The position numbers and the translations under genes were made by a program. A DNA stretch of 60,253 nucleotides, the filler included. It is 4 parts of 4 records of this genome, joined end to end, with 100 filler letters (N's around TTAATTAATTAA, not from the genome) between each part and the next. Parts side by side here need not be neighbours in the genome. Positions count along the whole stretch, not along the records: positions 1 to 21,709 come from SRR2962707_2753; 3 more parts are not named here. One strand, given 5' to 3'. Positions 1 to 60,253 of the stretch are shown here, piece after piece. The first letter of the stretch is position 1. Every line of letters begins with the position of its first letter. Under the pieces are notes generated by a model. That model saw nothing but the letters and a program-made list of their open reading frames with translations. It had not been told where the DNA came from and did no database searches.

Positions 1-3000
1 TGCCGATGCCGCCGAACCACAGCAGGTCGATATCGGCTCTGAGAATCGCCGACATGATTTCGCTCGGCGAAGCGCTGACCCCGGTGAGGCCCAGAAGATT
101 TTGCATCTGGGGCGTGAGCGGGATGGATTTGGCCCGGCGCGAGAACACCCCGCCGCCCTCGGAAATCAGCGCGGAGTCGTAGTCCTGCCAGCTCGAGCGC
201 GGCAGCGCGAAAAGCCGCTCGCGCTCGGCAAAGCTCTTTTCGATATCGGGCTCGGGATCGATGAAGATGTCGCGGTGGTCGAAGGCCGCAACCAGAGCGA
301 TTTTGGGCGAAAGCAGCATGCCGTTGCCGAAAACGTCGCCGCTCATGTCACCGACACCGGCCACTGTGAAGCTCTGGGTCTGGATATCGATATCGATTTC
401 GCGGAAATGGCGTTTGACCGCCTCCCAGCCGCCGCGGGCCGTAATGCCCATCTTCTTGTGGTCGTAACCGGCCGATCCGCCCGAGGCAAAGGCGTCGCCC
501 AGCCAGAAATCGCGGCTTTCAGAAATGGCGTTTGCCGTATCGGAAAAGCTTGCGGTGCCCTTGTCGGCGGCAACCACGAGATAGGGGTCGTCGCCGTCCC
601 GCCTGAAAATCTCTTCGGGCGGCAACACGGTGTCGCCCACCAGATTATCGGTCACGTCGAGCAGGCTGGAGACGAATATCTTGTAGCACGCCGTGCCCTC
701 GGCCAGAAACGTGTCGCGGTCTGGGTTGGCTGGCATGAGGCGGGGCACGAACCCGCCCTTGGCGCCCACCGGCACGATCACCGCGTTCTTGACCATCTGC
801 GCCTTGACCAACCCCAGGATTTCGGTGCGGAAATCTTCGGCGCGATCCGACCAGCGCAGCCCGCCGCGGGCAATCGGCCCGCCCCGCATATGGATACCTT
901 CGAGGCGGGGGGAATAGACGAAAATCTCGCGCCACGGTCTCGGCTGGGGTATCCCTTCGAGCCGCGTGGCGTCGAACTTGATGGCGAGCGCCGGGCGCGG
1001 CTTGCCGTCTATGCGTTGGTAGAGATTTGTCCTGACGCTGGATTCGATCAGGTTGAGCAACCGCCGGATGATCCGGTCCTCGTCGATCGAAGTTATGGTT
1101 TCGAGCCCGGCGACAATTTCGGCGCGCAACGCTTCGGCTGCCGCCTCGCGGTCTGCGTCGAGATGGGGATCGTGCAGGGTGTGGAACAGTTCGACAAGCG
1201 CGCGGGCGGTGGCCGGGTGGGCCGAAAGTGCCGTCCAGATGTAAGTCTGTGACCAGGCAATGCCGACCTGTTTGAGGTAACGCCCCAGGGCGCGCAGGAT
1301 TGCCACATCGGCGTGGCCGAGCCCGGCGGTCAGGGTCAGCCGGTTGTAGCCGTCGTTTTCAACCAGACCGCTGGACACCGCGAGGATGCCGTCCTCGATG
1401 CGGCGAGCGCTTTCGCCCAGGTCGATTTCGGTGCCGTCGCCGGTCCGGATCGACATGGCGTGCAGAAAGCGTGGCTGCGGCCCGAGCGGGCGTATGGTGT
1501 AGGTGCGCTCATCGATCACCGAGAAGCCGAAATTTTCCAGCATCGGCACCCGGGCCGAAAGCGGAATGGGATCGGCGCGGTGATAGACGTTGAGCGTCAG
1601 GCTCGACGGCCCTTCAGTCCCACGGCTGAGCCGCACGGCCAGCGGATTGTCGGGGCCCAGCGCCTTGAACACGGCGATATCGTCCAGGGCATCGGCGTGC
1701 GAGTGGGCCACCTGATAATCGGCGGAAAAGGCGCTTGCGTAATCGGCGATGTCGCCGGCATGGGGCGCCGCCGAAAGCAGGCGGTCGGCAAAGGTTCGGG
1801 TCAGCTCGGAAATTTCCGCTTCCAGCGCCTCGCGGTCGGGGCGCGGGGTGGGGCCACCATTGCGCCCGATGATGAAATGCACCCGGGCCAGATCGCCTTC
1901 GGGGAAGTCGGGGGCAAAGGCCGAGACGCGTCCGTCATAGCGGTTGGCGAGATGTTCGCCGATCCGGGCGCGGACATTGGAATCGAAGCGGTCGCGCGGC
2001 AGGTAAACGAGAACGGAAACGAAATTGTCGAACCTGTCGATGCGCGGCAGAACCCGCACGCGCGGCCGGTCGGGCAGGGTGGCGATGACATTGGCGAATT
2101 CGAAAAGCTCGTCCTGGGAAATCTGGAACAGCTCGTCGCGCGGGTAATTGTCCAGCGTGTTCATCAACGCCTTTCCGGCGTGCGAGCGCGGATCAAAGCC
2201 CGATTGCGCCATCACCTCGGATATCTTGCGCCGGATCAGCGGCACCTCGCTGCACGGTGTGGCCAGCGAGGCGGATGTGAAGAGCCCCAATATGCGCAAT
2301 TCGCCGGTGATCGTGCCGTCTGCGTCGAAGGTCTTGATGCCCACATAGTCCATATGCACGCGCCTGTGTACAAGCGAGCGCCGATTGGCCTTGGTGACCA
2401 TGAGCGGCTCGTCGGTATCCAGAAACGCCAGATGCTGATCGTTCTTGTGCACGTATCGCGTGCCTTGGCGCAGATAGAGATAATCGGGGTCGCGCAATAT
2501 GCCCAGGCCCGATCCATCGAGAGGAACAAGGGTTTGCTCCTCGCCTTCCCCGGTCAACCGGTATTGGCGCATGCCCAGGAAGGTGAAATTGTGGTCGGCC
2601 AGCCAGGCAAGAAAATGGATCGCCTCGGTCAGCGCCTGTTCGCGCATGGCCGGCGGGTGCGACCGATAGGCGACCACTGCCGTGCGCAGACGCTCGAGCA
2701 TCTCGCGCCAGTCGACAACCGCGGCGCGCACCTGCGCCATGGTCTGGGTCAGTTCCTCGGAAATGACCGAAAGTGAGTGGGTATCGGGGGGCGTGTCGAT
2801 GTGGATCTGGAGCACGCTTTCCTTGCGGGCGCCCTCGGTCTCCTCGATCACCTGCCAGGGGGATGTGGTGTCGTCCACGGCAACGACCGGATGGGTCATG
2901 AAACGGATCGAGCCGCCGGCCGCCCTTATGGCCGCGAGCGCTGAATCGACGATAAACGGGGTATCGGCCGAATAGATGTCGATAATCGTTATCCCGGACA

Positions 3001-3238
3001 CGATCTCAGCATCGGGTGTCCAGATGCGGATATCGGCCTTGCCGGGGGTCCGCTGGCCGATATGGGAATATGTGGTGGCCAGAAGCGCTTCGAGCGTTTG
3101 CGCTGGATAAAGCAGCAAATCCTGCTCGTCTGCCGAACGGAGCGCGTTGGTCACGAACCGCGCCAGTTCGGGCTTTTCTGACTTTAGCGCGATCAGGCGG
3201 TCGCGCCAGGGGCGCAGGTTATCTGTGGTGTCGATCAT
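1..3238 (-). CDS. gdhB: Large NAD-specific glutamate dehydrogenase (GDH2 family), 3'-truncated by the window edge
   Basis: Not in the ORF track because it runs off the edge. The minus frame starts MIDTTDNLRPWRDRL at 3238 and at the left edge reads EIMSAILRADIDLLWFGGIG, the GDH2 motif, in the same frame. GLVKAQMVKNAVIVPVGAKGG lies at ~760-820. Confidence 0.93.
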   Translation of the reverse strand, partial: MIDTTDNLRPWRDRLIALKSEKPELARFVTNALRSADEQDLLLYPAQTLEALLATTYSHIGQRTPGKADIRIWTPDAEIVSGITIIDIYSADTPFIVDSALAAIRAAGGSIRFMTHPVVAVDDTTSPWQVIEETEGARKESVLQIHIDTPPDTHSLSVISEELTQTMAQVRAAVVDWREMLERLRTAVVAYRSHPPAMREQALTEAIHFLAWLADHNFTFLGMRQYRLTGEGEEQTLVPLDGSGLGILRDPDYLYLRQGTRYVHKNDQHLAFLDTDEPLMVTKANRRSLVHRRVHMDYVGIKTFDADGTITGELRILGLFTSASLATPCSEVPLIRRKISEVMAQSGFDPRSHAGKALMNTLDNYPRDELFQISQDELFEFANVIATLPDRPRVRVLPRIDRFDNFVSVLVYLPRDRFDSNVRARIGEHLANRYDGRVSAFAPDFPEGDLARVHFIIGRNGGPTPRPDREALEAEISELTRTFADRLLSAAPHAGDIADYASAFSADYQVAHSHADALDDIAVFKALGPDNPLAVRLSRGTEGPSSLTLNVYHRADPIPLSARVPMLENFGFSVIDERTYTIRPLGPQPRFLHAMSIRTGDGTEIDLGESARRIEDGILAVSSGLVENDGYNRLTLTAGLGHADVAILRALGRYLKQVGIAWSQTYIWTALSAHPATARALVELFHTLHDPHLDADREAAAEALRAEIVAGLETITSIDEDRIIRRLLNLIESSVRTNLYQRIDGKPRPALAIKFDATRLEGIPQPRPWREIFVYSPRLEGIHMRGGPIARGGLRWSDRAEDFRTEILGLVKAQMVKNAVIVPVGAKGGFVPRLMPANPDRDTFLAEGTACYKIFVSSLLDVTDNLVGDTVLPPEEIFRRDGDDPYLVVAADKGTASFSDTANAISESRDFWLGDAFASGGSAGYDHKKMGITARGGWEAVKRHFREIDIDIQTQSFTVAGVGDMSGDVFGNGMLLSPKIALVAAFDHRDIFIDPEPDIEKSFAERERLFALPRSSWQDYDSALISEGGGVFSRRAKSIPLTPQMQNLLGLTGVSASPSEIMSAILRADIDLLWFGGIG

Positions 3239-3381
3239 TCCCGGCGCCCCTTAACGTCTTCCGGTATAGCGGAGAGCTTATGCCCTTGCGGCCGGAAAGC
3301 CAATATCAGCTTTAAAATTCAAAGACATAAGACCATGGTATCTGTCAGCGTTGCTGCCCTTTTCGGGCCGGGCCGGAACGC

Positions 3382-3407
3382 AAAGAGCCGGGCAGCTTGC
3401 CCGGCTC
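3382..3407 (-). terminator. Intrinsic terminator downstream of hppA
   Basis: 10-bp stem GAGCCGGGCA/TGCCCGGCTC with a short T-run on the minus strand. Confidence 0.6.
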
Positions 3408-3429
3408 CTCTGGTGTGTCGCCCGTTCTT

Positions 3430-5562
3430 CTAGTGAAGCACGGCCAAAAGCAGCAGCGCGATGATATTTGTGATTTTTATCATTGGATTGACAGCGGGAC
3501 CGGCAGTGTCCTTGTAGGGATCGCCCACGGTATCACCGGTGACCGAGGCTTTGTGAGCTTCCGATCCCTTGTAATGGGTTTGCCCGGTGGAATCGGTGAA
3601 CCCGTCTTCAAAGCTCTTTTTGGCGTTGTCCCAGGCGCCGCCGCCCGCCGTCATGGAAATGGCGACGAACAGGCCCGTGACGATCACGCCCAAAAGCATG
3701 GCGCCCAGCGCTGCAAAAGCCGCCGCCTTGCCGGCGATGAGAAGGATTACCCCGAACACGACCAGCGGCGAGAGCACCGGAAGCAGCGAGGGAACGATCA
3801 TTTCCTTTATCGCGGCCTTGGTCAGCATATCGACGGCCCTGCCATAGTCGGGCTTTTCGGTGCCCTCCATGATGCCGGGCTTTTCGGCAAACTGCCGACG
3901 CACCTCGACCACCACCGATTGGGCGGCGCGACCGACTGCAGTCATGGACATGCCGCTGAACAGGAACGGCAACAGCCCACCAAACAGAAGCCCGACAACC
4001 ACGTAGGGGTCGGCCAGCGAGAAGCTGATTTGCCCGACACCGAAATAGAAGTCGCCTTCGACCGCCTCGCCGATGAAATAGGCAAGGTCCTGGGTGTAGG
4101 CGGCAAACAGCACCAATGCGCCCAGACCCGCCGAACCGATGGCATAGCCCTTGGTCACGGCCTTTGTGGTGTTGCCCACAGCATCGAGCGCGTCGGTGTT
4201 CTTGCGCACTTCGTCGGGCAGGCCCGCCATTTCGGCAATGCCGCCGGCATTGTCGGTCACCGGTCCGAAAGCGTCGAGCGCCACGATCATGCCGGCCAGT
4301 GCCAGCATGGTGACCACGGCAACCCCGATGCCGAACAGGCCGGCGAGGGAATAGGTGACGATGATGCCCGCGATGATGACAAGGGCGGGCAGGGCTGTCG
4401 ATTCAAGCGACACGGCGAGCCCCTGGATCACATTGGTGCCGTGGCCGGTAATCGAGGCTTCGGCGATCGAATTGACCGGGCGCCGGCCCGTTCCGGTATA
4501 GTATTCGGTGATCCAGATGATGAGCCCGGTGATGACCAGTCCGGCCACACCGCAGCCATAGAGTGCCCATGGGGTGAAAGTGATATCGCCCACGGCAATG
4601 GATCGGCTCATGTCGCCGAAGATCAGCCACATGACTGGAACAAGGGCGATCAGCGAGAGCACGCCGGTGGCAAGTACGCCCTTGTAGAGCGCGCCCATGA
4701 TGTTGCCCGAAGCGCCCAGCTTCACGAAATAGGTCCCGGCAATCGAGGTCAGGACGCACACCCCGCCAATGGCGAGGGGCAAGACCATGCCGATCAGTTT
4801 GAGATCGACCGGCAGGATGATCGCGGCGAGCACCATTGTGGCGACGATGGTCACCACATAGGTTTCGAACAGGTCGGCGGCCATGCCGGCGCAATCGCCG
4901 ACATTGTCGCCGACATTGTCGGCGATGGTTGCAGGATTGCGCGGATCGTCCTCGGGGATACCCGCTTCGACCTTGCCCACCATGTCGCCGCCCACGTCGG
5001 CACCCTTGGTGAAGATGCCGCCGCCCAGCCGGGCAAAAATGGAAATCAGCGAAGCGCCGAAGCCCAGAGCGACAAGAGCGTCGATGACGGTCCGGTCAGT
5101 CGCTTCGAACCCGATGCCCAAAAGAACGAGGAAATAGACTGTGACACCCAACAGACCAAGACCGGCAACCAGCAGTCCGGTCACGGCGCCCGATTTGAAC
5201 GCCAGGTCGAGCCCGCCGGCCAGCGAGGTGGTCGCCGCCTGGGCAACGCGCACATTGGCGCGCACCGAGACGTGCATGCCAATGAACCCTGCAGCCCCGG
5301 AAAGTACCGCGCCGATCAGAAATCCTATGGCCGCGTACATGCCGAGCAGCAGCCAGGCGATGACAAGGATAACGGCGCCGACAATGGCGATGGTTGTGTA
5401 CTGGCGCTTGAGATAGGCGGTGGCGCCTTCGCGCACCGCGTTTGAGATTTCCTGCATGCGGGCACTGCCGGCATCGGCGGCCAGAAGCGTACGTGTGGTC
5501 ACGATGCCATAGACGACCGAAAGGACGCCGCAGGCAATAATCAGCCATAAGGCCAAAGTCAT
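3430..5562 (-). CDS. hppA: Membrane H+-translocating pyrophosphatase, K+-independent type
   Basis: Motifs [40 protein letters not shown] has Lys at the K+-independence signature position. ATG at 5562 follows GAGGGG. Confidence 0.95.
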
Positions 5563-5849
5563 AGTGGTATTCCCCTCACTTTGCGTCCGGATCGGCATGT
5601 CGAGAGGCTCGGCACGAGGCTGGCACTCCGATGCGGTCCGGTCTACTTCCCTTCTTGCACCGCCGCCAAAATTTCCTCTCCCCTGGCGACAGCAAAGACC
5701 CGCACTTTACTGCGGCCAGAATGGAGGATGGCCCAAGATCAGCGCAGAGGCAATCCTCTATTCTTGCGCTCTATTTTAGTCAGTATTGCTGGCTTATTTA
5801 TGCTTACCGGCTTGAAATGCAATGATGTTCGCCGGGCATTACTGTTGAC

Positions 5850-6170
5850 CTATCGGTCCGCCAGGCTTTCCAATGCAGTGCGGAGCACGCCGGGTTCTCC
5901 CCGGGCCAGAATCACCTTGGTTCGGCTGGTCTGGCCGCTGGAAAGGGACAGGGCGGATTTGGGAAGGGTAAGGGCCTTGGCCAGAAGGGAGATGACGGCG
6001 CTATTGGCCGCGCCCTTATCGGGCGGGGCACAGACCCGAACGGCCAGCGCGCAGCTTCCATCGGCGCGGGTTTGCGCGCCCTCGAGCCTGTCTGCACTGG
6101 CATTGGGGGTGACGCGCAGCGTGATCCGCGCGCCGTCGGGAACGAGCGTGTAAAAGGAGGGGCTGCTCAC
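5850..6170 (-). CDS. DUF167/YggU family protein
   Basis: LRVTPNAS...VRVCAPPDKGAAN...LSSGQTSRTK. The GTG start overlaps the yggT stop (GTGA). Confidence 0.85.
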   Translation of the reverse strand: MSSPSFYTLVPDGARITLRVTPNASADRLEGAQTRADGSCALAVRVCAPPDKGAANSAVISLLAKALTLPKSALSLSSGQTSRTKVILARGEPGVLRTALESLADR

Positions 6171-6472
6171 AGCCCCTGCATGGCAACCTGACGCATGAGC
6201 GGATAGAGGATCACCAGCCGGATGAAGTAGATCGTCAGAAACAGGACGATCGGGGAGATATCGAGTCCGCCGAAATTGGGCAGCACCCGCCGGATGGGCG
6301 CCAGCAACGGGTTGGTCAACTGCCAGAGCATATTGGCGACCGTCGCGACGAACTGGTTGGACATGTTGAGAATGTTGAAGGCCAAAAGCCAGCTCATGAT
6401 CACCTGGGCGATCATGATGAAGATGACAAGGCTCAAGACCACGTCGATGAATTGTAAAAGCCCAAACAGCAT
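6167..6472 (-). CDS. yggT: YggT family membrane protein
   Basis: MSWLLAFNILN...LTNPLLAPIRRVLPNFGGLDISPIV. Confidence 0.92.
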   Translation of the reverse strand: MLFGLLQFIDVVLSLVIFIMIAQVIMSWLLAFNILNMSNQFVATVANMLWQLTNPLLAPIRRVLPNFGGLDISPIVLFLTIYFIRLVILYPLMRQVAMQGL

Positions 6473-6568
6473 TGGCGGTCCCTTTATGCAATCGGTTCTA
6501 TATAGATCGTGAAAAGCCTTATGGAAATGGGTGTGGCGATCTGATGGCCGCGCCCTGTCCCAGCAAAG

Positions 6569-6650
6569 AAAAAAGGCCCGCCTCAATTACGCGAGGTTCG
6601 GGCCTTTGCAAGAGTTTGCCCGGTACGCAACACACAAAGATCCGGACAGG
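6569..6650 (-). ncRNA. Candidate sigma54-dependent small RNA (~82 nt)
   Basis: Starts ~12 nt below a -24/-12 element. 5' hairpin UGUCCGG/CCGGGCA with an 18-nt U/G-rich loop, then terminator AAGGCCCG..CGGGCCUU plus U-tract. No credible ORF. Ends are inferred. Confidence 0.6.
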
Positions 6651-6660
6651 GGCATGCAAG

Positions 6661-6676
6661 GCACAGACCGTGCCAA
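6661..6676 (-). promoter_or_regulatory. sigma54 (-24/-12) promoter
   Basis: Minus strand TTGGCACGGTCTGTGC has GG-N10-GC spacing with a perfect TGGCACG. Confidence 0.75.
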
Positions 6677-6719
6677 AAACCGGTTACTCAATATGGGGCG
6701 CGTCGCGTGCGATTTGTCT

Positions 6720-6732
6720 CAATATGTTGAGA
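6720..6732 (-). promoter_or_regulatory. IHF-like site between enhancer and sigma54 promoter
   Basis: TCTCAACATATTG against consensus WATCAANNNNTTR, one mismatch. Confidence 0.45.
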
Positions 6733-6759
6733 TCGGGCACAAGAACGCATTTTCAGCTC

Positions 6760-6795
6760 TTGCATTTTGCAACGCATGAGAATTGCAAAATGCAA
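6760..6795. promoter_or_regulatory. Tandem enhancer boxes TTGCA-W3-TGCAA (bEBP upstream activating sequence)
   Basis: TTGCATTTTGCAA at 6760-6772 and TTGCAAAATGCAA at 6783-6795, about 115-140 bp upstream of the inferred TSS. Confidence 0.6.
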
Positions 6796-6799
6796 AATT

Positions 6800-7276
6800 T
6801 CACGCGGTTTCGTCAGCTTCAGGATTGACGTCCGGCGGGGTGGTGGGCCGCTTTGCCTGGTTGCGCAGGATGGTGCGTTGACGCGATGAGACCCCGATCA
6901 ACTCGGCGACGCGCCAGACCATGTTGTCTTCAAGCTCATGATTGGTGTCGTCGGCAAACACCACCTGCCACATCATCCTGATGATCTCGATTTTTTCGGG
7001 CTCTTCGAGTTGGGCGAGCTTTGAGGTGAACTGGTAGAAATCGACGGCGTCGCGGTCGCGCCGACGGGCCTCGGCAATAATGCGCTTCACTTCGGATTCG
7101 TCGAGGCCGTAATAGTCCTTGAGGGCGTTGGCGATGGCCTTGGCTTCAATGGGGCTCGCGGTGCCGTCGACCGATGCGAGATGGACCAGCAAAGCGGCCA
7201 CCGCAAGGCGCGGCTCGGTCGGCTGGGCTGTGCCCTTTTCGGGTTGGCGAAACAGCTTTGCCAGAGAATCGAACAT
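6800..7276 (-). CDS. TerB-family (tellurite resistance-like) protein
   Basis: AVAALLVHLASVDG...DFYQFTS...MMWQVVFADD..HELEDNMVWRVAELIGV; start taken at MFDSLAKLF. Confidence 0.85.
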   Translation of the reverse strand: MFDSLAKLFRQPEKGTAQPTEPRLAVAALLVHLASVDGTASPIEAKAIANALKDYYGLDESEVKRIIAEARRRDRDAVDFYQFTSKLAQLEEPEKIEIIRMMWQVVFADDTNHELEDNMVWRVAELIGVSSRQRTILRNQAKRPTTPPDVNPEADETA

Positions 7277-7527
7277 CGAACGGCACCCTTTCGCGGGCAA
7301 TGAACGGCCAAAAAACTGAGCGCCGACCGATTCTGGCGGTTTGGCGCAGGTCTCTAGGGTAAGGACCGCCCGTGCCCGGCTCAAGCGTCCTTGCGCGGTC
7401 GTGAGCAAGGATTTTTTCCAATGTCGTTTGCGTGCCACAGGCAATTTGGAGGTCGTTGTTTTCTCCCAATGACCGCGATAGGGTCGCCGCGTGACTCTGG
7501 GCTGGCATTGGGGAGGAGCCGGACGCG

Positions 7528-8061
7528 ATGATTGCGGCTTGGGCATTGATCGTGGGAGGGCTCGTCCGCATCGTCGGTGAGGTGCTGGAAATCCTGGCCG
7601 GCGGCCATACGGCCTTGAGCAGCGGCATCGCCGGAGGCGCGCTGGTTCTTGTCATGATCGGCTTTGCAGGGCTCTGGCCCGAGGCGCGCAACAGCCGGCT
7701 GGCCCGGCTGGCCATCATCATGATCGGGCTCGGCGCACTCGGCTTTGCGTCAATCGCAGCCTGGTCGGTGAGCCATGGCACTTTACCCGTGCATGTCGTG
7801 TCGAGGATGCCGGTCTTTATCGGCGTCGCGGCCATTACGCTTGTCGGCGCCCTGGCCCTGGCCGGGTGGCTGATTTCATCGGCGTTCTATCCGGCGTGGA
7901 TCGGGATTGTGATGAGCGTTTCCATAGCAATGTCGCTGGTGAGCAGTTTTGTCGCGTTCCCAGCGCTCGTCCAACCGCTTATCGATCTGGTTATGGCGTT
8001 GACCTTCATCCAGCTCGGGCTTTGCATGCGCGAGCGGCGCGGAATCGGAAATCGTTTATGA
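7528..8061 (+). CDS. Hypothetical multi-pass membrane protein (paralog A)
   Basis: 177 aa, ~6 hydrophobic segments, GGAGGAG RBS. Confidence 0.75.
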   Translation: MIAAWALIVGGLVRIVGEVLEILAGGHTALSSGIAGGALVLVMIGFAGLWPEARNSRLARLAIIMIGLGALGFASIAAWSVSHGTLPVHVVSRMPVFIGVAAITLVGALALAGWLISSAFYPAWIGIVMSVSIAMSLVSSFVAFPALVQPLIDLVMALTFIQLGLCMRERRGIGNRL

Positions 8062-8624
8062 TCCTTGCTGTAATCCTGCTTGTGGGCTGTGCCCTTTGGG
8101 CGCTCGGCGAAGCCATCATGCTTACGGGCGACCAGATCACGGTTCTGGGTGGCACCATCGCAACGGTGGGGATGACCCTGGCCGGAGCCAGCATCTGGAC
8201 GCTCAAGGATCTGCCAGGCATGGCCCGGCCCGGCCGCGTGGGTATTGTCTTGAGCGCTTTTGGCGCCTTTTCCTTTGCCATGGTGATGATTATCGTCCTC
8301 ACCTCGGGGGTGCTGGGGGCAATGGCCGACGGCACTGTGCGGCACGCCGATATCGTTTTCACCCCGTTCTACCTTCTGGCCCTGGTGTTCATCGTGGCAG
8401 GCATGAGCGCGTTTGCCATCCACTTCAAAGCGGCCCCGGGGGCGCCCGCCGTCGCGGCGCTGGTGCCGGCAGGGCTGGCAGCCGGACATCTGATGAGGCT
8501 GTTTGCCGCCGATATGCCGGCCTATCACGAGACGCTCTCGGTTGCCCTGGCGCTCTATCTGGGCTGGCTCGGCGTGCGCCGGATTGCCTTGGCCCGTAGC
8601 GTAGCGCAACCCGAACCGCGGTGA
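8058..8624 (+). CDS. Hypothetical multi-pass membrane protein (paralog B)
   Basis: ATGA overlap with the upstream gene; 188 aa hydrophobic; starts MILAVILLVG. Confidence 0.75.
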   Translation: MILAVILLVGCALWALGEAIMLTGDQITVLGGTIATVGMTLAGASIWTLKDLPGMARPGRVGIVLSAFGAFSFAMVMIIVLTSGVLGAMADGTVRHADIVFTPFYLLALVFIVAGMSAFAIHFKAAPGAPAVAALVPAGLAAGHLMRLFAADMPAYHETLSVALALYLGWLGVRRIALARSVAQPEPR

Positions 8625-8630
8625 TGGCGC

Positions 8631-8918
8631 CTAAAGCGCGTCGATGGCGCCTGCAAGATCGATGTCCTTTTGGGTCAGACTGCCCTTGTCGTGGGTCTTG
8701 AGCGCAATGTCGACGCGATTGTAGCTGTTTGACCAGTCGGGGTGGTGATTGGCTTTTTCCGCCAACAGCGCCACCCGGGCCATGAAGGCAAAAGCGCGGG
8801 AGAAATCTTCAAACTTGAAGCTTTTTTCAATGGCGCCGCTGTCATTGATCCGCCAGCCATCCAGACCGGCCATCGCAGTTTTTGCGTCGAACCCGGTTTC
8901 CGATCCATTGTCCGTCAT
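8631..8918 (-). CDS. phhB: Pterin-4-alpha-carbinolamine dehydratase
   Basis: [13 protein letters not shown]...[25 protein letters not shown]. Confidence 0.9.
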
Positions 8919-9150
8919 TTCGCTTTTTCCCGTCACCGTGGCATTATCAGGATGCATTCCGCCGCGGCGATGTCCTTAACCTGGGTAAGGGACGGTCATC
9001 GAACCGGGCCAGATGCAGTGTAAAGAGGTTCTTTACCACACCGCAACTTCGTGCCTGCAACCGATTGGTGGGCACGACATTGTCAACGTGATGCAAACCG
9101 CTGAAAGGCAAGGTGGTTCCAGCCGAACCTGTCGGAATCTGGTCAGAATA

Positions 9151-11469
9151 ATGCCCAAGGGCCCCAGACATCTGCCCACGCTCGACTACGTCTCGATCGT
9201 GGCGTCGCTCTACAAGGACAGACGCGCCATGCTTGTCGGCATGGCGGCTACGATTATTGGCGTCTTGATGGCGGCCATCAAGACCGACGCGCTGGTGCTT
9301 TACGTTGTTGCCCTGGCCTTCGTCGTTTCCACTGCGCTGCGCTATTACAATATGCTTGCGTTCGAAGAGAACCCGCCGGCGCCGGACGATCGCGCTGCCG
9401 CGCTGTTCTGGGAACGCAAGCAGATGATCCAGGGCACGGTCTCGGCGTCTATTTACGGCGGCTGGTGTTTTGTTTCGCTCGTTCTCGTTGATGATCCATT
9501 TGCCGAGCTGGTCGCCATTTCGGTGACGATTGCCGCTATGATCGGCATTGCGACGCGCAATTTCGGCATCGACAGGATCGTGGCCTCGCAGTCGCTGGCC
9601 ATTGCAATCCCGCTTGCGCTGGGGCTGGTTCTGGTCGGCGATGGCTATCATATGGCGCTTGCGGCGCTTCTCGTCCCGTTGGTGATAAGCTTCCGGTTCC
9701 TTGCCGCGGACGTGCGGGGTCTTTTGCTCTCGCAGGTCCATGAACGCACAGTGGCCTCGCGATTGGCCGTTCAGCTCGACACCGCGCTCGAAACCATGCA
9801 GCACGGGCTTTGCATGCTCGACGAGAACGGGGTGATCGCGCTGGCGAATGATCGTGCGCAGCAGACCTTTGCCGGCATTGCCGAAGGGGCATGGGTCGGG
9901 CGCTCGTTTTCGGACCTGCTCGAAGACGCCATCGGAAAGCGGGCGCTGCCCGAAACGACGGCGGACCGTCTCAACCGGATGATTATCCAGCAGACTGGCG
10001 GCAAGATCGTCATGAAGCTTTCGGGCGACTATCATTGTGAGGTCACCATCTCGTCGCGCGGCGACCGCACGGTGCTGCTGTTCGAAAACGTCACCGCCCG
10101 CATCCGGGCCCAGGAGCGCATCAATTTCATGGCGCGCTATGACGGGCTGACCGGGTTGCCCAATCGCGCCTATTTCACCGAACAGGTCGAGGCGGAACTG
10201 GCGTCGCGGGAGCGGGTTGGCCGGGACGAGCCCGTGCTTTTGGCCATCGTCGATATTGATGACTTCAAGCATGTCAACGACACGTTCGGGCATCTGGCGG
10301 GCGACAGGGTGCTGTCGGAAACCGCCGTACGCATACAATCGGTCATGAATCGGCACTCGCGGCTGGCCCGGCTGGGCGGCGACGAATTCGTCGTCTATCG
10401 CGCCCAGGACACCGATGGCGATGCAGTTCGCGCCGAGGCCGAGGCAATCCTTTCGGTGCTGCAGCGCCCGTTCGAGGTTGGTGGTGAGACGGTCGAACTG
10501 CGCGCTTCGATAGGCTTCGTCACGAATTTGGAACCCAAGACCGCCCTCGACGATCTGATAACCCGGGCCGATCTGGCGCTTTACAGCGCCAAGGCGCGCG
10601 GCAAGGGCCAGTATCAGGCCTTTGTCGAGGAAATGGACAGCGAGTTCCGCTATCGCCAACGTCTCAAGAGCGATCTTGCCATTGCGATTGCCGAGGATCA
10701 GCTCAAGCTCGTTTATCAACCGCTTGTCGATCGTGCGACCCGTAAGGTCGCCGGGTGCGAGGCGCTGACCCGCTGGACCCATCCCGAACTCGGCCCGATC
10801 CCGCCCGATGTGTTCATCGGTCTTGCCGAGGAGACCGGCCTGATTTCGCAGATGACCCGATGGGTGCTCAAGACGGCGACGTCCGAATGTGTCAACTGGC
10901 CCGCGCCGATTTCTGTCGCCGTCAACGTCTCGGCGCGCGATTTGCGCGGAGAGGAGCTGGCCATGCATGTATCCGAAGCGCTCAGGGCCAGCGGTCTGGC
11001 GGCCGGCCGGCTGGAGATCGAGGTGACCGAAACCGCGCTGATCGAGGACCGGGAAGGGGCGGCCGCACGGCTCGAGTCGCTGGCCGAGAAGGGCATCGGC
11101 ATCGCGCTCGACGATTTCGGCACCGGTTATTCCTCGCTCTCCTATCTGGACGGCATGCCGTTCTCGAAGCTCAAAATCGACCGTTCGTTTATCGCCGACA
11201 TCACCACCAGCGAGCGTTCACGCAAGTTGATGACCAATGTGGCCCGGCTTGGCCGGGATCTCGATCTTGTGCTGGTCGCGGAAGGCGTTGAAACCGAAGA
11301 CCAGCTCGAAATCATTGCTCGCGATACCGGGATCGACCAGATCCAGGGCTTCCTGTTCAGCATGCCCCTGCCAGCAATTGAAACGCGTGCGCTGATTGCC
11401 CGCATGAACCGATCGAGTGCCCGCCCGGCGCGTGGCAAAACGCGACGGCCGGCGCTGGTGGCCAAGTAG
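9151..11469 (+). CDS. Membrane-anchored PAS-GGDEF-EAL diguanylate cyclase/phosphodiesterase
   Basis: 5-6 TM N-terminus, PAS-like segment, DGLTGLPNR, RLGGDEF, EALTRW, EVTE, DDFGTGYSS, KIDRSF, EGVE. Start uncertain. Confidence 0.92.
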   Translation: MPKGPRHLPTLDYVSIVASLYKDRRAMLVGMAATIIGVLMAAIKTDALVLYVVALAFVVSTALRYYNMLAFEENPPAPDDRAAALFWERKQMIQGTVSASIYGGWCFVSLVLVDDPFAELVAISVTIAAMIGIATRNFGIDRIVASQSLAIAIPLALGLVLVGDGYHMALAALLVPLVISFRFLAADVRGLLLSQVHERTVASRLAVQLDTALETMQHGLCMLDENGVIALANDRAQQTFAGIAEGAWVGRSFSDLLEDAIGKRALPETTADRLNRMIIQQTGGKIVMKLSGDYHCEVTISSRGDRTVLLFENVTARIRAQERINFMARYDGLTGLPNRAYFTEQVEAELASRERVGRDEPVLLAIVDIDDFKHVNDTFGHLAGDRVLSETAVRIQSVMNRHSRLARLGGDEFVVYRAQDTDGDAVRAEAEAILSVLQRPFEVGGETVELRASIGFVTNLEPKTALDDLITRADLALYSAKARGKGQYQAFVEEMDSEFRYRQRLKSDLAIAIAEDQLKLVYQPLVDRATRKVAGCEALTRWTHPELGPIPPDVFIGLAEETGLISQMTRWVLKTATSECVNWPAPISVAVNVSARDLRGEELAMHVSEALRASGLAAGRLEIEVTETALIEDREGAAARLESLAEKGIGIALDDFGTGYSSLSYLDGMPFSKLKIDRSFIADITTSERSRKLMTNVARLGRDLDLVLVAEGVETEDQLEIIARDTGIDQIQGFLFSMPLPAIETRALIARMNRSSARPARGKTRRPALVAK

Positions 11470-11549
11470 CGTCAACCGTTCCGGCGTCTTTTTGGGCTTT
11501 TCCTCAGCGTCAAAATTTTACTAACATTGCTCCATTTCGGGGTGATGAA

Positions 11550-12314
11550 ATGGGTGATTCCGATATCGGAACGCAGGCCAGGACGTCGCGCTTTTCCACC
11601 AGCCTCATGGACATGCTCGAGCGGGTGGAATACCGTCGCGTCAGGCTCGATGAACAGTTCGATCCGGTTTACCGGCTGCGCTACGAGGCGTATCGGCGTG
11701 AAGACGGCATCGCTGTAAACGCCGAGCAGATCGCCCGCGACCATCTCGATTTCACTCCCAACGCTATGTGCCACGGGGTGTATATCGACGGGGTTCTGGT
11801 TTCTTCCATCCGCCTGCATTTCGCAACTGCCGAGCACCGGGATTCGCCGTGCATGCGCATGTATCCCGATCTGCTCAACGACATGCTCGCCGCAGGGCAA
11901 ACCTATATCGATCCCTCGCGCTTTGCCGCCGATCGTGAGGCAACGCTGGCCAGTCCCGCCCTGCCGTTTCTCACGCTGCGGATCGCGGCCATGGCGTGCG
12001 AATATTACGACGCCGATTATTGCCTCTCGGGGGTGCGCGACGAGCACGCCGCCTTTTACAAGCGGGTGTTCGGTTCACGGGAAATCGCCGGCTACAGCCA
12101 GTATCCGGGCATGACTTTCCCGGTCAAACTCTATGCCGCCGAAGTGTCGGACATCCGCAACCGCGTTGCCGACCGTTTCCCGTTCTTCATGTCGACCCCG
12201 GACGAGCGCGACAGGATGTTCGGACCCGACAGCGATGCCCGTTACCTCGGTCTCATCCAGCCCACGGCGCGACAGGCAGCCCTGGCCGAAGCGCGATTTG
12301 TGCCTGCCGAGTGA
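11550..12314 (+). CDS. FeeM-like N-acyl amino acid synthase / autoinducer-synthase-like GNAT-fold protein
   Basis: VYRLRYEAYRRE, D.LD, SSIRLH, DPSRFAAD, VRDEHAAFYKRVF pattern typical of FeeM/ExoAT acyltransferases. Confidence 0.75.
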   Translation: MGDSDIGTQARTSRFSTSLMDMLERVEYRRVRLDEQFDPVYRLRYEAYRREDGIAVNAEQIARDHLDFTPNAMCHGVYIDGVLVSSIRLHFATAEHRDSPCMRMYPDLLNDMLAAGQTYIDPSRFAADREATLASPALPFLTLRIAAMACEYYDADYCLSGVRDEHAAFYKRVFGSREIAGYSQYPGMTFPVKLYAAEVSDIRNRVADRFPFFMSTPDERDRMFGPDSDARYLGLIQPTARQAALAEARFVPAE

Positions 12315-12332
12315 GCCGCGGGGCTGGGCCGG

Positions 12333-12620
12333 TTACAGGGGGTCCTGGCGCCGGGCCAGCGTTTCGATGTCGCCCAGCCTGAGGTAGTGAAGCTCGCGAA
12401 CCAGCCGAAGGGTGGGCTTGGCGGCGAAAAGGATCGAGCCGATCAGAAAGAACCAGGTCGCGGCGGTCTGGCTCGCAGCCGAGAAAAACAAGACGCTGCC
12501 AATCACAAAGCAGGTCGCCGCCCCGAAATCGATGGCGGTGTACCAGACTTCATACAGTGCGTAGAGGTGGCGCCGCTCCATTGAACGGTCGCGGGCGTCA
12601 GGATCAAAAAAAAGCGCCAT
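12333..12620 (-). CDS. YrhK-family small membrane protein
   Basis: YE..YT.IDF.AA.CFVIGSVLFF...TWFFLIGSILFAAKP. Confidence 0.8.
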   Translation of the reverse strand: MALFFDPDARDRSMERRHLYALYEVWYTAIDFGAATCFVIGSVLFFSAASQTAATWFFLIGSILFAAKPTLRLVRELHYLRLGDIETLARRQDPL

Positions 12621-12694
12621 TATCGGTCTCCCATGCGGTTGGTGTGCAAGCGCAACTGTCACGGGGCGAATATGTTTCGAGAGACGGAAAAAGC

Positions 12695-12770
12695 TGGTGC
12701 CGCTTGCGTGACTCGAACACGCGACCTCCGCATTACGAATGCGATGCTCTACCAACTGAGCTAAAGCGGC
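12695..12770 (-). tRNA. tRNA-Thr(CGT)
   Basis: GCCGCTTTAGCTCAGTTGGTAGAGC-A-TCGCA-TT-CGT-AA-TGCGG-AGGTCGCGTGTTCGAGTCACGCAAGCGGCACCA; 76 nt, encoded CCA. Confidence 0.97.
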
Positions 12771-12859
12771 TTGGCCCGAAGGGGCAGATTGGCGTCTTTT
12801 ACTTTCGGTGCGCCAAACGCGCAAGGCCTGATGCGTTGCCAGGGCGCGCCTTTTTTTCC

Positions 12860-14233
12860 CTAGGGTTGTGTTGGTGTTGTGGCGCCCTCGATAGCTGGCA
12901 GGGCTGCGGCGGGTTCGGAGGCGGTGTTGGACAGCGTTTTTACGGGCGCGCGGGTCTGGACGGGAACCTTCCATTCGAAGGCGTCGAGCCGTCCGGTGAC
13001 CGGTGAGGCGGGAGCCCAGTCGTCTGAGGTTATCCCGTCCGCCGTCCAGGTCGGATCGGCGGGAGCCGTCACGGCGCGGGAGAGCCATTCGCGGGCCTTG
13101 CCCTGATCGCCCGATTGGCCCTCCTCGATTTCGGCCATCAAAAGGCACATCTGGCGGGTCGGGTTTTTGCCCAGAAAAGGCGCCAGCGCGTTGCGGGCCA
13201 CGCTCCACTCATAGGCGTCGATCGCCGCCCGGGCCATGACGATGGCGGCCATCGGGTGGCTGTCAGGGGCTTCGACCAGCGTGCGGGTACGCTTGAGGCG
13301 TTCGACCGCCGATGTGCCGGGTTTTACGTGGGCGTAGAGCGTTGCGGCATCGGGATGGAAACCGGCGCGCCATGTCCTGCGCAACAGCGCCGAAGCGCGT
13401 CTTGTGTCGCCACGGTTGATGAGGATGCGCGCGGCAACCAGCGCGGCGGGCACGAAATCGGGAATGGATTTGAGCGCCCGGTTGGCGTGTTCATAGGCCG
13501 TATCGGGTTCGGTCTCCTCGAGTGCCATGGCGAGCGCGGTTTCAAGCACACCCTGGCGACGCTTTTTGGCAGCTTTCTGGCTTTTGGCCCGGGCCGGCAA
13601 CGCGGCGCTCATCTCCAGCGCTTGCGCCCATGCGCCCTTGGTCGCCAGATCGTTGAACACGGCCTCCGACGCCCAATCGAGACTGGGCGAAATGGCCAAA
13701 GCCTTGCGTGCGAAGGTAATGGCCGCGTTGGCCCGATCCTGGGTTCTTGCCTGCTCGTAGAGCCCCGAAAGCGCGGCCAGCGCCGTGCGGTCGTTGGAAA
13801 TCAGGGCGCGGTAGTGCTCGCGGGCCGAAGAAAGATCACCCAGCGCAAGTTCGGCTCTTGCTTCGAGCAATTGGGCAGCAGGGTTTTCGGGCAGTTTGGC
13901 GCGGGCGTCGCGGGCCAGCATGCGGGCGCGGGAAAATTCTCCCGCCTGCAGGGCAATCATGCCATCCGAGAGCGCTTCCACTCCGGCCTTCTCCTTGCGC
14001 CGGGCATTGGAGCGGGCCAGGGCGGCGGGCGCGCCGATCAGGCGCCTGATGATGGCCCAGGCAAGGATCGAGGCGATGATGACACCGATGGCGATGAACA
14101 GGGCCAGCCCCAGTCCCGGGCTCATGCGCCAGGACCCGAAAGCGATCTCGACGGTGCCGGGCAGGGCGATCAGCCAGGCGGCGCCCAGCGCAACGAGCAG
14201 GCTCAGGACGAGATAGACGATAAGGCGGATCAT
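12860..14233 (-). CDS. hemY: HemY N-terminal/TPR family protein
   Basis: Two N-terminal TMs, helical repeats, C-terminal DPTWTADG..W.PASPVTGRLDAFEWK. Confidence 0.9.
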   Translation of the reverse strand: MIRLIVYLVLSLLVALGAAWLIALPGTVEIAFGSWRMSPGLGLALFIAIGVIIASILAWAIIRRLIGAPAALARSNARRKEKAGVEALSDGMIALQAGEFSRARMLARDARAKLPENPAAQLLEARAELALGDLSSAREHYRALISNDRTALAALSGLYEQARTQDRANAAITFARKALAISPSLDWASEAVFNDLATKGAWAQALEMSAALPARAKSQKAAKKRRQGVLETALAMALEETEPDTAYEHANRALKSIPDFVPAALVAARILINRGDTRRASALLRRTWRAGFHPDAATLYAHVKPGTSAVERLKRTRTLVEAPDSHPMAAIVMARAAIDAYEWSVARNALAPFLGKNPTRQMCLLMAEIEEGQSGDQGKAREWLSRAVTAPADPTWTADGITSDDWAPASPVTGRLDAFEWKVPVQTRAPVKTLSNTASEPAAALPAIEGATTPTQP

Positions 14234-15624
14234 TGGCTGGCCTCCGCGGGGGCGATACCGGACCGCGCCGCATCGAGCAACGCTTCAACCGCGATGGCCC
14301 GATCGAGCCCGCGGGCGAACTGGGGCGCCGCAGACTGCATGGGATCGGGCAGGGCGGAAAACGCCGCTCGCGCCGCGTCCAGCTCCCCGGCGTCCAACGC
14401 AGCCTCTGTCCGGCCGACCAGCGCTTGCGGCGTATCGCCGTCGGTAGGTCGCAGGGCAATGGCCGAGGCCGCCTGGTCGAGCAGCGTCTGCGCCCAACCT
14501 GCCTGTTCGTCACGCGGCCGTGCGGCAAGAATTTCAGGGATCGCGGCGCGCAATTGGGCCAAAAGTCCGCTGGCCGAGGCGACACCGGCATTGGCGGCGG
14601 TCCGAACCTGAGATGAAATTTCGAGATCGGGCAGCAGTGTTTCAACGCTTGCCAGTTGCGCTGCAAATGGCTGGCCCGATGCGATGGCCGTCTCAAGTGC
14701 GCCCAGTGCGGCGGGAAGCTGCGTGGCTCTGTCGCGTTCGGCGGCAACCGCTTCGAAGTCGGACTGGGTGGCGATGCGGGCGTCAAGATCGTCCAGCCGC
14801 GTCATTGCCGTTTCAAGCATTGGCTGTGTTTCGGCGATCTGCGGCTCGAGCGTATCGAGCCGGTTCGCCAGATCGCCGATCTGCGTCGAAAGGCTTGAAA
14901 GGTTGTCGGCGACCTCACTCACCTCATCGCCCGACGCGCCGGCGGCAATGGCTTCGATACGGCTCGAGAGCTCGCCGATCTGCGCACTCATGGTATCGAG
15001 ATCGGCTTGCGCCGCCAGCCCCTCGGTAGAAGCGGGCTCGATGCCGGCGATCTGGGCTTCAAGGCCATTGATGCGGTCGGCGATCTGTTCGCTTTCGGCT
15101 TCGCGGGATGCGATAGCGCTTTCCAGCCGGGTCGCGCGGGCGTCGAACTGCGACAGATCGGGCGCCTGGCCCGGCTGCTGCGGCCAATACCCGAAACTGG
15201 CGAGGCCATAAGCCAGCGCCAGCCCGACAAGGGCACCGGCCCCGGCGGTTGCCGCCAGCGGGACGAGGGGCAGCGCGGCGAGAGCGGAGGGCTGCTCGGC
15301 TTTTGGCGCTGCGTCAGCTTCCGAACCCGCCTTTGCGGCTGACGGTTTCGGCTTGTCATCCGATGCAGTGCCGGTGGCCCCTGACCCCGAAGTCGGTTTG
15401 GGGTCGGGCTTTGTGGCCTGTGCCGATTTGGGCGTCGCCTGGGCAGGTTCAGGCTTCTGGCTGGTCTTTGCCGTTTCGGCGGTCTTGCTCTCTGGCGCTG
15501 GCTTGTCCTTGTCGGATGGCCGCGCCGTTGCGTCGATGATCGGGCGTTTGACCGGACCGGTTTTCTTTTCGGCCATTTCAGCCTGCCTCTTTGCTTGGGG
15601 GTCGGGCGGGTTGGTTTTCGTCAT
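14230..15624 (-). CDS. COG4223 mitofilin/Mic60-like inner membrane protein
   Basis: Low-complexity N-terminus, one TM, coiled coil; conserved position between hemD and hemY. Confidence 0.8.
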   Translation of the reverse strand: MTKTNPPDPQAKRQAEMAEKKTGPVKRPIIDATARPSDKDKPAPESKTAETAKTSQKPEPAQATPKSAQATKPDPKPTSGSGATGTASDDKPKPSAAKAGSEADAAPKAEQPSALAALPLVPLAATAGAGALVGLALAYGLASFGYWPQQPGQAPDLSQFDARATRLESAIASREAESEQIADRINGLEAQIAGIEPASTEGLAAQADLDTMSAQIGELSSRIEAIAAGASGDEVSEVADNLSSLSTQIGDLANRLDTLEPQIAETQPMLETAMTRLDDLDARIATQSDFEAVAAERDRATQLPAALGALETAIASGQPFAAQLASVETLLPDLEISSQVRTAANAGVASASGLLAQLRAAIPEILAARPRDEQAGWAQTLLDQAASAIALRPTDGDTPQALVGRTEAALDAGELDAARAAFSALPDPMQSAAPQFARGLDRAIAVEALLDAARSGIAPAEASQ

Positions 15625-15630
15625 GGCCCA

Positions 15631-16374
15631 TCATGGACTGATTTGATCGCGGGCAAAAGCCAGCGCCAACGCCATCATCGCTTCGTGCGAGGGATAATCG
15701 GCCAGCCCGATGCGCAGGAAATGGTTTTCAATCAAGGGCTGCGCGACGTTCTCCGAAAGGCACAGACAATGGATGTTGGCCCGGAGGGGCCGGTAATCGC
15801 GGGACGCGATCAGCCCGGCAAAAATCTCGGCGGTACGGCGTGAATAAAATACGGCGCCGTCGATTTGCCCGGTCGCCAGTCGTTCGGTGAGACCGGGCGG
15901 CAGCATGGTGGCGGCGTGCATTTCATAGAGAACGCGCATGTCGACGACGAGCCCTGCCGCGGCCAAAAGGCCGGCCAGATCGCCCGATTGATGATGCGCG
16001 GCGGGATAGAGGATCTTGCCCGTGGGCCGGTCGGCGATGATGGCGCAGGACAGATCGGCAAGCGTGCCCTCGGTGGCCGAGACATGCTCGAACCCGGCGG
16101 CCCGCGCCTCGCTTGCCGTGTGGTCGCCCACTGCATAGACCCGCAGCGCTGCAAAGTTTTCACCTTCGGGATGGGCGGCCAGCGCCCGGACCCCATTGGC
16201 TGACGTCAGGGCGATGGTGGTAAAGCCCTCAGGGTCAGGCAGGCTGACGCCGGTGAATCGCTCTTCGAGCATCGGCACGACGACCGGGTCCAGCCCCAAG
16301 GCGGCCAGGCCTGCGGCGGTCCGCTCGGCATCGGCCCGCGGCCGTGTTACGAGGACGCTGCGCCGCTCAGCCAT
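15631..16374 (-). CDS. hemD: Uroporphyrinogen-III synthase
   Basis: VLVTRP, TSANGVRA, VYAVGDHTA, FYSRRTA. Confidence 0.92.
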   Translation of the reverse strand: MAERRSVLVTRPRADAERTAAGLAALGLDPVVVPMLEERFTGVSLPDPEGFTTIALTSANGVRALAAHPEGENFAALRVYAVGDHTASEARAAGFEHVSATEGTLADLSCAIIADRPTGKILYPAAHHQSGDLAGLLAAAGLVVDMRVLYEMHAATMLPPGLTERLATGQIDGAVFYSRRTAEIFAGLIASRDYRPLRANIHCLCLSENVAQPLIENHFLRIGLADYPSHEAMMALALAFARDQISP

Positions 16375-17323
16375 ACTGGCCCTGCCTGAGCCGTTCAATA
16401 AAATCGGGCCCGGCCTCGGCCAGCAGTTTTTCGCCAAGCCTTGTCCCCAGATCGATCCCCTGATCGGCGTCGCCCGAAATCTCGTTCTCGTAAACTTCCG
16501 ACCCGTCGGGCGAGAGAACCTGGCCCAACAGGGTAAGCTTTTCCCCATCGAGCGTCGTCAATGCGGCAATCGGGGTGCGGCACGAGCCGTCCAGCACCTT
16601 GAGAAAGGCCCGCTCGGCTTCGACCCGTGTGCGGGTCTCGGCATCATCGAGCACTTCGACCAGCCGGTTGGCGGCGCCGTCATCGGCGCGCGTCTCGATG
16701 ACGATTGCCCCCTGCGCCGGGGCTGGCGGGAAGTGCGCGACATCGAGCGTATGGGTCACGCGGTGCGCCTCGCCCAACCGGTTCAGCCCGGCCATGGCCA
16801 GAAGCGTCGCGTCGGCCACGCCATCGGCGAGCTTTTTCAACCGCGTCTGCACGTTGCCGCGAAATTCGACAGTGCGGAAATCGGGGCGGAATCGTTTCAT
16901 CTGGGCGCGGCGGCGCAGGGAAGACGAGCCGATGATGGCGCCCTCGGGCAAATGGTCGGGGCTCCTGGCGATCAGCGAGAGAAAAGCGTCGCGCACGTCC
17001 TCGCGCGGCAGATAGGCGGGCAGGGCAAACTGGGGATCTATTTCGGTCGCCACGTCCTTTGCCGAATGGACGGCGATGTCGATCTCGCCATTGGCCAGCG
17101 CCACTTCGATTTCCTTGGTGAACAGCCCCTTGCCGCCGACTTCGGAGAGCGGGCGGTCCAGGATGATGTCGCCGCTGGTCTTGATGACCTTGATCGCTAT
17201 GGCGTCAGGGTCCAGCCCGTTTATGGCAACCAGCCGGTTGCGGACCTCCTCGGCCTGCTTGACCGCAAGCGGCGAACCGCGCGTGCCGATGGTGAAAACG
17301 GGGGTGGACGTCAAAGATTGCAA
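16367..17323 (-). CDS. hemC: Hydroxymethylbilane synthase
   Basis: IGTRGSPLA, GGKGLFTKEIE, AVHSAKD, LDGSCRTPI; TTG start. Confidence 0.96.
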   Translation of the reverse strand: MQSLTSTPVFTIGTRGSPLAVKQAEEVRNRLVAINGLDPDAIAIKVIKTSGDIILDRPLSEVGGKGLFTKEIEVALANGEIDIAVHSAKDVATEIDPQFALPAYLPREDVRDAFLSLIARSPDHLPEGAIIGSSSLRRRAQMKRFRPDFRTVEFRGNVQTRLKKLADGVADATLLAMAGLNRLGEAHRVTHTLDVAHFPPAPAQGAIVIETRADDGAANRLVEVLDDAETRTRVEAERAFLKVLDGSCRTPIAALTTLDGEKLTLLGQVLSPDGSEVYENEISGDADQGIDLGTRLGEKLLAEAGPDFIERLRQGQYG

Positions 17324-17445
17324 TATGGCCTCGCAGGTGTCACAGATGAGCGCGCTTCAAACAGCAAATTTAACGCGCAAGGAGCGGGTTGCGATCCGCT
17401 TTTGCCATCAGATCACACGTTCTTGCCAGAGACCAGATCGCCGCA

Positions 17446-18507
17446 ATGGATCATAAAACTTTAGTTTTAGGGATCGAGACCAGCTGCGACGAAACCGCGG
17501 CGGCGTTGGTGCGCCGCCATGCCGACGGGCGCGGCGAGATTGTTTCCAACATCGTGCGCAGCCAGATCGACGAGCACAAGGCGTTCGGCGGCGTGGTGCC
17601 CGAACTGGCGGCCCGCGCCCATGTCGTCCATCTCGACGCGATCATTTCCCGCGCGCTCGCCGAGGCGCAGACCCGCCTCTCCGATGTCGATGCCATCGCC
17701 GCGACGGCCGGTCCGGGGCTGATCGGCGGGGTCCTTGTGGGGCTGACCACCGGCAAGGCGCTGGCTGCCGCGACGGGCAAGCCGCTGATCGCCGTCAATC
17801 ATCTCGAAGGACACGCGCTGACCGCCCGGCTCACCGACGCTGTCCAATTTCCCTATCTGATGCTGCTTGTCTCGGGCGGCCATTCCCAGATCGTTCTGGT
17901 CAGGGGCGTTGGCGATTACCAGCGCTGGGGTTCGACCATAGACGATGCGCTGGGCGAAGCGTTCGACAAGGCCGCAAAGCTTTTGGGGCTGGGCTATCCG
18001 GGTGGCCCGGAGGTCGAAAAGGCCGCGCAGAAGGGCAATGCCAAACGGTTTAGCCTGCCGCGTCCGCTGCTCAAGGAAAAGCGCCTCGATTTTTCCTTTT
18101 CGGGCCTCAAGACCGCCCTGCGGCTCGCTGCCGAATCGGTGGCCCCGGTCACCGAGACCGACATTGCCGACCTGTGCGCCAGTTTTCAGGCCGCCGTCAC
18201 CGACATCGTCGCTGTCCGGTCGGAACAAGCGCTCGAACGTTTCGCCGCCCAATATCCTGACGCAGCTCCCACCTATGTGGTGGCCGGTGGCGTTGCGGCC
18301 AATGCCGCGATCGGGGCCGCGCTCAGGGACGTTGCCGCTCAGACCGGCGCGCAATTGGTCATCCCGCCGCCTGCGCTGTGCACCGACAATGGCGCAATGA
18401 TCGCCTGGGCGGGGGCCGAGCGGTTCGCGCTGGGTCTCACCGACGGGTTCGACGCAGCAGCCCGCCCGCGCTGGCCGCTTGACGAACTGGGGCGGGGTGC
18501 GGCGTGA
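17446..18507 (+). CDS. tsaD: tRNA t6A threonylcarbamoyltransferase
   Basis: [37 protein letters not shown]. Confidence 0.97.
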
Positions 18508-19496
18508 GCGTAAAGATTTTCGTCATTGGCGCCGGTGCCTGGGGCACCGCCCTGGCGCAGGCCGCGCGGCTTGCGGGCAATGACGTGGTGCTGGTCGGGC
18601 GCGATCGCGCTTCGGTCGAACAGGTCAATTCCGCCCACACGCTGAAATCCTATCTCGGTGACATCGCTCTCGATCCCGGCCTTGTGGCCCAGACCGGTTT
18701 TGCCGGGCTCGAAACTGCCGATGCCATTCTCATGGTGGTCCCGGCCCAGGCCACGCGCGCCACGCTTGCCGCCATTGGCCCCGAGCCGCTTGCGGGCAAG
18801 CCGGTGATCCTGTGCGCCAAGGGGCTGGAGATGGCCACCAATGACCGCCAGAGCCAGATCCTTTTTGAACTGGCCCCGGACGCCGAACCTTTCGTCCTCT
18901 CGGGCCCGAGCTTTGCTCATGACGTGGCGGCGGGAAAGCCCACGGCCATTACGCTCGCCGGGCCGACCATCGAGCGCGCGGAGGCGATTGGGTCGCTTCT
19001 CGCCTCGGACAGTTTCCGCCCCTATGCCAGCGGTGATATCGTTGGCGTCGAGATGTGCGGTGCGCTCAAGAATGTTTATGCGCTGGGTGCCGGGGCTATC
19101 GAAGGCGCGGGGCTGGGCTTGTCGGCACGGTCGGCCTTTCTGGCTCGCGCCTATGCCGAACTGGGCCGGATGATCGCGGCAATGGGCGGCAGCGAGGCGA
19201 CACTGTCGGGCCTCGCGGGCATCGGTGATCTGGCCTTAAGCTGCACCTCGAGCCAATCGCGCAATTACCGTTTCGGCATGGCGCTGGGCCAGGGCGGCTC
19301 GGTCAAAGACATCGAAGCGTCGGGCATGGGGCTGGCCGAAGGGCTGTTTACCGCCCCGGTGGCCAAGGCGGTCGCCGAGCGCCAAGTGATCGACGCGCCG
19401 TTGGTCAGCGCGGTGGACCTTTTGATTTCGGGCCGGGCACGGATCGATGCCATCGTGCCCATGCTGATGAGACGACCACTTAAACGGGAACAATAA
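18504..19496 (+). CDS. gpsA: NAD(P)H-dependent glycerol-3-phosphate dehydrogenase
   Basis: [36 protein letters not shown]. Confidence 0.95.
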
Positions 19497-19498
19497 TT

Positions 19499-19795
19499 AT
19501 GACGATGATGTTTGCGGTGACGGCGATCGACAAGAAAGACCATCTGGAAACGCGCCTGGAGACCCGCCCTGCGCATTTGCAGTTTTGGGACGACAACGCG
19601 GCGTCCATGGTGCTGGCCGGCCCGTTTCTGGGCGAAGACGGCAAGGCGACGGGCTCGCTGATGATCGTTAGAGCCGAAGATCAGGCCGCCGCCGAAGCGC
19701 TTGTTGCCAGGGACCCCTATGCCGAGGCGGGGGTGTTCGAAAGCGTTGTCGTGCGCCCCTGGAACTGGGTCATCAACCGGCCGGAGAACATTTGA
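19499..19795 (+). CDS. YciI family protein
   Basis: RLETRPAHL, AGPFL, GSLMIV, DPYAEAGVF. Confidence 0.9.
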   Translation: MTMMFAVTAIDKKDHLETRLETRPAHLQFWDDNAASMVLAGPFLGEDGKATGSLMIVRAEDQAAAEALVARDPYAEAGVFESVVVRPWNWVINRPENI

Positions 19796-19796
19796 A

Positions 19797-20213
19797 ATGG
19801 CATACTGGCTTTTCAAATCCGAACCGGAAACCTGGGGTTGGGACGATCAGGTTGAAAAGAATGGCCCCGAAGAATGGGGCGGCGTGCGCAATTATCAGGC
19901 ACGCAACAATATGCGTGAGATGAAGAAAGGCGATCTTGGGTTCTTCTACCATTCGGTCAAGGAAAAGGCCGTGGTGGGTGTGGTCCGGGTCGCCAACGAA
20001 ATCCACCACGATTCGACCACCGACGACCCGCGCTGGGAGTGCGTGGACATCGAGGCGGTCAAACCGTTCGAGCGCCCCGTGACGCTCGATGAGATCAAGG
20101 CCACGCCAGAGCTTGAAGCCATGGTTCTGGTCAACAATTCCCGCCTTTCGGTCCAGCCGGTCGCCGAGGCCGAATGGAAATTCATCTGCAAGCTGGGCGG
20201 CGTCGAACCCTGA
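19797..20213 (+). CDS. EVE domain protein
   Basis: MAYWLFKSEP, WGGVRNYQARN, FFYHS, SRLSVQPV. Confidence 0.93.
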   Translation: MAYWLFKSEPETWGWDDQVEKNGPEEWGGVRNYQARNNMREMKKGDLGFFYHSVKEKAVVGVVRVANEIHHDSTTDDPRWECVDIEAVKPFERPVTLDEIKATPELEAMVLVNNSRLSVQPVAEAEWKFICKLGGVEP

Positions 20214-20304
20214 TTTACGGGTGCGGCGTTTTGGCGCACACTCCCCAGGACCCTGATTCGAAGAAATCGGGTCCAGGCTTGTTTTTTGAGAGGGGAGAAA
20301 CGGG

Positions 20305-20718
20305 ATGGATTATCTCAGTGTAAACTGGCTGGCCGTGCTCTTGGCCATGATTGCTTCGATGGCGCTGGGCGCCGGCTGGTACATGATCTTGTCCAAGCAA
20401 TGGGTTGCCGCCACCGGTAAAACCATGGACGAGCTCATGGGAGGGTCCGGGGGGCAGGCTGCGCCCTTCATCTGGGGCGCAGCGATGCAACTGGTGATGG
20501 CCTATTTCCTGGCTCTTTTCACCCCGGCAATCATGGGCGAAGTGACGATCGCGTCGGCGGTTATCGTCGGTATCCATGCCTGGGTGGGCTTCATGATCAC
20601 GTCGATGATCCTCAACCATCGCTATCAGGGCTCAAGCTGGTCGCTTGCCGTGATCGATGGCGGGTATCTTCTGGGGGTGATGATCGTTCAGGGCGTGGTG
20701 ATCGGGCTGTTGGGGTAG
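20305..20718 (+). CDS. DUF1761 membrane protein
   Basis: VNWLAVLLA..ASMALGAGWY...IDGGY. Confidence 0.85.
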   Translation: MDYLSVNWLAVLLAMIASMALGAGWYMILSKQWVAATGKTMDELMGGSGGQAAPFIWGAAMQLVMAYFLALFTPAIMGEVTIASAVIVGIHAWVGFMITSMILNHRYQGSSWSLAVIDGGYLLGVMIVQGVVIGLLG

Positions 20719-20771
20719 GACCAATCGGCCTTGGCGCGGGAAAGCCCCAACCTCATTAGCTCTACCACCCT

Positions 20772-20859
20772 GTCACCACGGCCTTGAGCCGGGGTCCAGT
20801 ACACTCAAATGCTTGAGATGGAGCAGCGAGCTCTACCGGTTACTGGAGCCCGGGATGAC
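20772..20859. repeat. Degenerate alphaproteobacterial REP/RIME-like palindromic element
   Basis: Left arm GTCACCACGGCCTTGAGCCGGGGTCCAGTA, right arm TACTGGAGCCCGGGATGAC, between convergent genes. Confidence 0.55.
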
Positions 20860-20916
20860 GCCAGTGGAACGGGCTGGCTCATTTCTCCCATGAACCGGCG
20901 GCGGTCCAGACCGCCG

Positions 20917-21102
20917 TCAAAAATCCGATGAAATGCCTTTGATTTCCCAATCGCCGTAGCGGGCCGGATCGAGCCCGCCGCGGCCATCGACCTCTCGCGG
21001 TGCGTTCGAGGTCTTCGCGTCGATCTCCGCCCGCCGCTTTTTCGCTTCTTCGAGCGCGCGTCTGGCAATTGCGGGATCGGGGCGTCTTGGCGTTTCGGAC
21101 AT
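20917..21102 (-). CDS. DUF1674 (SDHAF4-like) small protein
   Basis: C-terminal EVDGRGGLDPARYGDWEIKGISSDF. Confidence 0.9.
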   Translation of the reverse strand: MSETPRRPDPAIARRALEEAKKRRAEIDAKTSNAPREVDGRGGLDPARYGDWEIKGISSDF

Positions 21103-21212
21103 CGGACGAAACCACTTCATTGGGTGGAGCTTTTTTGGGCGCGTTCTTGCGGGAACGCCCTCGCATACCCATCATATATGCAACCCAACCGGCTTAGGAA
21201 AGCCTGACGACA

Positions 21213-21709
21213 ATGATGAATGCTCTGCGCACCACCATTCTGCTTGCCGGCATGACCGCGCTGTTCATGGGCGTTGGCTATATGATCGGCGGCACGGGCG
21301 GCATGGCCCTGGCCTTCCTGTTCGCTCTGGGCACCAACGCCTTTGCGTACTGGAATTCGGACAAGATGGTTCTCTCGATGCAAGGCGCCAAGGAGATCGA
21401 TCCGCGCTCGGCGCCCGAGCTGTACCAGATGACCCAGCGGCTTGCCGACAATGCCGGTCTGCCCATGCCAAAGCTCTATCTCATCGCAACGGACCAGCCC
21501 AACGCATTCGCCACCGGCCGCAGCCCGGACAAGGGTGTGGTCGCCGTCTCCTCGGGTCTCGTCAAATATCTCGACAGCCGTGAGGTTGCCGCGGTGATCG
21601 CGCATGAATTGGCGCATATCAAAAACCGCGACACGCTGACCATGACGGTCACCGCGACGCTGGCCGGTGCCATTTCCATGCTGGCCCAGTTCGGCCTGTT
21701 CTTTGGCGG
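21213..21709 (+). CDS. htpX: Zinc metalloprotease HtpX, truncated at contig end
   Basis: [23 protein letters not shown]. Confidence 0.93.
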
Positions 21710-21809
21710 NNNNNNNNNNNNNNNNNNNNNNNNNNNNNNNNNNNNNNNNNNNNTTAATTAATTAANNNNNNNNNNNNNNNNNNNNNNNNNNNNNNNNNNN
21801 NNNNNNNNN
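21710..21809. other. Artificial contig spacer
   Basis: 44 N + TTAATTAATTAA (stops in six frames) + 44 N. Confidence 0.98.
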
Positions 21810-22782
21810 CATTGGCGGGTTCATCCTGGCCAATTTCGAATGGCGCTGGATGTTCATCCTCATGCTGCCAATCGCACTGGGTGCGCTGGCTCTGGGCAGT
21901 CGCAAGATGCAGAACGTGACCACGCCGCGTTATGCGCCACTCGACATCGCTTCGGTAATCCTGTCTGCGCTGGGCTTTGGCGGACTGGTCTATGGCCTGT
22001 CCAGCCTGGGCGAAGGCGAACAGGCCGGTGCAGCCTTCCCGCTCTGGCTACCTCTGGTGGTCGGCGGCGTGTCCATGGTTGCGTTTATCTGGCGTCAGAT
22101 CGTGCTGTCGCGGCAGGACAAGGCGCTGCTTGATCTGCGCACCTTCCTGTCGCGCAATTACACCGTGTCCGTGCTGACCATGGGAATTGCCATGATGGCC
22201 CTGTTCGGCACGGTCATCCTGCTGCCCATCTACACCCAGAATGTTCTGGGTCTCGATACGCTGCAGACCGGCCTGTTGCTGTTGCCCGGTGGCTTGCTGA
22301 TGGGGCTGCTCGCGCCATCGGTTGGCCGCTTGTATGACCGCATCGGTCCAACCAAGTTGCTGGTACCCGGTACGGCACTGGTCTCGATCGTGCTTTGGGC
22401 GCTGACCCGTGTGGATCAGCACACCTCGGTCTGGGCCATCCTGACCGGTCACATCATCATCAGCATCGGTCTGGCGCTGGTGTTCACACCATTGTTCACT
22501 GCCGCTCTGGGCTCGGTGCGGCAGGAAATGTACTCGCATGGCAGCGCCATTCTCGGCTCGGTGCAACAGGTCGCCGGGGCCGCTGGTATTGCGCTGTTCG
22601 TGGCCTTGATGAGCATTCGCACCGCCGGTCTGGCTGCGGAAGGTGTGGAGCCCGTCAGCGCCCTGGCTGGTGGCATCCAGCTGGCATTCATGGTGGGCGC
22701 GACCATTTCCCTGTTCGCAATCGTCACCGCGTTCTTTGTTCGCAAGCCCGAAGGCGGCGCGCCCGGCATGGGCGGCCACTAG
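21810..22782 (+). CDS. DHA2/LmrB-like MFS drug transporter, 5'-truncated
   Basis: WRWMF, LLDLRTF, GLLLLPGGLLMGLLAP.VGRLYDRIGP, HGSAILGSVQQVAGA. Confidence 0.88.
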
Positions 22783-22791
22783 ACCATCCAG

Positions 22792-22816
22792 AACGGCGCC
22801 CAGCGGGCGCCGTTTT
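22792..22816. terminator. Intrinsic terminator between convergent genes
   Basis: AACGGCGCCC-AGC-GGGCGCCGTT followed by TT. Confidence 0.7.
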
Positions 22817-22817
22817 C

Positions 22818-23789
22818 TTATGGAGCCGAAACCTCGACAACCACAGCCCCGCGCTTGCGCCCGCTATCGACCAGCGCATGCGCCTTGGCAATCTCGGTGA
22901 AGGGCACGCGGCTATCGATAGTGGCCCGCAAAACACCCGCCGCCGCCAGATCCCGCAGTGTCTCGATATCTGCCAACAGCTCGCCTGCCACGCCGACGAT
23001 GATCTGCCGGCCACCCAGCAATTTGCGCAATCCAGCGCGCAGCATCATGCCGCCGCCAGCATTGCTGGCGATCAGCTGGCCCGTCGGGGGCGTCGCTCGT
23101 TCGAACTGGGCGAAACTGACCGTGTCCACAGTGTCCATGATCACGTCATACTGGATGCCATTGCGGGAAAAGTCAGTCTGCCCGTAGTCGATCACATGAT
23201 CAGCACCCAGGGCCCGCACCATATCCAGATTGCGCTCGCTGCAGACGCCCGTGACCTCTGCGCCGAAATGCCTGGCCAACTGCACGGCGAAGCTGCCCAC
23301 GGCGCCGCTGGCGCCATTGATCAACACCTTCTGGCCTGGTGCAATCTTTGCCAGACGCAAGAAGTGCAGCGCCGTCAGGGCACCAAAGGGCAGGGCGGCG
23401 GCTTCGGCAAAATCCATCCCTTCGGGAAGCGCCACGATGGCCGCCGTTTCCGGCACCACCTTGTATTCGGCGTGGGCATCAAAGACGTGCATGCCAAACA
23501 CCCGATCGCCGGTTTTCAGTCGCGTCACGCCCGCACCAACCGCCTCGACAATGCCTGAAAACTCAGAGCCGAGAACGCTCTTGCGTGGTTTGGTGATGCC
23601 CATGAACAGGCGCGCAGGGAGCCAGAATGCAGCGGGAATGCGGAAGGCCCGCAACCGGGAATCGCCCGAGGTGACGGTGGTGGCGACAATGCGCACCAGC
23701 ACTTCACCCGACTTTGGAACAGGTTTGGCGATCTCCGTGATTTTCACGACATCGGGGGCGCCATAGGCAGTCTGTACGGCGGCTTTCAT
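22818..23789 (-). CDS. MDR-family NAD(P)-dependent oxidoreductase (QOR/RTN4IP1-like)
   Basis: LGSEFSG.VEAVG, VLINGASGAVGSFAVQLA, LGADHVIDY. Confidence 0.88.
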   Translation of the reverse strand: MKAAVQTAYGAPDVVKITEIAKPVPKSGEVLVRIVATTVTSGDSRLRAFRIPAAFWLPARLFMGITKPRKSVLGSEFSGIVEAVGAGVTRLKTGDRVFGMHVFDAHAEYKVVPETAAIVALPEGMDFAEAAALPFGALTALHFLRLAKIAPGQKVLINGASGAVGSFAVQLARHFGAEVTGVCSERNLDMVRALGADHVIDYGQTDFSRNGIQYDVIMDTVDTVSFAQFERATPPTGQLIASNAGGGMMLRAGLRKLLGGRQIIVGVAGELLADIETLRDLAAAGVLRATIDSRVPFTEIAKAHALVDSGRKRGAVVVEVSAP

Positions 23790-23871
23790 TTCGGTTCTCC
23801 AGAATTTTGGGCAGGCTTCGCCCGCCGCCTCGCTTTGGGGCAGTTTGTTGGTTCAGGGCCTGGGTTTCAGC

Positions 23872-24096
23872 CTATTCGGCGGTCTTCTTCCATTGGAACA
23901 CGGTGCCGATTTCCACCTCGAACACCTCGGCAATACGGAAGGCGGCTTCCAGCGAGGGCGAGTATTTGTTCTGCTCAATCGCGGCAACGGTCTGACGGGT
24001 CATGCCGATGCGGTCGGCCAACTCCTGCTGTGTCATCTCGTTCGCATCAAAGCGCAGGCGTCGGATGATATTGCTGATGGGGGGCGGCGTGGCCAT
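23872..24096 (-). CDS. XRE-family HTH regulator
   Basis: MTQQELADRIGMTRQTVAAIEQNKYSPSLEAAFRIA. Confidence 0.92.
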   Translation of the reverse strand: MATPPPISNIIRRLRFDANEMTQQELADRIGMTRQTVAAIEQNKYSPSLEAAFRIAEVFEVEIGTVFQWKKTAE

Positions 24097-24560
24097 TACG
24101 CGCTCATCCGAAATGCAATGATATGGGTGGTTTCGCGCACCAGTTCGGTGATGACGAAAGCCATCAGCACACCATTGGCAAAGATCAGCGCCACGGCACC
24201 ACCCGGATCAGCCGGGTAGGCGGCCTTGATGGTGTCGGTGGCCAGCAGCCCGCCAATCAGCCCGACCGGGACCAGCAGCTCGAGCAGCCGGAAACCAAAG
24301 CGGTCGGCCCGCGCCTCGATGTGACGCTCCATCTCATCGGGAGCGGCATCGAGGTTTTTCTTGCTCATGACGCCGGCAAACACATTCAAGCCGATCATCA
24401 CCACCAGCGAAATGCCCATACACACCAGGAATCGCACCAGCACTTCAGCCCCGTCCACGATCCCGGCGAATGCTTCGATCCAGAACGCCCCGAAATAATA
24501 GCTCCAGACCACCAGGGTAATCCCGACGGCAATCCATGCGTTCTTCTCGCGTAAAGACAT
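24096..24560 (-). CDS. 4-TM membrane protein (DUF2178-like) coupled to XRE regulator
   Basis: MSLREK..W, DEMERHIEARA motif; TAATG overlap with the XRE gene. Confidence 0.75.
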   Translation of the reverse strand: MSLREKNAWIAVGITLVVWSYYFGAFWIEAFAGIVDGAEVLVRFLVCMGISLVVMIGLNVFAGVMSKKNLDAAPDEMERHIEARADRFGFRLLELLVPVGLIGGLLATDTIKAAYPADPGGAVALIFANGVLMAFVITELVRETTHIIAFRMSA

Positions 24561-24686
24561 CGCGTCACTCCATGTTTGTAATCTATGACGCTATATCATC
24601 TACAACGAACATCATGTCAAATATATATAACACCATGTTGCGGGGACTTAACCTGGGCGACGCAGGTCGCCACCCAGGCCTCAGGG

Positions 24687-26516
24687 CTAGTTGTTGCCGA
24701 TAAAGCCGCCCGATTGCCGCGCCCAGAGCTGAGCGTAGATGCCGTTCTGGGCCAGCAGGCTGTCATGGGATCCCAACTCGGCAATTCGCCCCTGATCCAG
24801 CACCACGATGCGATCCATGCGGGCAATGGTGGACAGGCGATGGGCGATGGCGATCACCGTCTTGCCCTCCATTACGCCATAGAGCGTGTCCTGAATGGCT
24901 GACTCGGCTTCTGAATCCAGCGCTGATGTCGCTTCATCCAGCACCAGAATGGGGGCGTTCTTGAAGATTGCCCGCGCCAGGGCAATGCGCTGACGCTGCC
25001 CGCCTGAGAGCAGCACCCCGCGCTCACCCACATGGGCGTCGTAGCCGCGACGGCCCTGTTGATCAACCAGACCTGCAATAAATTCCGATGCCATGGCCTG
25101 CTCGGCCGCTGCCGCGATGGTGGCCTGTGGTGCATCGGGCTGACCATGAGCAATGTTGTCGCGCACGGAACGATGCAGCAGGCTGGCATCCTGGCTCACC
25201 ATGGCAATGGCGCCGCGCAGGCTGTCCTGTCTCACCGTTGCAATGTCCTGACCATCAATGCTGATCTGGCCCGCTTCAGCCTCAAAGAAGCGCAGCAGCA
25301 GATTGACCAGTGTCGACTTACCGGCACCCGAGCGCCCGACAATGCCGATCTTTTCGCCGCCAGCAATGTCGAAGCTGACGCCGTCCAGCCCGCCGACGCC
25401 TTTGCCATAGTGGTGGCTGACGCCGGAAAAGCCGATGGCTCCTGTGGTGATCGTCAAGGCCGGCGCATTGGGTGCATCGACGACTTCCAGCGGCTGCGCC
25501 ACAGTCTGCAATGCCTGCCGTGTGGCCCCCAGATGGGTGAACATCGACGACACCGCATCGAGCATCCATTCAGCCATGCCGGTAATGCGAAAGCTCAGCG
25601 CCAGCGAGGCCGCAACCAGCCCCAGCGGTGCGCCGCCAGCCTGCCATAGCACCACGGTATAGCCGACCAGCCCGACAATCAGCAGGCTGCCCATGAAAAT
25701 CATGCTTACATTGACCGTGACCTCCAGCTTTTGAACTGCCACGAATGTGCTGCGGGAGGCCGCAAAGCGCCGCATGCTCTCGGCGTCCTCGGCAGCCTGA
25801 TTGGCGAACAGCTTGATCACATCAATATTGGCATAACCGTCCACCAGCATGCCGGTCAGATCGGCATTGGCGCCCTGCAAGTCATGCGAGGCGCGATGCA
25901 GGCGCGGCACGACATAGACCATCAGGCCAACAAAACAGGCGATCCACACCAGCAAGGGCGTGATCAGCCTGATATCGATCGAGCCGATCAGCCAGGTCGA
26001 GCCGATCACATAGACCATCACATAGGTCAGCGTGTGGAGCACCTGATAGACCGCGCCGGTCGCTGACGCGCCGATATCGCGCACCTGATTGGCAATGCGG
26101 CCCGACAGGTCGCGCCGGAACCAGCCGACCGATTGGCGTTGCACATGACGATGCGCCCGCCAGCGGATCAGGGTTTCGGCATTGGGACGATAGGCGATGT
26201 CGTCCAGGCTCTCGCCAATAAAGCCGGCGAGGGGGCGGAGCAGCAAGAGAATAGCGGCCGCCCCGATCAGCTCCAGGCCGTGCTCTTCCCAGAACAGTGC
26301 GGGTTCGGCCAGTGCCAGCGTATCGACCAGCGAACTGGTATAGCCGATCAGCCAGACCTCGATGCTCGCGCTGATCAGCGTTAGCAGCAGGCTCAGCGCG
26401 ATGACGCGGTGAAAGGGTTTCAGGCTGTCGCCAACAAACTGCCAGACAGAGGCGCTGGGTGTCGTTTCGGCATGGGGCGTGAACGGGTCGACGAGCTTTT
26501 CAAAGCTGGGAAACAT
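24687..26516 (-). CDS. Fused ABC exporter (TMD + NBD), multidrug-type
   Basis: 6-TM region, GRSGAGKST, LSGGQRQRIA, LVLDEATSALD, IAHRLST. Confidence 0.93.
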   Translation of the reverse strand: MFPSFEKLVDPFTPHAETTPSASVWQFVGDSLKPFHRVIALSLLLTLISASIEVWLIGYTSSLVDTLALAEPALFWEEHGLELIGAAAILLLLRPLAGFIGESLDDIAYRPNAETLIRWRAHRHVQRQSVGWFRRDLSGRIANQVRDIGASATGAVYQVLHTLTYVMVYVIGSTWLIGSIDIRLITPLLVWIACFVGLMVYVVPRLHRASHDLQGANADLTGMLVDGYANIDVIKLFANQAAEDAESMRRFAASRSTFVAVQKLEVTVNVSMIFMGSLLIVGLVGYTVVLWQAGGAPLGLVAASLALSFRITGMAEWMLDAVSSMFTHLGATRQALQTVAQPLEVVDAPNAPALTITTGAIGFSGVSHHYGKGVGGLDGVSFDIAGGEKIGIVGRSGAGKSTLVNLLLRFFEAEAGQISIDGQDIATVRQDSLRGAIAMVSQDASLLHRSVRDNIAHGQPDAPQATIAAAAEQAMASEFIAGLVDQQGRRGYDAHVGERGVLLSGGQRQRIALARAIFKNAPILVLDEATSALDSEAESAIQDTLYGVMEGKTVIAIAHRLSTIARMDRIVVLDQGRIAELGSHDSLLAQNGIYAQLWARQSGGFIGNN

Positions 26517-26590
26517 GGGATGCCCTCCCGGGGCAGATGATCAAAATGATGAGGAGCTGAAAGGCAGCCCGACATAGCGGCGCGGCCCGT

Positions 26591-26623
26591 CTAGCGGTGC
26601 GTGCGTATGTCCATAATTCTCAT
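26591..26623 (-). CDS. Candidate leader peptide MRIMDIRTHR (or MDIRTHR from 26614)
   Basis: ATG AGA ATT ATG GAC ATA CGC ACG CAC CGC TAG ends 74 nt before the ABC exporter start, with complementary segments in the leader. Confidence 0.45.
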   Translation of the reverse strand: MRIMDIRTHR

Positions 26624-26743
26624 CAAAAGATCTCCCAGCATCGTGCTGTCACAAGTCAGGCTAGCCGCGCTTGCTCGCGCTGTCATGACCCAATTTGGCT
26701 TTTGCGGGCGCCAGTTTTGCAGCGTTGCCCATCAGCAACACGG

Positions 26744-27280
26744 CTAGCGCTCGTCCAGCCTTGGCATCAGCTCGACGAAATTGCACGGTTTATGCCGGTA
26801 ATCGAGCTGGTGGGTCAAAATGCCTTCCCACGCGTCGCGGCAGGCGCCACGGGAGCCGGGCAGGCAGAACACGAAACTGGTGCCGATCAAGCCTGCCGTG
26901 GCGCGTGACTGCAGCGAACTGGTGCCCACCGTGGTTGCCGAATACTGGTGGAACAGTACCGAAAAGCCTTCCATGCGTTTGTCGAATAGCGGCTCGACAG
27001 CTTCGGGCGTGACGTCGCGACCTGAAAAGCCGGTACCGCCCGTGGTCAGCACCACGTCCACCTTGGGGTCAGCGACAAAGCCTTGTACCGCCTGACGGAT
27101 AAGCTGGATATCGTCCCGTACAACAACGCGGTCGGCACAGAGGTGCCCATCAGCTTCCAGCAGTGACTTCAGCAGCGCCCCGCCTGTGTCGGTTTCCAGT
27201 GTCCGCGTGTCAGACACGGCAATGACCGCAATCGACAGGGGCTTGAACGCCCGGTCCTCAAACTGCGCCGTTTTGAACAT
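26744..27280 (-). CDS. moaB: Molybdenum cofactor biosynthesis protein B
   Basis: VSDTRT..TD, TTGGTGFSGRDVTPEA, CLPGS.GAC.DAW, PCNFVELM. Confidence 0.95.
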   Translation of the reverse strand: MFKTAQFEDRAFKPLSIAVIAVSDTRTLETDTGGALLKSLLEADGHLCADRVVVRDDIQLIRQAVQGFVADPKVDVVLTTGGTGFSGRDVTPEAVEPLFDKRMEGFSVLFHQYSATTVGTSSLQSRATAGLIGTSFVFCLPGSRGACRDAWEGILTHQLDYRHKPCNFVELMPRLDER

Positions 27281-27699
27281 TGGGGTTCTCCTCGTCATTC
27301 AAACCGGCCAGCTCTTCGGGGACGGGCGTTTCGTCGACGCGCATTTCGATGTCGTCAGCTTCGGCGCGGGGGTCAAGCACGAAGCTCTCCGGCGTGACTT
27401 GACGATCATTGCCCATGGGCTGGAATGGCGCGCGGTCGGCTGCGTCGACGCTCTTGCGGATGCGCATGCGCAGATAGGCGGTGACCGCGAGCGCACCGTG
27501 GAAGGACGCGGTGACCATGAACAGGCCCACCGGCGACCAGGCGCCCATGATCAACGAGGATACGATCGGGCCGATGGCCAGACCGATGCCCAGGATCAGC
27601 AGCATGCCGCCGGCAATCTTGGCGAACTCGCCATCCTTGGCATAGTCATTGGCATGGGCGACGGCCACGGCATAGATCGGGTTGGCGGCAAAGCCATAG
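27258..27699 (-). CDS. YcaD-like MFS transporter, C-terminal fragment
   Basis: PIYAVAVAHANDYA...GLAIGPIV; 5' end lost at the spacer. Confidence 0.8.
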
Positions 27700-27799
27700 N
27701 NNNNNNNNNNNNNNNNNNNNNNNNNNNNNNNNNNNNNNNNNNNTTAATTAATTAANNNNNNNNNNNNNNNNNNNNNNNNNNNNNNNNNNNNNNNNNNNN
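27700..27799. other. Artificial contig spacer
   Basis: 44 N + TTAATTAATTAA + 44 N. Confidence 0.98.
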
Positions 27800-27809
27800 C
27801 CACTCGACA

Positions 27810-27829
27810 CTCTCTCTCTCTCTCTCTCT
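27810..27829. repeat. (CT)10 microsatellite at the eukaryotic contig end
   Basis: Direct read. Confidence 0.9.
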
Positions 27830-28141
27830 TTCTCTTGGCACTTGCTTCAACCTCTCGACACATTCTTCGACCTCTCTGCGTCTCTCCTTTCGACACTGTG
27901 TTTTGAAACAAAAATCGCTCGCTGGAAACTTCAAAGAGGAAGGAGGGCGGACAGGCAAACTGTTCGTCTCCTACTTCTCTGTTGTTCGAGTTCATCCGTC
28001 GCTGGTTGCGACTTTCGTTCGTCATCGACCATCTCTCTCGTTTTCTCTCCGTCTCATACTCGAGGCTTTCTCTCTGTGCACCACAAGCGTGGGGAGTCTC
28101 TCAACACTCCTCTTCGCCAGAGGCTAGATTGAGTCCTTTGA

Positions 28142-31100
28142 ATGCGCAAGTTCAACGGCAGCAATGCTGCTGCCGCTGCCGCTGCTGATGGAACTGGCGG
28201 CGGCAGAGGAGGAGGAGGCGGAGGAGTTGCTCGAGAGTTGATGGATCCTCTGCTTGATGCCAGTCACGACGATGATGATGACGACGAGGAGCGCGACTCT
28301 AAGGATGAGGGTGGACAAGATGAGGGCGAGGTATTGGTGGGCAGACACCTGTCTCAGCGTGAGCAGGTATGGCGCATCCGTACTCTTAGTATTGCCTGTT
28401 CGTGAATGCGCTGTATGCTCGCGTAGTATACCCATGGGCTTGGTTCGGCATATACCCCTCGTGCACAATCACTCTTCCATTACTGTGTTGCAGGGGGGCG
28501 CTTTCTCAAGCACGGGGCGTCCAGCGTCTGAGTCGCGAAGGCCATCCGAGGTATAGGCATTCCTGCTGTGTGCTTAGCAATGCAGTTGGTTCGGAAGATG
28601 TTGGTGTTTCGCGGTCCCAGTTTAATTCGCGGCCGATTTATACAGATTGCAAGTGGCTACTCGTACGATATGGAGGCGCGGATTTCAGCGGTTCGTTTTC
28701 TTTGAATAGCGTTGTTTGGCCCATCGATTGATTCGCTTCAAGGACAATTTGTTGTTGCAACTCACGAACTCTACACCCGACCTTTCGTTGCAGTCCTATC
28801 TCCGTCAGCGTCAAACGCGACGACGATCAATGTCTGTGCAGGACAAACCCAAACGGAGGAACCCGCGAAGGTGTGTTTGTTTTTTCATCCATTGCCGCTT
28901 GTCTCACGTTGGTCAATGATCTCGCTATGTCTGATGCATTGCATTGCTGTTGATTTTGTCGACGATACTGGACTGCGTTCATAGTTCCACGAACAGGTGT
29001 CGCTTCAACAAACAACAACGTGCATGGGCTGCGTTGATGTGTTCGACGCCATTTGACGACGAGGAGGTCGGCCCATCAAGTCGGGACCATCGCACACGAA
29101 CTTCATCCAGCACAAGCGTTGGTGAATACCGCGCTGCTCGTGGCTCGTCTTTGTCATTGAGTCGCCGGCCGCGCGGCATGATGTTATCGCCGACGTCGCC
29201 TTCTTCGGCTTCGACAATGCGTGCGCGCACTTCGTTGCGGTTCAGTAACGGTGGACGTCTGATGAGACACAGCAGCGGCAGCCTTTCAAGCCCAACTCGG
29301 AAATCTGCACCGGCTGGAACGCTGGATGGGAAACAGCTTCTTCAAACACAGATTGACATGGCGCAAAAACGCGTCGCAGAGCTGAAACGGCAACTTGAAT
29401 CGACGACCGGCAGTGGCAACATTAGTGCCGTCGACGGGGCAACTGCTACCACGGAAAACGATGACTTCAGAAAAAGCAACGGAGAGAGGTTCCCCAATCG
29501 TGATGTAGGCGTCAAGAGTGTACCTAGACTTCGCAGTCCAAATCTAGACGACAGCCGCGAGGAACGGCGAGAGCTCGAAGCACAAATTGCAGCCGCGCTT
29601 AGCCAAGTTGTGATCGAAGACGACGGCGAACAATCGGTTGCATCGCAGCAGCAATCCAACAACTCACCCCAGAGTGCTCTCCCGGGTGAATCCCTCGTCC
29701 GAACGGAAGAGCCTACGCATTGCCTCAAATTGAGATTGCCTGCCGTTCCCCCGCGACTCCGCAATTTAAGGGCTCGAACTGACGCAGAAGTTGTCAGCGA
29801 CGTCTCAGGAATGCCGGTGGACTCGCCACGGAGTTCACAGGGTGACACCGGAACATCCATCAACGTCTTAGACCCGACTGTTGAAACGGTTGAAAACCTT
29901 TCTGACCCGTCACAGCAACAAATTGCTGCCAACGCTTTCAGCCGCCCAAGGCAAAAGTCAAAAGCACAGCAAAAAGCTAAAGCTCGCCGCTCCTCAATGC
30001 GTGCGCATTCCGACGAAAGCTCCCCGACTCACGAGGAATCCGTGCGTGCTTTCCGTGAAGCAGAAAGTTCCAAGCGCTTGTCTCGATTCCGCGAGACTCG
30101 CCGAAGTTATCGTATCTCCATGACAGGCCACCGAGTCTTCGACCCAGTGCCGAACGCTGAGGACATGGGTATCATCCGCACCGACTCACCTCCCCCAGAC
30201 GATCAGGATGGTGGTGAGCAGAACTTTGCTGAGGCAGTGACTCAGTCACTGGTTCCTGAGCCAACGCAACCTGCGTCCCGAAAACCTCGAGTATTAGGTA
30301 TTCGGGACAAGAGCAAGCGGAAGCTGGGCAAGTCGCGCATGGTGCGTCCGTTTCCACTGCCAACTCGGTCGTTTTAGGGGCAGAATGTTCTGCAGTAAGT
30401 TGCACTCATTGTGCTCTGCAGCTGCATCACAAGTGGACTCTTTTTTGTGTGTGCTAGGCTTTTTCCGAGAGCGATGACGTTACTTTCTTTGACTCTACCG
30501 TTGACATTCTCGCCGAGCAACGTTGGACCAAGGGCAGAAATCGAGGTTTGTTCGGATGCGACGTACATTGGACAAGTGCGTGTAGCACCGTTCTGCTTTG
30601 TGCCTCACTCTGACACTATGCTCGAATCGAATCGCCCTCGTCAATAAAGGTCGCGCAACGAAGCGCTATCTCGCCATTTTTGTCATAGCGATTTTGACAG
30701 GAATAGTGGCAGCAAGCATAACTGCATTGTCCCGATGGCTGACGGCTCTTAAACTTGAATCAGTTGGGGCTACACTTATTCAAATGGAAACCAACGGCAC
30801 GGCTTTTGACGGCGCAGCGTTTTTGTCGCAGATTGGTTTCAATCTTGTATGTGTCTTCGGCGCCACATGCGTTGTTGCGTTCGGCGAAACAGTTGCCGCC
30901 GGGTCTGGAATTCCTGAAATCAAATGCATTCTTAACGGTGTCACCATTCGACACGCCACGCGGTTCAAAACTTTGATTTTCAAAGTCGTGGGTGTGATCC
31001 TTAGTGTGGCAGGTGGACTGCCTGTTGGAAAGGAGGGCCCTATGATTCATTCAGGCTCGATTGTGGGATCTGCAGTGTCCCAAGGGAAAACCAGGTGAGA

Positions 31101-34100
31101 ATGTAACCACGATGTACTCTTGCTTTGCTTTTCAAGCTGCAATGGAACTGCCGTTGAAATGTGTTTCGCAATGATACTTTCACAATATTCCCGACACAGC
31201 TGCTGCTCATTGTTTGCTTGCTTTTGTTCTTTATCGAAATTCGATTCTACAGTTACCACGCACTACGATGCAGAGTAAAAACGTGTCGCATATTTGACTT
31301 TCGCAATGACCGCGAGAAGAAAAATTTTATCGTTTGCGGTGCGGCTGCAGGGGTTGCGGCCGCGTTCGGTGCACCGCTCGGCGGGGTTATGTTCTGCCTC
31401 GAAGAAGGTGCTTCGTGGTGGCATCCCAAGATCACTTGGCGTACTTTCTTCGCCGCTGTGGTTTCTTCTTTCTTCACAACGCTCGTGCTGTCTGGCTTCG
31501 GCCCGGGGGATGTATGGGACTGGAGCTATTTTGGGACGAATGTATCGAGCGGGGTTTTCACAGTCAGAGGCAGAAACCTTGACTTACAGGTACATGCGCT
31601 TCAATATTCGCACAACGAACGGATGCATAGCTGCGTGTTTCGTTTTGCTGGCTCCTGATTGCCTCTTCTCGCTCCAAAACGCAGGACCAAAACGGAACTT
31701 GGTGGAGCATCGTAATTGACGATTTAGTTCAAGACTTCGACTATTATGAGATCCCGCTATTCATCCTTCTTGGTGCTGCTGGTGGCGTGATTGGTGCCCT
31801 TTTCAATTATTGCAACGGCACCATTATTGCAGGTATGCCAATCAGTGAGCACTCTCAACCAATGCACAGACAACACAGTGATCTATTTTGCCCAACTATT
31901 CATTTGGGTCTCTTTTTCTTTGCCAACACTGCAGGGTTTCGTCAACGATGGGTCCAAAAGCAGAAGTGGAGTCGCATTGTTGAAGCGTTATGCGTCTCTG
32001 TTTTGTGCAGTGTCATGACGTTTGGACTGCCAAAGTGGATTGGCTCGTGCACAAAAACACCCCCACCATCATTGCAGGTAGCAGGCACAAAGTTTGTGGC
32101 GCTGTACTGTCCTCAGGAACCGTTCGATGCCAAGGGGAATCCTTTCGAGTGAGTGCTGCTGGTTTCAATCAACGCTCTGCATCGTCTGATTTTCTGTACT
32201 TGCGCCGCGTGTCTTGCACTGCCGAACCTTCGCACCTCGCCCCAACGAGTAAAAGTGTGGAGCCTGTTTCGCGATATGCAGATACAACCAACTTGCAACT
32301 CTTTTGTTTTCGTCCTCGGAAAATGCTATCAAGCAACTCTTTTATTTCAAAAACGACCCAACGTGCGTTGGCTTGTTGCTGGCACTTCATGTGTTTGACA
32401 CTCGCCCTTGTCGAATTGTACCACTGACTGTTCGTTTTTTTTTCTTTTCGTACCCTGTTGTCTGCACCGCCAACTTTCAATGTGCAGCGACGAGTCATTT
32501 GAAGATTTCGACTTTTCAGTCCTCGCCATATTTGGGACAGTGTACACTGCATTAACCTGCATTGTATTTGGTCTTTCGGTGCCGTCTGGTGTTTTCATTC
32601 CTGCGTTGCTCTCTGGGGCTGCTTTTGGTACGATCTGTTCCATACACCAATCCGGCGTTGCGCTTGGCCGGGAATGCTTGAGTGCCATTGTATTTTTACC
32701 TCGGCTATGCGTCACGTATTGTCTTCGCAGGGAGACTTTTTGGCCAAAGTTTAGATCTTGCCAACACTGGCGGGGAGCTACATCTGAATGCCGGCATGTA
32801 TGCAACTCTTGGAGCTGCAGCAATGCTTGGGGGCGTGACGCGAATGGTAATTTCGTTGACTGTGATCTTGGTCGAGGCAACGGGAAACATTCAAATCACC
32901 TTGCCTGTGATGGTCGTCTTGGTAACAGCTCGATTCGTGGGCAACCGTTTCAACGAAGGGCTCTACGACATGTGCGTGTCTCATGCAGTCGTTTCTTTTG
33001 GAATTGACATGTGTTGCCGGCGCTGTGAGCACCCGCCATACCCTCACCGAAAGCGACTGTATTCGGACTGGATAAACGCAGGTACATAGAACGCATGGGT
33101 GTTCCTTTTTTGGAATGGAGTCCTCCAATTTGGTTTCACAGCTTGAATGCGCGTCATGTCATGACTCCCCGGCCAGTGTGCCTTCGCTCAGTTGAGCGAG
33201 CTGGATTCATTTTGAAAGTTCTGAAAGAAAGCACCTGCAATGCCTTCCCCGTCGTATTGACACACCATCGCGATGGTGATTCGCTGGATGATGACGATGA
33301 TTTTGGCAGCGATGGAGAGCCTCGCCGCCGTCGAGGCCTCATCCATGAAAACATCTTGAGTGGCGTTTTCAGCAGCGACAGCATTGAGGCGAACGGTGAT
33401 GCTGCTGTGACAAGCAGCCCTGTTGGCGGGGGTGAAAGCCGTCATGATCAGAGTGCTCCTGCCAACACTTTTTCAACCAACCCGCCGCAGCAGTCTGATT
33501 CGCCACCGGTCGATGCGTATGGTTCACTGTCAAGGCAAGCGTCGATGTTCAATACAAAAATCGTTGAGGTAATTTTCATCGCCAACTGTGTAAATCATGT
33601 CATGTCATCGAACATGATAATACAATTTCATGCCCGAGCATTCAACTGCCTGCCACCATTAGGCTGTGGAGAATGCTGCCATCGCAGCCGGAAATGATGC
33701 AGCAGAGGCCGCAAGGCATCGGCGATCCAGTGGCGCTGACAATTGGAGTGACGACGGTCTCTCGCCTGAAGAAGCTCGCCAGAAGGCCGTTGAAGCCGAA
33801 AAGCAGCGGTTGTACTTCGACCTGCGCAAATGGTCGTTTCAGCAACTCAATGGAATTATTTTGCGCAAGCACTTGTTGTGTCTTCTCTGCGATGCGTTTA
33901 AAGCACGGACTCTGCAAAAGTCCATGCCAGAACCCAGTTTGGTATGCTCGCCTTGTGCCTGGTGTGTTGTTAGTTTTCCCTGTTGTGGTGAATTATGTTT
34001 ATAAACTCTTGTTTTGGTGCCTTTTTTTTGTCCGCCAGGCTTCTGACCATATGAAGTTCGCTGCTGCAATTGACGATCGTGTCCTTACCCACTACGAATT

Positions 34101-34719
34101 CGAACGCAACTACCCCCGCTACCCACGCCTTGATAAAATCCGCCTCACGGACGAAGAAAAAGATATGTGGGTTGACCTGTCGCCGTACGCTGGTAAGGCA
34201 TGGGTCGTTTTTTGTGATCGCCGAGTGCCAAGCGGCTTGACAAACTCAAGCTGTGCATCTAATTGTGCGATTCGTGTGACCCAGGTCTCCCGTTCGCTGT
34301 TCCGTCAGTATGCTCGCTTAGGTGAGGAGGGGAGAGATGTGTTCTTTGCGAGCCCCGCCCAATTGGGAAGCACCCTAGCTGATGTGTATTGTCTTCTGTT
34401 GCATACGATATGATCTTTGTTGTGGACAGTCGGACGTTTCAACTCTTCCGCACCATGGGCCTACGGCACATCGTGGTGACAGATTCAGAGTTTTGTGTCA
34501 CCGGCATCATCACTCGCAAAGAACTTACGGTGGAGCACTGTAAGGAAAAGTACGTCGAGTAACACGTGTGATCGTTGCGTGTGCTGCCAGCTTCCATGTG
34601 TCGTTCGATTGGCAATTATGAGCCACATTCACTGATCTCACACATCTTGACGCCAAAGGTACAAAAAGCTGGGCCTGGATGCTTTTGTATCCGACAAAAG
34701 CAAAAAATGCAGTTGCTGA
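28142..34719 (+). CDS. Eukaryotic spliced CLC-6/7-like 2Cl-/H+ antiporter with CBS domains (~18 exons)
   Basis: Motifs [55 protein letters not shown] and CBS2 [17 protein letters not shown]. Phase-consistent GT-AG introns: 28367-28493, 28551-28793, 28871-28996, 30342-30457, 30546-30649, 31095-31252, 31590-31684, 31833-31934, 32149-32281, 32363-32487, 32628-32730, 32972-33081, 33569-33662, 33942-34038, 34193-34284, 34322-34429, 34550-34658. The first four exons and the last exon are less certain. Confidence 0.88.
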
Positions 34720-34962
34720 GACGCAAGATGTTTCGTGGCACTGTTCGCCGAGAAGTGCCGACACACCTCGTCGACCATTGCCTCCCGGAGCGAACGTTGC
34801 ACTGCCCAACCGACCTCTGCAAGCAAATAAATCAATGATTGTTTTAAAAATAAAAAATAAATAATTGGATAGACGAAAACGTTGCTGCTTTGCAGACTTG
34901 TTGAAGTTGTCAGCAGCGGACAAAGCACACGCGTTTCCCGTTCACGCTCAGGTGATGCATCA

Positions 34963-36450
34963 TCAAACAAGTGCACTATCATCGGAGTAAACTTGTCGCA
35001 CGTTGACGTTTACGCGCCCAGACAACACATCCTCGAGATTCCCCGCCTCAGTGCCGTGCAGGTTTTCGTGTACTGGCTGACGAACTTCCTCGGTGTGTTC
35101 TTCGATAATGCGAGGAACTCCGTGGTACCCAGCCCGAGCCTCGCCACCCATAATGACAATATCACCGTGACGCAGAATCGTGGCCAGCGGCGTCGTGTCT
35201 CGAGTCCTTCCACCCATCAAGAATACAGCAGGCAACCCAAAGCTCAAACTCACAACTGGCTGAGTCATGTCTTCTTCCCGATCATCCAGGTGACCACCCA
35301 TACTGCAGTGTTTGGCTGCGTCGTAAAAGTTGACGATTGCGGCAGATGGCGTAAATGGAACATCGGAAAAGCATGAATCTTCCTGAATTATCGAAGAGCG
35401 CGCAGACACTGAACACTCGCGCGAGCTGAACGCAGCGACATCAGGACACTGAACCGCCCGCGCGACCGCTCCCACAATACCGCGACAAAGCAGAAGTAAA
35501 TCAAGAGGGAACGGTCCGCGTTCCTGCCTGTCGTACGTTCGAGCTGTCCAATTGAAGTGATATCCAAGAGTTAACCACGCAAGTCGCGATCCAAATTTTG
35601 CACTGGACGAAGGCTGTGATCCCTGCTGCTCATCAACTTCCTTCGCTGACACCACACCCCCCGTCGGAACGTAGCAGTGCGACACATTAGACCGATGCCC
35701 AGGCCACGCCGTGTACATGCTCGCAACGTGAAGCATCCACTCCTTCGCCAACGGCTCCGTGAAAACGCCACGAAGAACAAAAAGTCCTGGGTGCGACTTG
35801 AACGAAAAAACGTCGGCCACAACGTCAGTGGTGTCTTGCTGGTCGTCACCAGCCAGCCCAATCGTGCCATCGCTGCCAGCTTCGTGAACGCCGCCCTCTT
35901 CAACAGCAGCGGGAGCACGGGCGCAATTCTCAGAATCTTGCCCGTACCACCCCATTCTTCTGAGTGGATGCACCACCCTCATCGCCACCTGCCGATACTC
36001 AACGTTGTCTGCCAATTGGCCGCCAGCAGCGAGCGTTTGCGCAGCCGCTCGAGCGTCAAAGGCGCCAAGCCCGCCCTGGTCAACAGCTCGCGTAATCTCG
36101 GGCACTGCAGCTTGACGGAATGCCTTGAACGATGCTTTGAATGCATCGGCACTGACCGCTGCTCTCAAAGTTGCACAACGTCCTGCATCCTTACTGTTAG
36201 TAACAGACTCTCCAATGCTTTCACAATTGCCGTGCCCAGCTGCGCTAGCACTTGTGGCGCATGCTTCGGAAAACTCGACTTTCCCAAGCTGCACGTCTCG
36301 GTCCAAGGCGAACGACAGTTGCTGCTCGTCAGCTCTCCAAACATTCACTTTGCGCCCTGATTCGTCACCCACGATTTTGCGCCGCCGAGGGTGATTGTGG
36401 AGCAGCTGCTGCCGCAGCTGCTCGACTCGACTCGCATCTGCCGAATGCAT
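34963..36450 (-). CDS. ALKBH1-like Fe(II)/2-oxoglutarate dioxygenase (eukaryotic)
   Basis: LAWLTLGYHFNW, AAIVNFY, GGHLDDREE (HxD), YHGVPRI, RVNVNVRQV; single uninterrupted ORF. Confidence 0.88.
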   Translation of the reverse strand: MHSADASRVEQLRQQLLHNHPRRRKIVGDESGRKVNVWRADEQQLSFALDRDVQLGKVEFSEACATSASAAGHGNCESIGESVTNSKDAGRCATLRAAVSADAFKASFKAFRQAAVPEITRAVDQGGLGAFDARAAAQTLAAGGQLADNVEYRQVAMRVVHPLRRMGWYGQDSENCARAPAAVEEGGVHEAGSDGTIGLAGDDQQDTTDVVADVFSFKSHPGLFVLRGVFTEPLAKEWMLHVASMYTAWPGHRSNVSHCYVPTGGVVSAKEVDEQQGSQPSSSAKFGSRLAWLTLGYHFNWTARTYDRQERGPFPLDLLLLCRGIVGAVARAVQCPDVAAFSSRECSVSARSSIIQEDSCFSDVPFTPSAAIVNFYDAAKHCSMGGHLDDREEDMTQPVVSLSFGLPAVFLMGGRTRDTTPLATILRHGDIVIMGGEARAGYHGVPRIIEEHTEEVRQPVHENLHGTEAGNLEDVLSGRVNVNVRQVYSDDSALV

Positions 36451-36548
36451 TGTGGCTCACGGTGACCCACCGCGAGACGCACGCTTGCTCCATGAAAAGA
36501 AAGCTGCAAAAAGATCAACGGAAGTTCACGCAGTGAGATCGGAGTTCG

Positions 36549-36618
36549 GGAGTGAGTGATTGAGTGGGTGGGTGGGTGGGTGAGGGAGGAAGTGAGCGAG
36601 CGAGCGAGTGAGTGAGTG
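36549..36618. repeat. Imperfect tetranucleotide microsatellite (GAGT/GGGT/GAGC)
   Basis: Direct read at the contig end. Confidence 0.85.
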
Positions 36619-36718
36619 NNNNNNNNNNNNNNNNNNNNNNNNNNNNNNNNNNNNNNNNNNNNTTAATTAATTAANNNNNNNNNNNNNNNNNNNNNNNNNN
36701 NNNNNNNNNNNNNNNNNN
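36619..36718. other. Artificial contig spacer
   Basis: 44 N + TTAATTAATTAA + 44 N. Confidence 0.98.
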
Positions 36719-37841
36719 GGGCCCGGACAACAAGGAACACGACACCAACTGCGTGATCCCCGACAGTTCCTACGCCGCCGTTTATGCCGAGGCGATCAAG
36801 GACTGCAAGGCGAACGGCGCGCTGGACCCGACCACGGCGGGCACAGTGCAGAACGTTGGCCTGATGGCGCAAAAAGCCGAAGAATACGGATCACACCCGA
36901 CGACGTTTGAAATTGCGGCGGATGGTGTGGTGCGGATGATCGCGGCCAATGGCGATGTGCTGCATGAACACACCGTTGAGGCGGGCGATATCTGGCGGTC
37001 GGCATCGACGCGCAAGGCCCCGATCGAAGACTGGGTGCAACTGGCCATCGACCGGCAGGCGGCAGTGGGCTGTGAGGCGATATTCTGGCTGGACGCGACC
37101 CGCGCCCACGACGCAGAGCTGATCAACTACGTCAAGCCGCTGCTGGAGGCCAAAGGCGTGGCGGACAAGTTCCGCATTCTGGCCCCCGAAGAGGCGACAA
37201 AGGTGTCGTTCGCGACGATCCGTGCGGGCAAGACATCGATTGCCATCACCGGTAACGTGCTGCGCGACTATCTGACCGACCTGTTCCCGATCCTTGAACT
37301 GGGCACATCGGCCAAGATGCTGTCCATCGTCAAGCTGATGAACGGTGGCGGGTTGTTCGAAACCGGGGCAGGGGGGTCTGCGCCCAAGCACGTACAACAG
37401 TTGGTGGAACAGAACCACCTGCGCTGGGATTCGCTGGGCGAATTCTGCGCATTGGGGGAAAGCCTGAAGTTCCTGGCCGAGGTCAAGGGCAACGACAAGG
37501 CGCGCCTGCTGGGCGAAGCGGTAGATGTGGCGACGCAGGGCGTGCTGGACCACGACAAATCGCCGGGCCGCAAGGTAGGCGAGCCGGACAACCGGGCCAG
37601 CCACTATTACTTTGCCCTGTATTGGGCGCAGGCGCTGGCGGATCAGTCCGAGGATGCAGGGATGGCCGCGCATTTTGCCCCGATGGCCAAGGCACTGGCC
37701 GAACATGAGGCGGCGATCTTGAAAGAGTTGTCGGCGGATGCGGGCAAGGCTGCGGACACGGGCGGGTATTACCACACCGATCCGGCCAAGACGGCATCGG
37801 TGATGAAGCCGTCACCGACGTTGAACGAGATCGTCGGATAA
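36719..37841 (+). CDS. icd: Monomeric NADP-dependent isocitrate dehydrogenase, 5'-truncated
   Basis: [53 protein letters not shown]. Confidence 0.96.
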
Positions 37842-37858
37842 GCCACTGATATAAAATG

Positions 37859-37894
37859 AAAATCCCCGCCAGAGATGTTCTGGCGGGGATTTTT
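37859..37894. terminator. Bidirectional intrinsic terminator
   Basis: AAAATCCCCGCCAGA-GATGT-TCTGGCGGGGATTTTT. Confidence 0.85.
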
Positions 37895-37911
37895 GCTGAT
37901 CGGGTGTTGGT

Positions 37912-38664
37912 TTAGCGTTTGGCGGCGTAATAGGCGACCTTGCGTTCGAGGTAAGCCAAGAATTCAGAGATCGAAAAGGCCAGCGCAAAGAGCACGATGA
38001 GGACCGCCCAGAAGTGGCTCATCAAAAAGTTGCTGGCGTAGAGTTCGAACAGCGCGCCAAAGCCGACGATGGAAATCAGCAACTGGCCGATGATCACGCC
38101 CTTTACCGCGCGGATGACGCCGATGCGCACACCCCCAAGGATTTCCGGCAAGGCGGCCCAGAAATAGATTTTGACAAAGGCGTCCATCGGGCTTGCTCCA
38201 AAGCTGCGGGCCATTTCCACCAGCGAACGGTTGATCTGACGTACACCTGCGCGGGTGTTCAGGATGATGATCCAGATCCCGAACAGGGTCGTTGTGATGA
38301 TGATCGACGTCAGACCAAAACCGAACAGGACCATCAGCACCGGCACAAGTGCCGTCAGGGGCGCGCTGACAAAGATGTTGACCCAAGGCAGCAGCATTTC
38401 ATCCAGCAGGCGGCTTTTGCCCATGAGGATGCCCACAGGAATGCCGATCACCACGGAAAAGAACACCCCGGCCAGAAAGGCCTGTCCGGTTTCCGACAGC
38501 GCCTTGAGAAAGGCCGGCGTGCCGATGATCTTGAACAGGGTTACGAAAACCTCTGACAGGGGGGGGACGAAAAACGTCAGCCCCATCTGCCCGATTATTT
38601 CCCACAACAGCGCCCAGAGCAGCAGGGACGACATCGCGGGGAGCTTGTGTCCATAGACTCTCAT
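37912..38664 (-). CDS. NitT/TauT-family ABC permease
   Basis: LVEMARSFGAS EAA-loop, PEILGGVRIG. Confidence 0.9.
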   Translation of the reverse strand: MRVYGHKLPAMSSLLLWALLWEIIGQMGLTFFVPPLSEVFVTLFKIIGTPAFLKALSETGQAFLAGVFFSVVIGIPVGILMGKSRLLDEMLLPWVNIFVSAPLTALVPVLMVLFGFGLTSIIITTTLFGIWIIILNTRAGVRQINRSLVEMARSFGASPMDAFVKIYFWAALPEILGGVRIGVIRAVKGVIIGQLLISIVGFGALFELYASNFLMSHFWAVLIVLFALAFSISEFLAYLERKVAYYAAKR

Positions 38665-38673
38665 GCCATTCCC

Positions 38674-39474
38674 CTATTCGACATACTTGCGCAGCGAGGC
38701 CCAGATTTCATCGACGATGTCGAGGTATTCGGGATCGCGGCGGATGTTTTCCACACCCTTGGAGCGGAAGCTGGCGGGGCGGATGATTTCGTGCACGCGG
38801 CTGGGACGCGGCAGCAGAATGGCGATCTGATCAGAGACATAGACCGCTTCTTCGATCGAGTGGGTGACGAAAATGAAGGTCTTGTTTTCATTGGCTACAA
38901 GGGCGAGCAGATCCTCCTGGAACTTGCGGCGGGTCTGTTCATCGACGGCCGAAAACGGTTCATCAAGCAGCAGCACCTTTGCATCGACCGATAGGGCCCG
39001 GGCCAGGCCGACGCGCTGGCGCATCCCGCCGGACAGTTCGTGCGGAAAGCTTTTTTCGAACCCTGCCAGGCCAACATCCTTGATGTACTTTTCTGCCTTG
39101 GCTTCGCGTTCGGATTTGGCCACGCCACGCAGTTCAAGGCCAAAGGCCACGTTGCGCAGCACGCTGGCCCAGGGCAGCAGGGCAAAGTCCTGAAACACAA
39201 AGGCGCGGTTCGGGCCGGGGCCGGTGACCGCCTTGCCGTTCACGATGATTTCGCCGCCGTCGGCCTTGAGCAGGCCGGCAATGATCTTGAGCAGGGTCGT
39301 CTTGCCACAGCCCGACGGGCCAAGAAGCGAGGTGAGCTGTCCGCGCGGAAAGTCCAGCGACATGTTTTTGAGCGCCTCGACGCTGCCGTAATTCTTGGAC
39401 ACGCCACGCACGGAAACGGCGATGTCCTGGTCCGAGGGCTGTGCGTCGTCAAACGCCTCTCTAGTCTGTGACAT
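38674..39474 (-). CDS. NitT/TauT-family ABC ATPase
   Basis: GPSGCGKTT, FVFQDFALLPW, LSGGMRQR, LLDEPF, VTHSIEEA. Confidence 0.93.
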   Translation of the reverse strand: MSQTREAFDDAQPSDQDIAVSVRGVSKNYGSVEALKNMSLDFPRGQLTSLLGPSGCGKTTLLKIIAGLLKADGGEIIVNGKAVTGPGPNRAFVFQDFALLPWASVLRNVAFGLELRGVAKSEREAKAEKYIKDVGLAGFEKSFPHELSGGMRQRVGLARALSVDAKVLLLDEPFSAVDEQTRRKFQEDLLALVANENKTFIFVTHSIEEAVYVSDQIAILLPRPSRVHEIIRPASFRSKGVENIRRDPEYLDIVDEIWASLRKYVE

Positions 39475-40222
39475 AACCACGGTCATTCCCTTCAAAGAGT
39501 ATATTTTCTATTTTTTCCAGCAGGTTGAGGAATAGCACCGCCAGCAGGATGATCGAAAAGATCGCCGCGTACATGGTGGGATAATCCGCAATCGACCGAC
39601 TGTAGGAGATGATGTCGCCAACCCCGGTTGGCGTGATTTTAAGTTCGGCTAGGATTGCGCCGATGAACCCGGCGGACACGCCAAGCCGCAGGCCGGAAAA
39701 GATCACCGGAGAGGCGGCCGGAATGATGATCCTGAGCAGGATGTGATGGTCCTTGGCAAGAAAGGACCGGCCCATTTCCTTGAGCGATTCAGGCGTGTTG
39801 CGCACGGCGCTAGAGGTGCTGAGCACGATGACCGGCATCGCCATGATGCATACCACAAAGACCTTGGACGTGAGGCCAATGCCGTAGGCCATGACCAGCA
39901 GCGGGATCAGCGCGGCCAGTGGGGCCGCCTGCATCACGATGAAGATCGGCGAAAACAGCCATTCGAATTTCTCGCTCAGCCCGATCCACAGGCCAAGGCC
40001 GATGCCCAGCACGGTCGAGATCGCCACACCGACGATCAGGGGTTTGAGCGTTTCGCCATAAGCCACAAAAATGCTGCCATCGAAGGTCATTTTCAGTAGG
40101 GCAGACATGGATTCAAGGAAGGTGGGAAAGGCATAGCTGACGGGGATGCGGCCGGCAATTTCCCAGGCCCCAAAGACAAGGGCCGCCGACAGGATCTTGA
40201 GAAGCAAGGATCTGTGTTTCAT
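39461..40222 (-). CDS. NitT/TauT-family ABC permease
   Basis: LKEMGRSF, PAASPVIFSGLRLG. Confidence 0.9.
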   Translation of the reverse strand: MKHRSLLLKILSAALVFGAWEIAGRIPVSYAFPTFLESMSALLKMTFDGSIFVAYGETLKPLIVGVAISTVLGIGLGLWIGLSEKFEWLFSPIFIVMQAAPLAALIPLLVMAYGIGLTSKVFVVCIMAMPVIVLSTSSAVRNTPESLKEMGRSFLAKDHHILLRIIIPAASPVIFSGLRLGVSAGFIGAILAELKITPTGVGDIISYSRSIADYPTMYAAIFSIILLAVLFLNLLEKIENILFEGNDRGYVTD

Positions 40223-40301
40223 GAAACCTCTGGTGTCGGGTTCGGGTGAGCGGAAGAGCCATGCGCCCCCGGCGAAGCTGGTTGCCGGGGGCTGGTGACG
40301 T

Positions 40302-41264
40302 TTACTTGGCCGCGGCGTCGAGCGGTGCGAGGTACCAGAAATCCTCGATGTTCAGATCGTCGGGGTTACCTTCGAGCTGACCTGCTGCGGTGAACCATTC
40401 CATGTCGGCCTTGGCCGCGGTGCGACCGCCGCCGTTGGGATCATAAAGCCCGCCTGCGACCGCTTCGGTATAGAAGGTGTCGAGTTCGGCCAGGATTTCA
40501 GCGGGAAGTTGGCCAATGGGGCCGTCGGGGTTGGTTTCACGGCTGATGATGCCGGGATCCTTGTCCATGTCCTGCCAGACGCTGAGCAGGGCCGCCACAA
40601 GGATATCAACCTGTTCGCTGTTGTCCTTGATCCAGTCGAGGTTGGCAAAAAGCGCCTCGTCGCTGGCTTCGACGTCGAACATCGGCAGGACGTTATAACG
40701 GTCATCCGCCTCGGCGATAATCTTGTTCTTGTTGGACAGGTCCAGGATGGTGGCGTCGGCCTGACCGGCCAGCATCGCCACAACACGGTTGGACGATCCG
40801 GGCACATAGGAACGGTCGCCGAATGTGATGCCAACCCGTTCTTCGATCACGTTGGCGATGGAATCCGTACCGCCGCCGCGGGAATGCAGCATGATGGGCA
40901 CGCCATCCAACTGCTTGAGATCAGTGTATTTTTCAAGCGTGACCGGAAAGAACTTCAGCTTGGACAGTTGAAAGATGATCCGCAGCGGTGCCTTTGACCG
41001 TTGCATGGCGGCGTAGGGGGTGCCGAAACCGATGTCCATCTGGCCGCTGAGGATCGCCTGAATGGCAAGCTCTTCGTCGGCGAAGGCGGTCCATTCGTAG
41101 TCCAGGCCGTTCGCCTTTGCCCGGTCGAGTGCCACAAAGAACGCGGCGAGTTCGTCAGATGGCGTTTCCGCCAGCGCAATCTTGAGCGGTTCGGCGGCGA
41201 CTGCGGTGACCATTGTCGACATGGCCAGCGCGGCGGCTGCTATATATTTTCCGAAATGCATCAT
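40302..41264 (-). CDS. ABC substrate-binding protein (NMT1/SsuA-like)
   Basis: Signal peptide, AILSGQMDIG; first gene of the transporter set. Confidence 0.85.
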   Translation of the reverse strand: MMHFGKYIAAAALAMSTMVTAVAAEPLKIALAETPSDELAAFFVALDRAKANGLDYEWTAFADEELAIQAILSGQMDIGFGTPYAAMQRSKAPLRIIFQLSKLKFFPVTLEKYTDLKQLDGVPIMLHSRGGGTDSIANVIEERVGITFGDRSYVPGSSNRVVAMLAGQADATILDLSNKNKIIAEADDRYNVLPMFDVEASDEALFANLDWIKDNSEQVDILVAALLSVWQDMDKDPGIISRETNPDGPIGQLPAEILAELDTFYTEAVAGGLYDPNGGGRTAAKADMEWFTAAGQLEGNPDDLNIEDFWYLAPLDAAAK

Positions 41265-41354
41265 TGTTGTTCTCCTCCCAGGGAACTTTTCGATGGTTTG
41301 GCCGGGCCATTTCTGGTCGGCCTTCCGACTGTCGTCGTTCTTTGTGATGTCGTT

Positions 41355-42038
41355 TCAGGCTTCTCCAAAAAGACGGTCGGACACGGAACGCAGATGCGCC
41401 CGCATGGCGTCGTAGGCGGCGTCGGGGAACCGCTGTTCTATGGCCTGCACAACGGCGGCGTGTTCGGCAAAGCTGGTGTGGTCCTGGGACGGGCGGGTCG
41501 TGGCGCGCACGACGCTGCCCCAGACCACGGCGCGGCGGACCTGATTGAGATGTTCGAACAGCGACACCAGCAGCAGATTATCGCTCGCTTCGGCGATGTG
41601 GCTGTGCAGCCGATCATCCTGTTCTTCATATTCGGCCCAGGTGGTTGCGGATAGGGCGCGTTCCATCGCGCGCTTCATCTGTGACAGATCCGTCCCCGAG
41701 GCGTTGATTGCCGCCTCGCGGGCGATGGCGGGTTCGATCACCAACCGCGCCCGCATCATGCGGAACGGCGTAAGGTTGCGCCCCAGCTGCACCAGTTCAT
41801 CCGGCGCGCTGTCGGGTTCGGAAACGAACGTGCCCTTGCCGACGTGCCGCCAGATGACACCTTCGCGTTCGAGCGCATCCAGAGCCTTGCGCAGTTCACT
41901 GCGGCTCATATCCAGCCTGACGGTCAGGTCGCGTTCGGCGGGCAGCCGGTCGCCGGGGGTATAATCACCCTCCTGGATGAAACCCCGGAGCTTTTCTACC
42001 ATGGGGTCAGCTTTCAGTGCGCGTTCGGAATATTGCAA
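41355..42038 (-). CDS. GntR/FadR-family regulator (FCD)
   Basis: GDRLPAERDL...HVGKGTFV plus FCD; start either TTG 42038 or ATG 42002. Confidence 0.9.
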   Translation of the reverse strand: MQYSERALKADPMVEKLRGFIQEGDYTPGDRLPAERDLTVRLDMSRSELRKALDALEREGVIWRHVGKGTFVSEPDSAPDELVQLGRNLTPFRMMRARLVIEPAIAREAAINASGTDLSQMKRAMERALSATTWAEYEEQDDRLHSHIAEASDNLLLVSLFEHLNQVRRAVVWGSVVRATTRPSQDHTSFAEHAAVVQAIEQRFPDAAYDAMRAHLRSVSDRLFGEA

Positions 42039-42050
42039 GTGTGCCTCAGT

Positions 42051-42064
42051 ATTGGTTGACCAAT
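42051..42064. promoter_or_regulatory. FadR-type operator
   Basis: ATTGGTTGACCAAT (TGGT-N2-ACCA palindrome) in the divergent gntR/FAH intergenic region. Confidence 0.6.
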
Positions 42065-42203
42065 TATATGTGAATCAGTGGTTATTGCCCTGACCATCGG
42101 TGATCACTCTGCTAATATCAAGTAAATTTTGATTGGTTGGGATTGATTTAGTCGAAGCGCTCGACTATCCAAATAGGGAAGTTGCAGCAGTGAGAGGTTC
42201 TAA

Positions 42204-42887
42204 ATGCCAGATTTTGTTATCCCCGCGCCGCCCATTCCGGCGATTCCCGTTGTCGGTGGCGGGGATTTTCCGGTCCGCCGCGTCTATTGCATTGGTCGTA
42301 ATTATGCCGCCCATGCGATCGAGATGGGGCATGACCCCGACCGTGAGGCGCCGTTCTTTTTCCAGAAAAACCCCAACAACCTCGACACCTCGGGCGAGTT
42401 TCCCTATCCGCCGCACAGTTCGGATGTGCACCACGAGGTGGAACTGACGGTGATGCTGAAATCCGGCGGGAGCAATATCCCGCTGGAATCGGCGTTGGAC
42501 CATGTGTTTGGTTACGCGCTGTCGCTGGACATGACGCGCCGGGATCTTCAGGGCGAAATGAAAAAGGCCGGTCGCCCCTGGGAGATTGGCAAGGCGTTCG
42601 AACGTTCTGCCCCCATTGGTCCGGTGCATCCGGTGTCCGAGGTCGGCAATCCCGACAGCGGTGCGGTGACGCTAAAGGTCAACGGAGAGCTGCGTCAAGA
42701 AGGCGACCTGAACCAGCTGATCTGGAAGGTGCCGGAAATGATTTCCTACCTGTCTGAGTATTTCGAGCTTGCCGCCGGTGATGTGATCATGTCGGGCACG
42801 CCGTCGGGCGTCGGGCCGGTGGTCAAGGGCGACACGATGGAAATGGCGATTGACGGGTTGGGGTCGATGACGGTCGTCGTCGTCTGA
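42204..42887 (+). CDS. Fumarylacetoacetate hydrolase family (fumarylpyruvate/acylpyruvate hydrolase-like)
   Basis: VRRVYCIGRNYAAHA.EMG, HHEVEL, DMTRRDLQ, PWEIGKAF, GTPSGVGP. Confidence 0.9.
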   Translation: MPDFVIPAPPIPAIPVVGGGDFPVRRVYCIGRNYAAHAIEMGHDPDREAPFFFQKNPNNLDTSGEFPYPPHSSDVHHEVELTVMLKSGGSNIPLESALDHVFGYALSLDMTRRDLQGEMKKAGRPWEIGKAFERSAPIGPVHPVSEVGNPDSGAVTLKVNGELRQEGDLNQLIWKVPEMISYLSEYFELAAGDVIMSGTPSGVGPVVKGDTMEMAIDGLGSMTVVVV

Positions 42888-42945
42888 GGATAGGCCCAAG
42901 GCCGGTGACCCTTTTGGTGTTCTGGTCTGAAAGATAATGAGTATG

Positions 42946-42982
42946 CCCTGTGGCAGTGACCAGATCACTGCCACAGGGTTTT
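42946..42982 (+). terminator. Intrinsic terminator
   Basis: CCCTGTGGCAGTGA-CCAGA-TCACTGCCACAGGG-TTTT. Confidence 0.85.
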
Positions 42983-43024
42983 AGGTTTTGCGGTGTGCAC
43001 GTGCGGCGGGATAGATTGTCTGGT

Positions 43025-44440
43025 TCAGTTGTCTGCCTGGGCATGCACGGGGCGAAAGCTGTGCGGTTCGGCAATGATCGTGTCCAACCCCAGCGCCTGC
43101 GCGGCGGCAACGCCTTCGGGTGGGACGATCATTGTGGTGCCTTGTCCCACAACCTGTCCGTAGCGCAGGATTGCGCGACCGCTGCCATAGCTGAGCAGGG
43201 GCTTGCGCCGTTCCAGATCAATCACGGTGACATCGGCGTCCGCACCGGGGGCCAGATGTCCCTTGCGCGCCGACAGTCCCATCATGCGGGCTGGTTCCGT
43301 CGAGGTTTTATGCACGAACTCTGACAGGGTCAGGCCGTTCAGATGCACCAGGGCCAGGCCACGTTCGCACAGGTCGTTGCGGGGCAACCCGCCGCCGTCG
43401 GTGGCCAGCGCATCGATGGCAAACCGCCCGCCGGGGCGTTTCAGCAGTGCGAGGTTCATCGTGCAGACGGCCGGATTGACGTAAAAGCTCATCCCGATAT
43501 TGGTTTCGGCGTCGCGCCACGCTTGAACGGCGATGTCGCCGGTGACAAGACGGGTCACGCCGTCGTCAAACAGATGGATATGGCCCCAGCCGTCGCGCAG
43601 CGCCTTTTCCAGCCCCTGCAGATTGGGTTCATAGCCGCCCGCGATCAGGTTGCGCTGGGTTGCGACGCTTTCCGGGATGCCGTTGGCGCATTTGGCGGAG
43701 TTGCCGTTGATCGGTGCCAGATAGCTTTCTGACCAGATGTTGGGGTAGGCGGCAAGGATTTTGGTCGCCTCATAAGCCTCTTCTATTGCGGGGGCTTCGA
43801 AGCCGCGGGAATAGGAATTGACGTGCGGCATGTGCAGGGGATGCCCACCGGCGAGTGTGCATGCCTCGCGCAGGCCGCGCAGGTTTTGCGGCGTTTCCAG
43901 CGTGCCCGCGTGAAAGGCGACGTGCGCGCCTTCGGTCCCGCAAAGTTCGATGACGCGGGCCGATGCAGCGGCAGTCAGGGGGAAGTGACCCCCCAGCACC
44001 TTGAGCCCGACGGCACCCGCGCGGCGGGCGCGGGCCAGAACATCGCGCAGTTCTGGCATTGTCGGGTTGGTCGTGTCGACCGTATGACCAGGGCGGACAT
44101 AGTCGATACAGGCCAGCGTCAGGCCGGTGCCGGTGCTGGCGGCGAACTGCATCACGCTGTCGATGGGACCGGCCATGTCCAGCGCGGTGGTGACACCGGC
44201 CAGCGCAAGCATCCTGTGCCCTGCCGCGCCGCCCATCCAGCCGGACACATGGACATGGCTGTCGATCAGACCGGGAAGGACATGCAGGCCGGTAACATCT
44301 TCTTCCTTTGTGGCGGGGGTGGTGATGTTGGCGGCAACCTCGGCCACCTTGCCGTTGGCAAAGGCCACGTCGGCGCAGTGGTTCACGCCAGAGCGCGGAT
44401 CGCAGACATGGCCGCCCCGCAGGATAAGATCGTAGGTCAT
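43025..44440 (-). CDS. Amidohydrolase superfamily enzyme (dihydroorotase/D-aminoacylase-like)
   Basis: PGLIDSHVH, GLKVLGGH, AFHAG, HMPHVNSY, ATDGG, KGHLAPGADADV. Confidence 0.88.
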   Translation of the reverse strand: MTYDLILRGGHVCDPRSGVNHCADVAFANGKVAEVAANITTPATKEEDVTGLHVLPGLIDSHVHVSGWMGGAAGHRMLALAGVTTALDMAGPIDSVMQFAASTGTGLTLACIDYVRPGHTVDTTNPTMPELRDVLARARRAGAVGLKVLGGHFPLTAAASARVIELCGTEGAHVAFHAGTLETPQNLRGLREACTLAGGHPLHMPHVNSYSRGFEAPAIEEAYEATKILAAYPNIWSESYLAPINGNSAKCANGIPESVATQRNLIAGGYEPNLQGLEKALRDGWGHIHLFDDGVTRLVTGDIAVQAWRDAETNIGMSFYVNPAVCTMNLALLKRPGGRFAIDALATDGGGLPRNDLCERGLALVHLNGLTLSEFVHKTSTEPARMMGLSARKGHLAPGADADVTVIDLERRKPLLSYGSGRAILRYGQVVGQGTTMIVPPEGVAAAQALGLDTIIAEPHSFRPVHAQADN

Positions 44441-44511
44441 TGCAGTCTTTCAATACAGAGGTGCGGGCCAATAAAGGGATGCCGGGGCGATACCGCCCCG
44501 GCCCGTTTGCG

Positions 44512-45045
44512 TCAGTCTGGCGATACGACCGGATTAACCCCGGTGTCATCCCCGGCCCAGCGGGCCGACAGATGCACAAATATAACCACGATCATGATCG
44601 GCACGGCGATGGCGACCCAGACGGTGCTGAAGGGCAACGCCTCGGCCATGGTGTGGGAATGGCGCAGCAGAAAGCCACGCGCAAAGTTCAGCCCCGGCCC
44701 CACGAAGCAGAACAAAAGCACCGGCACCAGATAGGTCAGCACCACAAGCGAGCGGATCGCCTCGGCCCCGATCTGGACCCAGACGGGTGCGTCTTTGACA
44801 CCGTTGACAAGCGCCGGGTCAAACCGGCGTTTGAACGCCATCGTGGCCCCGATCAGCCCGGCCCAGATCATGGCGTAGCGGGCCAACTCCTCTGTCCAGG
44901 CTGGGGGCTGATGGAAGATATAGCGCGCCACGACCTGCAACAGCACGACGACCGTCAGTAGGACGATTGCCGTGCTGGTGACCACGCTTGCCACGCGGTC
45001 AAGGGCGTTGCTGGTGCCCAGGATGACGGAACGGAGCGACGCCAT
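44512..45045 (-). CDS. dctQ: TRAP small permease
   Basis: QVVARY....PAWTEELARYAMIW. Confidence 0.9.
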   Translation of the reverse strand: MASLRSVILGTSNALDRVASVVTSTAIVLLTVVVLLQVVARYIFHQPPAWTEELARYAMIWAGLIGATMAFKRRFDPALVNGVKDAPVWVQIGAEAIRSLVVLTYLVPVLLFCFVGPGLNFARGFLLRHSHTMAEALPFSTVWVAIAVPIMIVVIFVHLSARWAGDDTGVNPVVSPD

Positions 45046-45055
45046 AATGCCCCCT

Positions 45056-46036
45056 TTATTCAACGCTTGCCTTGGCATCCTGCCAAAGCGTCAGTTGATC
45101 AGCGGTTAGGGTTGTGGCCCAAAGCGGTTCGGCCAGGGTCTTCATCTTGTCACGTTCACCGGCGGCCAGCGGGGTGATGGTCACGCCCATTTCGGTCTGC
45201 ACCTCAGCGACGCCGGTGGTCCATTCGGCCAGCCAGGCGCGGTTGGCTTCAAGGCCTGCTTCGATGGCGCCATCAATCTGTGTTTTCTCTTCGTCCGACA
45301 GGCTGTTGTACCAGTCATCCGATACCAGGATCGCGCGGGTCGACGGGAACAGATCGGCCGGGGTGTAATGGGTCAGGAAACCGGTGTGACCGCCCCTGAT
45401 GGCCGAACTGGGCGGGTTGAAATAGCCGTCTGCTACACCGGTCTGGATTGCGTTCGCGACCTCTGCCCAGGCGATGATCGTCCCGTTTGAGCCGAGCGCC
45501 TCCATCAGGTCAAGCTGTTCGGGGTTGAGGGCGCGAAACCGTAGGTCGCCCATATCGGCCACGGTGCTGATATCCTTTTTCGAATTGTGGATGCCCATCG
45601 GCGTGCCGATAAAGTTAATGCCGACCAGGTTCACCCCCGTCGCGAGGAGCGGTTCGTTGATCGTTTCCATAAGCGAATCCTGCGTCAGGATCTCGTCAAG
45701 CTGTTCGCTGCTGTCAAAGAAGAAGGGCAGGGTGATGCCCTTGAGCACGTCCGAGATGGCATATGCGGTCGAGATCGCAGAGAGGTTGATTTCCAACAGC
45801 CCTGTCGAGACCTGATCAAGGCGCTCCTTTTCCTTGCCGAGAGTTTCGGAGGGGTAAAAATCGACCTTGAAATCGGTCCCTTCCAGTGCGTCGGCAAACC
45901 CATGGGCAAAGGTCGCCTCACCACTGCTGGCCGGATCATCGACCGAATTGAAGGCGATCTTGATGTCGGCGGCCTGAGCGGAAACGCCGATGGACAGGGT
46001 CAGCGCGCTGACAGCGAGGAACGAGAGGGCATTCAT
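45056..46036 (-). CDS. dctP: TRAP substrate-binding protein
   Basis: Signal peptide, DMGDLRFR, WAEV..AIQTGVADG. Confidence 0.9.
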   Translation of the reverse strand: MNALSFLAVSALTLSIGVSAQAADIKIAFNSVDDPASSGEATFAHGFADALEGTDFKVDFYPSETLGKEKERLDQVSTGLLEINLSAISTAYAISDVLKGITLPFFFDSSEQLDEILTQDSLMETINEPLLATGVNLVGINFIGTPMGIHNSKKDISTVADMGDLRFRALNPEQLDLMEALGSNGTIIAWAEVANAIQTGVADGYFNPPSSAIRGGHTGFLTHYTPADLFPSTRAILVSDDWYNSLSDEEKTQIDGAIEAGLEANRAWLAEWTTGVAEVQTEMGVTITPLAAGERDKMKTLAEPLWATTLTADQLTLWQDAKASVE

Positions 46037-46063
46037 GAGGAGGCTCCTTGAGGTTGGGAAAGG

Positions 46064-47347
46064 TCAGTTGAGGCCGAGCAGATGCGGCAGGAACAGTGAG
46101 ATGTTCGGGACTAAGGTCAGGACGATCAGCAGCATGATTTCCGCGACAAGGAAGGGCAGTGTCGCGCGGATCAGCGTCCAGTAATCAAGTTTCACCACCG
46201 TCGACAGGATCAGCAGCACAGCCCCGAGCGGCGGCGACAAAAGCCCGGTGGTGATGTTGAAGCAGATGACGATGGCGAGGTGCACAGGGTCCACCCCCAT
46301 CGCCAGGGCCGGCGGCACGAATATCGGCGCAAAGAGCGCCACGGCGGCCTTGACGTCCATCGCCATGCCGGCGCCGAGGAATATCACATTGATCAGCATC
46401 AGATAGCCGAGGGGGCCAAGGCCCCAGCCTTCGACCAGGGTTTGGATCGCCTGCGGCCAACGCAGAAGCGCCGCGATATAGGAAAAGGTCGAAATTGCGC
46501 AGAGCAGGATGAACAGACCGCCCAGCATCACACCGGTGCGGATCACGGACGCCTTGAGATCGGCCAGCTTTAGGCGGCCATAAAGCAGGCCAACGAGGAT
46601 CGCGGCCAATACGGCAACAGCCGCAGCTTCGGCCGGGGTCATAAAGCCAAAGAGCGTGCCGCCAAGGATGATCAACGGCAGCATCAGCGCCGGCACCGCG
46701 CGGATGAGAGAGGGGAGGAAGGACGGCAGATCCTGGCCGCTGCCGCCGGGGTGGTCGTCGCGGTGGGCAAAATAGGTGTTCATCGCCATCAGAACGGCAG
46801 CGAGCAGAAGGCCCGGCAGGATGCCCGCCGCAAATAGGGCGGTCACATTGGTGCCCATCAGCGCGCCGTAGAAAATCATGATCGACGATGGCGGAATGAT
46901 CGGCCCAATGATCGACGACGCGCCGGTGATGGCCGAGGCGTATTCACGGGTATAACCACGCCGTTCCATTTCAGGGACCAGCGAATTCCCAAGCGCCGCC
47001 GCATCTGCGGTGGCCGAGCCGGAGACCCCGGCAAAGAAAACCGAAGTGACGACATTCACATGACCAAGCCCGCCTTTGAGCCGGCCAAAGATCGACATGC
47101 TGAGATCGATCAACGCGCTGGCCACGCCGCCCCGGTTCATCAGATCGCCCGCAAGAATGAAAAGCGGCATCGCGAGAAAGGCGAAGCTGTCCAGCTGGCT
47201 GAACAGGCGCTGTGGCAGCACGGCCATGAACTGTGCCTTGTCGACCGCCCAGAAGGTGAGGATGGCCGAAGCGCCGATCAGGTAGGCAATTGCTGTCCCA
47301 GCCGCGAGAGCGATTGCCGTGAGGGCGAGGACGATTGAAACTGGCAC
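46064..47347 (-). CDS. dctM: TRAP large permease
   Basis: LAMPLFILAG, SGSATADAA, IGPIIPPS, GLLSPPLG; GTG start. Confidence 0.93.
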   Translation of the reverse strand: MPVSIVLALTAIALAAGTAIAYLIGASAILTFWAVDKAQFMAVLPQRLFSQLDSFAFLAMPLFILAGDLMNRGGVASALIDLSMSIFGRLKGGLGHVNVVTSVFFAGVSGSATADAAALGNSLVPEMERRGYTREYASAITGASSIIGPIIPPSSIMIFYGALMGTNVTALFAAGILPGLLLAAVLMAMNTYFAHRDDHPGGSGQDLPSFLPSLIRAVPALMLPLIILGGTLFGFMTPAEAAAVAVLAAILVGLLYGRLKLADLKASVIRTGVMLGGLFILLCAISTFSYIAALLRWPQAIQTLVEGWGLGPLGYLMLINVIFLGAGMAMDVKAAVALFAPIFVPPALAMGVDPVHLAIVICFNITTGLLSPPLGAVLLILSTVVKLDYWTLIRATLPFLVAEIMLLIVLTLVPNISLFLPHLLGLN

Positions 47348-47634
47348 GAAGGCATCCCTGCTAATGCGGTATTGCAGCAGGTCTGAGGGGTCAAATACTT
47401 AATGAAAATCTAATATTAGTTGTATGATTATAATCAAATCGTATAGGTTGTTTCGCAAAATTGTTACTTTTGATACACTTAGGCTGGGTTTGATGTTTGC
47501 CGGGCGGGGTGTCCGCGCGGGCTTGCACGGTGCCGGTGCGTTGAGGGTGGTCAAAAATTGATCGCTTCGGCGGCGTAACACAACCCCAATGCGCAAGGGG
47601 TGCGGCGCAACCCCGTTTCAGGCTGGCCAGCATC

Positions 47635-47976
47635 CTAGTCGACGATGAACAGTTTCACACCGGTTTCTGTACGCGACGCATGGGCATCGACATTATCGCC
47701 GACCTGATAGCTCATCCCCGGACGTAGGCAGAGCACGCGCCCGTCCTTTAGATGCGTGTCCATTCCGCCCTCAAGACAATAGATGACATGGCCCTTTAGG
47801 CACCAGTGGTCGCTGATGTATCCGGGGCTGTAGTCGACGATGCGCACACGGACGGCGCTGTCGCCCTCGCCAAATGTTTTGACACGCCAGTCCGCATGAC
47901 CCGCCTCGCCTGCGTGGCGTTCCGGTTCGACGGTGGTCCAGTCGATCATTTCGATCGGGAAAGGCGGCATTTTCAT
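47635..47976 (-). CDS. DHCW-motif cupin-fold protein
   Basis: YSPGYISDHWCLKGHVIYCLEG, GMSYQVGD, KLFIVD; GGAG RBS before ATG 47976. Confidence 0.88.
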   Translation of the reverse strand: MKMPPFPIEMIDWTTVEPERHAGEAGHADWRVKTFGEGDSAVRVRIVDYSPGYISDHWCLKGHVIYCLEGGMDTHLKDGRVLCLRPGMSYQVGDNVDAHASRTETGVKLFIVD

Positions 47977-48205
47977 TCGGTTCTCCACTGTGGTTTTGTG
48001 AATGGGGACGTAGAGTGTGGTTCGGGCGGCGTTGCCATGTTCTTGCGCAAAAGTGACGGATGGAAAAGGCGTGTTCCGTGCTGAACGAACGGCGCGTGCG
48101 TGCAGATCATCACCACACAGGCCGTCACAGCGGGGCGAAAGCCGGAGGGATGTCAGACCTTTAGGTCGATAGCGGTGGAGAGGGTCGTGTTTGGATGACG
48201 TCCAT

Positions 48206-48226
48206 ATATATCATTTGATGATATAT
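48206..48226. promoter_or_regulatory. Perfect inverted repeat, probable operator
   Basis: ATATATCAT-TTG-ATGATATAT in the AT-rich divergent region between cupin and carbamoylase. Confidence 0.5.
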
Positions 48227-48480
48227 TTAGTCGAATGGTGATCCTGATTTATACTGGAAATTTGTCATCCCCGCAGGTCAATTGCAATGCAGGCGTTGGC
48301 CAAGACACCGGCCCGTGTTCTGTAATCAAAGAAAGCCCGACCCCGTCGGCGTGATCCGGATCGACGGCACATGGTGGCGTGATACCCATGTTCGATGCCC
48401 GCAATTTCGCGCCGCCGGGTTTGCGTTATGTCCTGTTCACCGCAGTATTTCGCCGCAAACGGCACAGAAAAGGAGGCCAA

Positions 48481-49410
48481 ATGACAAAAATGATTATCGC
48501 GGGCGCCCAGATTGGGGGCATCCAGAAGGATGAAAGCCGCGAGCAGGTTGTCGCCCGCATGATCGCGCTGATGGATGATGCCCACGCCCAGGGTGTCGGG
48601 TTCATCGCCTATCCAGAGATGACGCTGACCACATTTTTCCCACGCTTTTATGTCGAAGACCGCGCCGATTTCGATCATTGGTTCGAAACACAGATGCCGA
48701 ACGCCGCCGTGCAGCCGCTGTTTGACCGGGCGCGCGAGTATCGCATGGGGTTTACCTTTGGCTATTGCGAGCTGACCCCGCAGGGCGAGCATTTCAACAC
48801 CGCCGTTATCGTGTCCCCCGAAGGCAAGATCGTGCTGAGCTATCGCAAGACCCACCTGCCGGGCCATGCTGAATATGAATCGGAACGCAGTCATCAGCAC
48901 CTTGAAAAACGCTATTTTCTGCCTGGCGACACCGGTTTCAACGTGGTGCGCAATCAGGGCATCATCATGGGCATGTCGATCTGTAATGATCGCCGCTGGC
49001 CAGAGAGCTGGAGGGTGTTGGGCCTGCAGGGCGTGCAACTGGTTTCTATCGGGTACAACACCCCGTCGCAGAACAACCTGTCAAAGGACGAAGGCATAGA
49101 GCGGCGCATGTATCACCACGAACTTTCGGTGTGTTCAGGGGCCTATCAGAATTCGACCTATGCCATCGCGGTGGCCAAGTGCGGGCTGGAAGACGGCAAC
49201 CACATGTTTGCCGGATCCATCATCGTGGACCCGGACGGGTTTGTGATTGCCAAGGCGCAGGGCGAGGGGGATGAATTGATCGTGGCCGAGGCGGACTTTG
49301 CCACCTGCGCCTTTGGCAAATCCACGATCTTCGACTTTGACGCCCATCGCCGGATCGAACACTATGGGCTGATCGCGTCCCAGACCGGTGTAAAGGAACC
49401 TTTGGAGTGA
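48481..49410 (+). CDS. N-carbamoyl-D-amino acid hydrolase (nitrilase superfamily)
   Basis: Catalytic E-K-C in PEMTLTTFFPR, YRKTHLPGH, ICNDRRWPE; AGGAGG RBS. Confidence 0.88.
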   Translation: MTKMIIAGAQIGGIQKDESREQVVARMIALMDDAHAQGVGFIAYPEMTLTTFFPRFYVEDRADFDHWFETQMPNAAVQPLFDRAREYRMGFTFGYCELTPQGEHFNTAVIVSPEGKIVLSYRKTHLPGHAEYESERSHQHLEKRYFLPGDTGFNVVRNQGIIMGMSICNDRRWPESWRVLGLQGVQLVSIGYNTPSQNNLSKDEGIERRMYHHELSVCSGAYQNSTYAIAVAKCGLEDGNHMFAGSIIVDPDGFVIAKAQGEGDELIVAEADFATCAFGKSTIFDFDAHRRIEHYGLIASQTGVKEPLE

Positions 49411-49456
49411 ATTCATATCCGGTCATTGGCGGCGGCGGCCCCGGCGCAAGTCCGCC

Positions 49457-50407
49457 GTGACCCGTAATGGCGACCTGCCGGATGTCTCGTTACGCTTGCT
49501 TGAGATTTTTGCGGGGATGATGCGGTGTACGACCACCGTTGAAACGGCCGAATTCCTAGGGATATCCCAGCCGGCTGTTTCGGCGGGGCTGCGACAGCTG
49601 GAAATTCAGCTGGGGCTATCCCTGTTCGAGCGGACCGGCCGACGGCTGTCCCCAACGATGGAGGCGCGCGATCTGTTTGAAGAGATCCGTCCGTTGTTCG
49701 GCATTCTGCGGTCGTTTTCAATCCGTGCACAAAACCTGCGTTCGGGGCAGATCGGGCGATTGCGCGTCATTGCGACGCCGCCGTTGGGGTATTCTTTGGG
49801 GGCCCGGGCATTGCGCTGTATCACGGCCGCCCGGCCCGACGTCACGGTCAGCTATGATGTGCGGCGTCTGGAAAATGTGATCGACGCCGTGCAGATGGGG
49901 TTGGCGGACATCGGGCTCGTACTTAGCAACGAAAAGCCTGAGACGGTGAATTCAGAACTGCTGGCGCGCAGTCAGATGGTGGTTCTGATGCGCGGGGATG
50001 ATCCGCTTGCGGCAGAACCCTTTGTCACGGCGAAGATGCTTTCAGGCAGCCCCATTGTCGGGATTGACCAAGCCTCTCAGCTGGGGCGGCTGGTGTCGCG
50101 GGGCTTTGTCCTGGGAGGAGAGAGTTACCGACCGGGCGTCGAGGTGCGGTATTGCCAGACTGCGGCAGCGCTGGTGGCCGAGGGCATGGGGGTGACCGTC
50201 GTCGACCCCTATTCGGCAGAGCCCTACCTGAGCCGTGGATTGGTCACCCGACCCTTTAACCCGGCATGCGAGGTGAATGCCCAGATCCTGACACGCAAGG
50301 GCGTGCCGCATTCCGGGTTGCTGCTGACCTTTATGGTAGAGCTGCGCCGCCAGCTGGAATTAAGTCAGGCCGACCTGTTGGCCCCGGCAATTCAGACACC
50401 AAATTAA
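49457..50407 (+). CDS. LysR-family regulator
   Basis: LGISQPAVSAGLRQLE..LG..LFERTGRRL. Confidence 0.93.
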   Translation: MTRNGDLPDVSLRLLEIFAGMMRCTTTVETAEFLGISQPAVSAGLRQLEIQLGLSLFERTGRRLSPTMEARDLFEEIRPLFGILRSFSIRAQNLRSGQIGRLRVIATPPLGYSLGARALRCITAARPDVTVSYDVRRLENVIDAVQMGLADIGLVLSNEKPETVNSELLARSQMVVLMRGDDPLAAEPFVTAKMLSGSPIVGIDQASQLGRLVSRGFVLGGESYRPGVEVRYCQTAAALVAEGMGVTVVDPYSAEPYLSRGLVTRPFNPACEVNAQILTRKGVPHSGLLLTFMVELRRQLELSQADLLAPAIQTPN

Positions 50408-50465
50408 TTCCACAATATTCGAAATAGGTATTGACGCGGGTCAGCCATAGCAGCCACTTGTCGCC

Positions 50466-50789
50466 ATGAATATAGCAACAGCAGCCCGCCAACTGGATGC
50501 CATCGGCAACCCGATCCGACTGTGTATTTATCGCACGCTGGTGCGGGCCGGGGATCATGGCGCGCCGGTTGCCAAGGTTCAGGAGGCTGTTGGCCTTCCG
50601 GCATCGACACTGTCGCATCATCTGAAAAAGCTGCTTGATGTCGGCCTGATCCGGCAAGAGCGGCAGGGCAATACCCTGAACTGTCACGCGGAATATCCTG
50701 CCATGAAGACCCTGATCGGATTTTTGGTGGATGAATGTTGCGCAGACGAAAGCGCGCCCAGCGATGTCCCGCAGAGGGATGCCGGATGA
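50466..50789 (+). CDS. arsR: ArsR/SmtB regulator with C-terminal CC pair
   Basis: RL.IYRTLVRAG, PASTLSHHL, FLVDECCAD; imperfect inverted repeat at 50407-50425 upstream. Confidence 0.85.
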   Translation: MNIATAARQLDAIGNPIRLCIYRTLVRAGDHGAPVAKVQEAVGLPASTLSHHLKKLLDVGLIRQERQGNTLNCHAEYPAMKTLIGFLVDECCADESAPSDVPQRDAG

Positions 50790-51979
50790 TCGCGCCCCGG
50801 ACACGGGTGGTTTCGGCCCTTGGGATTGTGCAGATTTTTGCTTGGGGCAGCAGTTACTATCTGATCGCGCCACTGGCGGGCGCAATCGCTGCGGACACAG
50901 GATGGGGGTATGCCCTGATATCGGGGGGTGTGTCTGTTGCGCTTTTGATGTCGGGGCTTGCTGCGCCACGGATGGGCCGCTGGATCGGGCTGTCGGGGGG
51001 GCGGACGACGCTGTGTGCCGGTATGGCGCTGATGGCAATCGGCCTGATCCTGCTAAGCTTTGCCCACACGCCTTTGATTTACCTTTTGGCTTGGGCCGTC
51101 CTTGGGTTTGGTATGGCTGCGGGGCTTTATGATGCCGCGTTTTCTGTTCTTGGCGCGGCCTATGGGCGCGACGCGCGCGGGGCGATCACGCAACTGACCC
51201 TTTGGGGTGGCTTTGCGAGCACCCTTTGCTGGCCGCTTTCTGCCTGGCTGGTCGACAGTATAGGATGGCGGGATACCTGTCTGGCCTATGCCGCGGTGCA
51301 CATTTTCGGCACGCTGCCGCTTTGCTGGTGGGGTTTGCCGCATGCGAGGGGCGCAAATGTGTCTGGGCAGACGGTACAAACGGACGGGGTGCAGAAGGCC
51401 CCGGTTCGTATGCGCGATATGAAATTCCTTTGCATCGTCATTGCGGGGATCACGCTGACCCTTTTGGTGACGATCTGGTCCATTCACATGGTCACGATCC
51501 TGACGGCGGGTGGTTATACAGCCGCTGCGGCGATTGCGGTTGGCACCCTGATCGGGCCGTCGCAGGTGGGCGCACGTGTTATCGAGATGATGGGAGGCGG
51601 TCGCCACCATCCGATCTGGACCATGCTTGCGGCGACCCTGCTGGTGTTCCTTGGGTTCTTGGGGTTGAATCTTGGCCTGCCTGCCGCCGCCGCGCTGGTG
51701 GCCTATGGCGCAGGGAACGGGCTGTGGTCCATCGCCCGTGGCGCGCTCCCGCTCGCGCTGTTCGGGCCAGAGAGATATCCGGACATTATGGGACGCCTCG
51801 CGCGCCCAATGCTATTGGCAGGGGCCGCTGCCCCGACAATCGGGGCGTTCATGATTGATTCAATCGGCGCTGATTGGACGATGGCATGCCTTGCGGTGGT
51901 TGCTGCCTTGCCGCTGGCGATGGCACTTGTCCTATATTCCGATCTGATGCGCGCGCGACCACAGTTTGAATGCCAATAG
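50786..51979 (+). CDS. MFS transporter, ArsK-related family
   Basis: ALGIVQIFAWGSSYY, GLYDAAF, TLWGGFASTLCWP, IGPSQVGAR; ATGA overlap with arsR. Confidence 0.8.
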   Translation: MIAPRTRVVSALGIVQIFAWGSSYYLIAPLAGAIAADTGWGYALISGGVSVALLMSGLAAPRMGRWIGLSGGRTTLCAGMALMAIGLILLSFAHTPLIYLLAWAVLGFGMAAGLYDAAFSVLGAAYGRDARGAITQLTLWGGFASTLCWPLSAWLVDSIGWRDTCLAYAAVHIFGTLPLCWWGLPHARGANVSGQTVQTDGVQKAPVRMRDMKFLCIVIAGITLTLLVTIWSIHMVTILTAGGYTAAAAIAVGTLIGPSQVGARVIEMMGGGRHHPIWTMLAATLLVFLGFLGLNLGLPAAAALVAYGAGNGLWSIARGALPLALFGPERYPDIMGRLARPMLLAGAAAPTIGAFMIDSIGADWTMACLAVVAALPLAMALVLYSDLMRARPQFECQ

Positions 51980-52128
51980 CAGTCTGCCGTTTTTTTGTCC
52001 CGCCTACGGACTGGCGGGCAAATGGGCCGTTGGAATGTAAGTGCAGGCGGGGACTGTACGCAGATCAAAAATGACCTTGCCCGACAGATGTCGCATAAGG
52101 CCTTGAAAAACATCCGAATGTTTTTCGG

Positions 52129-52178
52129 ACGTCATGAAAGCGTCAAAAAGGGCCCAAAAAGGTTCATGAAAATGCAAC
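52129..52178 (+). promoter_or_regulatory. Putative Pho boxes (PhoB)
   Basis: ACGTCAT-GAAA-GCGTCAA (11-bp period) and GGTTCAT-GAAA-ATGCAAC upstream of the SBP gene. Confidence 0.45.
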
Positions 52179-52241
52179 GCCTCGGTCATCCGGAGGGCGC
52201 AAGTCGCGCTCACTCACATACGTCCCAACCGGAGACCTTTA

Positions 52242-53813
52242 ATGCTGAACCGCTTCAAGACCGGTCTTGCCGCCCTGGCGCTGTCGCTGATTGCGACGCT
52301 GCCCGTGGCCGCGCAGGATAGCCGGCCAGATCTGACCATTGCCGTGAATAACTTGCCAGACAGCCTCGAAAGTATCGAGGAAATGGGCAACGTGGCCGTG
52401 CGCATCACCTATTCCATGTTCGACAGCCTGATCCGCCGGGATTTCCTGGCCGATGGCAGCGGCACGTCGTCCAAGCTTGTTCCCGGCCTTGCCGAAAGCT
52501 GGACCCGCATCGACGACCGCACGCTTGAGTTGAAGCTGCGCGAAGGCGTCAAGTTTCACGACGGGTCCGAAGTTACGTCGGACGACGTGGTGTTTTCGTT
52601 TAACCCCGGGCGCGGTCATGGCTATGCGCCCCTGATTGGTGCCGCCAAACGGTTCATGCTGACCATCAGCCATGTCGTTCCGGTGGACAAATACACCATC
52701 CGCATCGTGTCCAAAGAACCCGACGTTCTGCTGGAACAGCGGCTGGCCGGCTATGCCTTTTGGGTGGTCAACCACAATGCCTATATGATGATGGGCAAGG
52801 ATGCCTTTGCCCGCAACCCAGTTGGCACTGGCCCCTACAAGATGGACGAATGGGTCGATGGCGAATACATCCGCCTTGTTGCCCATGACGATTATTTCGG
52901 CGGCAAACCTACTGCCAAGTCAGTGACATTCCGCCAGGTGCCAGAAGTATCGGCGCGCATCGCGGGTCTTGTTTCGGGCGAATACGATATCTCGGTCAAC
53001 ATCCCACCGGATCAGATTCCCACGATCGAACGTTATGACGATCTCAAGGTTGAGCGTATCGTTCTGGACAACACGCATATGCTGGTCTTCTACAACACCG
53101 GCCCGCTGGAAGATAAGCGCGTGCGTCAGGCGCTGTCGCTGTCCATCGACCGTGCCCTGCTGCGCAAGGCACTGTGGGCGGATGAAAACTATACCCCCAA
53201 CGGTCACCAGCTGCCGTCCTACCAGATGTGGATCGAGGATTACCCCGAGTTTGCATTTGATCCTGAAAAGGCCAAGGCGCTGCTGAAAGAGGCGGGTTAT
53301 AACGGCGAAGAAATCGTCTACGCTTTCCCGCTGAACTATTATCTGCTGTCCACTGAGGCCGCGCAGGCCATGCAGCAGATGTGGAAAGAAGTAGGTCTGA
53401 ACGTCACCCTGCAACCGGTTGAAAACTGGAGCCAGGTGACCGATGCGGATGCGACGGTTCACATCCGCCCATGGTCCAACACCCACCGTATGCCCGATCC
53501 GCTGGGCAGCTTTGTCCCGCAGTGGGGCGCTGAAAGCGAAGTGCAGCACAACGCACAGGTAGCTGACCGCAGCTGGAATGCTCCGGCCGAGTTCAACGAA
53601 CTGCAGAACGTCATCACAACATCGACTGACTGGGATGAACGCAAGGCCGCCTATCGCGGTGCGCTGGACATCTGGATGGACGAGGCACCGGGCACGATGC
53701 TGTACAACCCGCTGGAAACCTACGCCATGCGGGCGGACATCGGATGGAAGCCTTACGGCCTCTATTACATGGACCTGCGTCCCTACAACCTGACCTTTGG
53801 CGCTGACAACTAA
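52242..53813 (+). CDS. Family 5 (Opp/Dpp) substrate-binding protein, AccA-like
   Basis: Signal peptide; FDSLIRRDF, LVPGLAESW, PVGTGPYK, NYY, WSN, WNAPAEFNEL, WKP...NLTFG recall agrocinopine-binding AccA. Confidence 0.85.
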   Translation: MLNRFKTGLAALALSLIATLPVAAQDSRPDLTIAVNNLPDSLESIEEMGNVAVRITYSMFDSLIRRDFLADGSGTSSKLVPGLAESWTRIDDRTLELKLREGVKFHDGSEVTSDDVVFSFNPGRGHGYAPLIGAAKRFMLTISHVVPVDKYTIRIVSKEPDVLLEQRLAGYAFWVVNHNAYMMMGKDAFARNPVGTGPYKMDEWVDGEYIRLVAHDDYFGGKPTAKSVTFRQVPEVSARIAGLVSGEYDISVNIPPDQIPTIERYDDLKVERIVLDNTHMLVFYNTGPLEDKRVRQALSLSIDRALLRKALWADENYTPNGHQLPSYQMWIEDYPEFAFDPEKAKALLKEAGYNGEEIVYAFPLNYYLLSTEAAQAMQQMWKEVGLNVTLQPVENWSQVTDADATVHIRPWSNTHRMPDPLGSFVPQWGAESEVQHNAQVADRSWNAPAEFNELQNVITTSTDWDERKAAYRGALDIWMDEAPGTMLYNPLETYAMRADIGWKPYGLYYMDLRPYNLTFGADN

Positions 53814-53824
53814 GCCAGAGCCCT

Positions 53825-53858
53825 TCCCGGCGCAGCCTTGGTTGCGCCGGGATCTTTT
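53825..53858 (+). terminator. Intra-operon hairpin after the SBP gene
   Basis: TCCCGGCGCAGC-CTTG-GTTGCGCCGGGA-TCTTTT. Confidence 0.7.
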
Positions 53859-53876
53859 CATTTTTGCGAGACGCTC

Positions 53877-54866
53877 ATGCTCCTTTCCGTCAACGACATC
53901 ACCGTCGCCATCGACCGGCCCCGCCGCGGCGCGGTCTTTCCCGTGCGCGGGGTGTCCCTGACGTTAGAGGCGGGCGAAACGCTTGCCCTGGTCGGTGAAT
54001 CCGGCTGCGGCAAATCGATGACCTGCCTTGCGCTTGCCGGTTTGCTGCCGCGCCGCGCCGATATATCCTCGGGCACGCTGGTGCTTGACGGGGTCGACCT
54101 TGGCGCACTTGCGCCACGCGATGCCCGCACCCTGCGCCGCCGCAAGATGGCAAGCGTGTTTCAGGACGCAACGGGTGGGCTGAACCCCGTCCGATCTATC
54201 GGGTGGCAGGTGGCCGAAGCGGTCAGGCTGCGCACCGGCGCGACCCGCCACGAGGCCCGCGCAGAGGCCATTCGCCTGCTGGGCCGCGTTGGCCTGCCTG
54301 ACCCCGAACGCCGGGCGCGTGAATTCCCCCACCAGTTTTCCGGCGGCATGAACCAGCGCGCGATGATCGCGCTGGCCATTGCCGGCAACCCGCGCGTGTT
54401 GATCGCCGATGAGGCGACGACAGCGCTGGATGTGACGCTTCAGGCGCAGATCCTTGATCTGATCGCCGATCTGCGCAGTTCTTTGGGCATGGGCGTGCTG
54501 TTTGTGACCCATGATCTGGGCCTCGTGGCGCAGCATGCCGACCGCGTTGCCGTGATGTATGCGGGCCGGGTGGTCGAACAGGCGACGACCGAGGCCCTGT
54601 TTGACAATCCGCGCCATCCCTACACGCAGGGCCTGCTGGCGGCGCTGCCCGATGCCATGGGCGACCGCGCGCGCCTTGCCTCGATAGATGGGACCGTGCC
54701 CCCGATCGATGATCTGCCTGCGGGCTGTGCCTTTGCCCCGCGCTGTCCGCGCGCTTCGGCCATCTGCCGGGACAAGGTGCCGGAAACGGTGGTTGCACTG
54801 GCCTGCCACCACCCGCACCCGCGTACCACACCCATCGCCAACGCCGCGCAAAAGGAATACTCATGA
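53877..54866 (+). CDS. OppD/DppD-type ABC ATPase
   Basis: GESGCGKS, FSGGMNQR, HPYTQGLL, GCAFAPRC. Confidence 0.93.
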   Translation: MLLSVNDITVAIDRPRRGAVFPVRGVSLTLEAGETLALVGESGCGKSMTCLALAGLLPRRADISSGTLVLDGVDLGALAPRDARTLRRRKMASVFQDATGGLNPVRSIGWQVAEAVRLRTGATRHEARAEAIRLLGRVGLPDPERRAREFPHQFSGGMNQRAMIALAIAGNPRVLIADEATTALDVTLQAQILDLIADLRSSLGMGVLFVTHDLGLVAQHADRVAVMYAGRVVEQATTEALFDNPRHPYTQGLLAALPDAMGDRARLASIDGTVPPIDDLPAGCAFAPRCPRASAICRDKVPETVVALACHHPHPRTTPIANAAQKEYS

Positions 54867-55822
54867 CCGCCTTGTTGCAGGCCACCGATCTGCGCAAATC
54901 CTATGCCAATGGCCGCGCGGGTCTGTTCCGCCCGGCACCCCGGTTCAATGCGGTCGATGGTGTCGCACTGCACATCAACCGGGGCGAGACGTTGGGCATC
55001 GTCGGGGAATCCGGCTGCGGAAAATCCACCCTGTCGCGCCTTGTTCTGGGTCTGGCCGAAACCGACGCCGGAGAGGTGTTGTTCGACGGTGCGGCCTTGC
55101 CGCGCCCTGACACGGCTGACTGGCGGCGGATGCGCCAGCGGATGCAGATGGTCTATCAGAATGCCGCAGGGGCGCTGGACCCCCGCCTGCCGGTCAGGGC
55201 CCAGGTCGAAGAAGCGTTGCGTATCCATGGCCTGCCTATTGATCGCGCAGCCAAGGCCCTGGGCGAGGTCGGGTTGGTTCCGGCCATGGCGGCGCGCTAT
55301 CCGCACGAGTTGTCCGGCGGGCAGTTGCAGCGTGTGGTGATCGCCCGCGCGCTTTCGCTCGATCCCGATCTGCTGGTGTTGGACGAACCCGTGTCGGCGC
55401 TGGATGTGTCGATTCAGGCGCAGATCGTGAACCTGATCCGCGATCTGCAGGCCGAGCGCGGTCTGGCCTATCTGTTCGTCAGCCATGATGTCGCCGTCGT
55501 GCGCCATATCGCCGACCGGATCGCCGTGATGTACCTTGGCCGCGTTGTGGAAGAAGGGCCAACAGCCGCCTTTCACAGTGGCGCGCTGCATCCCTATACC
55601 CGTGCCCTGCTGGATGCCGTGCCGGTGCCCGCCCCCGCGCGCCGTGGCCGCGCCGCGCCGCGCATCGGTGACCCGCCCAATCCTGCCGCCCCGCCACCGG
55701 GCTGTCGGTTCCACCCACGCTGCCCCTTTGCGCAGGACCGCTGCCGCAGTGAGGCGCCGGCCTTGCGCACATTCGCCACCGGCCACCACGCCGCCTGTCA
55801 CCGGATTGAGGAGATCGTCTGA
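54863..55822 (+). CDS. OppF/DppF-type ABC ATPase
   Basis: GESGCGKST, LSGGQLQR, GCRFHPRC. Confidence 0.93.
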   Translation: MTALLQATDLRKSYANGRAGLFRPAPRFNAVDGVALHINRGETLGIVGESGCGKSTLSRLVLGLAETDAGEVLFDGAALPRPDTADWRRMRQRMQMVYQNAAGALDPRLPVRAQVEEALRIHGLPIDRAAKALGEVGLVPAMAARYPHELSGGQLQRVVIARALSLDPDLLVLDEPVSALDVSIQAQIVNLIRDLQAERGLAYLFVSHDVAVVRHIADRIAVMYLGRVVEEGPTAAFHSGALHPYTRALLDAVPVPAPARRGRAAPRIGDPPNPAAPPPGCRFHPRCPFAQDRCRSEAPALRTFATGHHAACHRIEEIV

Positions 55823-56754
55823 TGCGCTGGTTCGCCATCAAGAGCCTGCGGGCCATCGTCACACTGTGGCTTGTCGTTACCTTCGTGTTCTTTGTGCTGC
55901 GCCTGTCGGGCGATCCCACGATGATCCTGCTGCCCGATGACACGGACGAGGCGACGCGCAATTTTTATCGCGCGCTCTGGGGTCTGGACCGGCCGCTATG
56001 GGATCAGTACCTGCGCTATGTCGGCGGGCTGCTGCAGGGTGATTTTGGCGTGTCTTTCCGCAACAATCAGGATGCGTTCCAGTTGGTCTGGGACCGGGTT
56101 CCGAAAACGGCGCTTTTGGGGTTTAGCGCGCTTAGCATCGCGCTGGTGCTGGGCATTCCGTTTGGCATTCTGGCCGCGCTTTACCGCGACAGCTGGGTCG
56201 ACCGGCTGGTGATGAGCCTGGCCGTCTTTGGTTTTTCCATGCCGAACTTCTTTCTTGGCATTCTGCTAATCCTGATCTTTTCACTGCAACTGCGCTGGTT
56301 GCCGTCGTCGGGATCGGACAGCTGGTGGCACCTGATCATGCCGTCCTTCACGCTGGGCACCGGGTTTGCAGCCCAGATCGCGCGTTATACCCGGTCATCA
56401 ATGATCGACGTGCTGTCCAAACCCTATATGCGCACCGCGCGGTCCACCGGCGCGGGGCCCGCCCGCCGGGTGACGTCCCATGCGCTGCCCAATGCCGCCG
56501 TGCCGGTGGTGACGGTCCTGGGGTTTCAGATCGGGCAGTTGCTGGGCTGGGCGGTGGTGACCGAAACGGTCTTTGCCTGGCCCGGGATCGGGCGTCTTCT
56601 GACCGCAGCCGTCGCCACGCGCGATCTGGCCGTCGTGCAATGCATCATGATCCTGCTGGCGATCACCATGATCGCGGCCAACATGATCGTCGATTTCATC
56701 TATGGCTGGCTTGACCCGCGGGTCCGCGTCGGCGCGGGGGCACGCACAGCATGA
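55822..56754 (+). CDS. OppB-type permease
   Basis: GLDRPLWDQY, SMPNFFLG, ETVFAWPGIG. Confidence 0.93.
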   Translation: MRWFAIKSLRAIVTLWLVVTFVFFVLRLSGDPTMILLPDDTDEATRNFYRALWGLDRPLWDQYLRYVGGLLQGDFGVSFRNNQDAFQLVWDRVPKTALLGFSALSIALVLGIPFGILAALYRDSWVDRLVMSLAVFGFSMPNFFLGILLILIFSLQLRWLPSSGSDSWWHLIMPSFTLGTGFAAQIARYTRSSMIDVLSKPYMRTARSTGAGPARRVTSHALPNAAVPVVTVLGFQIGQLLGWAVVTETVFAWPGIGRLLTAAVATRDLAVVQCIMILLAITMIAANMIVDFIYGWLDPRVRVGAGARTA

Positions 56755-57638
56755 GCACGCTTGATCAGAACCTGAAACCTGCCGTCCGCTGGAAACCTTT
56801 TGCCTTTATGGCGCACATGCCTGTGGCCGTCATGCTGGCCGCTGGTTTTATGGCGGTCATGCTGTTCGTGATGTTCTTTGCACAACTGATCCAGCCCTAT
56901 GCCTTTGATCACGTGGATCTGCTGAACCGGATGACGCCGCCGCAGCCGCTGGCGGGCGCGACCTGGGTGCATCCCCTGGGCACCGACACGCTCGGACGGG
57001 ACCTGTTTTCGCGGCTTCTGGTGGCGGCGCAGACGTCAATGTTGCTGTCGCTGCTGGGCACGGTACTGGGCGCCGTCATGGGGATCACGCTGGGATTTCT
57101 GGCGGCCCACAAGGGCGGGTTCTGGGACGAGGTCATCATGGCGTTGGTCGATTTTCAGGCCGCTATGCCGTGGTTTATCGTGGCGCTCGCCATCCTCGCC
57201 TTCATGGGCAATTCCATGGTGATCTTTATCCTGATCATGGCGCTTTATGGGTGGGAGACCTACGCCCGCATCACCCGTGGCCTTGTGCTGTCGGCGCGCG
57301 AACAGGGCTATGCCCAGGCGGTGCGCGGGCTGGGGGCGACCCCGGCGTGGATCTATACCCGCCACATCCTGCCCAACATCGCGGGGCCGCTGCTGGTGCA
57401 GCTGACCATCAACTTTCCCTCGACCATCCTGTTTGAAACATCGCTGTCGTTCCTTGGTCTTGGCATCCGCCCGCCGATGACCTCGCTGGGTCAGATGCTG
57501 GGCGAAGGGCGCGACTATCTGATCAGCGCCTGGTGGCTGGCAGTGATCCCCGGCCTCGCCATTTTCCTGACCACGCTCAGCATGTCGATCCTTGGCGACT
57601 GGCTGCGCGCAAAGCTCGACCCTTCACTGGAGACCTGA
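56751..57638 (+). CDS. OppC-type permease
   Basis: HPLGTDTLGRDLFSR, RHILPN, SLSFLGLG. Confidence 0.93.
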   Translation: MSTLDQNLKPAVRWKPFAFMAHMPVAVMLAAGFMAVMLFVMFFAQLIQPYAFDHVDLLNRMTPPQPLAGATWVHPLGTDTLGRDLFSRLLVAAQTSMLLSLLGTVLGAVMGITLGFLAAHKGGFWDEVIMALVDFQAAMPWFIVALAILAFMGNSMVIFILIMALYGWETYARITRGLVLSAREQGYAQAVRGLGATPAWIYTRHILPNIAGPLLVQLTINFPSTILFETSLSFLGLGIRPPMTSLGQMLGEGRDYLISAWWLAVIPGLAIFLTTLSMSILGDWLRAKLDPSLET

Positions 57639-57641
57639 CCC

Positions 57642-58565
57642 ATGAATACCCGCATCATCGCCACCGGCTTTAACACTGGGGCCGAAAGCGATCTGTCGCA
57701 GCTCGCCCGGCGCCTTGCCCATATGCAGGATATCGGCTGCACCGGTGCCGAAATCACCGCCGTCGGCCTTGATGCCGTGGTGTCCTGCCGGCTGATCCCG
57801 GACCGCGTGGCACAGCTGCGCGACGTCATGGCCCGGCACGATTTTGCCTATTCCATGCACGCCCCCATCGCCATCAACCTGATGGACGAAGACCACGCCG
57901 ACCTGATGCAACAGGCCGCCCTTGTGTCGATGGACCTTGCCGCCGAAATCGGCGCGAAGGTCATCGTGATCCATCCCGGCCGCTGCCACCCACGGGATCA
58001 TGTGAACCGGCAGGAGTCTCTGCTGCAGTTCGAACTGGACCGGCTCGGCCCTGTTGCGGACCGAGCGGCAAGCCTGGGGGTAAAGATCGCCTATGAGAAT
58101 ATTTCGCCCAACCGCCGGGTAATCGCGGGCGAAGAGACATCGTATTCGCTTGACCCGCGCCTGTTGGCGCAGCAGTTGACGCGGCTGAACCACGACGCAG
58201 TGGTGGCCTGTCTGGATATCAGCCATGCGCAGCAAGGCGCGGTGTTCTGGGGGTTCGATATGCTTGACGCGTGCGAAGCGCTTGCCCCCCATGTAGGCCA
58301 CGTCCATTTCTCGGATTCCACCGGCCTGCCGTCGACCTTTCCCTACACCCACGAGGGCGAGCGGCATTTCTTTGGCGTCGGCGACATGCACGCGCCCAAG
58401 GGCTATGGCGTCGTCGATTTCGACGCCCTTGCCGCCCGCCTGCCCCTGCGCGAAGACACCCGCGTGGTGATCGAAATCAAACGCAATTTCCTGAACCACG
58501 CCGAGGAAGCGACGCTTGCCGCCGCCCAGACCTTTGCCGCCGCCGTGAACGGAGCGCACGCATGA
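57642..58565 (+). CDS. Xylose-isomerase-like TIM barrel (sugar phosphate isomerase/epimerase, AP endonuclease 2 fold)
   Basis: SMHAP, VIHPG, AYEN, CLDISHA, HVHFSD, DMH, VIE metal ligands. Confidence 0.82.
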   Translation: MNTRIIATGFNTGAESDLSQLARRLAHMQDIGCTGAEITAVGLDAVVSCRLIPDRVAQLRDVMARHDFAYSMHAPIAINLMDEDHADLMQQAALVSMDLAAEIGAKVIVIHPGRCHPRDHVNRQESLLQFELDRLGPVADRAASLGVKIAYENISPNRRVIAGEETSYSLDPRLLAQQLTRLNHDAVVACLDISHAQQGAVFWGFDMLDACEALAPHVGHVHFSDSTGLPSTFPYTHEGERHFFGVGDMHAPKGYGVVDFDALAARLPLREDTRVVIEIKRNFLNHAEEATLAAAQTFAAAVNGAHA

Positions 58566-59986
58566 GCACGCCCAAGATCGACAAGGTTGTCATCGTTTTG
58601 TTCGATGGTATGCGCCCCGACATGATCGACACCGCCATGCCCACCCTTGCCGCGTTTCGCGATGGCGGGTTGTGGTTTCGCAATGCGCGATCGGTCTTTC
58701 CCTCGCTCACGCGGGTCTGCACCACCAGCCTTGCCACCGGTAGCTGGCCGGGTCGGCACGGCATCGTCGGCAACGGCTTTCACCTGCCGGATGTGCTGCA
58801 AGGCACGCAGATCGATACGTCAGATTTCAGCCATCTTGAGCTGATGCGCGAAAAGCTGGGTCATGTGGTAGCGGTCGATAGTCTGGGTCAGGCACTGGCG
58901 CGCAAGGGCAAACGCATGGGCACGGTGCATGCCGGATCGCCCGGGTCGGCCTTTCTGGTCAATCACGAGGTGCGCACAAACGGACATTGGACCGTGTCTG
59001 TTCATGGCCCCGATGCCACGCAAACGCCCGATGCCGTCACCCGCGCTATCGCCAGCTGTGGTCCGTTGCCGGGCAATGATATCCCCAAGGTCGATGCGGT
59101 CGCCTATGCGGGCAAGGTTCTGCGCGCGCTGGCCCTGACCGAGGATGAGGCCGACGTTTCGCTCGTCTGGTTGCCCGAACCCGACACCAGCTTTCACTAC
59201 AGTGAGATCGGATCGGAAGGCAGCCGTGTGGCCATGGCCGCCGCCGACGCCGCCTTTGCCGATGTTCTTGACCACATCCGCAGCGGCCCGTTTGCCGAAA
59301 CCACGGCCATTGTCGCCCTGTCCGACCATGGCCAGATTTCGACGGTGGAGGAGATCGACCTTGCGGCTGACCTGAACGCCGCCGGCTTTGCCGCAGCGTC
59401 CCGTCCGACGGATGACACGACGCTGGCGATGACCAATGGTGCGGCTGGCGAATTACGCAACCTGACCACCGATCCGGGGCTGCTGCCAGCGGTTGCGGAC
59501 TGGTTGCTGGAACATCCTGCGGTTGGTGCGGTGTTCACACGCGACGCACTGCCGGGCACGCTGCCGATGGATCTGCTGAACCACACGCACGCCCACCGCC
59601 CCGATCTGTTCTACGTGATGCGCGCGGACGAAGGCGCGGATGCCTACGGTCTGCCCGGGCGGCGCGCCTTTACCGGTGGTGTACCACTTGGCGGCGGAAT
59701 GCACGGCGGGCTGAACCGGTACGAGATGTCGACGGTCATGATCTGGGATGTTCCCGGTGGGCGATGCGGGATCGAGGATGCCCCGACGGCGTTGGTCGAT
59801 GTGGCGCCAACGCTTTCGGCCATGCTTGGGCTGGATCTGGAGGCGCAGGGTCGCGTCTTGCCGCTTTGGCACCAAGAAGAGGACGAGGTCGAGCATTTGA
59901 CGACGCTGGGGCAGGGCGGCGCGGGTCCGTTCAGCCTGCATCGTAACCGTATCGGCAGCAGAACCTATATTGACCATCTGGTATGA
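58562..59986 (+). CDS. Alkaline phosphatase superfamily, NPP/type I phosphodiesterase
   Basis: FDGMRPD, PSLTRV..TSLATG.WPGRHGIVGN (Thr nucleophile), EPDTSFH, SDHG, GMHGG; no signal peptide. Confidence 0.87.
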   Translation: MSTPKIDKVVIVLFDGMRPDMIDTAMPTLAAFRDGGLWFRNARSVFPSLTRVCTTSLATGSWPGRHGIVGNGFHLPDVLQGTQIDTSDFSHLELMREKLGHVVAVDSLGQALARKGKRMGTVHAGSPGSAFLVNHEVRTNGHWTVSVHGPDATQTPDAVTRAIASCGPLPGNDIPKVDAVAYAGKVLRALALTEDEADVSLVWLPEPDTSFHYSEIGSEGSRVAMAAADAAFADVLDHIRSGPFAETTAIVALSDHGQISTVEEIDLAADLNAAGFAAASRPTDDTTLAMTNGAAGELRNLTTDPGLLPAVADWLLEHPAVGAVFTRDALPGTLPMDLLNHTHAHRPDLFYVMRADEGADAYGLPGRRAFTGGVPLGGGMHGGLNRYEMSTVMIWDVPGGRCGIEDAPTALVDVAPTLSAMLGLDLEAQGRVLPLWHQEEDEVEHLTTLGQGGAGPFSLHRNRIGSRTYIDHLV

Positions 59987-60180
59987 GGCGCATCCGGCAG
60001 CTTTGCCGATGGTGTGAATGCACTGAGTGGAACGTCACGCACTTTTGCCTCAGTTCAGCGGAATTTCTGAACTTTATCAATGGGTGCCGGCACGCAATAT
60101 CAGCCCAAGGGCCAAGAAATCCCGGCCTAAGGTGGGCGTACACCCGCGCCCGAATACAGAAACTCCACCTGGACTAACAA

Positions 60181-60210
60181 AAGGGGCGTCGGAATATACC
60201 GAGGCCCCTT
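60181..60210 (-). terminator. Probable terminator of a minus-strand gene entering from the right edge
   Basis: AAGGGGCGTCGG-AATATA-CCGAGGCCCCTT with the A-run on its left; a minus frame ends ...LCDHPGWNT* at ~60224. Confidence 0.45.
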
Positions 60211-60253
60211 GAGCGGAATAAAGCTACGTGTTCCATCCCGGATGATCACATAG

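Follow-up and report, generated by a model that had tools for sequence, protein, structure and literature searches.

Organisation of the region between terB and yggT

The DNA analysed here, a stretch of 60,253 nucleotides which we call the window, carries on its minus strand, between a terB-family gene and yggT, the features collected in Table 1. A preliminary description of this region had been made from the letters; on re-reading, every motif named in it was confirmed and its interpretation largely holds. The two perfect 13-bp palindromes that it reported are both exact on the minus strand, with centres 23 bp apart (about two helical turns), and the promoter that it assigned to sigma-54 has precisely the GG-N10-GC spacing claimed. 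The roughly 82 nt of non-coding sequence with a 5' stem-loop and a terminator about 100 nt before yggT came out as about 85 nt, with the terminator ending at position 6565, 93 nt ahead of the yggT ATG. The activator had been expected to lie outside the window, and no bEBP is encoded within it.

Table 1. Features of the predicted small RNA gene and its neighbours (positions along the window; distances relative to the predicted start of the RNA)
Feature	Position	Strand	Description
terB-family gene (context), upstream neighbour	6800..7270	-	Pfam TerB, 107.3 bits
Distal enhancer box	6783..6795	-	TTGCATTTTGCAA; exact TTGCA-W3-TGCAA; centre about -140
Proximal enhancer box	6760..6772	-	TTGCAAAATGCAA; exact TTGCA-W3-TGCAA; centre about -117
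IHF-like site	6720..6732	-	TCTCAACATATTG; one mismatch to WATCAANNNNTTR; about -83 to -71
Sigma-54 (-24/-12) promoter	6661..6676	-	TTGGCACGGTCTGTGC; GG/GC in sigma-54 spacing; TGGCACG-N5-TGC
Predicted small RNA, about 85 nt	6565..6650	-	predicted start near 6649, about 12 nt past the -12 GC; 3' end in the U tract
5' hairpin P1	6617..6648	-	7 bp, 18-nt loop; UGUCCGG/CCGGGCA around AUCUUUGUGUGUUGCGUA
P1 loop, 3' half	6633-6624	-	GUGUUGCGUA; contains the family-wide GU-NN-UGCGUA
Intrinsic terminator	6565..6604	-	outer helix GGCCCG/CGGGCC, inner helix CCUC/GAGG, then UUUUUUCUUU
yggT (context)	6167..6472, ATG at 6472	-	Pfam YGGT, 69.3 bits

Taken singly, the motifs are found in the window at about chance level. 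With up to one mismatch, the box pattern was observed 3 times (3.06 expected) and the sigma-54 pattern 8 times (7.04 expected); TGGCAC-N6-TGC has a single occurrence. It is the combination of the motifs and its conservation that exceed chance, and our argument draws on other genomes. The nearest of these is G001 (3.8 Mb, 98% identity at the locus), from which, rather than from the window's own genome, rpoN and the bEBPs were read. The exact sequence TTGCANNNTGCAA is present in G001 at three sites only, two of which are the box pair, and the reversed-pattern control gave none. A box followed after 55-85 nt by TGGCAC-N6-TGC was found at one site (control 0); thus the whole-genome scan of G001 for the additional box-plus-promoter copies envisaged in the preliminary description returned nothing besides the locus itself. 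G001 encodes rpoN (223.5 bits), which, together with GG at -24 and GC at -12 in the fixed spacing, makes the element a predicted sigma-54 promoter.

Conservation and structure of the RNA module

Each of the 18 Pelagibacterium genomes sampled has the promoter and boxes as well as the hairpin and terminator. By using the models R1 and R2, the RNA was found in 100 of 151 Devosiaceae genomes, with R2 matches in 19 of 24 genera. The module is also present in Pseudovibrio, where two tandem copies of the RNA each have their own terminator, and in Cohaesibacter, Aestuariivirgaceae and others; boxes and promoter are present in three genomes from two families besides Devosiaceae. A scan of public genomes with a composite pattern gave at least 120 stretches, and among the matches listed R2 confirmed 74 of 80. 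Comparison with Rfam, which had been proposed as a check, returned no match for the RNA in the window or in ten diverse members. The RNA family and its LuxO-like control in alphaproteobacteria appear to be undescribed.

Upstream of the RNA, TGGCAC-N6-TGC is identical in all of the 28 aligned sequences, which come from 10 genera. At least one box was detected in each of 30 loci and at least two, spaced 19-23 bp, in 28 of them; a box scoring at least 8/10 lies at -126 to -158 in 28 of the 30. By our own count, about 66 of the 87 box-like segments among 90,695 positions fall within the thirty 140-nt upstream stretches. As regards the IHF site that had been claimed, it is present with one mismatch, and its conservation is confined to close Pelagibacterium relatives: with at most one mismatch, 7 of 30 loci have it, where shuffled sequences predict 0.8. 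Six are such relatives with the same offset and the seventh (L117) matches on the other strand, and among the 30 loci compared it is not kept in other genera.

The two boxes are reverse-complementary to each other and would fold into a 13-bp RNA hairpin right after the terB stop codon; weak microRNA-like Rfam matches (E 0.9-5) are ascribed to this hairpin. The palindromes might hence be merely the 3' hairpin of terB, as the preliminary description had itself considered, or its terminator, with the remainder due to chance. This is highly improbable, since no U tract follows the hairpin, the central triplets of the two boxes are non-complementary in many loci, and the boxes go with the promoter, being kept at the same distance from it in Devosia loci without terB upstream and in other families. 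The terB-hairpin reading was therefore rejected.

Conservation begins at the predicted +1, peaks across the RNA body and ends at the U tract, with a gap of 8-10 nt between the end of TGGCAC-N6-TGC and its onset. The fold of the RNA from the window is weakly distinguished from shuffled sequences (z = -1.74; 12 of 200 shuffles equally good), and neither this value nor the single-motif counts are taken as evidence for the module. Among 77 distinct sequences, all 7 pairs of P1 show compensatory changes, with 93% of cells paired, and so do 10 of 10 pairs of the terminator, with 82.5% paired. Double changes occur at 17 of 17 pairs and the score is 0.641, compared with 0.227 +/- 0.011 for shuffled and at most 0.191 for slid controls, in an alignment (A4) that was fitted to the structure of the model and thereby favours the pairing counts. 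The UGCGUA loop motif is near-invariant in alignment A2. The terminator has the G+C-rich stem and U tract of an intrinsic terminator and is kept in relatives; it is bulged, and a simple terminator scan that requires an unbulged stem did not list it. As the linker varies among relatives by indels of 1, 3, 4 and 5 nt, we regard the stretch as non-coding. A small-ORF reading was rejected because the only ORF over the RNA begins upstream of the predicted start and the linker indels break the frame. Conservation of boxes, promoter and loop and covariation of the stem, as the preliminary description had suggested looking for, were thus found within the genus, throughout the family and beyond it in additional families.

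In RNA libraries the RNA was covered in one of three runs of one study. The X2 contig spans 6450-6654, with a depth of 40 against 11 upstream; its ends are k-1 overlaps at assembly-graph junctions, and two strain variants are present in the run. The X1 and X3 contigs gave zero cover over 6517-6657, and those of X4 comprise part of yggT only.

In 29 of 30 family loci the gene yggT comes next downstream, with the same orientation as the RNA; the remaining locus is truncated by the end of its contig. Among the matches listed from the wider scan, Cohaesibacter included, yggT follows within 500 nt at 51 of 74 loci. It is downstream in both f51 loci as well. The upstream gene varies: terB was found there in 23 of the 30 loci and is missing in four Devosia-type (g15) loci and three others. 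This pattern, together with the X2 contig, which crosses the terminator into yggT, would fit an RNA that is mainly a cis leader or attenuator, with the sigma-54 promoter driving yggT together with the genes that follow, the hairpin and terminator controlling the extent of read-through, and the short RNA as a by-product. The X2 contig is unable to prove one single transcript, however, and the terminator is strong and maintained by compensatory changes, while a conserved alternative (antiterminator) pairing was not seen. Moreover, the spacer between the RNA and yggT, 64-244 nt long, is variable and shows little conservation, pairing of the loop to the yggT leader is no better than that of shuffled loops (mean z -0.36), the tandem Pseudovibrio copies are terminated individually, and at the f4 locus yggT is not found within some 1.5 kb. 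A scan of the locus with the E. coli consensus revealed no sigma-70 promoter for yggT; an alpha-type -35/-10-like element 50-60 nt before the yggT ATG was observed in 12 of the 14 loci examined, which, the pattern being loose, is a hint only that yggT has a promoter of its own. Because of the covarying terminator, the variable spacer and the tandem copies, we favour a separate sRNA gene; a leader role is a live rival, although an unlikely one.

A candidate LuxO-like activator

G001 encodes nine bEBPs. For one of them the best NCBIfam model is LuxO, with 431.8 bits, 109 bits above the next family (323) and below the equivalog cut-off of NF041946 (800 bits); its best PDB relative is LuxO as well (5ep0, 314 bits), ahead of NtrC1 (257). 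The HTH of this protein is identical to residues 409-430 of V. cholerae LuxO at 16 of 22 positions, and at 9 of the 11 that are critical for binding to qrr promoters, V420 being replaced by I and L429 by R; the LuxO residues and their need for qrr binding are those given by the mutant names in PMC11407668. The recognition helix SPSTIYRK, the same as in V. cholerae LuxO, is kept in 33 of 34 orthologs and absent from the other eight bEBPs of G001. In the DNA-binding residues that those mutant names define, the protein agrees with LuxO. The comparison of bEBP HTH domains with LuxO, which had been recommended, has thus brought out a LuxO-type protein that co-occurs with the RNA: an ortholog is present in 80 of 83 RNA-positive genomes, and in all three such genomes outside Devosiaceae, and the RNA is missing in 41 of 44 ortholog-negative genomes. 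In 27 of 151 genomes the bEBP is present without an RNA match at E <= 1e-6, and a scan of four such genomes with the composite box-plus-promoter pattern gave no match.

Since even small RNA-positive genomes retain 7-8 bEBPs, co-occurrence singles out none of them, and we abandoned the attempt to narrow down the activator by way of small genomes. Co-occurrence, counted here over related genomes that are not independent of one another, is also compatible with bEBPs present everywhere, NtrC and NtrX for example. Besides the 27 genomes with the LuxO-like gene and no detected RNA there are two or three with the RNA and no gene. The RNA might then be sigma-54-dependent and driven by NtrC, NtrX or an unnamed bEBP, with the LuxO-like protein controlling something else. 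We consider this quite unlikely. Of the three genomes with the RNA and no ortholog, two are incomplete, at 71% and 92%, while a short frame in the third encodes the HTH; NtrC, NtrX and FlbD orthologs were identified separately, each above its own cut-off; and the LuxO recognition helix is unique to the LuxO-like protein among the G001 bEBPs, while the boxes are exactly the consensus reported for LuxO. NtrC of enteric bacteria recognises another palindrome.

In the receiver of the LuxO-like protein, the phospho-acceptor Asp is replaced by Glu and the conserved Lys by Leu or Met in G001 and 10 further Pelagibacterium genomes. The remaining 7 Pelagibacterium genomes retain the Asp, as do all 14 loci outside the genus in which this position could be aligned; the Lys is retained in 6 of these 7 (Arg in G065) and in all of the 14. 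P. halotolerans is of the Asp type, P. flavum and P. luteolum of the Glu type. The Pfam Response_reg score of the G001 protein is 23.4 bits, below the gathering threshold of 30.2, and its receiver lacks the Asp and Lys that characterise LuxO. According to PMC4878744, Asp-to-Glu at the phospho-site is the known constitutive LuxO allele. With the Asp changed to Glu and the Lys lost, the activator in the window's sub-clade is probably either permanently active or subject to some other control. Next to the bEBP gene lie an EAL-domain gene, DUF1905 and glycosyltransferase genes; neither a kinase nor an Hpt was found among these neighbours.

Proposed function and comparison with known systems

Comparison of sequences supports the motifs and their conservation, the fold of the RNA, and a LuxO-like protein that has the matching helix and co-occurs with the RNA. 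The locus is probably the gene of a structured small RNA, about 85 nt long, which sigma-54 RNA polymerase would transcribe and a LuxO-type bEBP would activate through the two boxes. A LuxO-type bEBP encoded elsewhere in the genome would bind the TTGCA-W3-TGCAA boxes about 117 and 140 bp upstream, reach the closed complex at TGGCACG-N5-TGC through DNA looping, perhaps aided by IHF in this clade, and open the sigma-54 complex using ATP; transcription would stop at the conserved intrinsic terminator. The GU-NN-UGCGUA loop on its covarying stem most likely acts on other molecules, by base pairing with mRNA or by binding a protein. In most Devosiaceae, where the phosphorylatable receiver is kept, RNA output should follow a phosphorelay; in the Pelagibacterium sub-clade of the window, an activator with Glu at this position probably escapes such control.

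That the RNA acts in trans is what we infer, as no target was found and yggT lies downstream. The loop complement was absent from 34 of 34 bEBP leaders in a motif test and was not enriched in leaders of yggT (1 of 29) or of the EAL gene (2 of 27), and a search of three genomes for the exact 10-mer turned up 6 non-self sites, a number close to that of the reversed control, none of them orthologous. Base-pairing sRNAs commonly use loop seeds of 6-8 nt. The lack of complementary sites in the tested leaders, and of any conserved in the three genomes, together with a short constant loop motif on a stem of freely varying sequence, as in hairpins recognised by proteins, would also suit a decoy or sponge RNA whose loop is a protein-binding site and not a seed. 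The target search was shallow, however (exact 6- and 10-mers, three genomes), and a candidate protein is lacking, and we rate a protein-binding loop as rather improbable.

LuxO-Qrr is the textbook response regulator working via small RNAs and is regarded as a Vibrio speciality. The present comparison points to a LuxO-type activator with the same helix and DNA site that would drive another RNA family, one without annotation, in four or more families of Hyphomicrobiales. Tentatively, the logic of LuxO, site and sRNA might be an old module common to Vibrionaceae and to a wide range of marine and soil Hyphomicrobiales, in which the protein-DNA pair was kept, the RNA output was swapped for an unrelated family tied to yggT, the module in most lineages reports a phosphorelay that is possibly linked to cell density or, given the EAL gene beside the activator, to c-di-GMP, and one Pelagibacterium lineage was hard-wired on by Asp-to-Glu. 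For a group with almost no sRNA biology, this provides a conserved sRNA family with a covariance model and a regulatory handle, and a natural experiment in which a bEBP-enhancer pair is conserved while the RNA output is exchanged. The apparent natural phosphomimetic receiver should be useful for understanding how regulators escape phosphorelay control, and the module offers a testable tie to yggT, which encodes a widespread and functionally little understood membrane protein.

Among known systems, the Rhizobiales sRNAs in Rfam (alpha-r families, Atu_C9 and others) are likewise alphaproteobacterial and intergenic with an intrinsic terminator, but do not match the RNA described here; the only such hit, to Atu_C9 (E 0.038, 21.5 bits against a gathering threshold of 40), lies about 500 nt downstream of the RNA in L147. 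Other sRNAs dependent on sigma-54 and a bEBP are GlmY with GlrR, CrcZ with CbrB and NrsZ with NtrC. They share an sRNA gene with a -24/-12 promoter and upstream activator sites, but differ in activator and site consensus, and their Rfam models have no match here.

The preliminary description had not recognised the RNA as Qrr, and it is not one: the Rfam Qrr model found no match at E <= 10 in 6300-7000, nor at E <= 0.1 in the ten diverse members, and because no Rfam family matches we do not regard the RNA as a Qrr homologue. Unlike Qrr, it folds as one hairpin plus terminator; its gene adjoins yggT instead of the activator gene, the activator falls short of the LuxO equivalog cut-off, and the host is alphaproteobacterial. 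Qrr sRNAs repress LuxR/HapR-type regulators with the help of Hfq and feed back on luxO mRNA; the motif test with the loop complement found no feedback site on the bEBP leaders (0 of 34). The likeness to LuxO/Qrr is nevertheless extensive. According to PMC11443567, the LuxO consensus TTGCAW3TGCAA sits at -89 to -120 of qrr genes, and in Vibrio a short sRNA with a terminator is expressed from a -24/-12 promoter that has one or two such sites some 90-140 bp ahead of it. The same architecture of enhancer sites, -24/-12 promoter and terminated sRNA is present here, including a sigma-54 promoter with upstream TTGCAW3TGCAA sites as described for Qrr. Multi-copy RNA genes are also shared, here in a single genus, Pseudovibrio, as is the Asp-to-Glu change, corresponding to the constitutive allele in PMC4878744. 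Finally, the candidate activator is closest to LuxO among curated families and solved structures, and has the same recognition helix.

Distribution of the terB-yggT locus

On the basis of the comparisons described here, we concluded that a conserved, structured small-RNA gene with a predicted sigma-54 promoter and LuxO-type enhancer palindromes (boxes, TTGCA-W3-TGCAA) is real, and that its driver is very likely a LuxO-like sigma-54 enhancer-binding protein (bEBP). The coordinates of the preliminary description, re-read on the minus strand, were all correct.

Parts of the minus-strand locus between terB and yggT in the window
Feature	Position	Strand	Basis or role
TerB-family gene	stop at 6800	-	upstream neighbour
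Distal box TTGCATTTTGCAA	6795-6783	-	sequence
Proximal box TTGCAAAATGCAA	6772-6760	-	sequence
IHF-like site TCTCAACATATTG	6732-6720	-	sequence, one mismatch
Predicted sigma-54 promoter TTGGCACGGTCTGTGC	6676-6661	-	sequence
Predicted RNA of about 85 nt, following the promoter	ends at 6565	-	fold
5' hairpin of the RNA, 7 bp with an 18-nt loop (AUCUUUGUGUGUUGCGUA)		-	fold
Bulged G+C-rich hairpin, then UUUUUUCUUU	end at 6565	-	fold
yggT	ATG at 6472	-	downstream neighbour

Allowing up to one mismatch, the window contains 3 matches to the box pattern against 3.06 expected, and 8 to the sigma-54 pattern against 7.04 expected, both at chance level; the RNA folds slightly better than its shuffles (z -1.74), and TGGCAC-N6-TGC occurs once in the 60 kb. 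Genome-wide counts were taken from G001, the nearest genome searched (3.8 Mb; 98% identity across the locus), where exact TTGCANNNTGCAA has 3 sites, 2 of which are the box pair. A box followed after 55-85 nt by TGGCAC-N6-TGC gave a single match in G001 and the reversed-pattern control gave none; the scan for further genomic copies suggested in the preliminary description thus found no other box plus promoter in G001. The locus stands out from chance as a combination, not motif by motif. The third exact TTGCANNNTGCAA of G001 lies at G001:C1:73092-73104 (loci L002 and L078) and reads TTGCAGTCTGCAA, whose centre is not A/T.

A blastn search over 151 genomes of the family (Devosiaceae) matched all 18 genomes of the same genus, with conservation peaking in the RNA body and lower in the flanks, and the order of the parts was identical in the aligned loci. 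More distant copies were found with R1, a covariance model restricted to the RNA, which scores neither promoter nor boxes; among 12 further R1 loci inspected, CTGGCAC-N6-TGC ends 8-10 nt ahead of the RNA in 10, and 9 have at least one box by strict regular expression. A second model, R2, built from promoter plus RNA (alignment A2), matches 100 of the 151 family genomes and 19 of 24 genera (E <= 1e-3). TGGCAC-N6-TGC is invariant in all 28 A2 sequences. When a box was counted at 8 or more of the 10 specified bases, at least one was present in 30/30 loci from 9 genera and at least two in 28/30, centred at -98 to -158 and spaced 19-23 bp.

When 151 genomes of the order were sampled, the matches outside the family included G249 and G289, from one family, and G257, from a second; all three have boxes and promoter (TGGCAT in the G289 promoter), and the hairpins have a wholly different stem sequence with the loop motif unchanged. 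Conservation of boxes, promoter and loop in relatives, as anticipated, was therefore borne out. A composite pattern (box, promoter and GU-NN-UGCGUA), for which about 7 chance matches were estimated, matched at least 120 stretches in the public genome collection. The 80 titled matches, 74 of which R2 confirms, name Devosia, Pelagibacterium, Maritalea, Cucumibacter, Pseudovibrio, Cohaesibacter, Anderseniella, Tepidamorphus and Bauldia, together with Aestuariivirgaceae, unclassified alphaproteobacterial MAGs and a few probable chance matches such as a Microbacterium.

The IHF-like site of the preliminary description is present in the window with its one mismatch and is not kept family-wide. Sites with up to one mismatch occur in 7/30 loci (0.8 expected); six belong to close relatives at the same offset, the remaining one (L117) lies on the opposite strand, and other genera have 2-4 mismatches. 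The site is plausible locally and is no feature of the family.

In five Pseudovibrio loci (L161, L162, L175, L200 and L218), a second tandem RNA copy lies about 200 nt 3' of the first, with the loop motif kept and a degenerate promoter, TGGCAA-N6-AGC (R2 21-23 bits). Hairpins with the loop motif (...UUUUGCGUACCGG...) and a terminator, without sigma-54 promoter or boxes upstream, were observed at L072 (G074), L074 (G019) and L150 (G223); that of G223, the fourth match in the order sample, directly follows a gene's stop codon. They could be paralogs of the RNA with a different regulation, or forms derived from 3' UTRs.

Structure of the RNA and its relation to yggT

The stem covariation that the preliminary description proposed to look for was seen in A4, an alignment of 77 distinct sequences fitted to the model's structure, in which compensatory double changes occur at 7/7 pairs of the 5' hairpin and 10/10 of the terminator, and 86.9% of all cells are paired versus 62.3% after shuffling. 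The covariation score in A4 was 0.641; shuffled alignments gave 0.227 +/- 0.011, and sliding the partner gave no more than 0.191. Stem variants include CCGG/CCGG, GCUGAG/CUCAGC, GCUGAU/AUCAGC and CUGGC/GCCAG. Loop conservation in the composite-pattern loci has the motif built into the search, whereas the A2 sequences were gathered without it and 27 of 28 carry the core UGCGUA (G017, UGCAUA). An invariant loop on a freely varying stem points to a loop read by an mRNA or a protein; a shallow search for its complement (exact 6- and 10-mers in three genomes and the bEBP, yggT and EAL-gene leaders) was negative. Because the linker varies by indels of 1, 3, 4 and 5 nt, a coding role is excluded. Rfam gave no family for the window locus at E <= 10, nor for any of ten diverse members at E <= 0.1, in agreement with the earlier failure to recognise the RNA; it is thus neither a Qrr nor a curated Rhizobiales sRNA.

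The possibility that the RNA is a cis-acting leader of yggT is kept alive mainly because its linkage to yggT exceeds general synteny: yggT lies 3' on the same strand in 29/30 family loci and in both loci of another family (f51), and within the 500-nt flank in 51/74 wider loci, while terB is upstream in only 23/30. Against a pure leader, the RNA has a strong terminator with covariation, the spacer to yggT is variable (64-244 nt) and poorly conserved, the loop shows no special pairing with the yggT leader, and the RNA is duplicated in tandem in Pseudovibrio. A possible separate yggT promoter also argues against it, seen with a loose pattern in 12 of the 14 loci covered; a standard scan found none.

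The window (6480-6530) and its relatives share a conserved CTATATAG / CTAGATA element, about 40-45 nt 5' of the yggT ATG and in many species with CTTGCCC about 17 nt ahead; this element may be yggT's own promoter. On the minus strand 3' of yggT lies a short ORF (5850-6170) that by eye resembles a YggU/DUF167-type protein; an ORF for a 722-aa membrane protein (3430-5598), also 3' of yggT, by eye resembles a proton-pumping pyrophosphatase. In RNA-library runs X2 and X3 the yggT region (window 6117-6479, 363 nt) is present as two variants, with 2 and 30 differences and at unequal depths, so the samples contain at least two related strains or species.

A LuxO-like candidate activator

The G001 genome has rpoN and nine strong bEBP genes, three of which exceed the NCBIfam cut-offs for NtrC, FlbD and NtrX. 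For a 470-aa bEBP on contig 25, the best NCBIfam model is Vibrio LuxO (431.8 bits versus 323 for the next family; equivalog cut-off 800, not reached) and the best solved relative is LuxO 5ep0 (314 bits versus 257 for NtrC1). Among named proteins this bEBP is closest to one of Pelagibacterium flavum (93%), and JGI automatic naming calls many orthologs 'repressor protein LuxO'. The HTH of V. cholerae LuxO, residues 409-430, was read off alanine mutants (PMC11407668, section 16); loss of any of 11 of its residues abolishes qrr4-promoter binding (PMC11407668). The C-terminal HTH of the 470-aa protein is identical at 16/22 positions and at 9 of the 11 critical ones, V420 being Ile and L429 Arg. SPSTIYRK is present in it, in 0/8 other G001 bEBPs and in 33/34 orthologs from four families. 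The suggested comparison with LuxO thus located a LuxO-type HTH in one G001 bEBP, and LuxO-type control is argued mainly because this recognition helix matches the site, TTGCAW3TGCAA, which in qrr genes sits at -89 to -120 according to the available text of PMC11443567.

Receivers of the orthologs were aligned with canonical receivers of G001. The acceptor Asp is kept in Devosia orthologs and 7/18 sampled Pelagibacterium, with the conserved Lys in all but G065 (Arg); the other 11/18 Pelagibacterium, including G001, have Glu for Asp and Leu or Met for Lys, and Pfam Response_reg falls below threshold for this receiver. Since Asp-to-Glu in LuxO (D61E, formerly D47E) is described as a constitutively active phosphomimetic in the available text of PMC4878744, and the Glu clade has kept an intact RNA with its boxes and promoter, we infer that the module would still be active there without phosphorylation.

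Across the 151 family genomes bEBP E-values were bimodal (full-length orthologs, E <= 1e-90; ATPase-only paralogs, about 1e-65 to 1e-75). Counting full-length R2 matches at E <= 1e-6, both bEBP and RNA occur in 80 genomes, RNA only in 3, bEBP only in 27 and neither in 41, counts in which related genomes are not independent and which cannot separate ubiquitous bEBPs. Among RNA-only genomes, G147 has a LuxO-type HTH in a 66-aa frame, and none was found in G008 (92% complete) or G011 (71%). The largest mostly negative genus (g18) has full-length RNA in 2/12 bEBP-positive versus 0/28 bEBP-negative genomes; outside the family, the ortholog is present in 3/3 RNA-positive genomes and 1/2 RNA-negative controls. 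In the bEBP-only genomes (G016, G018, G020, G113, G165 and 22 more), with a full-length ortholog and no RNA match, the explanation is either an RNA too divergent for the model to detect or a different target of the bEBP; the box plus promoter pattern was absent from the four that were scanned.

The bEBP gene (L077:4131-5543, minus strand) is divergent from a neighbouring gene (L077:5695-6921, plus strand). The 408-aa product of this neighbour ends in an EAL domain (c-di-GMP phosphodiesterase; 68.1 bits), while its N-terminal 150 residues are without assignment. The pair occurs in 27/34 loci (18/18 Pelagibacterium, 9/12 other Devosiaceae) and is absent from three Devosia loci and four outside the family.

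Relation to LuxO-Qrr

A title and abstract search of open papers (main text) found nothing on a LuxO/sigma-54/sRNA or Qrr module in alphaproteobacteria, and no open paper joining LuxO with Devosia or with Pseudovibrio; a Caulobacter sigma-54/sRNA paper has LuxO in its reference list only. A 2004 survey lists a reciprocal-best-hit LuxO 'ortholog' in Bradyrhizobium and, in its available text, draws no conclusions from it (PMC524169). The regulatory design is a known one; the RNA family and the range of hosts appear to be new. Its RNA is not a Qrr and its protein lies under the LuxO equivalog threshold, whereas the working design of the module is like that of LuxO-Qrr, and the tandem RNA copies of Pseudovibrio recall the multiple qrr genes.
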